Assembly (NCBI GenBank): GCA_013265495.1
Contig: MU057640.1
Span: 443,303 to 507,302 of the forward strand
DNA: 64,000 nucleotides
Direction: 5' to 3'
DNA from: Vicugna vicugna
Lineage: Eukaryota
Made by a program: the position numbers and the translations under genes. The number at the start of each line of letters is the position of its first letter. Positions within the stretch are counted from its first letter, which is position 1. Below the pieces are notes generated by a model. The model ran no database searches. It was not told where the DNA came from and saw only the letters and a list, made by a program, of their open reading frames with translations. This document shows positions 1 through 64,000 of this stretch, piece after piece.

Positions 1-304
1 CTCTGGGAGTAAGTGCTTGGGCTCTCGTGGGGACCTTTCTCCCCTCTCCCCTGGCCACCCACCCCCCGAGCCCCACTAAGCACAAAAGAACTAACAGTAG
101 TGGCTTGTTTGGTGGCCTGGTAATGTGGCTTCCACCCAAATCGCTGAGCGCCTCTGCTGTCACCAAGGATTTCCCAAAGGGAGTGCTTGAGATAAAAATC
201 TCAGTTTTGTATGTCAATGTCACCTGGGATGAACTTTCCCTTTTCTTTGCCTTGGTTTCTTCATTCATAAAATAGGGATCAGATATTTTTCCTGCTTAAG
301 ATCA

Positions 305-485
305 AAAACATAAACAACAAGTTCATACTGTATAGCACAGGGAACTATATTCAGTATCTTGTAGTAACTTATGGTGAAAGAGAATATGAAAACGAATATA
401 TGTATGTTCCTATATGACTGACATATTGTGCTGTACACTAGAAATTGACACATTGTAAACTGACTCAATAAAAAATACATAAAAA
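305..485 (+). mobile_element. L1 3' end (artiodactyl/camelid-type), 5'-truncated
   Basis: ctgtatagcacagggaactatattcagtatcttgtagtaac...tgtgctgtacactagaaattgacacattgtaaactgactcAATAAA plus A-rich tail. Confidence 0.8.
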
Positions 486-1885
486 GCATATATTTATGAT
501 GGGTAATTTTTTTTTAAAACAAGAGACATGTTATATATTTAGAAAGATAAGGCCAGTTCTGTGGGTTAAGTTTTGGCTGAAAATAACAGCACTGCTGACA
601 CCAATAGCAATCACCATTTTAATTTAATCAGTCTGGATGTTTCCAGTGCTAAAAGACCACTGTTTTCTACAGGGTGCTGTGTCTTCACAATGATGTTCCA
701 GGAGTGGTTCTATTACATAAAAATTAACTTGACCGCAGAGGGTGAGCTGGCTGCAAGGACAGCCTTCCCTGGGCCCTCCTGCCCTTTGGGACGGCACATG
801 GCCACCACTCCCCTGGTGGGGCTGCAGGAGCTGGAGCTGGAGCCACTACCTGCCACCTTCCATCAGTGCCCGGCAGAAGTCTGGCGGATCCCAGAGGGGA
901 GGACAGAGGAGGAGAAAGCAAGTAGCAGGCTATGTTGTGTTCACTTGAGGACGTGGGACAAGGCCTGCCCATGCCTGCACCTTTGCTCTTTGCCCCAGAT
1001 TGTAGACTGAGCCTCGTGGCTGTGGAAAAACTGCCTGGTCTTTCAGAGTTTCATTTTTTCTTTCCAGTGCAGCAAAATTCTTTTGAATGCGCCTGTGTAG
1101 ATGTTGTGATTGTGAACAGTGATCTTGTTATTAGTTCCTTAAAGCCTGGGACTAGGTCTCCAGTACCCGCACCCAGTAACCCAAAGGAATGCCTTTCACT
1201 GACATCGACCCCTAGAGCTTCATGGCTAGATAGCACGGAAAGTAGGCATTTAGGAACTATTTTTCCTTCTTCCTTTGCATTCCTCTGTGCATGATAAAAT
1301 GTGTGATTCATACACCTTTTCCTTCATCCTTATTCTTCCTAATTCTATTTAAGAAGTGATTTCCTTCTGCCCAGTTAAGTAAAGCTGATAGGACCTTAAC
1401 ACACAGCCCTCTTCTGTTTGCATTTCTGAGAACTGGCGAAATCTGTGCTCTGCTTGTTCTGCTTTAATGAGGGAGAGATTGACCAGCTCGGGAGGAAAGC
1501 GTCTCTGTGTCCTGGGAGCCGCTTCTCACTCCTCCCTTCTTCTATTAGGGCTGTAGAGTCTTCTGAGGTCCCTGGACAGTGTCAGTTTCCCAGATCTAGA
1601 TAAGACAAGGGCTGGAGCTCCTAGTGGGTTCCCAGGCATCGGATAGGAGGATGTCCTTTGGAGAAAAGGAAAAAAGTCCGCCTAGATGGAATGATAAAAG
1701 GAATGACATCACAGAAAGCATGGCAACCAAAGGGCCATCACAGTCTCCCCACGAGGTGGTCAGAACCCCAAGGGAAGACCTGGTTTCATTGTTTCCTGCT
1801 GGGGCCGGCAGGAGCAGGGGGGCATGGAGGAGGGATTGCTTACCCAATGGCTAGAACAGGCCAGAGGTTTTGCTTTTCACTCCAG

Positions 1886-2214
1886 ATCTGCCTCGCTGCT
1901 CCGATGGTCTCTCTGGAGTGGTGTGGTGCCACCTCAAAGCATTTTCATCCTGTTGATTTATTATCCAGGGTTGCCCTGGGAGTTTGGCGGGAGAAGGGGA
2001 GCAAAAAGAGAGGGAAGTACATCATTGGAGAGGGAAGTAGAGAGAAGAAATTATCATCGGGGAGTTCTGTGGAATCCCGGAGCCCCACCTCCAGGTTCTG
2101 CTCCCTGGAGGCTCTGAGCTCTCTGATAAAAGCCGGATCCATCTCCTGTCCCTCACTTGGTTTCTTCAAGCCTAGACGACTGCAGCTGACGGTGCTGAGC
2201 TGGGTGTCAACCAT
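1886..2214 (+). other. Candidate alternative upstream/cassette exon of DPF3
   Basis: Acceptor-like ttttgcttttcactccag ends at 1885; strong donor CCAT|gtaagt at 2215. ORF 1658-2218 stays open to the donor, and its last codon AT|G is in the phase required by exon 2. Inference only; no transcript evidence. Confidence 0.45.
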
Positions 2215-2844
2215 GTAAGTTCTGCTGATTTCAAAGTCACTTGTGTTGAAAACCCAGAGAGATTGAGAGCAACTGCCCAAGGCACTGTGTGGACAGAAAG
2301 CGGCTATCCATGCGGTGAATGCTGACACTCAAACGGCCTGGAATGCTGTCTTGTGAGGTCGGCTTGAACACAGTGCAGGGGTTGTAGGTGTTGAATACAG
2401 GGCAGGAACCGGGAGGTTGCCATTCTGGGGCTTGTGGGTAGCTTGGGCCCAGAAATCATTTCTCCTTTCTGTCTTTGTTGGGTAACTATGCCCAGGTCCT
2501 GCCTGGTTGCTGTCTCTCTGTAGGTCCTATCACGGTTGCTTGTCGCCCTGTCACCGTTGCATGTTGGGGTCTTAGAAGTGAGGCAGCCTGACCAGGGTGT
2601 GCGCAGCCATCATCACAAAGTTCCCACATCATCTCTACTCATCAGCAGAGCCAACCACCCCCAAGCTGTGGACCTTTTAAGACATTTAGGAGTCCTTTGA
2701 GAAGCATGATCTTTGGTGTCTTTAATTAGAATATCTGGAGTTTTGGCTTGTTCAGTCAGAATATCGGGGCGAGCTGGAGAAATTGCTTACCCAGCTCCTT
2801 TTGGCTATGGGTAACTTTGTAAAGTGAGTGTACTGTCTAAAATT

Positions 2845-3900
2845 TTTTATATAATTGAGATAAAATTCATGTTACGTAAAGCTCAACATTTAAACATGTA
2901 CAATTCATTGGTTTTTAGTATTTTTATTTGAAAAAATTATTTATTTAAATGGTAAAGATTAAAAGAAAACCCAAAAAACAGAACCATGCTGTTTTTGTAC
3001 CTCAAAAAAGTATACCATAATTCCTTAAAAATATTAATAGCCAGTCAATGTTCAAATATTGGCTTTTACTATTTGAAAGTATACAATTGAGTGGCTTTTA
3101 GTATATTCATGATGTTGTGCAAACATTACCACTTTCTAATTCCAGAACATTTCATCACCCCATAAAGAAATCTTGTTCCCAATAAGCACTCACTCCTCCT
3201 ATGCCCTTCCCCCAGGTCCTGACAACCACGAATCTGCTTTCTATGTCTGTGGGCCTCCCTGTTTTGAATATTTCATATACATGGAAGCAGACAATATATG
3301 CGTCCTTTTGAGTCTGGATTCTTTGACTTGGCCTGTTTTCAGCTTGTAGTGATATCGTGGCATATGTCAGTACCTTGTTCCTTTTTACGGTGGAATAATA
3401 TTCCATCGTGTGGATATATCCCATTTTATTTATCCATTCAACAGTTGATAGACATTCAGGTTACTTCCACTTTTTGGCTATTATGAATAATGCTAATATG
3501 AACATTCAAGTGCAAGTCTTTGTGTGGACATATGTTTTCAGTTCTTTTGGGTATATGCCTAAGGAGTGGAATTGCTGGGTCATATATTAACTCTATATTT
3601 AATTTTTTGAGGAACTGCCAAACTAGTTTTCCATACCATTTTACATTCCTACCAGCAATGTATGAGGGTTCAAATTCTCCACATCCTTGCTGACACTTGT
3701 GATTATCTTTATGATTATAACCATCCTAGTGGATATGAAGTGGTATCTCATTGTGGTTTTGATTTGCATTTCTCTAAAGATTAATGATGCTGTGTATCTT
3801 TTCATGGGCTCATTGACTATTTGCATATTTTTTCTGGAGAAATGTCTATTCAAATCCTTTGTCCATGTTGTAATTTGGTTATTTGTCTTTCTGTTGTTAA
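2845..3900 (-). mobile_element. Old L1 (L1MB-like) 3' end/ORF2 fragment
   Basis: Typical antisense L1 text (ttgtgtggacatatgttttc, ggaattgctgggtcata, tggtatctcattgtggttttgatttgcattt). Minus ORFs resemble the L1 ORF2 C-terminus (REMQIKTTMRYHF). Confidence 0.85.
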
Positions 3901-3984
3901 GAAGTGAGTTTATTTTAATACATCATTGTACTCTCCTCAACTCCAGCATGGTGTGACCAGGCTATGGAGATGGAGGACTTCAGT

Positions 3985-4800
3985 GGGTCACTTAAAACCA
4001 GGCTGAGGTCTCTCCTTCTTAGGCCACTCCTCAGTGTTCTTGGGGGTCCCCTCTTCCTTGTCTACCCTTAACAGTTTTGTCCCCCAGAGTTTTTGTTCTT
4101 TGTCCCCCTGATTCTTGTTTTGCTCTGTTTCTCTCCGGTTGACTTTATCCACACCCATGACATCCATGACCATATAATATATATTGCTCATTACTCTCAA
4201 ATGCATATATCCAACCTGGACTTCTCTGGAGCTCCATATTTACAGATCCAGGTGGAACCTCAGTATATACAGAACTTACTAGCCTCCTCCACCAACCTTC
4301 TCCTGGATTCCCCATCCAGATGACCAGAAGCATCATCTGCCAAGTCAGCCAAGCTGGAAGTCATCTTGGACTCCTTATTCTCTGTCTCAGGACATCTGCC
4401 CTCTTCCTGCCAAGGACTGTCTGTCTGCTCTCCTTAGTAGCCCTCTCCAGTTTGTCCTCAGTTCTTCACTCCCGCTCTGACTGAGTTAGTTTCAGGTCTT
4501 TGTCATTCTAACTAGACTCCCTAATTGTAAGTTCCCTCCATCCACATATCCTCTGCCAGAATGATCCAATTATGTTTCTCCCATCTTAATACCCATCAGT
4601 GATTCCTTGTTGCCCAAAGGATAAACACTAATTCCTTTTGTCCAGCATACAGGCCCTCCTGAATCTGACCTCTACCTATCTTTCCAGCCTCATGTTCTTC
4701 TTCTCATTCTGCCTTCAGCCCTTTAGCCATAAGGAATTCCTTGAAGTTTCTTGAACGGGTTGCATTTTTTCAAACCTCCATGCCTTGAACGCCATGCTAT
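3985..4800 (+). mobile_element. L2 fragment
   Basis: Degenerate L2 motifs (ttatccacacccatgac, actctcaaatgcatatatccaacctggacttctct, gaagtcatcttggactcct). Boundaries approximate. Confidence 0.6.
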
Positions 4801-6839
4801 TGGTGTGCCTCTTATATAAGTGGTCAAGGGTAGATTTTTAGGGCCAGATTATGGATCCCATATGGCCCAAATTGAATACTACTACGTATAGAGAACACTG
4901 AGACTGTGGGTCAGGTGTAGATTTTGAGTCAATAATTTATTTGTGTGAAAGAATTTCCATACCTAATAGACATTAAGCTGCTTTTGGTTGTATTGAGGAA
5001 CTACCTGCATTGCAAAAGTGATGAACTCTTCTGGAAAAATTCTGGCATTTGCCATAGCCTATTGTTACTTTAGTTACTTTGTGAATCCAAAACACCAATA
5101 GGGCAAAATATTTGGAATAAGATTTGTATCCCAAGGTTGCCATAGCTACTGGCCATGATGAGCACCAGCATTGCATATTTGTCTGGAGCCCTACACCTCT
5201 CGTTTCTGGGATGTCTTATAACTTTTTCTGAGGATGTTAGTCCTTAGAGAAAGTGAGTGAAGTCAAAGGAATGATTTCTGATTCTTTCCAAATAAATAAA
5301 AAAAATCTAATTTAGTTTATTACCTAGTGCCTTCTCTCCTCTCCCTCAAAGTTTTACTTAGAAAAATCTCACGGCTGAAAAGTTGCAAGAATGGTACAAC
5401 GAACACCTCTGGGTACTTTGCTTAGAGTCACCATTTACTGGCATTTGGCCACCTTAGTGTTTTCTCTCCTCCCATTTTATGCACGTGTGTGCACCCCTAA
5501 ACCCCAACCCACCACAACCCCCAAATGGTCTTTATCTTTTTCTTTGTATTCTGGTCATAGTATTAAATAGCCTGGAGAAGACAGATAATGCATGATGGGG
5601 CAGAGAAAGGAGTTGCTGGATCCTCTTGTGGAAGGTGATTTATTCTCTTAACAGTTTCCAAATGGTTGGAGAAGCCATGAGACTCGATCAATGGCTCCTT
5701 CCGAGAACTTGTTAATCCTCTCCTCCTCTGAGGCTGCAAATGTGATCACCTGTATTTTCAGGAAGGGTGAGATTGAGTTCATAACATGCCTTCCTCTTTG
5801 GGTATGTTTTAGAGCCTCCAGTGAAGCTCAGTGCCAAAACTGAAGCCTCAGGCGTTTGTCTCAGTGTTGCCTCTGACTGGAGCACACTGACTGGGGTGAT
5901 TCTGAGCAAGTGCCTTTTTCTCTCGGAGCCTCAGCTTCCCACCTACAAAGTGAGGGCTTGGGCCAACTGCCCTCTCCCTATGACCTGTGACGGCTGGAAA
6001 ATTCTGTCCTTCGGGAAACTGTCAGAAGGTAGTTAATTTACTTGTGAGATGAACCCCAGAAATTTATGCTGACTGGGCTTCAGCCAGGACCATGTCTGGT
6101 TTATAACGAGGAATATTTTTCCCTTGTAATTTTTCCCTTGTAAGAGCTACGGGTGTTCTGTCTGCTGAGGCGGAGGTGGGCTTGGTGGGGACGAAGGAAG
6201 CAGCAGGAACTCTGACCCTTTTGTTGGAGCCTCCTCACCTCCCCTCCCTTTGAGGTTGTTTGCTTGTTTAATTTGTCGGTCGCCTTGTTTCCTACACCCT
6301 TTTATAGCTACATTTGTTCAAGGATATTGCCACCTCCTTTTTCTCTCCCTGGCCCACCTCCAGCTTAAATATCTAAGGAGGACAGCAGCAATCTGATGAT
6401 GTTGATGAAATGGGTGACTTTAATGGTGGACCTAAGCAAGGCTGCACTCTCACAGGTGGGGTGAGTGTTATTCAGAGTCCAGGTAGTGGGTGGGTGGTGT
6501 GTTGATACTAGTCCCTAGAGGGTTACACAAAGTTCCCACCCACAGAACCTGGGGCAGTGCTTCTGGACTGGCCAGACTTCTTTTATGGGTTTAATCCCTA
6601 TGAGGAGGATTTGAGAAAGTTCTGGTAAGAGAGGAAAAGACATAGATGTGGTGGGATTGAGGAAAGGAACTGGTGAGAGCTGAGTGATTGGGAATTCATT
6701 TATTCATTCAATAACTGTTTATTGAAGACCTGTTAAAATATGTACAAGGTCCCTTTACCCAGAAAGTCTTAAATCTGGGTAGACATCATTAAGGTGCCAG
6801 ACTCTTTGCTATGTGCTGTATGCTATAGTGATAGAAATA

Positions 6840-7075
6840 ATATTAGTAATTGTCATACTAATCCCAACGATCACGTGTCAGGCATGTTGCTAAGTGGGCT
6901 ACATCGATTCCATTTAATCTTCCCAACTCTGACGGACGGACGGTGCTGTCCTCATCCCGCAGGGGAGGAAGGGAAGGCTTAGAGCAGGCACCTGCTCAAG
7001 GTCAGGCAGTGAGTAAAGGCAGAATTGGGATTTGAGGTCAAGTCTGATTTCAAATCCTATCTTCTTAACCTCCAT
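6840..7075 (-). mobile_element. MIR SINE
   Basis: tgtcaggcatgttgctaagtg...atttaatcttcccaac...gaggaagggaaggcttagag...ggcagaattgggatttga. Confidence 0.6.
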
Positions 7076-7190
7076 GCCTCTCGTTCCTTAAAGCTGGTTT
7101 ATGGACTGATGCCAGTCTGTGATGAAGTTTGCACCGGTCTAAAATAAAAGGATAGTGTTACGAGATTTTTTAATAAGGCTTACTTTATTT

Positions 7191-7420
7191 CAGTGGTTCT
7201 CAATTGAGATGATTTTGCCCCCGGGGATATTTGGCAATGCCTGGAGACTTTTTTTTGGTTTTCACAACTTGGGAGTGCTTCTGGCTTATAATGAGTAGTT
7301 GCCAGGGGTGCTGCAGAACATCCTCCGTGCACAAGATAGCCCCCCCACCCCACCCCAGAACCCCATGGCAAAGCCTTATCTGGCCCAGAGTGTCAACCAT
7401 GCTAAGATTGAGGAACTCTG
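7191..7420. mobile_element. MER20 hAT-Charlie DNA transposon
   Basis: Starts cagtggttctcaa, ends ttgaggaactctg (TIRs); internal gatatttggcaatgcctggagac matches MER20. Confidence 0.85.
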
Positions 7421-8099
7421 ATTTTATCTGAAGGATTATCTTAATCTTAAAATTGTATTATTCTGACTTTTGGGATTTGTATTAAATGTCCTTTCTTTTA
7501 AGAAACAATGTAGTAGACAGCAGTTGGGTTATAGGATGTCCTTCTCTGGCAAAATAAAAAAAAGTTGGCAAGACTATGGGGATCCCTCTGATGTTTGTTG
7601 TTGTTAAAAGCTTCCTGGACTGTAAAAATCAAATATCTAAGAATTACTTGAACTAGGTATTATTTAAAAAATACTGTTTGTTAAGGATTAAAGAAGGAAA
7701 TAGTCTCATGCATAATTAAGGCAATGCCTAATGTGCCCCTGGAGCTCCTGGGGTTTGATTTAATACCACTTAGTGCCTAGTACTGTGCCAGGCAAAGGAA
7801 TTTTGCCTTGATGGGCTTGTGATCTCTGCAGGAGAATTCCGTAGGGAACCTGCAGAAAACAGGCAGGAAGCAAGGAAATAGGCTGGCAGATGATGGCTAA
7901 GTTTAGTTGGTTGAAGCTAACATGGCAAACCAAGAGGTTTCCACCAGAATTTTAGATTCCTGGCTTGGGTCTACTATCAAGTAATTTATGTGACCTTAGG
8001 CAAAGCACTTAATTTCTCTGCCTCTTGCTTTCTTGTTAGTTTCCTGTCTTGGATGAGGGCCCCCTCCAGCTCATGTGAGACAGCTGTCTCTGGCACCCC

Positions 8100-8690
8100 T
8101 CTTTCCCTCCGAACCCCAGTGGGACACTAGTCCTGTTGATTCTGTTTTGGAAATGTCTCGAGTCTGCTCAGTCTCCTCCTATCCCAGTGCATTCTCCACG
8201 CAACATCCTGAATAATTTTGCTAAAACATAAATCTGATCACGTCACCTACCTCTGCTTAAAACTCTCTGTGGTTTCCTCATTGCCCGCAGGACAAAGTCC
8301 AAACTCCTTGGCAAGGCTTTCTTGGCCCTATGGTCTGGGCCCAGCCCACCTCTCCAGTCTCATTTCTCATGCTGCGCCCTTCACCCCTGCTAACCCCGTG
8401 GTCTGGACACCACGGAGGGCTCACTCTTAACTGAGCGCAGTTTACTGGCCCACCTCCCTGGAATCTTAGTTCTTTTCCACCTGGCAAAATCAGACTTATA
8501 TTTTAGGGTTTGTCTCAATCATCTCTGGAAGCTGTCCCAGGTCTGGAGACAGAGTGCGTGTCCCATCTCTTCCCCTCCCTGACTATGAAGCCGTTGAAGG
8601 CAGGGCCTGCATTTGTCTGGCTCTGTCTTGTAAACTTCATGCCCCGCATGGTACTCATGGTATGAGCCCATGGTAGGTGCTCAACCCTTG
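8100..8690 (+). mobile_element. L2 3' fragment
   Basis: aaacataaatctgatcacgtcac...ctgcttaaaactctct...aaagtccaaactcctt...gaaggcagggcc...ggtaggtgctcaa. Confidence 0.7.
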
Positions 8691-10769
8691 CTGGGTAGAA
8701 AACAAAGGAATAAAGGAGGAACAATTTAAAATGGAGATAACAGTGTTTATCCTTTGTTACCACCCAAGGTTGCTTGGGGCATGAACGTGAGATAATATTT
8801 ATTGAAGAACTGAAAAATGAGAGGCCACACAAATGTAAAACAAGATATTCATCATTGTTTTCAAAAGGAGAGATTGTTAACTTTGGAATGATGGATGAAA
8901 AACCTTTGAATTTCCTCCATTATATCACTGTCAATGTGGGTGTGCACGCATACTTATGCATACACAGGCCATGCATGTAAACACACACAAACACACAGCA
9001 TTTCTAAGAGTCAGGTGTTGGGAGTTGGTATCCCAAATAGAAAAATCCAGATGGCCAGAATTTTACACAATTCAGCAAAAATACGCTTTGTTGGTGCAGG
9101 AACATGAATTGTGACTTAGTAACCTGTACCTGTCTGGGAGCCTCTAGTGACAAAGGGTCCTCTTCTTTCCCAGAACTGGGACTGAGGGTAGGGAGGACAG
9201 TGGCAGGAGGGAGGGGCCTGGCTTCTGTTTTCTTTTGTCTCCTTTTCTTTCTCTTCTTTCTGATTCCTCTTTCTTCAGAATACCTCTGCCCCAGTCCTCC
9301 CACACTGAACATGGTGCATCAAGGAAAGAAGAAGCAAAGAAATGGAAAGAGAGGTCTGGGCACTTTGCAAATCCTATTGTGCTAACCTTTATTATTGGTG
9401 TCTGTGAATATACCTGATTCTCAGGACTGCTCCCCAGACCACAAGTGCATCAGGGGCAGGTACTTTCTTTATATGCTTTTGCACCTTCTGCAGGTACCTC
9501 GCACCGTGGTAGTTGTACCTGAATGTTTGCTGAATGAATGAGTAAGCTCACTCAGTAAGGACAAAGTTTACCTCTTATGCCAATTCCCTGGTGTGAGGCA
9601 ATCTTCTTTGACTCTCCCTCTGGTTTGATTGTCACTGCCACCCTACAGGGTTGATTTTCCTCTGAACCCCACCTGAGAACTCAGAGGCATTGAGTCTTGG
9701 GCCTGGATCCCTCCACTTCTCAGACCCCTGAATGTTGCCCTAGCACAGAGCAGGGGGAGTGGAGCCCTACAGTGTGCAAAGAGGGAGCCTAAAGGATTAA
9801 TTGGTTAAACTTTATTACAAAGGCTGGTCCTATTGTTTACAGGCCATTAAAAACCATTATCATAGTCCCAGGCTGGGCAGACAGCAGCTAGCTGCTTTGA
9901 TGCATGTCTTAGAGAGATAAGGACAATTTATCCCTTGTTTTGACTTCAGGATTTCTTCTTGGTTTATTATTTGATGCACTCATCAACTTTCTCTCCAGTT
10001 GTCCCTGGTCCCAGACAAGTTCTTCAAGTTATTGGCAGGGGAGGTTCAGATTAGGATCCTGTAATTTTGGAGCTATAAGAGATCTGAGATAAATGGCTGT
10101 CTGTAACCTACCCTGTCCCTCTCCCACCTCCACCCCTATTTCTCCCCCTGGCAGAGCAGTTCCTGGACACACCAGCTTCTCAAGGAATTTGCATGTATTG
10201 ATCTCTGAGCAGGGCAGACTTTTCTCATGACCTTCGGCGAATCCTCCCATCTCCATGGTCATGTCTACTGCTGAGAAGGCTTCCTAGAGCCCTCCCCCGC
10301 CCTGACCCACCAGCCCCTCACCCAGCATCCTGGGAGTACTGTGCCCGAAGATGCAGGGGTTATCTTCACTCTGCCCTCTTCTGTGATGGGCGTATCTAGG
10401 CTTCCCCTGGGTGGGCTGGGCAGAGCCCTTGAGGGGCCTCACCCACACCCCAGACAATCTGTCTCCCTCAGGGGGCTTTCTTGAGGGTGTGACTTTCCAT
10501 CTGGACAGATATGGGCATTGGGATGGAGGCTCTACCAACCACCCTGCAGTGGTCAGGTCTTGGTCCAGTGATCCTGTGGAATGTTCTATGTCCTGGACCT
10601 GAAAAGAAGTCCTCATACTGAAGCCTGGATACTGAAACTCACTTCTCAGCTGATTGACTGGAGAGCCAGCTTGCCAGATCTTGGGCCCTCACGTAGTTTC
10701 TGAACAAGTGAATGAATGGATACAGGAATACGGGATGTCAGCCAGTACCAGATTGCTCCTTTTGGGTCT

Positions 10770-11100
10770 GTACCTTCAATTCAATACGTATTTACTGAGT
10801 GTCTGCCGTGGAAGTGTGGGTGCTCGGGATCAAAGGATGTGTAAGACCCAGGTCTTGACATTCAGGCATTTTTATCTTGAGGGAAATGAGATTCTTGTAA
10901 GACAAGGCAGGTAAGCACATGTGGAAATAGAAACACAGCGACTTGTTGAAGGAGCATAAAGGGCAGTGGGTTAATTCTGAATGAGGGGATCAGGAGAACT
11001 TCAGGGACGAGATGGTTTTTAAGGATTTCAGTGAAAAGAGATGAGAAAGGAAAGCAAGTCTAGACTGGTAAACAGCAAGGGCAAAAGTTCTGATATATGA
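10770..11100 (-). mobile_element. L2 fragment
   Basis: ttcaattcaatacgtatttactgagtgtctg...aagacccaggtcttgacattcagg. Confidence 0.55.
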
Positions 11101-13092
11101 CAGTGCCCACGGCTTGCCACAGACCAGGGCTGGCAGCCCCAGTCCAAAGCCACTTCTCCCTTCAGCCAGGGTGGCTCCAAATCCATCTCAGACAACACCG
11201 AATAATCCCAGGAATTTTTTCCAGGCGTCTGACCCTGGGGCAAGGCTCAGGGCAGACATTCCTTTCCTTCAGACTTTACTAGGGCCCCATGTTGCTGGAT
11301 TCTTCTCTTTGGAGGGTATGTAGGACAAACTCAAGGATGCCCTGGAGTTGTTGAAGGAGTGGGTAAGCTCCCTGCCCTAGATCCATCAGTTTCCATAAGA
11401 TGTTTCTTTGCCTGTCCCCAGCCGATCTCACTGCCAGGACAAGCATCACCCTCTTCCAAGGCTTTGCTCATGCTGTTCCCTCTCTAGAAAGGCCTTCCTC
11501 TCATTTCTGTTTGTCCAAATGCATTCACCCTTCCCCAGAGGCCCAGACTCCTTCTGTAAGGAAATACACCTTTTTCTGAGCTCCCAAATCATATCCCCTG
11601 CTCAGGGCAGGGTTGGAGACTGGCCTCTTCCACGTCAGGGGCATGCCACAGGATGAAGGAGAGAATGGAGCTTCCTACTATCCCAGTTTTATTACAAACA
11701 AGTATCCAGGGTCAATGTGTCTTTAACGCATTAAAGAAAATCTTGCAACCCCCCTGATTGTTCATGTTCTCAAGGTAACTGCTTAGTTACCTTTCAGAGA
11801 GTGGGAGGAAGCCAAGAAAGAGAATTCTTAATCTTAGGGAGCAGGACTGAGTGCAGAAATGTCTTGGAAATGGAAGATTCCCTTGGCTCCCTGCTCCAGC
11901 AGCACTGCAGCCCATATATAACTGTGGGCGAGCTCCCCCTCTCCGAGTCGCTTATCTCTGCCTCACATTCACAGACTCACCAGCCTGGAGTCTCCCTGGA
12001 TTTTGGCCAAGCCAGTTGGGAATGCATAATAGCCGAGATACGGGATGGGGTGAGCCCGCCATGTCCTTGCACGCCAAGGTGAAGGTCTTCCCTCTCCCCT
12101 TCCCCACTTCTAACCTTTTCTCTGGCATTGGGATCTAATCTTTGTGGTCCCACCTCTCTCATCTTTGAAAGGAGCGATTCAGATTCCACATTTGCTGGTG
12201 GCTGTGCTAGTAATTATGGACACCCCTTGGAGAATGGGAGGGAGGCTCAGGTGAGCCAGTTGGGACCAAATGGCATTTAGCTAGCTACCATTTTGAAATC
12301 TCAGCTAAAAGGCCTTGTGAGTTTACAACCTTCTCTGTAAAATCTCCCGCAGTTCACTCGCTGTTTGGTTTTGCTTGAGTGTCCTTGTTTTGCTTTTTGT
12401 CCTGGCAGAAATAGGGACGAGAAAAGGAAAGGCCCCTGGAAAGAAGATTCTAGCCTGATGGGAGAAGGGCTGCTGGGAATGGGGGAGGGGTCCTGGAGCC
12501 TACACTAGAGGTAGAGGTGTAGGGGAGGCAGATGGTGTGGGATCCTGCTGTTAGTGTTCCTGCTTTGGGAGTGGCTCTGTTTTGGGGTGCACTGGACGCA
12601 GTGGTTGATAGAACTTACAGAACAGTTGTGGAAGCTACAGCTTCCTTGTTGAAGATGTCTTGGACGCTATTAGAAAGGATAGCTTCCATCCCATAGACAA
12701 AAGCTGAGTCACTAGCTAGAGTTACCAGGGGTTTTCTGGTATGTTCTTTACTTCCAGTGCCTTTAACTTAACACCGTGGGATTTGGGACAATGAGTTCTC
12801 TTTAGGTGAGTGGGGCAGTATCAACGCATGGGATTGTAACCAAGTCAGATGCCTTTGTCTGTTGTTGGAGGTGTTTATATTAAGTGTGTGAGTGAGGGAG
12901 GGGGGAAGGAGAGAGGGAGAAAAAGAGAGAGAGAATGTGAAGCGTTTACCCTAAAGCTACAGGTGTGGGAGTGGGGTAAAGTGATGGGTTGGTTGGTTAT
13001 AGGACAAGATGCTGTTGATGTTTGTTTCTAGGATGGTTTGATCTGTGTGAACCTTATGATTTTTTGTTTGATTTCATGTTAATATTCCTCCC

Positions 13093-13551
13093 TGTATTAG
13101 TCTGCTTGGGCTGCCAATAAAGTACCAAGAACTGAGAGTCTCAAACAGCAGAAATTTATTACCTCATGACTCTGGAGGCCAGAAGTCCAAGGTCAAGGTG
13201 TCAGTGGGGTAGAATCCTTCTGAGGGTTGTAAGGGAGAGCTGTTCAGGTCTCTCTTAGCTTCTGGTGGTTTGCTTGTCATCTTTGGTGTTCCTAGGATTG
13301 TAAAAGCATCACCTCGATCTCTGCCTTCATCTTCATCTTCATGGCATTCTCTCTGTGTTCATGGCTCGGTGTGCAAATTTCCCCTTTTCATAAGGACATC
13401 AGTCATGTTGGATTAGGGCCCACCTTAATTGCCTCATATTATCTAATTAGGTCTGCAGTGACCCTGTTTCTGAAAAAGGTCACATTCTGAGATACCGGGG
13501 GTTCGGACTTTAACATATGTATTTTAAGAGGGTACAGTTCAACCCATAACA
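13093..13551 (-). mobile_element. MaLR solo LTR (MLT1C-like)
   Basis: tgtattagtctgcttgggctgcc...tctggaggccagaagtccaaggtcaaggtgtc...ttcaacccataaca; TG...CA ends. Confidence 0.85.
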
Positions 13552-13779
13552 CCCCCCTTCCTACTTCTAAAAAAAGTGTTGTTGTTTTTTAAGGGGTTTT
13601 TATTTTTGAAAAAGAAAGACCTCTATGTGATTAAAAAAAAAAAGAATTAAAACACGACAGACAATAAACTAGAAGAGAAAAGTAAATCTAAGACTCCCTT
13701 GCATCCTTAGACCCTAGATATTCTAACCAGAGCCAACTCACACTGCCACTCATTTTGTTTCGTCCCTATGTCTTTCTGG

Positions 13780-14700
13780 AGATGTACTATGAGCATAAAT
13801 GTATATCTGTCCTTCTATTTTTCCCTTAGAATAGTTGCATTCTAAATGCCCCGTTCTGCACCTTGCTTTTTCAATGTAACAATGTATTTCAGAGATCCAT
13901 ATCAGTAGGTATATGTCTGTCCTATTTTTAACAGATGCATGATATTTCATTGTGTGGATATACCATGATTTATTAATTTCATCTCTTTTTTTTAAACATT
14001 TTTTATTGAGTTATAGTTACTTTACAGTGTTGTGTCAAATTCCAGTGTAGAGCATAATTTTTCAGTTATACATGAACATACATATATTCATTGTCACATT
14101 TTTTTTCATTGTGAGCTACCACAAGATCTTGTATATATTTCCCTGTGCTATACAGTATAATCTTGTTTATCTTAATTTCATCTCTCTTGATGGACATTTA
14201 GGTGATTTCCAATCTTTGCCGTAATGAAAACATCTACCCATGGGTATAAGTCATCTATACATATCCTTCCTAAAGTTTTTATATATAGTATATAAATTAA
14301 GTATGTTTAAGAAATATTTAAGTTCTTACTATGGACAAATATTTGATATTTCATCATATTGATTATTTGTATTTATTCAGCCCAGTGACTTGTCCTAAGT
14401 CCTTACTGAAAATTCTTGCATATTGAGCTCTAGTTTTGATTATTCTTTAGCATAGGTTCCTAGAAGTAGGTCAGATAATCTGGAAATTGTTAAGTCTCTG
14501 GCTCCTTATTACCAAATTGTATTCCAGAAATGTACCAATTTATGTTTTTGCCAGCAGAGTGCCTATCTTGCCCTACAACACTAGCCTTTATCAAACAAAC
14601 AAAAAACTTTGCTAATTTGGTATGTGAAATATGGCGTTTCATTGTTTTAATATTTTACTTGTTTATGAGCTATTCTTATTTCCTCTTTTGTGGTTTGTTT
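13780..14700 (-). mobile_element. Old L1 (L1ME/MD-like) fragments, interrupted by a younger L1
   Basis: gatatttcattgtgtggatataccatgattta|...|gatggacatttaggtgatttccaa is continuous across the insert at 13987-14171. Confidence 0.65.
13987..14171 (-). mobile_element. Young camelid-type L1 3' end with 14-bp TSD
   Basis: Poly-T then the reverse complement of an L1 3' UTR related to 305-485. Perfect TSD ttaatttcatctct at 13973-13986 and 14172-14185. Confidence 0.88.
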
Positions 14701-14730
14701 GTGTCCTTTGGCCTCTTATCTGATTTGGTC

Positions 14731-14732
<2 letters not shown>

Positions 14733-14773
<41 letters not shown>

Positions 14774-14897
14774 TTTTTGTGGAGGGGAGTTAATTAGGTT
14801 TTTATTTGTTTATGTTTTAATAGAGGTACTGGGGATTGAACCCAGGACCTCATATGTGCTAAGCATGCACTTTACCACTGAGCTATACCCTTCCCCC
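14733..14897 (-). mobile_element. Camelid tRNA-derived SINE (Vic-1-like)
   Basis: Reverse complement reads ggggaagggtatagctcagtggtaaagtgcatgcttagcac...gaggtcctgggttcaatccccagtacctc with Pol III A/B boxes and a (TAAA)n tail. Imperfect TSD atctgatttggtctt / atctgatgcagtctt. Confidence 0.88.
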
Positions 14898-15009
14898 ATC
14901 TGATGCAGTCTTAATGCTATTTATATCAATTTGTGTGGGAATTTTACATATTGATATTGATTTGTCATATCTGTCATATATGTGGCAGATGTTTTCATTA
15001 GTGGTTTGA

Positions 15010-16320
15010 CTTTTAAAAAATTCTTTTAAGCCGTTAGTGTGGTATAATTTACATACAATAAAACACTCATTTTAAGTACCTAGTTCTACGAGTTTTGACA
15101 AGTGTATATACCCATATTAACCACAACCACAACAGAATCTTTCTATCATCCCCCCAAATTCCCTTGTGTCTCTTTGCAGTCCACCCCATCTCTTGCCCCA
15201 GGCAACCATTGATCTGCTTTCTGTCTCTATAGATTTGTTTTGCTGGTTCTAAAATTTCATATAAATAGAGTCGTACAGTATATATTCTTTTGAATCTAGC
15301 TTATTTTTCTCACCCTATTTTTTTTAAGATTTATTTATGTTATTGTGTATGGTAGTAGTTTGTTCCTTTTTATTCCATTAGATAAATATACCACAATTTT
15401 TTTATCCATTCACCAGCTGATGGACATTTGGGTTGTTTTCAGTTTTTGGATACTATGAATGAAGCTGCTGTGAGCATCTCTGTATAAGTCTTTTTGTAGG
15501 AATATTTTTTCCTCCCTTTCTTCTGGGTGAAGGCTTAGAAATGAAACTGCTCAGTCATTATAGCAAGCACATTTCTATATTAAGCAACTACCATACTCTT
15601 CCAAAGTGGCTGAGCCACTTTATATTCTGATCAGCAATGTGTGAGCATTTTGGTGGCTACACATCTTCACCAGCACTTAATGTTACAATTTTTAAAATTT
15701 TAGCCATTTTCATGGGTATGATATCTTACAGTTGTAATTTGCAGTTTCCTGATGACTAATGATGCTAAGCATATTTTCCTGTGCTTATTGGCTGTCTGTG
15801 CTCTTTTGTGAAGTCGGTTAAACTCTTTGCCCATTAAAAAAAAATGGATCATTTGTCTTCTCAGTACTGAAATGCTAGGACTCTTTATATATTCTGGACA
15901 TAGGTCCCTTGTCACATATATGTATGATGAACACTTTCAATCCGTGTTTTGCATATTCATCTTCTTAACAGTGTCTTTTTTTTTCATTGTAGTAAAATGT
16001 CTATAACATATAAGATGCCATTTTAATCATGTCGAGTGTACACTTCAGTGGCATTAATTACACTCACACTGTTGGGCAACTGTTATTCCTGTCTTTAAAA
16101 ATCTTTTAAAGAGCAGAAATTTTTAGTTTTGACAAAGTCCAAATGATTCTTTTCCATTTGTGGTTCTTGCTTTCTATGTCCCGAGAATCTTTGCCTACGC
16201 TAAGGTCATGAAGATTTCCCCCTATATTTTTCTTTTGGAAGTTTTATAATTTTAGTGTTTACTTTAATTCTATGGTCCATTTGGAGTTACTTTTTGTGTA
16301 TTATGTGAGGTCGAATTTAA
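15010..16320 (-). mobile_element. Old L1 (L1MB/MC-like) 3' end and ORF2 fragment
   Basis: Antisense L1 3' UTR and ORF2 text; the minus ORF 15700-15915 resembles the ORF2 C-terminus (LVIRKLQITTVRYH). Confidence 0.82.
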
Positions 16321-16852
16321 GCTTTATGTATTTGTTTTTAATACTGATAGCCACTTAACATGAGTAAAAATTAATAACTATTATTTTTTTTAGCCACTGA
16401 TTTATTTCATTGCTATTTTGCTTAGAAATTCCACATTCCTGTCCCATGCAGCTATCAGACATATATTCATCTATATAATTTCACCTATATAATTTTTTTT
16501 TTAAGTTAAAAAAAATTTTTTAACCTCAGTCTTGGATTCACTTGGAGTATGTTTAGGTTTATGTTGAGTTGAGGGACTAATTTGATTCCTCCTCAATAAT
16601 TAATTGAATAGTGGGAAAGGCAGTTCCTATTTAGGACATACAGTGGGAAGAGGGGAGAGCTTTTGTGAAGTGGCAGCCCTTTGGGCTTGCCTGGGGAGGA
16701 GTTGTGGGAGACATGCCAGAGAAGCTGGCCTGGGCAGCCTGTAGAGGACCCCTGTACTCAGTACCCTTGGGGGTCATGAGCCACTGAGAGATACGATGGG
16801 AGTGTTGCTTTAGCATTGTGTAGGTTGGCTTTGACTGGGGAGAGCTCAGAGG

Positions 16853-17408
16853 TGATGGAGGAAAATACAGGAAACTAGAGGATGGCCAAGTCCCAGGTGT
16901 TGGTTGAGTCCCTAGTAAGTGCCCCGCCAAGTGAGAGTCTTTGGCTTTGCACAGGAAAGAATTCAAGCTATAGCTGAGTAAAAGTAGATTTATTCAGAGA
17001 GATGCACACTCCATAGACCAAATGTAGGCCATCTCAGAAGGCCAGAGAGGCCATGAGGTGGAGTGTTGTTAGTTTTTATCGGCTTGATAGGTTCATATGC
17101 TAACAAGTGGGAGGATCATTCCAACCACTTTGGAGGGAAGGGGCTGGGATTCCCAGGAATTGGGCCATCACCCACTTTTTGACCTTTTATGGCCAGCCTC
17201 AGAACTGTCATGGCACCTGGGGGTGTGTCATTCACCATGCTGATATATTATAATGAACATATAATGAAACTCAAGGTCTACTGGAAATGAGCTCTCCTAC
17301 CGTCTTGGGCCCCAAGGTCTATAGGGAGTTGACTTTTCTACCATCTTGGTGCTAAGTGCTATGTCGTTCCTTTAATGGCTCTGTCCTGCCCGCTTCCCTC
17401 CTGTATCA
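16853..17408 (-). mobile_element. MER41-like ERV1 solo LTR with 4-bp TSD
   Basis: TG...CA ends; TSD gagg at 16849-16852 and 17409-17412; clearly homologous (reverse complement) to 56635-57195. Confidence 0.85.
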
Positions 17409-18539
17409 GAGGGATGAGGACTGAAAGTGGGAACCGCCAATTTCTAGCATCAGAGAGGGGCTGATTGTGACAGAGAGGAGGGGTGGGGGTGGGAACTGCC
17501 AGTTCTGAATTTCAGAAGGGGTGAAGCTGGAAGGAGGAGTTAAAGATTGACCTTGAGATTCAGGTTGAGCTGTTGGGTAGAACTTTTTTGCTTTAGCCAG
17601 AAATAAAGAAGGCTGGAGAAATTGGCTTTCCAAGGGGATAAAAGAAACTTTAAAAAGATGCTTTTAGAGAAAAATTATGACATTCTTTGAGAGTATAATC
17701 AGAACACTTCCTTATATTTTGTACATTTTAAAGTTTCCAAAATGCTTTTACATACTTCTTCCTTTTGAATTTTTCATTAATACATGGTGTCGTAGGCAGG
17801 ACAGATGTTACCCCACTGTCTGTCCCACAGCTGAGGGAGGAGAGGCTGGGGGAGGTTAGCAGGCTGACCCCAGTTCTGTTCTCTGAGTTTCAGGCACTTG
17901 TGGTGTGAGGAGCAGGAAGCCTGCAGTAAATTCTGATTTGGCTTCTACCCACTTGCTGGGGGAGTGTGGCCAGCCTCTTCCCACCCTCAGCACCTCAGCT
18001 TTCTTATCTGTTAAGTAGGGTCGATAATATCTGTACCCTTATCCTCACACAATGGAAGGCCAAACAAAATAACCTACACAAAAGAGAGCTTGCAAATATA
18101 AAGCAGGATGCAAATATCAATCTTATTAAGGTTATTTTTTCATCAGACTAGGGCTGGGAATCAGTTGGTCCCAGGATGGAGAGATGAAAGTACCCAGGGT
18201 CATGCTGACCCTGTAGGCTGAGTTGCTGCTGAGGTGTCCAGAGGTACGGGCCACCTCCCAGGGAATGGGCAGGGGGTACAGAGCTCTGAGACATGGTGAA
18301 GATGCCCATTCAACCTCCAAGGCTGGAGGCCTTCAAGGTCAGCGTTGGGACATCTGAGGGCTCACATGTACTGGGAAAAACTGTGGATTTGGATTCAGAG
18401 GCCTTGGGTTTGAAATGATTTTCACCATTTCCTTATCTTTGAAACATCACATTATACACCCTGGAAATACAGAACTGCTTAAAAGTTTCCCAAACTTGCT
18501 GTGTCCTATGCCTTTGGTCAAACTCCTGCTCCTTCAAAG

Positions 18540-18813
18540 CAGAGGTTAGAGAGAGAGAGAGGCTGGAAGATGCTGTACTGCTGGCTTTGTGGAAGGGACA
18601 TAAGCCAAGAAATGCAGGTGGTCTCTAGAAGTAGAAAATGGTAAGGAAACGGATTTTCTCGGAGCCTCCAGAAGGAACCAGTCGTACTGACACCTTGACA
18701 TTGAAACTGATTTTGGACTTCTGATCTCTAGAACTATAAGATACTAAATGTGTGGTGTTTTAAGCCACTAAGTTTGTGGTCATTTATTACAGCAGCAATA
18801 GGAAACTAATACA
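18540..18813 (+). mobile_element. MaLR LTR 3' half (MLT1D-like)
   Basis: agccaagaaatgcaggtggtctctagaag...ttttaagccactaagtttgtggtcatttattacagcagcaataggaaactaataca. Confidence 0.82.
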
Positions 18814-18814
18814 A

Positions 18815-19690
18815 TGCACTTAAGATTCATCAAAGTTATTGCACGTTTGGATGCATTCCACTGTATGGATGTATCACCACTTGCGTATTCATTTACCAAT
18901 TGATGAACATTTGGGTTGTTTCCAAGTCTGGGCCATTAGGAATAAAGTTGCTATGAACATTTTTATATATATAGGTCTTTGTGTGGACATATGTTTTCAT
19001 TTTCCTTGAGCAAATGCCTAGGTGTAGGATTGCTGGGTCATGAGTATATATTTAACTTTATAAGAAACTGCCAACGTGCCTTCCGAGGTGGGTGTCCCAT
19101 TTAGCATTCCCACTAGTTATACATGAGAGTCCCAATTATTCTGTATCCTTGCCAGTGTATGGCACATAGCCATTATAATAGATGTTTAGTGGTATCTCAC
19201 TGTGATTTTAGTTGCATTTTCCTGATGGCTAATGATGTTGAACATTTTTTTTTCCACAGGCTTTTTGGCTATCTTTATTACTTCTTTTGTGAAATGTCTT
19301 TTCAGTTCTTTTGGCCATTAAAAAAATTGGGTCATTTGTCTTCTTCTTCTTGAGTTTTAAGAGTTCTTCATATATATCTTTTATCAGATATATGTCTTGC
19401 AAGATATTTTCTCCAAGTCTGGTTTATGTTTTTATTTTCATATTCGTGCCTTTCAAAGAGCAGATGTTTTAAATTTTGATCAAGTTCAATCAATATAATG
19501 AACTTTTTTCTTTTGTGGCTCATGCTCTTTGTGTTCTAAGAAATCTTTGCTTAACCCAAAGTCACAAAGATTTTCTTCTGTGTTTTCTTCTAGAAGTGTC
19601 ATAATTTTAGCTCTTATATTTAACTGTATAATCCATGTTGAGTTAATCTTTATATAGGGTGTGAGGTAAGGGGTTAAGATTTTTAAAATC
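18815..19690 (-). mobile_element. Old L1 (L1MB-like) fragment
   Basis: Antisense L1 text; the minus ORF 19486-19692 resembles ORF2 (PYLTPYIKINSTWIIQLNIRAK...LLEEN). Confidence 0.82.
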
Positions 19691-22410
19691 AAAAACTGGG
19701 GGAAGGATGCCTTTGACTAGTTTGGATACCAGGTTAATGCTGGCCTCACAAAATGAATTAGTATTGTGCTGGGTGCCACGGGGAATATAAAGGTCAGATC
19801 CAGCCCTTGCTGGAATCACACACATAAACATACCTTGAGTATGATAAAGGCAGAGTTTGATTGGCCCCTTGAGGGAACTACAAAGGACCTACTTTTGGCA
19901 TTCCAGGAAGGAGGAGGCCATGGGAAGCTTCAGAAAAGGCTTCCTAAAAGTGGTGCTTTAGTAGGGCTGCAACTTTGCCTACCTCTGGGGTCACTAATCA
20001 AATGCTAGTCTAGAATGCCGCTCCCTTCAGGGTGCACGGAATAGAAATGGATGGCACCCACCTGGAGTTGTAAAACATAGTGGCCCGGCTAAAGTGAGTC
20101 TGCCAGCTGAGAGCCCAGGGGAAGATGGGTGGGGTTCACAGGTGTTTTGTGTTGGAGGGAATTCTCTTAAACTCATGATTGGTTGTTTTATATAAGTATG
20201 CTTTTGTTTCCCCCACTTTTTAATTAAACTCCCACTGATCTGCGTTCTCCCCTTCACTGAGTATGGTGCTGGAGGCCCTGGAGAGGAAGGTGGGGAGGAC
20301 AGGGACCAGCCCTCGTGGAGCTTGCCTGGCTCTATGCTCGGCACCCTAAACGTGCAACCTCATTAGTCCTCCCATCAACTCTGCAGTCGCGGCTTCTTTA
20401 TTTCCATGTTTTCAGATTAAAAAAACGAGACTCAAAAATGTTAAATGCCTAGCCCAGGGTCAGCCACTAGTCAGGAGCGGAGCCGAGACGACTGTCCTGT
20501 CCCCTGGCTCCCCTCGGCCTCTGCAGGACTCTCCCCCATGGCTCTCCCCCATAGCTCTGAGACAACTTCATTTCCGAGGAAGGCGGGCACACAGACAGGA
20601 AAGGAATAGGTGCCAGGGGAGGTCAGGATGAGATATTTGTGAGTGGGTTTGTTCTGATTTAGCAAAAACACTGGGCGCTGGGGGCCGGGCCGCGGCTGGC
20701 TGGCTGTGTGGTCAGGGTTTGCAAAGCTTCCAAAGATCCTTTTGCTAGAAGGGCTTTAAAAGCTGCAAACTCTCAGCAGTTTCCATCAGTCGGGATTTTT
20801 CCCCTCCAGACTGAATTTTGTCAGGGCTTTGCTGGCTTCTGTGTTCCCAGATTGACCCATGTCTCCCTCACCTGAGCGGCACTGCTTAGTCCTCACACCA
20901 CTTCCTGTCACCAGTGCCTCCCCCGGAAAGGGTTCTTTACCAGCTCTACCTTCTTGTCCCCAACACCCACCTCTCCGCTCTGTCAAAACCCTCTGATTTC
21001 TCCAAGGAGCGTGGGGCACGTCAGGGACAAAGGAACGCCAGGACCTAGTTTTGATCCAGATTTGGGGGTTTGCTTCTCTTCCTGGTCTCGTAATTTTACA
21101 GGAGGTCCCTGAAAAACAAGGAAGCTAATGCTTCAGGGGCTTGCTGTGCCTGGAAATCAGAGGGCGCCGTGTATGAGAAGGTCCCGAAGTCCCTGACCCT
21201 GTTCCAATGTCCCGATCTCGCGGAATACCCTTGCCCTCAGACCCCCACCTCAGGGGATCTTGCCGGCTTGCCCTGGGCATTGGCTTCCTCATTTGGTCAC
21301 CATGGGCCCTGCCCCTGGCAACTCAGAGGCAAACAGAGATAGGGCCAGGCCCTGGCTGCCTGGCCTTGAGGTCAGCAGGAAAAGCAACACCTGCATCCGA
21401 GAGCCCTCACCCCCACCGCCGCTCCCCAGCCTGCGACGCCCCTGTGCCCGGCTGGCCCTGCCCACCAGCAGCGCTCCAGGAATCCTAAAGTGCAGCCCCA
21501 GTGGCTCTCAGTGACTTCATGGGGAGCCATCTGGGTTGGTTCTCCTCACCTCCACCTCCTTCCAGGACTTGCCAAGGATGATGCCTCCAAGCCCCTCCCA
21601 GCGCCCAAAATACCAGCCCTGCCTCCTGGCCCTGCCAGAAAATGCTTCTTAGCACATTAGCGGGTTTAGCCGCTGCAGTGGCAGCCATTTAGCAAGCTGC
21701 AGAGGCACATAGATTTCATTCTGGAATTCTTTCCAGCTACTCGCTCGCTGCTTTGACAACACTAGGCGGCACCATTACTGGGAACCTGTGGGGCCTGTGA
21801 GCTAGAAGTGGCTGGGGGCCTGGGGCTGGGGTGGTGGGCGCAGCGGGTGCCTGAGAGAGGTGGGTGGACAGTACCAGTCTCTTCTCTCTGGCTGACCTCC
21901 CCCCTTGCCTTCTGGAACTTGCTTGGAACAGATTTTGGGACGCCAGCAACTTATTTCCAGCTGCCTCCGTGCTGCGGCTTCTGCTTGCACGAGAGACGAG
22001 GCAGCAAGACAGAGTGAAAGGAAACAGCCCCTCCAGATATCATCTTGGACTCAGAAGACCTTGCTGCAGTTGCTTCCCTTCCACTTAGGAGCTGAGTGTT
22101 CTGGAGCAAATCACCAATTCTTCAGAACTCGCTGTTCTCATCTGCAGAGGGACTCATGTGACCCACCTCTCCACTTTGGTGTGAGGTTGGGGCGTCTACA
22201 AGGCTGTGTATGGGAGAGTGTTTTCTAAACTGTAAAGTGGCAAACATTTGCATTCCTGTGAGCTCCTGGAGGGCAGGAACTATGTTTTGTTTATCTTTGA
22301 ATTCTCCCATCCTGTTGATTTGTTGGATAGAAAAGTAAATGGTAAATTTCTGGAAGATTCTGACCTGCCCATTGGTGGTCAGTGTGGTGAAGAAAAGTAA
22401 TGCTATGGAG

Positions 22411-22935
22411 GTATTAATTTGTTAGGGCCGCTGTAACAAAACACCACCGACTTAAACAACAGAAATTTATTGCCTCCTAGTTGGAAGTCTGAGATCAAGG
22501 AGGCGGCAGGGTTGGTTCACCGAGGACTATGAGGAATATCTGTTCTAGGTTTCTCTTAGCTTCTGGTGCTTTGCTGCAGACCTTAGGTGCCCCTTGGCTT
22601 GTAGAAGCGTCATCTAGATCTCTGCCTTCATCTTCACATGGTGTCCTCCCAGTATGCATGTCTCTGGGCCCAAATTTTTATTACATATCATTTAAAAAAA
22701 TTTTTTTTTTGGTTTTTTTTTTGGGGGGGAATTAGGTTTGTTTGTTTGTTTATTTATTTAATGGAAGTACTGGGGATTGAATCCAGGACCTCATGCTTGC
22801 TAAGCACGCACTCTACCACTGAGCTAAACCCTCCCCCAAATTTCCCTCTTTTTCAAAGACACCAGACATATTGGATTAGGGCCTACCCTAATAACCTCAT
22901 TCTAACTAGTTATATCATCAGTGGCCCTATTTCCA
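22411..22935 (-). mobile_element. MaLR LTR (MLT1C-like) interrupted by a camelid SINE
   Basis: gtattaatttgttagggccgctgtaacaaa...cttaaacaacagaaatttatt...gatctctgccttcatcttcacatgg...ttggattagggcctaccctaa. Confidence 0.8.
22692..22837 (-). mobile_element. Camelid tRNA-derived SINE (Vic-1-like)
   Basis: gtactggggattgaatccaggacctcatgcttgctaagcacgcactctaccactgagctaaaccctcccc preceded by a T-rich tail. Confidence 0.88.
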
Positions 22936-23929
22936 GTCATGATGGGCAGGGGTCTTCTGAGCCCAGGGGCCCAGCTGTGGATGGGAAAGACCAAGGCAAT
23001 GGGCCAGACCTGGCTGGGAAAAGAGTTCTTCTGATGCAGAGGCAGGTGGTTGCTGGGCAAGCGAACCCATTTTCTATCACCATTCTTAGACTTTGGGTAG
23101 TAGGGGTCAGAGGTCTTTGTCTCCTAGAGTTGATTTTATTTTTTCCCTTATAAGTATGTCCTCTTAAGTAAAATTGCACCATTTGTGTTTTAGACTTAAA
23201 TGTAGTAGCTGTTCTTACCCTTCACATCCCTTTTTTTTCCGTGCCCCTCTTTCCCTTCAAGACACTGACCCCGTGCACGCAGGACACCTTCCTTACTACT
23301 CAGAAGCATGGGCACACAGTTGCAGGAGTCTGAGGGCTGATGAGGTTCTGTTCTCTGCCCTTCCCTTCCTCCTCTTGTTATGATGTTTGTCCTCCACCAG
23401 TCTTCTTCCAGAGCGTCTCTCTGACGAGGTCCCCTTCATTCCATGAGCACCCCCTTTGCCCTGGGTGCTTGCACATCAAGGCACATTCTGGGTGGCGGGG
23501 TCCAGATTGAGTGCAGCCCCAGACCACGGTGTTGTTGCTGGTTGTGAGGGCACAGGGACGGCTTTGTGCCCTGCCTTCTATGTTAGAGTCTTCACTGCCC
23601 GCCATTCCTGTCTTTCCCATGACACACTCCAATTTAGGAAGGGGCTGACAAGGAAGAAGGCGTTTATGAAAATAACCCCTGAATAACAAGAGGGAATCTA
23701 CTGTATTCTTATTACATACAGACACGGTGCCTTTTCCTTATTTATTCCTCTCAGCCCTAAGAAGGGGGTACTTTCATTAGCCTCATTTTGCAGATGAGCT
23801 GTTGAGGTTTTGAAAGGCAGTCAAGGAAATGTAAACCTCCCAAGGTTGCTCAGCTAGCGAGGGACTTTTACAGTTCTCAAGTAGAACCTCAAGTGCTTCT
23901 CTCTTATCCGCGGGGGACCTCAAAGGGTG

Positions 23930-24075
23930 GGCAATGGCTCACTTGAATTAGAATGACCTGGAGAACAGAGTGAAAAGTCAGGCTCCTGGCCTCCACCCTA
24001 ATCTACTGAATCTGGAGAGGGTGGGGTGGGGCTGGGAATCTACATTCCAGAATTGCTCCCCAGGGACTCTTGGGT
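23930..24075. mobile_element. MER5A-like hAT fragment
   Basis: ttagaatgacctggag...ggctcctggcctccaccc...tactgaatc...gggctgggaatctacatt. Confidence 0.55.
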
Positions 24076-24235
24076 CTATTTCCTTCCAGTGCCTCTTCCC
24101 TTCCTGTTCCACCCAGGCTGCTGAGAACCTGCTGTTTCCCACTGAGGGGTCTACAGTGCAGGGGCACGTGTGCTCTGTAGCCCAGCCTCACGTCCTCCCT
24201 CTCTTTCTGGTGTAGAGTAGCCCCGGAAGTTCCAG

Positions 24236-24984
24236 TGGAGGGGAGCAGAAACTTGCCACCCCCAAAGATGTCTCTCTGGCATATTAATTATTTTAACCTG
24301 GCTATTTTCCAAGAAACATCCAACAGGGAAAAAAATCCTGAAAACCAGGTAGAAGTTACCATTTTCTAAGAAACATTTACATGTATGAGGGGAATCTCCA
24401 TTTGTAAGGGTGTCTCCCTTGCTGTACCAGAAAGTTGACCAGATCTCTAGAAACAGCATCTATAGAGAAGGCAATGACTTCAATCTGCATAACAACCTTA
24501 CCCTTTTTCACTGTGCGTTTCCTGGTCACCTCCCATAGCTGACACTCCACCACTCCACACCCCCTCCCCCCCACCACNNNNNNNNNNNNNNNNNNNNNNN
24601 NNNNNNNNNNNNNNNNNNNNNNNNNNNNNNNNNNNNNNNNNNNNNNNNNNNNNNNNNNNNNNNNNNNNNNNNNNNNNNNNNNNNNNNNNNNNNNNNNNNN
24701 NNNNNNNNNNNNNNNNNNNNNNNNNNNNNNNNNACCACCCCGGCGGCCCTCCCCACACCCCCCCAAACCCCAACATTCTCTTTTGTCTTTAGCTGAGAAT
24801 GCTAATTAAGGTGAGGACTTCCGTCCTTTTGGAGAGGTACTCAGTTTTCCTGCATTTCTCCCATGTATACATGTTATTAAATTTCTGTTTGATTTTCTCC
24901 AATTTTTCTGTCTCAGGTCAAGGTAATTCTTAGATCAGTCAGAAGAGTTTAGAAGGGAAGAGGAAAATTTCTTCCTCCCTGACT
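24236..24984 (+). mobile_element. ERV1 LTR (MER34/MER39-like) spanning an assembly gap
   Basis: Start tggaggggagcagaaacttgccacccccaaagatgtctctctggcat; end ttagaagggaagaggaaaatttcttcctccctgac; internal ggaatctccatttgtaagggtgtctccc. Confidence 0.7.
24578..24733. other. Assembly gap (156 N)
   Basis: Run of N flanked by C-rich sequence on both sides. Confidence 0.99.
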
Positions 24985-27900
24985 TGGACTTGCATCTGGG
25001 TTGGGAGAGGGTGGCTGTGTGACCCGTGCTGACCTGCTGGCTTCTGACCCTTCCCTTATGTCCCCATGTCCCTCCCCGGCTCCACTCTGCCCCAAGGCCC
25101 CTGGTGGAGGGACCAGGTCTTGGGTCATCAGGCAGTAGTCGGGCGGGGCTGGGCAGGCCTGAACTGTGTTTGGTGATGATGTTAAAGTTTCCAGTGACTG
25201 AAAGGGAGTGAATCTTCTGGAGGGAGCCCTGGCAGAAGCGTGGGGTTCACCTGGAGGGCCTCCGTGTAGTCACACATCCTGTTCTTTGCTCTGTCTTTCT
25301 CTGCATGCGTCAATCTTCCTCAATGGTCTTTACTCTCTCCTGTATCCACAGTTCCCACCCTCTAATCAGGAAAGAAACACCACTACCAAAGAACTCCCCC
25401 AAACAAACAAAAAACCCCCAAACCAAAACCCAGTACATTCCAGCAACTTAAGGAAAATTTGAAGAAAGAAGCGCTGTTGTCCTGTTTACTAAGTGGGCGA
25501 AAGTTACTTAATCATCCATAAGCTTTAAGTTCTATCCTGTGGAGCCCCTGCCCCGTCTCTTTTTCTGAGATGCACAAGCACATCATACAGAGGGTAGTCT
25601 TCATAGGCTCTGAGGACTGCAGGGGACATCGGAACTAGAATGTAAGCCCCACGAAGGCAGGAACCTGTGTATCCCCAGTGTCTAGAAGGTGTCTGACATG
25701 TAGTAGGTGCTCAGCGAACCCTTTTTGACTGCATGAGTATTAGAGCTAAAAGGCACTGCCAAGTTAAGCTTGTCCAGAAGGATCAGATGAACAAACAGAG
25801 GCTCCGAGAGATGAAATTGCTTGCCTGAGATTGCACAGCAAACTGGTGGTATGGCTGGGGCTGGACCCCAAATCAACCGGGCTTTTCCCAAACTCCCAAG
25901 AATATCAGACGCAAGTCGTGGCTTCTGTAACGTACATTCTTAAGCCCTGAGACGCCTGGCAGGTTCCCTGGTGAAAGAAGCTGTTCAGACCCCCTTCTCA
26001 TTCCGGGTCCAAGATTTCAGAGGTCCGGATAGAAGCAACAGGCTTCTGGGAGGGTTGTTCCCAGCTCCCAGAGTAGAGGGCATCTCTGAAAATGCTCGCT
26101 TGGATTTCTAGGCTGACATTCTAAACACTACCTCATCCTAAAAGTAAATGGTGAACTATTTTCACACTCTATTAAAATTTTAATTTGGAAAACTCTTGTC
26201 CTTGGAATGTGAAATTCACCAGGCACTTTATATCCTGCGGGCAGAGCTCGTTACTGGAACCTTCTTGCCAGTCCCACTTGTGAGCCCTACTTGTGGAGAA
26301 GGACCAGTGGGATCTGACCAGCATAGTGACTTTTACTGTTTGAGTTCAAAATGTCTTGTTTGTTTAAAAATGTTCACTCGGTTCAGGGTTCTTCTCCCCT
26401 CCGCCCCCAACACACACACACTCCTCCTTCACAAGCAGGGCACTTGGACTCTACAGTGGTGGTGGGGGGCGATATGTGAAAAATTAAAATGATTACTGTG
26501 AGCATCAATCTGATAGTCCTAATTTCACCTCATTTCTGTGGCCCTCCAACCTGACTCTTACTCCATTTCTGATCTCCCCCTTCCAGACCTTCCGGCCATC
26601 TTTGATCCTCCTCTTTCCCTAATTCTCTCTCTGTTCTAGACCTTTACCCCAGTCCTAACCCCCACTGCATCCCTCACCCCATCTCTGAGCTTATCTTTTC
26701 CCATCCCTGAGGTCAGGGTAGGGTGACCTCAGGGAGGGAGGGAGATTATCTGGTTTTCGCATTACCTGGTGTTTTTTAAAAGCTGAAAGTTTAGTGGTTT
26801 GTTTTTTAGATATTGTTAAAGGGCCCTTCTGTCAAAGCTAGCCAAGTCAAAGGGCAGTATCAAAGTTATGCTGGAGTCAATATCATGCCCCAACCTGTCA
26901 GTAATACAAATAATAAAGTATGTATTAAACCTTCGTTACGTATTCAGGACAGCACTAGGCACTTTCTCTAGTGCTATTTTGTTCAAATCCTTAGCAGTCC
27001 TAAGAATCAGGTATTTTAATCCTGATTTCATTGATGGGAAAACAGGTACAAACATCTTCAGGAGGTAGCGCACAAGCATACAGTAAATAAGAAGAGCAAT
27101 TACAGAATTACTAGGTGACACTTGAGTCCTGAATGGGTGAAGTGTCTGCTTCAAGGTCCCCCTTGTGGTTGTCCAACTGATAAGCCTGCTTCGATATCTT
27201 AGCGTGGTGTGATGGCTGCCCCTGAAATGCCCAAGACAGAGAAAATTCTCCTCCTTGACCCTGTGGATAGGTGGGCAAGCACTCCCTCGGGCCATGCTAG
27301 AAATACACCTGGGAACAGTTTTCCAAAGGGACAGACCATCCTGAGGAATGGTGGAGAGATGAGATTTGGCGCTGAGTTTCTCCCTGATCTTGCTGCATTT
27401 TAACAAATATTTAAACACTGGGCAGTATGGGGACTAAAAAGAGACCAGTCTGTTCCCTGCCCTCCGGGAGCTGACCGCGTAGAGGAGCATGACGCAGTTA
27501 ACTCCGTGGTAAGGCACCCGGCAACGACATGCTGGGGGAGAGTGGCCCAGCACGCGGAGAATCTGGGGAGAGAGTGACTCACAAAGTCACACCACATTTC
27601 AGGAGTCATTTGGTGGGGCTTTCACTGGAGGTTTTCCACGCTTCCAGAATGGTGCTGATTGTAAGAACAGCCTCTCCTCTTTCCCAGTGAAAGAAGTTGT
27701 AACGATGGAAGATGCTTTCCCAAAGTTTGCAGGACTGAACTTTGTTATTGCGAGAGGTGATGAGGATGGAGATGCTTTGGGTCCTTTGAAGCCCTGAGCT
27801 GATGATGTAAGGTGAGTGTTGGAGCCAAGGTATGGAGAGGTGAGCCGAGGGGCAAGAACTGGGTCTTACTATTGCCCTATCCCAACCAGCTGGCCCCGGA

Positions 27901-28534
27901 TGCAGGGAGCTTTCACTGTGGGAACTAAATGAGAGATTAAAATCAAGGTTCTGTGGGTTTCAGGGAATACATGATCAATACTGTTGGTCAAGTGCAGAAT
28001 GACCAGGAAGTGGCAAAAAAGAGATTAATGACTGTGAAAAGGTAACTTCTGAGGAGGGATGGCTAAGAGCTCAGCGGAATGGACAGATAAAAATATCATA
28101 TATTTGAGGGTCTTCTCAGTAAACATAAGGAACGTGGTTGGATCATTGCTAGAAAGGGCCTTTGAGGATTTAAGAGAAGGGTCCTCTAGCCCCCGGGGTA
28201 GTGTGTGGGGCCCGTGGAAGAGACGAAGCCTGAGCGGAAGGAGGTTCTGCCCGGAGTCCAGGAGAGGCAGACACATGGGACCACAGTTCAGAGAGAAGAG
28301 ACATCTTTTCCTCAGAAACTAGAGAGATGCTTGGAAAGAGCAGTCCTATTTCCCGCACCTTGCTGTTACCAGGACACCCCAAGCTGAGCCTGTGTGTATC
28401 GGGCTGCCCCTGCTCCTTGGCTCAGATGTCGGGCTTCATCTCAGTTTCAGAAGCAGCAGGCTTTCTCCTTCCCTCAGTAATGGCCTGTGGAGGCAGGTCC
28501 CATACGGGGCTGGGGCTGCACCTTGAATTTAGAA

Positions 28535-28586
28535 GTGTGTGTGTGTGTATTTGTGTGTGTGTATGTGTGTGTGTGTGTGTGTGTGT
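28535..28586. repeat. Interrupted (TG)n microsatellite, about 25 units
   Basis: Seen directly. Confidence 0.95.
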
Positions 28587-30517
28587 TCAGGGCTGGTAGG
28601 GACTCTCACTTTGCATAGGAGGAAGCTCAGAGAACAAAAGTGACCACTTCTTTGTTGTTTCCCTCCCTTGCTAGCTTGATATCTCGCAGGTGGCAGAGGT
28701 GCAACGCCTGTTTATTGAATAAACCAAGGAAACACAGCTAGTTACGGCAGAGATGAGAATTCAGATATTCTGATTTTTTTGGGGGGGTCACAGTCTCTTC
28801 CATGACACTGCCCAGGGTTCTGTGTGTTTTGTGCCAATTTCCCTGGAAACTGGTTTCGTTGGAGTAGTGAAATGGCAACTCTTTATTAATGGGATGGATT
28901 CACTCAGTAGCATCAGATTCAACTATCTTTGAGGGCTTCCGCTATGTCATGCACTAGACTTGGAACTTTCTCATGCCCCGCTACTACTTCCTCTGCTTTC
29001 TGGCTCCTTACTGGAAACCACAACAACAACAGCAACAAACAAACAAACAAACGAAACCCCGACATCCCTACTCCTGCCCCGAATACTCTATCAGTTCCAA
29101 AGCAAGAAGGCCTTGTACTTAAATAATCACGTGGGGAAAAAAAAATCCTACCCTCAGATAAATGTGAAAGGATACTGGCGTGGGCAGTTTTCAGTCTTAT
29201 TTAAATTAGGGATTTTGGGGATTGTTGTTGTTTTGTTGTTGGTCTTGTGGGATGGTGTCCAGTGGTCCAGCATTCACGCAATGCCTTGTCTTCACTATCG
29301 CTTCTCCGAGGATAGTTATAGGTTGGCATAATGTACCTATTGTTCTGTTCCACAAAGCAGCACTGTCACAGAATGAGGGGGTGGGATGGGGGGATGCAGT
29401 GCGGATCAGGAAGGAGGATCTCTGTGAGTGTGTGAGTGTGTGTGTCCTGGACAGCCGTGCTGCATCTTGAATTATTTTTCCTATTCCATTCAGTGGGTCC
29501 CTCTCACCTGTGCCCTGTTTCCCCAGTTGTCCATCCCTCATTTTCCTCACCAAGTTCTCATTATACTTTTCCCTCCTGGGCTTATCACTAAATCCTGGCC
29601 CAAGTCTGAGGATTTCAGCCATAGAGGCTGAGTTAGGATGTTGAAGGAAGTGTTTTAAATTGTATAAGTGAAGTTATTTGCCTGAGATTGACAGGCTCAG
29701 GGGCTCACAGTATTGCTGATGACCTCAGAGGTCATCCAGGCCAACGCCTTTCACTGGACAGTTGAGTTGTTCAGAGCTCTTCCACCACAAAGCCCATGAT
29801 ACTTTCCGGGACACATTGGCTAACTCAGGCGTTCATCCACTCATCCAGCGTAAGCTCACTGAGTGCTTGCCGTGGACTAGACGATGGCTGTGTCATGATG
29901 AGAAAAAAAGGGCACCAATCCTACCCTCTGGGGCTTCCACTCCAGGTGCCCAGGTAGGCGGGTCCAACATCTGCAGGTATTGTGGGGCCCACTTGAGCCT
30001 ATGGAATCCAGGACTGAGTGACATGCTGGCCTTGTCTCTTGAAGCTGAAAATTAGGACCAGATCTTCACGGCCCATGTGCCAGCCATCACCAGCCAAGAC
30101 TTTTTTTTTTTTTTTTAAATAAATGAGAGTGAGATCTCTTAGACTGAGATCTCCCTTGGAGATTTTAATGGTAATACCTGTCTTACATTTCTCCCTCTCT
30201 CCCTCCTCCCCCTGTCACCAGACTCTTCTGCACAGGGCCGGTAGTTACGTGTAGGACTGTTTTGGACTCCAGCCATAAGCAGTGTTTTTGACTCAGCACC
30301 ATTGGCATCTGAATGGGTTGACTACCTATGTTACCGTGAGCCTACAGGCCATGGCCTTCATGGTTCACCCTGAAAGGGGCGAAGCCAGGGGACACAAGGG
30401 CCACTGGGCTGAGGTTCTGTCAACAGGCTTAGAAGGAGAGAAGAGCTTCTCTATCTTTGGAATGAACCTGTCTCAGTTTTGTCACCTTGAACGTTATACT
30501 AAAAATTTATGTTCTTT

Positions 30518-30758
30518 TTTTGGGGAGAGGAGGTAATTAGGTTTATTTATTTATTTATAATATTAAAAAATTGTTTTGGCTATTTTAGGTCATTTGAATT
30601 TCCATACGCATTTTTATTTATTTATTTATGAAATTTTTTTCCGGGGAGGATGTAAGTAGGCTTATTTATTTATTTATTTTTGGTGGAGGTACTGGGGATT
30701 TAACCCAGGACCTCATGCATGCTAAGCATGTGCTCTACCACTGAGCTATACCCTCCCC
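30518..30758 (-). mobile_element. Composite camelid SINE insertion (SINE + L1 fragment + second SINE tail)
   Basis: Full SINE at about 30611-30758, an L1-like piece at 30571-30608, and a second SINE tail at 30518-30558, all between imperfect 17-bp TSDs. Confidence 0.75.
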
Positions 30759-33029
30759 AACAAATGTTTGTTCTTTATTAAACACTCAGCTTTAACTGGG
30801 AGTCCTGATTTTACCTGGTGACCTTACAGGGCAGGGTGGATGGAAAGATGGGCAGTGGGCAGGGACCCTGTATCCCCACAGGGGTGATGGTGGCAGAATG
30901 TGGTTAGTGGAGCACTGAGGTCCTGAAGGATGATGTGACAATTCCTCATGAGAAGGGTAGCAAAGACACAGATCAGAAGACGAGAAATTGAGAATGTCTG
31001 CCGTTTGTGGTTTTTGGAGAAATCACCGTGGAGGAATTGCACTCACACGAGCCAAGAGAAAAGAATGATCTTTAGCCTTGCTTTTCACCCAGTTGTATCT
31101 GAAAGTACATTCTGTAAAAGAAACGAATGTATTCCCTTTGTGTATATTTAAAAAGAATCCAAATTCTTTCCTTCTGGTGAGTTAAAACAAACCCCCAGAG
31201 CTGAAAGTCAATGTACTCAGAGGCAATCAGGTGTCTCAGGCTGCTTGCGGGGGTGGGGGTGGGGCAAGTGCCTTGAGGTGTGTGCTGACATGAGAGGTCA
31301 GGGGCTCAGCACCTTTGCGCCCGCTCCCAGGAGTTAAGTCTGAACATTGATTTCTACATGACTCTCAGATGCATAGTGTATGAACACCGGGCATGTCCTT
31401 GGAGATCAGCCACCCTGAGAACCAGGAGCCCTCAGAACTGACCAGCAGTGAGGGGCCTCACTTTACAGATGGGGACACCGAAGCCCAGAAGACTTAGTGA
31501 TGAACTTCACGCCTAAAGCAGCAGAGCAGGATGAGATCCAGGTCCTGACTCCCAGGTTGTACGTGGTTTACCGTGACTGTATGCTCACCAGTCTTGTCGC
31601 CTTTCTCAAATACAAGCATGCTGAGGGCAGAGACCATGTGCCTTGTCAGTTTTGTAGTGTCCCAAGGCCAGTGACAGTCCTGCACACCAGCCGATCCCGT
31701 TAGCCGCAGGCAAAGAAACGTTTGCTGGCTGGTACCCCCCCTACTGCCGTTGATTGGTTTGCTCCTCAGCGAGAATTTATTTTCCATGGCTCATCTGATG
31801 CCTGTGATCCCTCCTCTCTGGGACTGAGTCTTCTTGAAGGTGGACGCCTGGCAGGGATGGTGTCCACCACCAAGGGTTATTCTCGAGGAAGCTAGTACTT
31901 CTTCCCCTTCAGCAGCGGCCCTTCTTTCTGTCCCTGGAGTAGTTGGGTGTGCAGCTCTGTTTTCTCCTACTGCTGGAAGCATTCATTCTCTGGCTGTAAG
32001 GAGAGATGAGGTGCAGAGCTCTCACATTTTGTGTTTGTGCCTCACCTTTGGGGTGGCTTACCTAGCATGACCAGCCTTGTCTGGGTGCACTGAGTCCAGG
32101 TGCTATTTTCCTGATCTGTCTCCACTGGACATCCCTATGCCGAGCCAAGAGACAGTTGAACCCACCTGGTTATGGGATCACTTGTCAGTAATCCCTGGAA
32201 AGATTCTCTTGCTCAGAACTCTGTGACGACTTTACAAAGGCAGTGAAAGGGGGAGTGTGATTTACAGGGGAGGGAATGGTGTAGAGCTTCCCAAGGGGTT
32301 GCCTGAGCTGTGCGCCCACGCCCACAGTGAACAGTTCACAGAGTGGTCTGTGCCAATCCCCAAGGTCATGGTGATGCCTTCAGCCAGGTGGCAGAGGAAC
32401 AGGCCTTGTCTTGGCTCTGAGCCTCATTTCTATAGCTGCTATCTTTCTGTTTTTCCCGTGATTCTTTGAGCCACTTAGTGTCCCTCCATGGCTGCCCTGG
32501 ACTCCTCATATCCTTGTTTCAATGCCAAGCCTTATGGATACATTTGCGGACATCTGCCTTCAGTGACTTCAGGTCCAGACACCAAAGCACAGCGCCTGCA
32601 TACCTACTAGCTCTTTCTGTCTCTGTGGCTGCTGCCCAGATCCGAGCAGATGCTAAGGATTGAGGAGGCTACTGCCTCAGGCCAGTTTTTCATGTGATGT
32701 AGCCACCGGTGAATGCCAGGAATGGTTTCTTCTTGTGATGCAGTATTGGTGGGATGATGTTAACCACCCTGGCTTGGGAGGGGGAGAATAACTGTAGGGT
32801 GAGTGCCACTCAGAGAGTTGTCCCCCAGTATTCCAAAGACCAAAGCCACATGGAAGTAAGCCTGTGGTTATTTCCTTTCCTGTATTATCAAGTGGTCCCT
32901 GACCGCAGTTTCCTGAGGGTATTAGCCTTCATGGTGTGCCTATTTGTATGTAGGCTCAGTTTGCAAATATGTAACCACTTGCCTGTTTTCCCATCCCCTT
33001 ATGCATCCATTAATTCATCCACTATTTTT

Positions 33030-33101
33030 GTTTAATTGTGATGTTTGCTTTATTACAGTACTTTGAGACCAAACTCACAATATCTCTGAGGTATGCCTAT
33101 A
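33030..33101 (+). mobile_element. Tigger1-like TcMar terminal fragment
   Basis: tttgctttattacagtactttgagaccaaactcacaatatctctgaggtatgcctata resembles the Tigger1 right TIR. Confidence 0.65.
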
Positions 33102-33647
33102 TAGCCAGGAGTTCCGCATGACATATTTACACAAACCTCTACAAAACCTGTTAGCCACATTATTATTATTATTATTCAGAGGTATAGTCTTTAAATCATC
33201 TAGATTAATAAATGATTTTTTTCATTATGATATTCATCTGTGAAATGTAAAACTCTAGTGACTGACATCCGTCTGTTGGTTTTAACTGATCTATCCATCA
33301 TCCATCCACGCATCCATCCACCCAGCCATCTAGTAAGGGATGGTAAATTCATGTACTTAAAAGGACTAGGCAGGTGAAGTAAATTAGGAAAATGGGCTTG
33401 GCAAAGACAGCACGGAGTGTTGGGGATTGGAATGAGCTGGAGAGTGCAGTTTTTGGAGCTTCCATATACAATATTCCCTGACTCTGCTTCCTCTCAGGTT
33501 TGATGTGTGGCACCTGATGGTCACAGTGAACTATCTTTATCTCAAAAGCATTTGGGTAGGAGCAGCCTAGAGGTGTTTGAATGGGGCCCCTGGTCTCTTC
33601 TTCAGCCTTGGGTAGAGTCTGTTGGTAAAATCCAAACTCTGGAGTGT

Positions 33648-34200
33648 GCATCAGTCAGGGCTTTTTAATGTTGCAGATGGCAAGAAACTCAAACTGCTTA
33701 AACACAGAGAGGAATGTTCAGGCTCAAGTAACTCAAAGTTCAGAACATCTGCTTCACTGGGGTGGGTCTTGGGGCTCAACAAGTTCATCTGGTTTCCCTC
33801 TACCTCCCCTTTCTGTCTCAATTCCACTTTTCTCTACGTTGGCCTCCTTTGCAGAGAGGCCTGCTTCACGGGGGCCTCCCAGCAGCTTCAGATACATATT
33901 TTTATTAGCTATTCCATAGCAAGAGAAAGAAAGTGCCTCTCTCCAACAGAAATTCCAAGACTGACCCGGAGTTTGTCTACCCTGGACCACATACTCATTC
34001 ACCTTTGGAGCAGTCACTAAGGCCTGGGGAGGTGCTTTTCTCATTGACCAGGGCTGGGTCACAAGCCTGTCTCTAAAGCTGAGAGGTAGGTGGGTTTGAT
34101 TTTACTCAACTGATGGTGGGGGAGAGCTGGTTCCCTGGAAGAAAACAGAGGTGTTACTGGAAGGAATGGCAGCTTGGCAGGCGGACCACCCCTGTTCATC
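33648..34200 (-). mobile_element. Old MaLR LTR (MLT1J/K-like)
   Basis: tcagtcagggctttttaatgttgcagatggcaagaaactcaaactgcttaaac...ttgaccagggctgggtcaca. Confidence 0.55.
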
Positions 34201-35674
34201 ACAGGGAGGGTGGGTTGTTGCATGAACTGGGCTCTTCCTGGGAGCAGGACCCAGGACCCTGAGTGGGACCAGAGCTGCCCGCCCTTTCAGCCCTACCCTT
34301 GAGCAGCGGCCACCCTTGACCTTTGTCCAGCTCTCGTCAGGCACAGGATGAGGACATCACAGCTCTCAGTGGGTGGAGGCTGTCTTCCTCTGCCTCCTAC
34401 ACGCTCCCAGGATGCTCGGGTCTCAGGAAACCTGATTCTTACCCCAGAACTTTAAAAGGTTTTGGAGTCTGGGGAGAGGGCAGTAACCCAAGAGGGTCCC
34501 AAAGTGCTCGGAGCACTCTTTGAACTTCCAACCTGGTCCTGCCATTGTAGGACGGATGGCCAAGCTCCTTTCAGCAGTGCCTGACTTGGGCTCAGAACTC
34601 GGCTACACTGATCCCATGACTTGGCGCAAGGCAGGAACTGAGGCCGTTGGAAGAGCCATACTTGGAATTTGGAGCCTCTGACTTTCCACCCTGGGCAGAA
34701 GCTGCTGGAAGGGGAGAGGGGCCAGGCTGTATCCTCAGCTGCACTGAGGTGTGGCCTAGTGGGAACCCAGAGTTCTCCACTGGGACTTTGGTCCCAGAGA
34801 GCAAATCAGGCAGGTGTCAGGTCTGATCTTAGTCACGTGCAATCCTCAGTGCCAGAAATACCACCTCTCTTTGGATTGAGCAACAGTTTTCTCCTTGCCT
34901 TCAAGGATAGTTTTAACTGTTTCCTACTTTGGTTGCTTTTGTTTGTTTGTTTGTTTTGTCTGTTTTTTTTTTTTTTTGTTTTTTTTTTTTTTTTGGTTGT
35001 TGAAAATGTGACTGCCAGAGAGCAGAATATTAAAAGGAAGATAGAAGAAGGGTAAATGGAGCTCCTAAAAGGACCTATTTAAAAAAGCACTTGAAACTAT
35101 CAAGAAGTGAAACTCTGCTTATTAAGAAGTAGGATTAGTGATGGCGAAGAGCACCCAGGAGACTTCACACCCTGTGTCCTGCTGCAACAACCCAGTGAGG
35201 CTAACGGGGAACAGTCACTTTCTTCTTAATATCTGTTTTACAGAGGTAGAAATGATAATTAAGAGGGTTGGGAAGGGCTTGCAGTTATTGGAAGAGTTGA
35301 GTCTACAACCCAGATCTCTAAACAGCTAGCCTAGTTTTTAAATCACCGTACCTTACGTCGTAAGTTCATGTGAAACTTTCTTTTTAGCTTGACTAAAGTT
35401 GGCGAAAAAGAATGTTGACGGAGAACAATAGAAAAAATGAGTCTATTTATTAGGTGTCTAGTAACCCAATCTGAAAACATTCCTCAAACCAAAGTACCAC
35501 AATAGAATTTTGTGATCCAACATAGTTTCAACTTTCCAGCATGCCATTCATTCATTCACAGTTTTATTGATTTATTGATTCAATACTTTATTTGTGAAAC
35601 AGTTACTGTGTAACTATTATATGCTGGGCTTATATTGGTTATTGTGGACATAAAGATGAAAAAGACACTGGTTC

Positions 35675-36045
35675 TTATTAGTTTTGCTGCTCACCAATGT
35701 GCCCCAAATCTTCCAACAGCAACCATTTATTTTTCTTACTATTCTGTGGCTTGGCAGTTTGATCTGGGCTCAGCTGGGTGGTTCTTCTGATCTTGGCTGG
35801 GCTCACTTATGTGTCTGTGGTCATCTGCTGGGGAGTTGTGGGCTGACTGGTCTAGAATACCCTCTGCCAGAATGGCTTCTCTCTGCTGCATGTCTATCTT
35901 CACCCTCCAGCAGGCTAGCCCACACTTGGTCACATGCCAAGCAACTAGGCAGGGTTCCAGAGAGCAGAGTGGAAGGCCTCTTGAGGCCTGGGCTTGGAAA
36001 TGGCACAACCTCACTTCTGCTGGATTCTTCTGGCCAAAGCAAGTG
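35675..36045 (-). mobile_element. Old MaLR LTR (MLT1H/G-like)
   Basis: ctgggctcagctgggtggttcttctg...ttggctgggctcac...aggcctcttgaggcctgggcttggaaatggcaca...cacttctgc. Confidence 0.65.
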
Positions 36046-37461
36046 TATCCTAGAGGACTACTCAGCTGCAGGAGGGCGGTCTTGCTTATTCTCCTATCCA
36101 TGTGCAGTGCTTAGTCCTATTTCCTACGGGCCTTGCTTCCCGTGTCACTTCTCCACACTTCACCTTGCCCTGTCGGGAAGACCTGCCCTCTCTCCTTTTT
36201 CATTTTCCTCTAATTCTACCTACCATTCAGATTCCACGTTTATAAGACCTTCTGGGGATGTTTCCAGACTTAACTAACCTCTTCGGTGTTTTTATCAGCA
36301 AAAATACTTTTTGTGGATTGCATTTACCACTCACAGGGTATTTGAGTTAGGAGCTGCAGAAGCAAAAAATATCCCTGCCCAAAAGAGGTCTATTTTCTAG
36401 GAAAAAGAAAGTAATAAGCAAAACCTACCTCTTAGAACTGTTGTAAGGATTAAATGAATTAATATGCATACATTGCCTAGATAGTGTCTGAGAGATAGTA
36501 AGGGCCCCATAAATCCAACATACCAAGGTTTATTTTTTTGTGAAATTTAACTACACAACAGTCCTAGGAGGCAAATTTTCCTGTCTCCTTTACAGATGAA
36601 GAAAGGGGTGCTCAGACAAGTTACACAATTTTCCTCAAGTCACATAGCTAATTAGCAGGAGATCTGAGATTCAAATTCTAAAACTTTTTAAAACACCTGA
36701 GATGCTTTCATGATGAAATCAAATGACTCATGATGATGTTGTAAAGATAAAGTGCTTGTTCCTTTGGTCTCTGCTTCAGTTTGCCCATCTACACAATGGG
36801 AAGGTAGAAAGATTCCTGATGAGAATGTTGACTGTAACCTGCAGCCCAAATCAGTCACAGTACAATTAGAAATCACATGCAATTATTTGTAAGAGGAAGA
36901 CACGTGGAGGGATGGAGCACGAGTTTGTGGAAGAGAAGAGTGCTTGGGCCTCACACTTGTCTTCTTTTTGCAGAAAATAAGCTGAGATCCCTGTTTCTGG
37001 ACTATGTCCCGGCTGGGAAATTCTGAGCATAAATCTAGGTCTTTGGGAGTCTCTGCTGGGGCCCCTCTGACCTCACAGGGTCAGTCTGCGTTGGGCCGAG
37101 TGGCCCCGCTGCTTCCTGGGGCCTGACGGGGCCTGCTGGTATTTGCGGACAGTCAAGTAGTTCATGTCAACCTGGCTTATTTAGTGACTGAGCCTGATAA
37201 AAGCAAAGTGACTGGCTAATGGGACTAGTGGGCAGCTCATTAGTTGTGAGCCTGGTGTTTAGAGAGAAGGGTGCATTTTATTCTTTATTCTTTATGACCT
37301 AAGTGGAAAGTTAGTACGTACTTTTAGTTGAGGAAATAGAAGCTTATATAGACACTGAATGGTGGAGCCAGAGCTGGTGCCCAAAGTCCATGCTCTTAGG
37401 CACTGTACACCTTACACTTAAACTAGATTTTTGCCTCAAAATAAACCATCTTCAATATTCT

Positions 37462-37546
37462 TTTTATTTATTATTTTATTTTATTTCTTTACTTTTTAGT
37501 TGAGGTATAGTTAATGTGCACTATTATGTAAATTTCAGATGTACAC
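37462..37546 (-). mobile_element. Extremely 5'-truncated L1 with 12-bp TSD
   Basis: T-rich tail + ttgaggtatagttaatgtgcactattatgtaaatttcagatgtaca. Perfect TSD cttcaatattct at 37450-37461 and 37547-37558. Confidence 0.8.
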
Positions 37547-37645
37547 CTTCAATATTCTCAAGCATAAGGTAGAACCTTACCTCTTACAATCTCTCACCAT
37601 TGCTGTAACAGTTCTCCAGTGCCCTTTGTAACAGAATCTACCTTT

Positions 37646-38099
37646 GGCAGAGACAGTAGAGGCCCCTCAAAGATGTCCACACCCTCATCCCTGGAATTTG
37701 TGAATATGAGGAAAGGGATTTGGCAGATGTGATTTAATTAAGGGCTTTGAGGTGGGGAAATTATCCTGGATATATGTGGGTGGGGTCCTTATAGAGAGAG
37801 GCAGGAGGGTCAGAGTTAGAGATGGTGATGTGACAATGGAAGCAGAAATCGTCCTGATGCAATAGAGGAAGGAGCCACAAACCAAGCAATGTGGACAGCC
37901 TCCAGAAAGTGGGAAGGCAAGGAGATGGATCTTCCCCTAGAGCCTGCAGAGGGAACGCAGCCTCGCTGACGCCTCGATTTTAACCCTATGGGGCTCATTT
38001 TGGGCTTCTGACCTCCAGAACTGTCAGTTATTAATTAGTATTGTTTTAAGGCACTGAGTTTGCGGTCATCTGTTACAGCAGCAATAGGAAACCAGTACA
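37646..38099 (+). mobile_element. MaLR solo LTR (MLT1D-like)
   Basis: ggcccctcaaagatgtccacaccctcatccctggaatttgtgaatatg...ttctgacctccagaactgt...gcagcaataggaaaccagtaca. Confidence 0.85.
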
Positions 38100-38469
38100 C
38101 CAGCTTTCCACATGTCCTGCTGAATATTCCAGAGTTCTAACCTGCTAAAGATTTTTCCTCCTTTGTGACCCAGTGCCCTTGACCCGCACTGGGAAGATCT
38201 GTGCTGTGAGTCAGGTTCCTGCTGGTGCGGATGGTTTGCGCTGAGTCATTTGCATACTGACCCTCTTGGCTAGACAGCTGGCTAGTGGTGGGGATGCAAC
38301 CTGAGCCAATGGCATTGAGATACTTTATTTTTTCATATATTCTGCTGCTGCTCATTCTTGCGGACAGAGAGGCCAGTGGAACAAACAAACAATGCTGTCT
38401 GGGAGTGACCCCAGCTGTCTTTTCTGCCCCTGGTGGTAGCAGCAAGTGGAAGGTGGGATCCCACGTCAT

Positions 38470-38660
38470 AGTAACAACAGCTAGTATTTATTGATCACTC
38501 TCAGTGGGGTTATCTCCTCTGTTCTCAGTCATCTTATGAGGAGGGTCCTATTATCCCCATTTTACAGATGAGGAAAGTGAAACTCAGAGAAGTCAGCAGG
38601 TCAGTAAAAGAGGAGCTGGGACTTAAACCTGGCCTCCTAATGCCAGCGCCCAGCTCTTCA
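38470..38660 (-). mobile_element. MIR SINE
   Basis: tattatccccattttacagatgaggaaagtgaaactcagagaagt (MIR core). Confidence 0.75.
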
Positions 38661-41419
38661 CTGAAATCCTTTGCTGCCTGTCACATGGCATGGCATGCAT
38701 GGGGTGGGCATTCCTTACACGTTTACTGGCTAAATGAATGAATGGCTGTCACTCAAATGGGCCAGCAGCAGCTTTGTGAACTTCCATCCTAGGGTGGCAG
38801 GGTAGACTGAGGGGCTGCCAGAAAACCTAGCTGGACAGCAAGGAATTTACTCCTGCAGGTGCAAAGGCAGCATGGAGCTGGCTATCTCACTTAGCATCTT
38901 GTACCTGGACTTGTGGGCAGGCCCAACTAAATACTTGTTGAGTTTGCTGATGTCTTCTCTCCAGCAGAGCTCCAGGCACCCAGCAGGTGGTGGGGATGGT
39001 GATCTCTCAAGGTCTCCCTTCTCCTGGGGCTCCCCTCACCCCATCTTTCCAGGCTCCAAATGGCCCAGTGAGAGTGGGAGTTGCGTGTGGGCTTTTAATT
39101 TCTTTCCTTCTCCCTGAACGTGGATGAGAGATGGGGGAGAGTGATGATGGAGTTACACTCAGTGTGAAGCTGCAGGGGAGCCCATACGGCCTTTGCCCCC
39201 TTAGAAATTACCCACGTCCCTAATAGACTGGCAGCTTGCGTGGATTCTTCCTCCCTTTTGCTTTCTTTTATGTCTTGCTTTTGTGAGAGAGAAGAGAATT
39301 TACCACTGACGAGCCTCATGCCAGATAATGAATGGAAGGCAAGTGACCCCAGCTGCCTCTCCCTCTCCCGCCATCCCCAGGAATGTCTCGTCAGCCACAG
39401 TGGTCTCTGCCCAGCCGGCTCATATGGGGTGATGCTGCTTCCTTAAATTGCCTCTGTCTGACAGTTTTGGTTTCCTTCTTCTCCAAATCTCCCTCAAGCC
39501 ATGACTTCATTTACAGCACTGGTCAGAGCAAGGCAATTCTATTGATTTTCCTTCTTTTGTTCTCAGTTTCTCCGGATATGAATTGGGTTCAATCATGTTT
39601 GCCATTCTCCTGTCCTAGGGGAGGTTAACTTTTTGGTGTTTAAAGGGAAGGGTAGAGAGTGTTTTTGATTGGAATGAGAATATTCAAATTTCAGTAGTGC
39701 ACAGATATAAAACCCAGTTTTGTGTGTTCCAACATTTTTTTTTAAAAGAACATTTTCTGTTCTGGATGTTTTCCAAACATTCTGTAAAATACTGTGGGAG
39801 CCATTCACCTAGAGATGTCACATCAATGATTTAAGATGTGGAGGGACTTGGGGAGAGGAGGTTCAGGACAGCCCTGGAGATTTGGGCCCCATCTCAAGCT
39901 GGGTCACTGGAAATGGCCTCTGTTAATTGGAGCTTGTCCTGTCAGGACATATCAGACAGGGCCACCGCGACACCTGAGCTGTTGGGGGTGGAGTGGTCTA
40001 TTGGAGCAGGTGTCACTGCTGCTGGGTCCTGGGGGTGCTTTGTTACTCTGGGGAACGAGCCGACCAGCGGTCATGTGGACTGAGGTCAGGAGGCTGTGCT
40101 AAGCTGGTTTCTCCAGGAGCCCAGAAGCCAGGACCGAAGTGTGGACTATTTTGGGCTGTGTGGTGGTGGCAGAGCTGGCGTGTGTGTGTATGTGTCCTCA
40201 CGAGTGTGTGTCCTCCAGAAATCACTCCCAAGACTAAAAATGTGTTTTTTTTTTTTGCCACTGCCTTCCAAAAAAGAAAAAGAAAAGTCTTTAGTCCTTG
40301 AATTGTGTTAAGGGGGATTATACATTTTGGCTGCAGGGAGGAGGTGAGGAAGCATAGTCTGGCTCCAGATCCCACAGCAGGAAGCCTTCCTCCCTTTTTG
40401 TTGCCACCTGGTCCCTCCGCCTGCTCCTTCAGTTTCCTCATGACTGTCCCGGGCATAGGCATGGAGGCTCCGAGCCTGTGGGCGTGTTTTGCTCAAACGC
40501 TGGTGTGCGCCCAAGAACAAGCACACGGCTCCCTGCTGGCTCTGCTGGAAGGAGCCATAGGGGCATGTTCCAGTCCCTCCCGCTGGTCAGCGTTTGCTGT
40601 GGCCAAGTGATGCCACGCTCCTTGGACAAAGTGACTCCAGGCAGCATGGAACCCTCCGCTCCCTTCCCTAACCCACACCCCACACCACCCGGCTCCCTTC
40701 AGCTCAGTGTCCCTGAGCCTCCTGCCTGGGCTGGGTTCGAGTCTGTGGTCCTCCTGCAGAATGAAGGGCTGGGCTGTGAGGCCGCATGGACTAGAGGGAA
40801 ATTAAAGTCTGTTGGCTCGGGCTGACCTATATTCTCACCCCAACTCTACCACTTGGTAGTTTTGTGACTCTGGTTAATTTCCCTGTCCTGTCTGAGCTGC
40901 GGTTTCCTCATCTGCTAATATTAGAGTGAGTGTGTGCACATGGCAGCCGAGCTCTGTACCTGCATACCGTGGTGGCCCGACAAATGTGCGGTTCTGATTG
41001 CTGAAGCTGGGAAGTTGGTTTTGTTTGAGTTACTAGTGCACCATCTGCAGGGCCCCCCCAAAGCCGCCTGGGAGGAGCCTGAGTCCAGCAAAGGAGACCC
41101 CCGTCCTGGACCCTATAACCTCTGTTTTCATGTTAGTCCCAGGCAGACAGCTTGTTGGGGTCCTGGCAGGTCTGCCCTGGAGCAGCCCGGTCCCCCCAGT
41201 ATTGCCTCAGTGGTTGCCAAAGGGCAGAGGTTGCCAGGAAAGTCTTCCAGCCAGCAAGTCAACATTTATTTATAGGTCTTGGAGGGAGATGGCCTCCGGG
41301 CCATGAGGAAGGGCCTGGCAGAGGCAGCTGCAATGAGCGGGGGCAGGGGACGGGGCAGGGAACGGAGCAGTGCCTGTGATGGGGGCACTGGTGGAGGCAC
41401 AGAGGCCAGGTGGAGTTTG

Positions 41420-41850
41420 TGTGTTGGAGACTCAGGGTTCTAGCAGAAAGCAGCCAGTTCACCCAGAGGGAACGAGGAGTGTTTAATAAGATGGCTATTT
41501 ATAAAAGTGTGTGCAGGGAAACATACAAGGGGATGGCTCGACACCCTGGGGCAAGGTCAGGGGAGATGGGAAGGTTACTGGGATTGCAGAGGGTAGCTGT
41601 GTGGAGATGACTGCCCTGTAAGAGCTGTGACCTTCAGTAGAAGATGCAGCCCCCTACTCCCCACAACGACCCAGCAAGGAGGTGGCTGGGGGAATAAATA
41701 CCCTGTCTCACTCTCTTCCTTCTCTCTGATCTGTTGGCACCTGCTGCTGGCCCAGGCCACCAGAAGCAGAGGGAAGGGAGCAAGTGGCTGACCGGACAGG
41801 CCTCCTAGGGGACTCAGCAGGGAGAGAGAACCCTGAAGGGCCAATGGAGG
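41420..41850 (-). mobile_element. ERVL LTR (LTR16-like)
   Basis: ctctctgatctgttggcacctgctgctggcc...ccagaagcagagggaagggagc...gcctcctaggggactcagcaggg resembles the LTR16 reverse complement. Confidence 0.55.
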
Positions 41851-42139
41851 AGACTCGTGAAGGAAGAGAGACTGGAGACCGAATTCATCCTATATCTCTG
41901 TGGTCTCGGGTGAGTGTGTAACCTCTCTGAGCCTCAGTTCCTCCTCTGGAAGATGGGAATGATAAAGATGTCCTGTCTCATTGTGGAGTGCAGTGAAATA
42001 CTAAGCACTTAGCTGTGTTCCTGGTGCAGTGTAAAGGCTCCATGAATAAAGCTCGAGCAGATTGGGCATCTGCATGGAAGTGTCCAGCTGAGCGGCCAGG
42101 TACTGTGTAAGGCCCGGTGGGCTAACGTTTACCCAGTGT

Positions 42140-42440
42140 CTATTTATCGAGTACTTCTGTGCCAGGTACCCAGTCTTAGGTGCTAGGAATACAGGGGTGA
42201 ACAAAACCCACCAGTCTTTCTCCCAGGGAGCTTGCATGTCTAGTTGGGGGAAGACAAGCAGTAAGTAAAGATAGATCAAATAATTTTTGATAGTTGGCAA
42301 GGTCCTAAAAAGACCATAACCAGAGTGATAGGTTAAGCATGAATGCTGTGGATCAGAAGTTGTGGGAAGGCCTCTCAGAAGGTGGGGTGAGTGGAGAAAG
42401 AAGGGCAGAGCAAACGTCCCGAGCCAGAAGGAGGGTGGTT
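42140..42440 (-). mobile_element. L2 3' fragment
   Basis: tatttatcgagtacttctgtgccagg...taggtgctaggaatacaggggtgaacaaaac...cccagggagcttgcatgtctagttgggg. Confidence 0.65.
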
Positions 42441-42689
42441 TTTTGGGGGCAGAGAGGCGACTAGGGGAGTGGAACATGGGGCTGAAAATGGCATTTTCCT
42501 CTAGGCTGGACAGGAGGACTGGCCCCCGGACATGTGCAGTGACCATTAGCTGTTGGCTGTTTTTACTATCACTTTAGTAAAAATTAATATTTTAGAAAGG
42601 GTGGCATAAGTAAGTGGGCAGGTACAATATAAAATGTTCCAATGGACCAGCAACCATCTACTGTCAAGGTGGTATAGGGTGGGGAGTGG

Positions 42690-42884
42690 TGAAGAGTGTG
42701 GACTTTGAGGCAGATGGCCTGTTCACATCCTGACTCAGCGCACTCTCCAGGTGACCTTGGGCTGATGACTTGAGGTGTCTGAGCCCCCGTGTCCTCATCT
42801 GTATGATGAGAGATAGGGTGAGCATCTCTCTCATGGGGCAGTTGTGAAGATGAACCTGTATCTAAAGCACTTAGAAAGTGCCTG
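42690..42884 (+). mobile_element. MIR SINE
   Basis: gtgaagagtgtggactttgagg...gtgaccttgggc...tcctcatctgta...taaagcacttagaaagtgcctgg. Confidence 0.7.
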
Positions 42885-42982
42885 GGAGGGGGAAAGGGGT
42901 GGCAGAGCTCAGTGGGAGAATGCATGCTTAGCATGCACGAGGTCCTGTGTTCAATCCCCAGTACCTCCATTAAAAAAAAAAA
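42885..42982 (+). mobile_element. Camelid tRNA-derived SINE (short form)
   Basis: agctcagtgggagaatgcatgcttagcatgcacgaggtcctgtgttcaatccccagtacctccatt followed by poly-A. Confidence 0.88.
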
Positions 42983-45500
42983 GCAGCTGATATATCCAAC
43001 AGCCTGCTTAAAAAAAGAAAAAAGCTATCGCTAAGGATCAGGAGCAGAGGCAGAGCCGGCTCAAGGGGACGTGGCCCGAGGACTCTGCTCTCAAGCTCAC
43101 AGTCGGGGTTGGGATGTGTGTTTAAACAGATCCCAGCCACCCAAGGCAGCACACTACGGTCCCTGAATAAGTGGCCAGACCATTACTCAGGGGAGGCATC
43201 ATCAGAGGGCTGGCGTGGCCACAGGAAAGCTTTAAGGAGGGATATGAAGACAAAAAAAGTAGTGTTAATACTTAATCTGGTGGCATCAGTCAGGTGAAGA
43301 CAGAAGTAATCAAATCAGTCCGCCCTGAAGCACTCACTGCTTCTGCTTTCCTGTGCAGCCTCCTACCCCAGGCCTGGCCTCCATTTACCTGTCGTGTCTG
43401 TCAATACAGGACAGCCCTCCAGCTCCCCTTGGTCAGGTCCAGGGAGCCCTTACATCTGCTGGAAGGTGTTGAGACTCTTCTCTCAACTTCCCCCAGGCCA
43501 GAGAGGCAAGGAAAGGTTAGAGGTCAGAGGACAGGCGGTGGGGAGCTAGGAGGACCAGGTAGAGGGTGGAGGGCAGTGAGGATGGAATTAACCAGAACCC
43601 TGTGTGTCTGGCAAGTGGCAGATTCTTCTGGTAAGATAAGTGGAACCCTCTGCAAGGTAATTATTAGAGAGCATAAATTCCCCAGATAACCTGTCCTCCG
43701 GAGAGATATTGATGGCTGTGGGGCAGGCATGTGCTGGAGGCTGCTCCCTGTCCACAGTATTGACTCCTGTCCCGAGCCTCCTCCTCCCCCTCTTCTTCCT
43801 CCTTTGTTGCCTTTCCTCTAATCAGCTGCCCTGCCCACTCCTCCTCCCCCACAGACCTTGCCTCCAGCTCAGGTTGGCTCTTCTGGACCTTTCTTTTCAC
43901 TTCATCTCAGTTGTCTTAATGACTTTGTTCTCAGCAGGATTGGTGGAAGAGGTGCAGCCCCTGTGGGGAGAAGTTTCTAAGAGAAGGAGGCTCTGAGCTT
44001 TACTGGGGTCCAGGTCCCCAGAACGAGCACTTACCAAGTGCTATCAAGTCAGTGTCGGGCTCTGTGAAGGGCCAGGGCCATACCTAGTCCTGGGGATTGT
44101 AGATCAGGTGCGTAGCACGGGCAGGCAGGTGGTGAGTACCTGCTGGTACATCTCTCTGCTCTTACAGTACTTTCTGAAGCTCTCTTTTCTCTCCAGGGCC
44201 TCCTAGGCTTTGACTAATATTCTCTAAATATTTGTTTAGCAAATATAAGAAGAGGCAAAGGGCTGGTTGAGGGGTAACCAGAGAAGCAGGGCCCCTGGAG
44301 GCAGCCTTGTCCCAAACAATTCAGTTCTGGCCTGAGACTTGCACCCCAACTCTTGACAAAACTGGCGCTGTCTTTCTTAGAAGCCTGTTTCCTGCCATCA
44401 CTGACTGTGTTCTGAGTGAGAGGACCTCACAGCTCTCTGACCTCAAACAGCTTATCAATAGGGTGACCTGATTGTTTATCAGCCAAGCAAAGACGCTTTT
44501 GAGAGGGAAAGCGGGAGTTATTAACAGTTATGCCAGGACCTCGATGGGAACCCGGACTGTTCCACACAAACCAGGTCCTACTTCTTGAAATTCTCTGCCT
44601 GAGATAATGCCGGTACATAGAAGCCTCTCCACCTTTCTACATGCCTGGTGGTGCTTCAGTATGACTTAGAGGGTGGGCCTGGGTGCTTCCTGGCTGGCCT
44701 GCCTTGTCCCTTAATTTGGCTCTGCGCATATTCCATCACCTGGAATATGTCAGAATGATTCTCTCCATTTGACAGAGAGGTTGAGAGACTCGTGTACCCA
44801 CAGTGACTAAGTTCCAACTTCGACCTGGAACTGAGGTCGAAGCCTATCAGGGGCCAAGCCCCATCTCTCTGTTCCATGAGATGGAATGTCCTCACCGAAA
44901 CAATAAAGGGCTGGGATGCTTCTGTCAGCCTTGTGCAGCTCCTGCTCACTTTCTGGAAAAGAGAGCGATGCATGAGCAAGGCAGGGAGGCACTGGAGGCA
45001 GAAGAAGCCTTAAACGGAAACTCTGCTGTTCCTGGTTTTTCCTGACGACTTTGCTCGGAGTCCGAGGGACAAGAGGTTTTGACATCTCCATTTTGACAGA
45101 GAGCACCCCAGGGAGGGCACTGCTCTCAATTTTCCATAGCCTCAGCAGCAGTCTTTAGCTCATTGGAAGTAAATGAAGTCTGTGTGACTCGATAGAGCAT
45201 TGTTTTGCCCATTGGCCGAAAGTGCTTCCTAAATGAAAAAGGGCTTTCCAGGGAGGCTAGATAAAAAATTTCAGTGATGAGTGTTGCTTGCTGTGGTTAA
45301 TGATAATTATTAAATAGGTAAGGTGAACTAGTGCTTGTTTTCCTTATTATTAACTGTACTTACGGATTTTTATCAAGTTGTACCCAGCTGGGATAATTGT
45401 AAACTATCTGCTTACGCCATGTGGCTCCCGGCCGTCTCATTCTATTTTCTTTCGTTCTGAAGTTGGGGTCTTTTCACTATTCGAGGCTTGTGCTATAAAC

Positions 45501-45724
45501 CAGGGGTCGGCAAACTTTTTCTGTAAAGATCCAGGAGGTAAATATTTTAGGCTTTGCAGGTCGTGTGGTCTCTGTTGGAAGCACGCTGTTCTACTGCGGT
45601 GGCAAGAAAGTGACTCTGGACAATGCGTAAACAAATGGGTGGGACTGCCTGCCAATAAAACTTTATTTACAGAAATTCATGGCAGGCCAGATTTGGCCCA
45701 GGGACTGTACGTTTGCAAACCCTG
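45501..45724. mobile_element. MER58A hAT-Charlie DNA transposon
   Basis: caggggtcggcaaactttttctgtaaag...aaatattttaggctttgcagg...ccaataaaactttatttaca...gtttgcaaaccctg (TIRs). Confidence 0.88.
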
Positions 45725-46289
45725 GCAGTAAACGGTGGAGAAATCCCTGAACTAGGAACCTGGACACTGAGGATCTAATCTCAGCCCTGCCCCTGTGTGA
45801 CTGAAGTCACTTCCCCTCTCTGGCTATTGATTTTCCTTGCAGTACAACCAAGGCATCAGACCTGACAATCTCTAACACTCTGAGATTCTTAAATCTGCCT
45901 CTAGTTTATCATATTTTGTCATTTTTCTTTTCCTCCCTTGAGTAGATGCTCAGAACCATGGAGTCCATCACCACTCGTTTACCTTCGGGATGGATTTGGT
46001 TTCTAAACCACATAATAACATTTTGTATGTCTCTGAGGGCATCTTCTCAGGCAGCACTATAACCAACCTACTTCTTGAGTTACTGAGAGGTGATTCTGTG
46101 ACAAGGAAGTTTATCTCTGGACTGTTTGGCAATTTGGGAAACTGAGGCCCCCAAAAGAGAAATAGCTGAGATTATGCAGCAAATAGGTGATGCTCTTAGA
46201 GAAACCAGGTACCTCCTCAAAAAAGAAGTGTTGTCCAAGTCATTCTAGCTCTGGAGGCTCAACTTACTGTGAAGGGGCAGTTTTGTCCC

Positions 46290-46530
46290 TGTGGGAGGCT
46301 GGTGGTATAGCGGCCAAGAGCAGGGTTCTAGTCCGAAATTGCCTGGGTCTATATCTTCAGAATGCCACTTAAAACTCTAGGCACATCACTTAAAACCCCC
46401 TGTGTCTTGGTTTCCTAATCTGTGAAATAGGAAGAAATCATAGGATGGGGTTGTCATGAGGATGAAATGAGATTATACATATAAAGTGCTTAGAACAGTG
46501 CCTGCACACACAGTACGTGCTCAATACATG
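46290..46530 (+). mobile_element. MIR SINE
   Basis: gtttcctaatctgtgaaatagg...gaggatgaaatgagat...aaagtgcttagaacagtgcctgc. Confidence 0.7.
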
Positions 46531-47929
46531 GTATCTGTGCCATTGCTGTTTGTATGAGCATTATCATCTTGTCATCCTTCTGTGAATATGTTGAGAATGT
46601 CTTGTCCTCATCTTTATACTGGACTCATTTTCAGCTTTTAGGTTGGAGACGTGGGCTGGGTGCTTTTCTCCTGTCCTAAATGTTAAGTGAGTTTTGATGA
46701 GGTGGAAAGACTGGGAGAGGAAGAGGGGGAGCAAGGGGAGAAGACAGTAGGGAAAGGGAGGGAAGGAAGGAAGGAAGAAGGGAGACTTGGCAAAATAGGT
46801 CCATGAGGAAAGGATGACCAGGTTCTAAATCCAGTCTTGTTTCCTAGTAGTTGTTGGGGTGGGAAGGAAACTAGACTTCCCTTAAGCAGATTGGAGGTCG
46901 GTATCCTTTGTCAGTATCCTGGGAGGTTATGAGGGCAGATTTAGATATTTCTAGAGTGCACTCATCTTTCAGTTTTGGTCTTGGTTTTTTGCAGGATATT
47001 TCTATCTTTTCCACCAGAGGACTTAAATGTGGGGACATGATCAGCCTCTTGGTTAGCCTGGCTTTGTTCTGTCCTTATTAAAAGGTTTATGAGCACGTGC
47101 CTCAAAAAACAGCAGGCCCGAGACAGTTTTCCCTGGGGGCTGCCAAGAGAAATTGGGGTGACTCTCAACCTTGTGGCATGTTAAATGAAACTCAGTGCTT
47201 CTTTGTTCGGCTTGATGTCCCTTAGAAGGACGGCCTGGAGATCATTTGGTCTGCAGGGCGTTTGCTTCTGCAGGCTGATCTTAACCAACTCTGACAGGAG
47301 GGCAGAGGCCCCCAAGCGAGGTCAAGACCACAAATCCCATCCCAGCAGGTGCATGATGGGGAGACAGCGCCCTCCAGATGACCTTCAAGTTCCCATTGAT
47401 TTCCCGTCAAGCAGTGCTTCCCCACCCCCCTGCTGCTCCTGCCCCTGCCACTACCCGTGGGCTCGGGGCTCTGGAAGAGGACATGGATCAGCTCTCTGAG
47501 AAAGAACATGCAGAGGAGGTTAATTCAGACAGAGGCCCTTTCAGGGAAGGGGAGTAAGTTACGTTGGGGACCGTCTTCTGGCAACTGCTGGCTTACAGTG
47601 CCAGTATCAGTCCTAGAATGTCCCTTCTGGGTATAGAAGGGGGTGGCTGATGTCACGAATGGCATCATTTATCCACTTCGTCCCACTTCTCTCCAGGTTT
47701 TGGGGCATGCGGGTAGCATTATGGTGTCATGAGCAAGATTTAAGTCTGGACGGTAGACTGGGTCCCTAACCCACTGCCACGTGCGTGTTGGGAGGATCAG
47801 AAGTGAGAAGGTGGTGGTATGATTCTCATTGTTCGTGCCGGGGGCCTCTCCCTAGTGCTGACCTCCTCACCTTCTGGAATGCCGGCTTCCATACCTTCTA
47901 AACTCACTGCTGCAGACCCACCCAGATCT

Positions 47930-48500
47930 TTCATTTATTTGTCCAGTGTTATCTACTGAGCATTTCTCATGTGCCAAGTCCTGTGTTTGGTACAGGGGAA
48001 TCCAATCATAGACAGATAAACTTGCCCAGAGTTCACAATTTTGTTATGTAGAGATGATCAGCAGGCCAAGAGAAAACAGAAAAACTTTTTGGTAGTAGTA
48101 AATATTATTAAAAAATAGAATATGAGATAGTAAGGGATAGAGTAGGGTGGACTGGATTTCTTTGATGAGAAGCCAGTCATGAGAAGATGTGGGAGAAATG
48201 TATACCAGGAAGCAGGAATAGCATGTGTAAAGGTCCTGAGGTGAGAGGGTTTTGGTTAATTAAAGGGACAGAAAGAAGTTGCAGTGAGGATGGAGTGCAG
48301 TAAGCAAGGGGTGCAGGTGACAAGATGAAGTAGGAAAAGTGGGCATAGCCAGGTAGTCTGGGGGCCTGTAGCCATGGGAAGGAGTTCAGATTATATTCTG
48401 ATTGCAGTGAAAGCCATTGGAGGGGTTTAAGGAGGAGAATGTTGTGATCTGCTTTCCATTTTAAAAAGATCACTTGGACTGCTACACTGGGAATCGACTA
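47930..48500 (-). mobile_element. L2 fragment
   Basis: gcaggaatagcatgtgtaaaggtcctgaggtg...aagccattggaggggtttaag...tttaaaaagatcacttggactgct. Confidence 0.75.
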
Positions 48501-49689
48501 CAGAGGATGTGTTCTTCGTGGCTGTGTTTTAAATGCCAGACCAGTATTCCCGTTACTTCGGAGGGCAGCACTGAGGCTCTTGGATTCCAGCAGCAAAGAT
48601 GGGATCTGAGGATGTGTTTGTCCAAGAATTGTCTCTAATCCACGAACTGCTTCTCCTGGCAGTCACACTCAGGGGACAGCATACTGGTGCCTAGCACGTA
48701 GCTGGGGTTTCAGAAAGGATTCAGTCCATGAACCGGGGAAACTAAAAATACTTTCTCAGTCAATGAAGTTTCTGTGATGGCTGTGTGATCTCTTTCGAGG
48801 TATGCTTTACCCTAGATAAAGCAGTCTTTTTTTTTTCTTTTTTCTTTTTTTCACTTTGGAAAGTTGGTTGCATACTACACATTCTTTAGCCTCCAGAGGA
48901 GAGATTTATTTTGTCATGTCTGGATGCCATTTGAAAGGCAAACCTTGGATACAAGAAAAGCTACAGTTTTCTTCCTCCCCAGAGCATCCCCCTTTCCTGA
49001 CACCACCCCCTCATTCTCCCATTATTTAGTGGAAGGACTCACACACTGCTTTTCTCCTGCCTGCAGTCTCCTGTCCTTGGCAGCCCCTTGACTTCAACCC
49101 CGAGTTGCGTATGTCATCAGAGCACCCTGTGGCAGCTCAGAAATCATGGCCGGGTTCAATATAAATTCCGTCTTGCTTAGGCAGCTTTGCATAATAAGTC
49201 CCTGAAAAGTCTTCACCAGAGTAGAGGCCGGAAAAGGGATTTATTGGGTCTTGCAGGTCTGAACATCAGACTGAGTGGCATTTCAAGTCATGATGGGAGT
49301 TTTCGGGTTCATATTCTTCATCTGATTTAGCTTTTGCAGGGTGACACTCTTGTCCCCAAGGTGCCTTTCCTGTGATGTTAGGAAGGTCAGGGTTGACTCC
49401 AGAGTGACTACTCTAAGGATGTCAGAATCTCATACCATAGCCTTGATCAGGCCTTGTGGATGTTTTGTGAGAAATGAGGACTTCTGTGAGACTCGTCTGC
49501 CACAGGTATGTGCTGCCAGGTTAATCTATGCCAGCTGCCTGAAAAAAATTTTCCCCCAGGAGCAAAACAAGCTGAGTTCAAGTCCATGAACCGAGCTTTG
49601 CTGCTCTGCTGTTAAAACATGGCAGAAGAGCACCACAGGGCTCTCTCGTTCTTGCCCTTGCCTCAGAGGTTGGGGGAGCTATCCTTCAA

Positions 49690-49857
49690 TCAGCGAGTCT
49701 CATGTTTCTCACAATCACTGGGGGAACCTGTCAGAAATCCAGATGTGTGGATCACATGCAAACCTCCAGAATCAGAATTTCGCATTGGCACCCCACCCTC
49801 TCCACCCTCCCCTCCCACATTGATTCTGACACAATCTGAAGTTTGAGAGCCACTGCC
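49690..49857. mobile_element. MER5-like hAT fragment
   Basis: aatcactgggggaacctgtcagaaatccagat...gaatcagaat...tgattctga...aagtttgagagccactg. Confidence 0.55.
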
Positions 49858-52002
49858 TTAGTTCGTTCTCCTGGAAGGTGGGGTTATGGCATCTTTGATA
49901 AGCACAAAAGGGGTGTTTCCTGCATCAGCCGAAGAGGGAAATGTCTTTCTGGGGTGGTCTGATGATAGCACAGCACAGTATTCAATGAGCTCAGAGAAGA
50001 AGAGTATTAGTTCTGCATCTTGGAGTGAATCCTGTAGATGGAGAAATACATTCTCAAGAGCAAAAGCAACCTTTTTTAAGATGGTGGGGAGAGTTCAGTA
50101 GGATCTGAACGTACAGGATACCTGTTTTCAGATGCCTCGTCTTGTACTCTGGAGAAACCACATTACTTCAGGCTCACCTCATTTCCATCTGGAGAAAGAG
50201 TGTCCCAGCATCTCTCACCTTGAAGCTTCCCCGAGTTTGCTAAGGATGGCGGGACATTTCAATCAAGCAATCTGTATTTAACACATGCTTCTGCATTCCC
50301 AGCACTGTGCTTGGTGGGGCAGCACGGAAGTGTATAACTCTTAGTCCCTGTCTTCAAGGTACTTAAGATCTAGCTGGGTGGGGTGAGAGAAGGAGGGTGG
50401 GAGAGACTGGCCAAACATGAGTGAGAAAAGTAGGGAGCTCGGAGAGGCAGAGTGCAAGCACTGTTGGAAGGAATAACTGGGGGAGCTTCCTGGAAGAGGC
50501 AGGACTTCAGCCAGCCCTTGAGCAGTGTTAGGTCAGCCAGGCCAAGGACAGGAGGCGAGAATTCCGGGTAGGAGGGAGGACCTGAGTAAGGTATTTTGTT
50601 GGAGTCCAGGGTAGGGCTGCCTGCTTCATAAATGCAGGAAGGTCAGATGAGGATTCATTCATTCATTCATTTTATCATTCATTCATCATTCAGCCAACAC
50701 AGCAAGCTCTCTGCTGGGCTTGGGGATAGCAGAAAACAAGCCTGATGTGGTCTCTGCATTGGGGCAGGCTTCCGACTGCTGAGGTCATCAAGCAACATCC
50801 ACTCTCCTCTCTTTGATGCCTGAGATTTGGCCTCACCACCCCACTGCCTAATGTCTTGGGGCGGAGGTTTGTGTGGGCACTTGACAGCCTCATAGACACT
50901 GCAGTAGTGAGTGTTGTGAGTCACACGGAGGAGATAAGCCTGCTCAGGCAGAGGGTCATGTCACAAAGTGGCAGAAAATAGAGGTCTCTGTGGGTAGGAG
51001 AAATGAACCACCATTAATATGGACATTTACCTCCGTGCACCAGTGGTTCTGTCATTTCCTTCTCTCTCAGACCTGAAGTAGGAGCTATGTTACCTGTATT
51101 GTGGGAAGTAGATTTTAGGCTCAGGGAGGGTAAGTGACTTGCCCCAGGCTTGTGTAGACAGTAAACAGTGGAGCTGGACTCAGAGTTGCCAGATTCTAAG
51201 TCTCTGTTCTACCCAAATATCAAGGCTCTCCAAGGGCCCTGACAGCTCACTGGAGGAATTTGGGCACCAGTGGGAGCCATCCTGGCTTCTGTGCTGAGGA
51301 GTGCAAGACTGAAAGCTGGGTTCAAGGGAGGTTTCTTTTTGGCAGCTGGACAGAAGTAGAGTTATAGCGATTGCAGTCCACAGAGATTGTAATAACTAGG
51401 GGCTGGGGGATGTGGACTCAATGACAGTGCCTGCAAATATTCTCTCAGATCCTTTTTAAAGTTGCAAGTAGACAGTCATGCAGTCTAAATCACCGACAAT
51501 ATGTGCAACAGACTCAGAAGACCGTGCACACACATGCAGCATAGGTCTCACTGCTCTAACATAAACACCTACCACAAATGAGTGGTGTATGAGCTGTTGA
51601 AAGCAATTCAGCAAGGACTTATTGGGCACCTGCTATGTGCTGGGTTCTGTGCTAGATGCAGCGAGTGAATTGGTTAAAAGTCCAGGTGTGCAGAGCTGCT
51701 GGGTTACAGTGCTCCAGGGAGTACCATTCACACTGAAGTTTTTGTGAATGGTGCCTCCTGGTGTGGCTTAGTGCAAAATCTGAGTGGCTGTGTGCAGGGG
51801 CCCTGCAGCTGTGGTTCCTGCCCTCGTGGAGTTTAGAGTCTAGTGGAGAAGACAAATATTAAACATTGCATTGAGTTGAAAGTGACATTATTAATATTAT
51901 TATTATTGTTTTTGTTGGAAGAGGACAGAATGAGGGAGGAAGGGAATGGACTCCCTCTTACCCATGCTCTACAGCTCTTCCTACTTTAAATATCAGAAAC
52001 AC

Positions 52003-52416
52003 TGTCTTAGCTGGAGCTGCTCTAATAAAATAACCACAGACTGGGTGGCTTAAACAGCAGACGTTTATTTCTCACAATTCTGGAGGCTGGGAAGTCTGTG
52101 ATCAGGGTGCAAGCATGGTCTAGGCGAGGTCTGGTAAGGGTCCTTCCTCTTCTTGGATTGCAGACAGCTGCCTCCTTGCTATGTCCTCACATGGCACAGA
52201 GAGAGAGAGAGAGAGAGGGGTGGGGGGAGGGAGGGAACTTTCTTGTGCCTTTTCTTATAAGGACACTAATCTCATCATGGGTGCTGTACCTTCATGACCT
52301 AATTACCTCCCAGAGACCCCATTACCAAGTGCCGTCACATTGGGCTGAAGGGAGGGGGTGTTTAGGGCTTCAACATAGGAATTCTGGGGGTGGGGGACAC
52401 AGTTCAGTCCATAGCA
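52003..52416 (-). mobile_element. MaLR solo LTR (MLT1A/A0-like) with 5-bp TSD
   Basis: tgtcttagc...cacagactgggtggcttaaac...ttcagtccatagca. Perfect TSD aacac at 51998-52002 and 52417-52421. Confidence 0.9.
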
Positions 52417-54585
52417 AACACTAAACTTGGTTTTCTTTCAAGGGCAGCTTTGGGAACTGTGTAACTACAAGGAAAATGAAGAGTTTCCCCCTCTTTGCCA
52501 AATATTGCCCCCTGCTTGCAAGTTATTATAAAACATGGCACAAATGGGAGAGGGCTCTCCGCACCACAGTTAGAGTTAGACATGTTTAAATGCAAACAGG
52601 AGGACGTTAGCATATTGGTGGAGATGAGTCTTAAGGTATGTGCACGCGGGCAGTTGTGGCAGTGTGGGTGGACAGCAGGGAAGCCCCATGCCCACCCAGG
52701 AGAGGGGCCGATGAGGGGAAGAAGGGGCCAGAAATTCCGCCACAGACCAGGGCTACTCTATCTCTGCTTATCTCTGTTTATGTGCACAAAAAGCAGTGAT
52801 CGGCCAAGGTCCTGTTTTTACAGCCAGAAGGGACCTGTGGCCACGTGGTGGGAAAGGAGAGAAGGGGACAGCTCCCCGAGACATGAAAGAATTCAGTGCC
52901 AGCTGGGATAAAGGGAGGGGAAGGATCAAGGACAGCGTGCTAGGGAGATGCAGAGTGGTGTTCCCTCAGGTCCTCTCCCCCACCCCTGGAAGCCCGGAGA
53001 CTCCAGGGAGAAGCAGGCTCTGGTGGGATATGAGGACTTGGCTCTTGGACACGTTTGATATAGGGCAGGACACCTGTCCCCAGGTGAGAACACAGGACCA
53101 GAGGGACAGTGAAGAGGGAGGTGGAGCCCAGGTGTCTGGGCGGGAGGGTTGGAGCAGGACAGTGGAGATGGGATCTAAGCAAACAGGCGAGGTCTTGGGA
53201 GAGGGGTATGGAAGCGTGAGGAAGAGGAGCAGAGGGTCTCAGAGGAGTGTGATGGGCTCTGAAAATCCCTTTTGAAGGAGTGTTACTCTTCCCACTCTGA
53301 ATCCTCTTTGGTGCCTGGAATCCACTTCTCCACGGATGCGCTCAAGCTGGGGCACTGGCAGGCTCTCAGAGCCGGGATGGCGCTCTCACCCCAGGCTGGA
53401 TAGCCAGGGATCCCACAGAGCCCCTCACGAAGCCCCCAGAAGGCCCCCAGAAGCCGGCAGCCTGCACTGCTCCAAGCAGCAGGCTGCGGGGGACTCCTGC
53501 TCTGGTGGAGCGCCCAGCAGTTTGTTCCCCCACCTTTCCGGCTCCTGATTGCAGCCTTGAGTAGCCTGAAGTCAGTTGTTGATGAGAACATCATTCTACT
53601 CCGCCTCTTGCCAGCTTCTTCGAGCCCAAGCCATCTATCATCCTGTGGAAAATCCAGCCTCCTTGGTTTGGTGCAGACAGGTGAAGGCTGAGACTGGGCC
53701 GTGCCTGACCCAGCCTGGGGCGCCCTGGTCACCCCTGCACGAAATGAGTCATTTTGGCTGCCAGCCTTTCCCTGCTCCCTCTGCCCCTTGCAACTTTACT
53801 GCAAATGTCACCCCTGGGATCCTATCATTGTGGGATTTTTTTTTTTTAAGAAATACCATATTGAAAAGGACATTTGTCCCCTCTGCTGTTTAAATTGCTT
53901 TCCACGGGTTAGGGAGTCCTGGGCATTGATTTTCTTCTCGAGAACAGAGCAAGCCCTGTGAAGATTTTGGCTAATTAACTTTTGCAGAAGTGCTGCTTGA
54001 ATTTATCAAAGAGGGTGAAGTCTCTTTTCTCCTCCCATATCTTGAAAAGGGCTTTAAACTTTTGTTTCCGAATCCCTGCCAACACCTAGTCTGTTTAAAA
54101 GTGACTTCCCTGGAGACATGGCAGAGGGTGATGGCTGTCACATTTTTGTAGCTTCACTCTTTAATACGGTTGTTCCAGTCCTCAGAAAATCTCTTGTGTT
54201 TACATAAAAGAGGTATCATTCACACAAAGATTACATTTAAAAATACACATTTCCACCCAGCATGCCTGTTACTAATAACATTGCATGTTATGAAAGTGGA
54301 AAGTATTTAAGATGAAATTAATTTTCACCCAGCGAGCCACTTTGTTTGACTTTTTCGTTCCATTCGGTGTGGGGCATGGACTTGGCCATACTCACTTCTC
54401 GTTTTCAGCAAGTTCATTTTCTTATTTCTCTCTTTGGGACTGAAGCTGTTGGAAGTGAGTTCCAGGCATGTCGGGAAAGGTCTCATTTGAGACCCTACTG
54501 TAGATTTCTTTTGTATTGACTTGCAGAAGGTTGTTTTGAAAATGAAAACCCTCTTCTCTCCAGTTGATGAATTTTAGTGTACAAT

Positions 54586-54656
54586 TTCCTTCCTTCCTTC
54601 CTTCCTTCCTTCCTTCCTTCCTTCCTTCCTTCCTTCCTTCCTTCCTTCCTTCCTTC
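54586..54656. repeat. (TTCC)n/(GGAA)n microsatellite, about 17 perfect units, followed by a CT-rich tract
   Basis: Seen directly. Confidence 0.95.
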
Positions 54657-55387
54657 TTCTCTCTTTCTCTCTCTTTCTTTCTTTCAATGGGTTCTCTTTC
54701 AGCAGAATTTCTTGAGTCAGAATAGTTATCTTTTTTTTTTTTTTTGTCAGTCTGTCGAAAGATGGTGGGAAACCAGATGAAGGTTTCTCACATTGGACAG
54801 TTCTCTGTCCTGTGTTCTTGTCAGTGTTCATTCATGTGGTGTGGCTGGACCCTGTTTTGTGGAGGGGAGCTGGAGCTTCTAGGACACCCTGGACGGCTGT
54901 GTGTCATCTTGCCTGGACAGTTCTGTTACAACGAGCTGCCTTGCCTTAGCAGAAGGAGGCATTTAAGCTGGTGGGACACAGATGCGAGTGCTTTGTAGGA
55001 AATGGTTCTTTATTTTTGATCAATCTCATGATCCTTGTTACTGACTTTGATTACATCAGCTTATGCGCCGTTCCGTTTTATAGCATTTTGATGGGCTTTC
55101 ATCCCCCCTCCCCCATTCATTTCCAGCTGTGTGACTATTATAATTTGATTACCATTAGGTTTTGCAACTGCTAGACATTTTCTGAGCTGTTATGCCTTCC
55201 TTGTGAGAGGGAAGATGTCCAGAGGTAAAAAAGGAGCAAAGTGCTTTTTTCTAGGAGGCATGTCTACAAGGAGTTTCCAAAAGACACCTCAGACGCTTTA
55301 ATGATTGTTTTGTCCCAGAGTAAGAAATTTGCTTTAAATTCTTTCGTAGGATTTGACCCACTGACTTTTAAAAAAGAATATAGAAGA

Positions 55388-55684
55388 TAAATACTGTATG
55401 GTATCACTTATATATGGAATCTAAAAAGTACAACAAACTAGTGAATATAACGAAAAAGGAGCAGACACAGATACAGAGAACAAACTAGTGGTTACCACTG
55501 GGGAGAGGGACGGAGGGAGGGGCAATATAGGGGTAGGGGATTACAGTTACAAGAATATACAGGGAATATAACCAGTATTTTATAATAACTATAAATAGAG
55601 TATGAATTTTAGAAACTCTGAATCACTGTACTGTACACCTGTTACTTAGAAAACATTGTACAACTATACTTCAATAAAAATTTT
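55388..55684 (+). mobile_element. L1 3' end (artiodactyl/L1MA-like) with 17-bp TSD
   Basis: aaatactgtatggtatcacttatatatggaatctaaaa...agagaacaaactagtggttacc...actatacttcAATAAA. TSD aaaaagaat(at/ac)agaaga at 55371-55387 and 55685-55701. Confidence 0.85.
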
Positions 55685-55746
55685 AAAAAGAATACAGAAG
55701 AATCCATTAAAAATTTCTTTCTTTAAATATTTTGGTTAAGAAATAT

Positions 55747-55885
55747 ATTATTTTATTTATTTTTTATTTTTGGGGGGTGAGGTAATTTATTTATTTATTC
55801 TTTTTGGTGGAGATATGGGATATTGAACCCAGGACCTTGTGCACCCTAAGCATGTACTCTACCACTGAGCTAGACTACTGTCCCC
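55747..55885 (-). mobile_element. Camelid tRNA-derived SINE (diverged)
   Basis: ttgaacccaggaccttgtgcaccctaagcatgtactctaccactgagcta preceded by a ggggtgaggtaattttattt tail. Confidence 0.85.
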
Positions 55886-56634
55886 TATTTTAAACTTAGC
55901 CCCCAACCCTGCCCCTCCTCCCATTTTGGCTTCCTCGAATCTACGGAGACCAAAACAGAGGGACATTCATACTGTCCCTTCAGAATGAGCTACTTGATTC
56001 TCCTTTTTGGCTCTGCAGTCCTTGTGGCTCCTCCCTTTCCTGCCTTTTCCACCCCCCTCCATGGAGAAGCTCAAGTTTACCTGGCAGGCATTATGTTACT
56101 ACATTTGTATTTCTTTGGGCCACTTATTAATCTCTGTCAAGTGCCTATCTTTTTGTTTTTAGGTATTTGACCTCATTGATAATGTTCGTGTTTTACATTT
56201 GATCAGTTATATTAATGTTGTGTTTTTGGTCTTTGAAAAGGACATGATCCTAAAAAGAGTAGCATCACCACGTGTCCCAAGGATGCCAAAGACTCAGGAA
56301 CATAAAATATACCATGCTGAATCAGATCACCACTCCAGCAAACTGGAAAGGTCTTTCTATTTGTTTTAAACTCTGGGGATTGAATTATTTCGAGTTCAAC
56401 ATTCAACTATTATTATTTTAAATGCTTCTTTCATTCGTCTTTCCACCAGAAAGTTATTTTTCTTTAAGTGTGTGATTTTAAAAGATTGGTGACTGCCCTT
56501 CTTTACCTCCTTCCCCCTATAATAGTTCTGCTTTCACAGGATATTTCCTCTGACCTTCTGTTCTTTTATATGGAGTGTATTGTAATGGAAATCGTTGTGT
56601 CTGTGTTGGTAGTTTGAGTGCCTTTGCTGGTTAC

Positions 56635-57195
56635 TGAGATAGGAAGGAAGGGAGCAGGGCATAACCGTTTAAAGAGTGACACAGCCATTGAGAAAAACAG
56701 GATAGGACATAACCTAGTTAGAACCAACTAGGCCCAAGATGGCAGAAGACTTGACTTCCAGCAGACCTGGAGCCTCACTATATGCTCATTGTAATATATT
56801 GGCATGCTAAGTGACATACCCACAGGTGCCATGGCAGTTCTGAGGCTGGCCGTAAAAGGCCAGTAAGTGGGCAGTGACCTAATTCCTGGAAATCCCCTCC
56901 CCTTCCCCAAAATAGTTGGAATAATCCTCTCATTTGTTAGCATATGAAATTACCCAGCCCATAAAAACTAACCACCCCTGCACCCCAGGGCCGCCTCTCT
57001 TGCCTTCTGAGATAGCCAGCAGTCTGTCTATAGAGTGTGCATCTCTCTAAATAAACTTGCTTTTACTTTACTATGGCTCGCTCTTGAATTCTCTCCCGCA
57101 TGAAGTCAAGGACCCCCAGTAGGCGGGGTGCATCTCAGGAACTCGCCTGAAACCTGGGATATGGCCATCCTCTTGCATCCCATTTTCCTGCAACA
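56635..57195 (+). mobile_element. MER41-like ERV1 solo LTR with 4-bp TSD
   Basis: tgagat...caaca ends; TSD ttac at 56631-56634 and 57196-57199. Collinear with recalled MER41 motifs (ccaagatggc, gcatgctaa, gccatggcag, gaataatcc...ttagcatat, aataaacttgctttt). Confidence 0.87.
56883..56891. promoter_or_regulatory. STAT GAS motif TTCCTGGAA inside the MER41-like LTR
   Basis: Exact TTCN3GAA match at the position corresponding to the MER41 GAS site. Function untested. Confidence 0.45.
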
Positions 57196-57584
57196 TTACC
57201 ACTGGGGAAAAAAGTGACCAGTGGTGGGGGGTGGCCTAGTAGATCCTATGCAGAAGGGTGTTCCAGAGCTGCCTCCATTCTGGAGTAGGACTTAATGCTT
57301 CTTAGAACAGGGACTTGTCACTTTTACTGGTGGTTTGTTTTTGGGGTCCTCGTTTCTTGGTTAAAGAGTTTTTCTAAGTTCACTGGTGGATTTGGCATAG
57401 GAAATAAAACCTGCTGGGGACATGACACTGAATTGGATTCTGCTCCTTGACAAGGTTCTTGGTACACATTGCCTTGGTCATTAGAACTGCAAAATCTTCC
57501 CAGGAAGGTGAATGGGTGACATCAGTTTCTCTCTGGGTGTATTTTGGTTTTCCCTGGCCTTATTCCTCCTCTGTCTCCCCACAG

Positions 57585-57745
57585 GCTCGGGGACCAGTTC
57601 TACAAGGAAGCCATTGAGCACTGTCGGAGTTACAACTCACGCCTGTGTGCAGAGCGCAGTGTGCGACTCCCGTTCCTAGACTCGCAGACTGGGGTAGCAC
57701 AGAACAATTGCTACATCTGGATGGAGAAGAGGCACCGAGGCCCAG
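57585..57745 (+). CDS. DPF3: DPF3 (BAF45c) coding exon 2, Requiem/DPF N-terminal domain
   Basis: Translates as (A)[53 protein letters not shown](G). [17 protein letters not shown] distinguishes DPF3 from DPF1 ([17 protein letters not shown]) and DPF2 (GEQYYKDAMEQCHNYNA), paralog sequences from recall. Acceptor is a polypyrimidine tract + cag ending at 57584; donor is CCAG|gtgagc at 57746. Length 161 bp, phase 2 start, phase 1 end. Confidence 0.97.
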
Positions 57746-58029
57746 GTGAGCCATGCCACCCCTGGGGCGTGCGCATCTGCGGGCTCCCAGCCTGGTTACA
57801 GGTGGACCAGAGATTGTCCGGGATTCCCAGCAGCTGGGGTAGGGGAGGGGCAAGCTGTTCAGGGAACCAGGGATACTTTAAAGAAACTCAACTACTTCTG
57901 TAACTCTTGGCTCCAAGGATGGTGTGGGACATTGAAACCACATTGGCGGCGAGGGTGGAGTGAAAGAACTCGGGATATTTAACTCCTAAAAGGGAAGACT
58001 GAGGACTGACACCTTTTACTCTGTGTTGG

Positions 58030-58250
58030 TGTAGCTTAGTGGTTACAAGCTGAAAACCCGTGGTCAGATTTTGGTTTGAGGCTGAGCTTTGCTGTGAAAC
58101 CTATTCCCCTCAGGTTCCTCATTTGTAAAATGGGGATACTAATAGTGCCTACTGAAGGATTTTGTCCGGATGAAATGAAAATATTCATAAAAAGCGCATA
58201 ACCTGTGTTTAGCACATAGTAAGCATGTGCTCTAAAAATGTTGGCTGTTA
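58030..58250 (+). mobile_element. MIR SINE
   Basis: gtgtagcttagtggtta...cctcaggttcctcatttgtaaaatggggatactaatagtgcctac. Confidence 0.72.
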
Positions 58251-58384
58251 GTGTTAATGTTGTTGTTATTATTACTATTACTGTGACACTAGTCTCTAGG
58301 CTCCAGAGAACAGAATAAAGACCAACGGGTGGAGATCAGGGAGCAGTTAGAAGAATGCAGTTTTCTGGCTCTATATGGGTATAT

Positions 58385-60130
58385 TTTAAAAACTTTTCAT
58401 TATGGAAAAATGTCAAACCCATACAAAAGTGGAGAGAGCAGTAAAATGAATTTCTGTGTATTTATCACCCAGCTGCAACAGTAATCAACTCATGGCCAAT
58501 CTTGTTTCATTTATACTCACCCCCCACTTTCTTCCTTGAACCCGAGTTATTTTGAAGTATATCAACACAGCATATTATTTCATCTGTAAATTTTTCACTA
58601 TGTATCTCTATAAATGGTAAGAAGATAACACAGCAACCCACGATAGCTATCAAAGCTCAAAGTTAACAATAAGACTTTAATAACATCAAATATTTGTTCA
58701 ACGTTTATTTCCCATGTAGTTGAAATCAGGATCCATGTAGGACTCCCACATTGCAGTGGCTGATGTGTCTCTTCAGTCTTTTTAAATCTGTAGCTCTCTC
58801 TCTCTCTCTCTCGTGGTATTTGTGGAAGAAACTGGGTTGTTCGCACTGTAGGGTTTCCCAGAGTCTGGATTTTCTGATTGCACCCCCATGGTGTTATTCC
58901 TCTGAATTGGTAAGAACAGCCTCAGGTTCAATTCTGGGGGCAAGAACAGTTCCTAGGTGGAGATGTGTATTTTCATCAGGAGGCTTGTGGGGTCTGGATA
59001 TCTCTCTCTCTTACCAACATTAGCAGCCCTGGATCATGATTGCCTAGGTCCTTTATTCTATTAAGGGTTGCAAAATGGTGACATTCAATTTGAGGCTGTC
59101 ATTACTTTTTTTATTTATTAGCTCTACAACGTTTATAAAGAGAAACATCTCCTCATTCAAATTTTGGTTATTGTGATGTATAGTTCACATATGGAAGGAG
59201 GGATAAATGATGTTTCCCTTTTATTTACCAGTTTTCAAAATAATGAGTTGGTCCCCTAATATTCTCCAAAGGCAATCAGTAAAGTTATTATTATGATTTT
59301 GAGTACCATCATGAATTCACAGATTTAAACATACTGGATACATTTCAGTTCGTTGTAGCTTTTACTCTTATTGATGCTTCAATGGTCCCATCTTTGGCCA
59401 GTGAGGGCTTTTGTCCATTGCTGGTGTTTCGAAACAACCTAGTAGTTTCGGATCGCTTCCTTGCTATCCTAATATTGGGACAAGATGTTGAGGCTCATCT
59501 TGTACACATCCTGCCCCAGACCTGAAATCAGCTATTTCTCTAAGGAACTCTGTTTCCTCTTTGTAGGAATGCTATTTCGAGACCACAGTCTGGTGGTGCT
59601 CATTGCCCCTGGGTTGGTCTGTTGTTTCTAGGACCTTTCAGTGAGCAGAACTAAAGAAACATAATTTGTTTTTTTTTCTTTTTAAGAGAAAATACATAAT
59701 GAAATTTACTGATATTGTCCATTCAATTCAGTTTTACATGGTTTTTACCTAGCTACCTTAATTTTCTCTTTTTTCCCACATCAAAAAATTCCTGGCTATT
59801 AATGATGCCAGCATAATTACTTATTTGCTTTATTCCATGATATATGCACAGTAAGATCAGCATAAAGTGAGACTACAAACAATACGTTTACTGAAGTGAT
59901 TTAAGGTTTTTTTTCCTCTTATTTTTGTGATTTTTTTTTCATCCTTAGCATTTTTCCCATGAAGCTTGTAGAGTCAAATTACTGGGTTTTAAGGTCACTT
60001 GGAATAGTTCTTCTGTGTGGTTGTGCCACTAACAATACGTAGCTGGATTAATTCATGTGATTTTGCTTTCACTTATTAAGGAAAGTGCTACTTAAAAATT
60101 TTATTGCTACTTAAAAATTTTTTTATATAG
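58385..60130 (-). mobile_element. Old L1 (L1MC-like) long 3' UTR fragment
   Basis: ttcattatggaaaaatgtcaaacccatacaaaagtggagag...caagatgttgaggctcatcttgtacac...ctgccccagacctgaaatcagc. Confidence 0.7.
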
Positions 60131-60144
60131 TTACTTTGTCTTTT

Positions 60145-60430
60145 TAAATTAACTTTTTATTTTGAAATAATTATAGATTCACAAGAAGTTGTAAACATAG
60201 TACAGAGAGATTACCTATACCCTTCACCCAGGTTCCCACAGATATAACTTGTGTAACTATAGTACAGTGTCAAAACCGGAAAATGGACATTAGTGAAATG
60301 TGTGTGCGTAGTCCTGTGCCATTTTATCACATGTCTAGATTTGTGTAACCACTACCACAGTCAAGATATAAAACTATTCCATCACCGCAAAGATCTCCCT
60401 CATCCTACCTCTTTATAGTCACACCCACCT
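60145..60430 (-). mobile_element. L1 3' end fragment (L1MB/MC-like)
   Basis: ttttattttgaaataattatagattcacaagaagttg...acccttcacccag...gtgtaaccactaccacagtcaagata. Confidence 0.75.
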
Positions 60431-60479
60431 CTTCCTCTCTTCATTTTCTTTCTTCCTCTCTTCACTTAACTCTCTTTAT

Positions 60480-62320
60480 CATCTCCCCTTTATAATATAT
60501 CTTAAACATTTCCTCTATGTACGTTGAAAACAGTATCAGACAGACTGATAATTTTTTGCTTCAACTGCCAAATGTAATTTTAAAAACTTAAGAGAAGTGC
60601 CTTTACTCAAGTTGTATTTACTCAATTGTTTAGTCTTTTCTTGTTCTTTCTTCCTTCCTGATGTTTCAAGATGCCTGCTTTTGTAGTTCCTTTCTGATTG
60701 AGTACTCTCTTTAGCTGCTCATTTAAAGTAGGTCTTGTGGTAACAACTCTTAGTTTACCCTCTTCTGAAAAATGTCTTGATTTGCCCCTCATTCCTGAAG
60801 GATATTTTTTGTTGGGTATAAAATTCTGGATTGACAGTCATTTTATTTTAGCACTTGAAAAATGTCTTGCCACATCCTTTTGGACTCTGTGGTTTGTGAT
60901 GAGAAATCTGCTGTCATTCAAATGTTTTCTCTTATAAATGAGATATCATGTTTCACTCAATGCTTTGAAGATTTTTTTTTAGTGTTCAGAAACTTGAATT
61001 TGATATATCTTGGTGTAGATTTCTTTGGGTTTATCCTTTCCAGAATTCACTTAGCTTCTTGAATCTGTAGGTTTATGTGTTTTTTTTTGCCAAATTTGGA
61101 AAAATTTCCACCATTATATCTTTGAATATATTTTCAGCTTCACTCTCTTTCCCTCCTCCTTCTGAGACTCCACTGGGAAAGAAAATTCTGAGACTCCAAA
61201 ATATTATAGTCCCACAGTCCCCCAGGCTCTGTTCTTCTTTTTTTCCTCTCAGTCTGTTTTCTCTCTGTTGCTCAGATGGGATGATTTCTATTGTGCTCTC
61301 TTCAGGCACACTACTTCTTTCTTCTTTGATCTATCCTCTGCATTCTGCTGTTGAGCCCATCCATGGAGGATTTGTTCTGTTTTTGTTGTTTTTGTTTTTC
61401 AGTTCTAAAATTTCCATTTGTTATTTTTTTATATCTTCTACTTCTTTGTGGGACTTTATAGTTTTACATTTGTTTCAAGTATTCATAATTGTTTGTTTGA
61501 AACATTTTTTTGATGGCTACTTTAAAATCCTCATTGGATAATTCTAACATTTGTGTCATTTCAGTGCTGTTGCTGGAATCCATGGTCTTTTCTCATTCAA
61601 GTTGAGATCTTCCTGGTTCTTCATATAAGTGATTTTGATTGAATCCTGGACATTTTGCCTATAATATTATGAGACTATAGATGTTATTTAAACCTTCTAT
61701 TTTCACAGACCCCTTCTGACACCATGCTGGCAGGGGAAGAGGGGTGCCCCTCATTACTGTAACATGGTGTGGAAGCCCAGGGTCTCCATTCAGCCTCTGT
61801 TAACATGCTGGTAGGGGAAGAGCACCTCATTATTGCTGAGTGGGGATGGAGTTCAGAGTCCCCACTAAACCTTCACCAACACCAACATGGTTGGGAGGAG
61901 GAAGGGTGCCTCAGTACTGTTCCCTGTGTGGCCTTCACTGACACCATGGTATGTCAGCTTGACCTCCTGACACTAACACAGCAAGGAATATTGGGATGCC
62001 CTGCTAGGCTGCCCCTTTCCTGATCCTTTGGACAGAGATAGCATTATTTTGTTGGGGCTTTTTTGGTCTATGTTTGTTGGTGTTTCTGGGTTATCAGCTT
62101 TCCAAAACCCAGTCTGGGATATGTAAACCAAAAAGAATGCCCAGGGAACTCACCACTCTGTTGTTCCTTGGGTGAGAATGTCCCTAGCTGGTCACCCTTG
62201 TTCTCTTTACCCTTTCGTGTCTTACTTTTTGTTGTATAAACAATGTCTAGGAGTTTTATTTGTACTTAGTGGGAGCAATATGGAAGAGTATATCTACCCC
62301 ATCCTTCCAGAAGCAGAAGT
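60480..62320 (-). mobile_element. Old L1 ORF1/5' region fragment
   Basis: The minus ORF 61073-61309 (EESTIEIIPSEQQRENRL...GVSEG...AENIFKDIMVEIFPNLAK) resembles degraded L1 ORF1p. Confidence 0.75.
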
Positions 62321-62334
62321 CTCTGGGTTGCTTT

Positions 62335-64000
62335 TTTTGTTTTAAAAAAAAAAGTTAATGGCTTTATATGAAGTATAACTGACGTAGTATAATCTGCACA
62401 TATTTAACAGATACAGTTTGTTAAGTTTTTACATGTGTTTACCCGTGAAACCAGCACCACAGTCAATATAGTGAACATATGCATGACTCTCAAAAGTTTC
62501 CTTTTGTCCTTTGTAATCCCACCCTCCTGTTCTTCCTCCTACCTCTACCTTTCATCACTTCCAAACTGCAGGCATGCTTTCTATACTGGAATCATACGAT
62601 ATGTACTTCTTTTTTTGGTGGCTAGTAGGATGTGGTCTTCACTTTTTCTCAGCCTGGTTATTTTGAGATTATCCCTATTCTAGCAGGTATCAATGTTTCA
62701 TTCTTTTTTATGCCAAGTAGTATTCCATTGTATGGCTATATCACAGTTAGTTTATCCATTCATCTGTTGATGGATGTTTGGGTTTGTTTCCAGTTTTTGA
62801 CTATTATAAATAAAGCTGCCACGAACATTTGTGTATAAGTCTTTGTATGTACATATACTTTCATTTCTCCTGGGTAAAATATCTAGGAGTATAATGGCTA
62901 GATCATAAAGAGAGATATATGTTTAACAACATAAGAAATTGCCAGGCTGTTTTTCAAAGTGGTTGTACCATTTTATGTCCACTCCAGCAATGTATGAAAA
63001 TTCCAGTTTATCTGTATTCCCACTAACACTTGGTATGGTCAGTTTTTTTTTTTAAGTTTTAGCCATTCTAATTGTTCTATAGTGATATCTCATTGTGATT
63101 TTACTTTATACTTACCTAATTAATGTTGAGCATCTTTACATGTGCTTATTTGCCATCCATATATATTCTTTGGTAAAGTGTTCAAATCTTTGGACCATTT
63201 TAAAATTAAGTTGTTGGTTTTCTTATTAATAAAATTTGATAGTTCTTTATATGTTCCAGATACAAGACCTCTCCAAATTTGTCTTTCTTTTTCAAAGTTA
63301 TTTTGGCTATTTTAGGTCCTTTGTATTTCCATATGAGTTTTGTAATCAGTTTGTCAATTTCTACAAAAAATCTGCTGGGATTTTGATTGGGATTGTGTGA
63401 AATCTAGATCAACTTGGGGAAAACTGACAGTTCTCAATATTGAATCTTCTAACCCATGAGTATAATATTTCTCCCCACTTATTAATGTCTCTTTTAATTT
63501 TTCTCATCAATAATTTTTAGTGTCAGTGTATAGGTCATTCACATTTTTGTCAAATTTATTTATAAGTACTTAATATTTTTGATAATATTGTAAACAAATT
63601 TTTAAAAATTTAAATTTCTGATTTTTCTTTGCTAGTATACAGAAATAAAATTTTTTTATGTGTATTTGTCTTGTATCCTGCAACCTTGCTCTACTTGTTT
63701 ATTAGTTCTAGTAGCTTTCTATAGGTTGCACAGCATTTTTTACATAGTTGGTTAGTGAAAAAAGAAGACTTTTCTTTTTGATATGAATGAGTTTTGTGTA
63801 TTTTACATGTCCATCACACTGGCTGGAATGTTCAGTACAATATTAAGTAAAAATTGTAAGAGTAGACGTCCTTATGTTGTTCCTGATCTTAAAGCATTCA
63901 TTCTTTCATGATTAAGTATGATGTTAGCTGTAGGTTTCTTGTAGTTTTGTTTTGTTTTGTTTTTTTTGTAAATCAGATTGAGGATTCTCCTATTTCTAGT
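62335..64000 (-). mobile_element. Old L1 (L1MB-like) 3' end and ORF2 fragments
   Basis: Antisense L1 text throughout (ttttcaaagtggttgtaccatttt, ttttggctattttaggtcctttg, gctgggattttgattgggattg, tgttagctgtaggttt). Confidence 0.85.

Follow-up and report, generated by a model that had tools for sequence, protein, structure and literature searches.

A possible minor first exon of DPF3 in intron 1 of Vicugna vicugna and a long open frame that very probably arose by accident

Introduction

In the 64,000-nucleotide stretch of Vicugna vicugna DNA analyzed here (the window), a long open frame on the plus strand ends at a consensus 5' splice site upstream of coding exon 2 of DPF3, a gene for a BAF subunit. 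The last two bases before this site are AT and exon 2 begins with G, so a transcript spliced from one to the other would contain a start codon built across the junction (the slash in AT/GT marks the junction). Is this stretch an exon of DPF3 and, if so, would it give the protein a minimal start reading MLGDQ, a long N-terminal extension, or a poison exon that sends the transcript to decay? Alternative N-termini are common for DPF3 (129 of 281 fetched proteins). Work on mouse places a functional EBF2 enhancer 20 kb into intron 1 of the gene and mentions two known C-terminal variants of DPF3 (PMC5411707); another study treats DPF3 isoforms 2 and 4 only (PMC6862534). Among the titles and abstract openings that we searched, none dealt with an exon at 1658-2214, with a split start codon of DPF3 or with a DPF3 poison exon, although subscription papers or browser annotation may describe the exon.

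Results

Exon 2 was recognized by its peptide: at E <= 1e-20 it matched 853 proteins, and among the 120 matches listed most carried the name DPF3 and showed 100% identity. No match to the peptide of canonical exon 1 occurred anywhere in the window, which places the candidate within DPF3 intron 1, 55 kb upstream of exon 2, with part of the intron extending beyond the window. The frame, its ATGs, the donor, the acceptor, the TGA and exon 2 on which the sequence-only reading was built were all recovered at the same positions when we checked the sequence (Table 1). An assembly gap of 156 N lies at 24578-24733.

Table 1. Features of the window that bear on the candidate exon
Feature	Position	Strand	Remarks
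Possible orthologue of human alternative DPF3 5' exon, coding part	1581-1642	+	ungapped BLOSUM match
Stop-free frame	1625-2218	+	197 codons stop to stop; not conserved
Acceptor-like site, pyrimidine tract and CAG	1866-1885	+	CCAG ends at 1885
TGA	2115-2117	+	met if 1886-2214 (329 nt) follows a phase-2 exon; 97 nt before 2214
Candidate donor ACCAT/GTAAGT	2210-2220	+	start codon would arise from AT and the initial G of exon 2
DPF3 coding exon 2	57585-57745	+	161 nt, begins G, translates to DPF3 peptide
Exon 2 content	57585-57745	+	first part of DPF1-3 N-terminal / Requiem domain

The frame runs for 186 codons from TTG 1658 to TAA 2218, or for 175 from ATG 1691, and contains in-frame ATGs at 1691, 1703, 1847, 1904 and 2213, the first two with G at -3. 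One point had been missed before: the donor at 2214/2215 itself supplies the stop codon of the frame (ATG TAA). That the frame ends at the donor is thus no separate coincidence, and only its length is unusual.

We collected 12 relatives of the frame, nine of them ORFs from ENA or Logan contigs (in a search of 1.84 billion representatives) and three from the clusters of these. They amount to about five sequence groups, including two near-duplicate pairs, and their similarity and collinearity suggest that they are translations of orthologous mammalian DNA. In a frameshift-aware alignment all 12 change frame inside the ORF of the window, at 44-69% identity of the pseudo-translation; by the same measure other intron stretches reach 44-70% and exon 2 100%. 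Ten extend past 1950, and each of these shifts frame or stops within 1904-2214, so the 104-codon extension from ATG 1904 proposed earlier does not stand as a conserved feature. Pfam gave no family for the long-frame ORF. Because of the frame shifts, the intron-like identity and the missing Pfam family, the long frame is no conserved coding exon, and as far as relatives at the protein level go it is very probably an accident of the lineage.

Other searches of this region came back empty. None of 772 candidate proteins of 327-2000 aa carries the frame, a blank that is weak evidence; Rfam has no family within 1200-2800, and the candidate holds no tandem repeats. The minus-strand frame 1948-2328, searched in order to read the donor through relatives, had no match among 8 candidates, and scans of metagenome contigs gave no pattern match and confirmed none of 36 stretches.

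Within the candidate region, 1690-1790 is best preserved across the relatives and may be a regulatory element. An EBF-like motif lies at 1767, and 20 such motifs occur in the intron stretch.

As a measure of chance we simulated the 57.6-kb intron stretch 150 times with a Markov model. An AT/GT donor scoring at least 7 with a purine at -3 turned up in 137 of them, ATGTAAGT in 72 and an open plus-strand frame of at least 196 codons in 55. Any donor of at least 7 joined to a frame of at least 196 codons, in any phase, was found in 9 simulated introns and the full combination, an AT/GT donor ending a 196-codon frame, in a single one. The actual intron stretch holds 99 donor-like sites of at least 7, five of them AT/GT (the candidate and those at 8074, 25641, 27806 and 30651). 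The parts are commonplace; their combination is rare for one window and expected somewhere in a genome-wide scan.

The donor itself (CAT/GTAAGT at 2214/2215, with A three bases ahead of the AT) is a consensus 5' splice site in phase with exon 2. Scored with a splice matrix it takes rank 19 among the 3312 GTs that precede exon 2 and comes first among the AT/GT sites in 57 kb, and no GT between 1642 and 2215 scores above 4.9. Four of the 12 relatives (three distinct sequences, two groups) cross it, all four with compatible residues: the crossing frame reads Asn-His-Val-Ser in the window, His-Val-Ser in P0214 and P0223, and Tyr-Val-Ser in P0220 and P0224. The residues His/Tyr-Val-Ser require A at -2 and the GT and agree with the other bases, without specifying the T at -1. 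Val and Ser are among 8 invariant residues in 29 columns (p ~0.07, a protein-level proxy), which falls short of demonstrating constraint. Of the losses in related mammals that would count against the sequence-only reading, that of the frame is seen in all 12 relatives, and that of the donor in none of the four that cross it. A further relative, P0218, ends two codons before the AT, so its lineage would have a start consisting of a bare M.

A search of sequencing runs with 1850-2260 gave 19 matching entries among 24 rows in 8 studies, 7 of the entries being recorded as RNA; the RNA-type rows matched at most 0.41 of the 34 words, which fits a partial exon, a diverged relative, pre-mRNA or DNA alike. 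Near the candidate the motif scan detected neither a TATA box nor a CpG island, a result that is compatible with a tissue-specific promoter. A leader begun near 1550 would carry out-of-frame ATGs at 1651, 1686, 1720 and 1824 before the one at 2213, two of them in strong context; because of such ATGs in a long leader, efficient output would need a later start site or re-initiation.

Within the frame, the acceptor at 1885 ranks 75th of 1986 YAGs by a crude pyrimidine score, the acceptor of exon 2 ranking 54th. Its AG (1884-1885) is compatible in six of the ten relatives that cover it and lost in four, which belong to one group, so that the loss is possibly one event. Were 1886-2214 to follow a phase-2 exon, the TGA met would lie farther from the next junction than the 50-55 nt distance that matters for decay.

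Directly upstream of the candidate, the window resembles a human alternative exon. We take P0294 (BAH11762.1, Homo sapiens) to be the product of a full-length cDNA and a RefSeq variant that uses another 5' exon. When both strands of the window are considered, its N-terminus of 21 aa aligns best without gaps at 1581-1642 (BLOSUM 35, 7 identities, no gap). Shuffled P0294 peptides reached this score in 49 of 500 cases over the intron (p ~0.1) and in 1 of 500 within 1000-2300. Of 82 peptides, about 1.9 would be expected by chance to peak in the candidate region, and 2 did; against the relatives, the human peptide gave p 0.10-0.35. The window has no initial ATG here and reads AT, not GT, after 1642 (GG/ATAGG). 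Among the relatives, P0214 (Gly-Asn) and P0216 (Gly-Lys) are compatible with GT at this junction, and P0223 (Ser-Ile) and P0213 (Asp-Arg) are like the window. The match is suggestive, and we consider it rather probable that 1581-1642 is orthologous to the human alternative exon. If so, a human alternative promoter would lie just upstream, and 2215 would be the first strong donor after a lost one. A placement of the human N-terminus at about 2060-2130 was dropped, the best plus-strand score ending at 1627.

The protein that the split start codon would yield is annotated elsewhere. DPF3 proteins of 368 aa beginning MLGDQ are recorded for Macaca nemestrina and Colobus angolensis (P0122; XP_011760916.1 and others) and for Bos taurus, Bos javanicus and a goat UniRef entry (P0123; XP_059746914.1 and others), that is, in two mammalian orders (Old World monkeys; cattle/goat). 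The suggestion that such a start may already be annotated in other mammals was thus correct at the protein level, although the source exon there may use another AT/GT donor. The MLGDQ protein loses just its first 10 residues and retains the whole N-terminal domain (PF14051 scores 129.8 bits, against 129.7 in the canonical form). A minimal MLGDQ start is plausible.

Our fetched sample held 343 proteins, of which 281 have the exon 2 start of DPF3: 152 with the canonical N-terminus and 129 with another (104 distinct), a tally of a database sample that takes in birds, reptiles and ORFs reading through introns. None of the fetched N-termini maps to 1658-2214, the long-frame peptide is absent from these annotated DPF3 proteins, and none of the 91 distinct non-canonical N-termini of at least 8 aa matches 1500-2300 at E < 0.001. 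Five alternative N-termini end in Met, two of them being the bare M of MLGDQ. We tried to place the Met-ending N-termini on 2214 (hamster P0043, mole-rat P0079, the pangolin MM and the bare M) and could place none, the two long ones, P0043 and P0079, giving noise-level scores there.

Several N-termini map elsewhere in the window, which makes intron 1 rich in predicted first exons that are specific to lineages. These lie at 4.3-4.4 kb (bat/deer), 28.7-28.9 kb (cats), 32.6 kb (Molossus), 49.5 kb (camel/hamster), 52.8-53.1 kb (bovids/cervids) and 53.3-53.7 kb (pangolin/marmot). The match at 4320-4404 is to predicted first exons of bat (P0102, P0107) and deer (P0194); the stretch looks like an old L2-type repeat, and the matches may therefore be paralogous. 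A weak match to a predicted first exon of whale covers 12760-12806 and ends at a strong donor (12806). Predicted first exons of cat match 28685-28917, and that of Molossus 32574-32693. The mini-exon at 49474-49511 runs from an ATG to a donor of rank 10; its 49474-49506 agrees with the N-terminus of a Camelus ferus model in 11 of 11 residues, in keeping with a camelid origin of the DNA, and in part with a hamster model, and since the mini-exon is open in two distant lineages, a conserved coding first exon is more credible here than at the candidate. Between 52636 and 53681 lie three neighbouring stretches that resemble first exons predicted in a monkey, in bovids and cervids, and in pangolin and marmot; a promoter internal to the gene may be located here, 4-5 kb upstream of exon 2.

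A cluster of donors at 27790-27845 comprises ATG AT/GTAAGG at 27806/27807, then 27812, 27830 and 27840; the site at 27812, five bases past 27806/27807, is the top-scoring donor of the intron stretch. The site at 27806/27807 fits the MM-start isoform of pangolin and perhaps the MT start of pig and the MR start of bat, and because it reads ATG AT/GT and fits the pangolin isoform, it may be a competing origin of MLGDQ. Another ATGTAAGT, the second in the window, at 30610-30670, lies in an AT-rich tail that looks like a camelid SINE end and is therefore unlikely to be common to cattle or monkeys.

Discussion

The explanation that we tentatively prefer, at less than even confidence, is a minor and essentially non-coding alternative first exon in DPF3 intron 1 that ends at 2214 and whose product keeps the N-terminal domain. 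Transcription would begin somewhere between about 1500 and 2150, the transcript would extend as far as 2214, where the first strong donor lies, and splice to exon 2, and initiation at the codon joined from AT and G would give a DPF3 beginning MLGDQ; in effect, the gene would have a second promoter for a nearly identical BAF subunit. Such an exon may be indicated by the strongest AT/GT donor of the intron stretch, the residues kept in four of four crossing relatives, the MLGDQ isoforms and the human exon match upstream. Against it stand the comparable donors of 137 of the 150 simulations, the four other AT/GT donors of at least 7, the part of intron 1 beyond the window, the lack of a nearby TATA box or CpG island, the out-of-frame ATGs of a leader begun near 1550 and the modest human match. 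At best the stretch would be an unremarkable minor first exon, yielding a protein that databases already list for other mammals.

Somewhat doubtful, yet to be taken seriously, is the explanation that 2214 is a decoy, an unused consensus donor that ends a chance long frame in intron DNA, with MLGDQ coming from another exon. Every part is common by chance; the intron stretch has 99 donor-like sites; the identity of the relatives falls in the range of other intron stretches; annotated N-termini are absent from 1658-2214; and other AT/GT donors are present. Against a decoy stand the retention of the donor residues, the possible human alternative exon directly upstream, and a full combination that chance produced once in 150 simulations. 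The stretch 1886-2214 could instead be an internal leader exon, joined at 1885 to an upstream first exon (with the 1642-equivalent donor or one farther away) and, through the 2214 donor, to exon 2, a route that also yields MLGDQ. Its acceptor scores like that of exon 2, and P0214 and P0216, which have the GT-compatible 1642 site, also retain the AG, but the window lacks a GT after 1642 and, in a very small sample, the AG is lost in four of ten relatives, including P0223 with its 2214 donor residues, and we regard such a leader as unlikely. The poison exon of the sequence-only reading, in which 1886-2214 would be spliced in after canonical exon 1 and before exon 2 in a regulated manner and lead to nonsense-mediated decay, has fitting geometry (good acceptor, good donor, frameshift, and a stop 97 nt before the junction). 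Almost any 329-nt piece of intron between AG and GT would probably hold such a stop, however; conservation of 1886-2214 does not exceed that of other intron stretches, and four relatives lack the acceptor, which leaves this a weak reading with a very small chance of being right. A single paper was found that mentions both 'DPF3' and 'poison exon', and its subject is BRD9 (PMC8947417).

A camelid-specific coding first exon, started at ATG 1691, 1703, 1847 or 1904 and adding 104-175 residues, would use the 196 open codons before the donor, which chance gave AT/GT donors in 1 of 150 simulations, and the G at -3 of ATG 1691 and 1703. It is very unlikely in view of the frame shifts in every relative, the lack of a domain, the competing out-of-frame ATGs at 1651, 1720 and 1824 and two camel DPF3 entries that begin canonically or at 49474, to which the blank among 772 candidate proteins adds weakly. 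In one version, camelids lost an old first-exon donor (GT to AT after 1642), transcripts read on to 2214, and a 175-residue extension from ATG 1691 was newly born; this is scarcely probable, and if true would be de novo coding sequence born from the turnover of a splice donor in a BAF subunit. Only a camelid-specific extension, unlikely as it is, would draw the attention of those who study how exons arise de novo or how BAF is assembled. The minor first exon that we prefer would add one more internal promoter to DPF3, with a near-normal product and an unchanged mechanism, and would matter for annotation and for interpreting regulatory variants in intron 1.

Several known systems can be set beside this preferred first exon. 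The MLGDQ isoforms are exactly the protein predicted from an AT/G start at exon 2, with the domain intact, but they are mostly predicted (XP_) models. The human P0294 isoform likewise joins a phase-2 exon to exon 2, and its match is found 570-630 nt before the candidate donor; it differs in being coding and in ending at the 1642-equivalent site, and both its ATG and its GT are missing from the window. Human 5' variants of DPF3 may be described in Lange et al. 2008. The predicted first exons of other lineages are, like the candidate, weakly conserved, of phase 2, spliced to exon 2 and open in some lineages, but each brings its own ATG, whereas the candidate would build one across the junction. 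The poison exon of BRD9, shown experimentally in SF3B1-mutant melanoma (PMC8947417), also concerns a BAF-family subunit and is the model for the poison exon of the sequence-only reading, but nothing comparable was found for DPF3. Finally, Dpf1 and Dpf3 are reported to have N-terminally altered isoforms from alternative promoters (PMC11678306), so that alternative 5' ends are documented in d4-family genes; in those isoforms the 2/3 (Requiem) domain is truncated, whereas the MLGDQ start would leave the domain whole.
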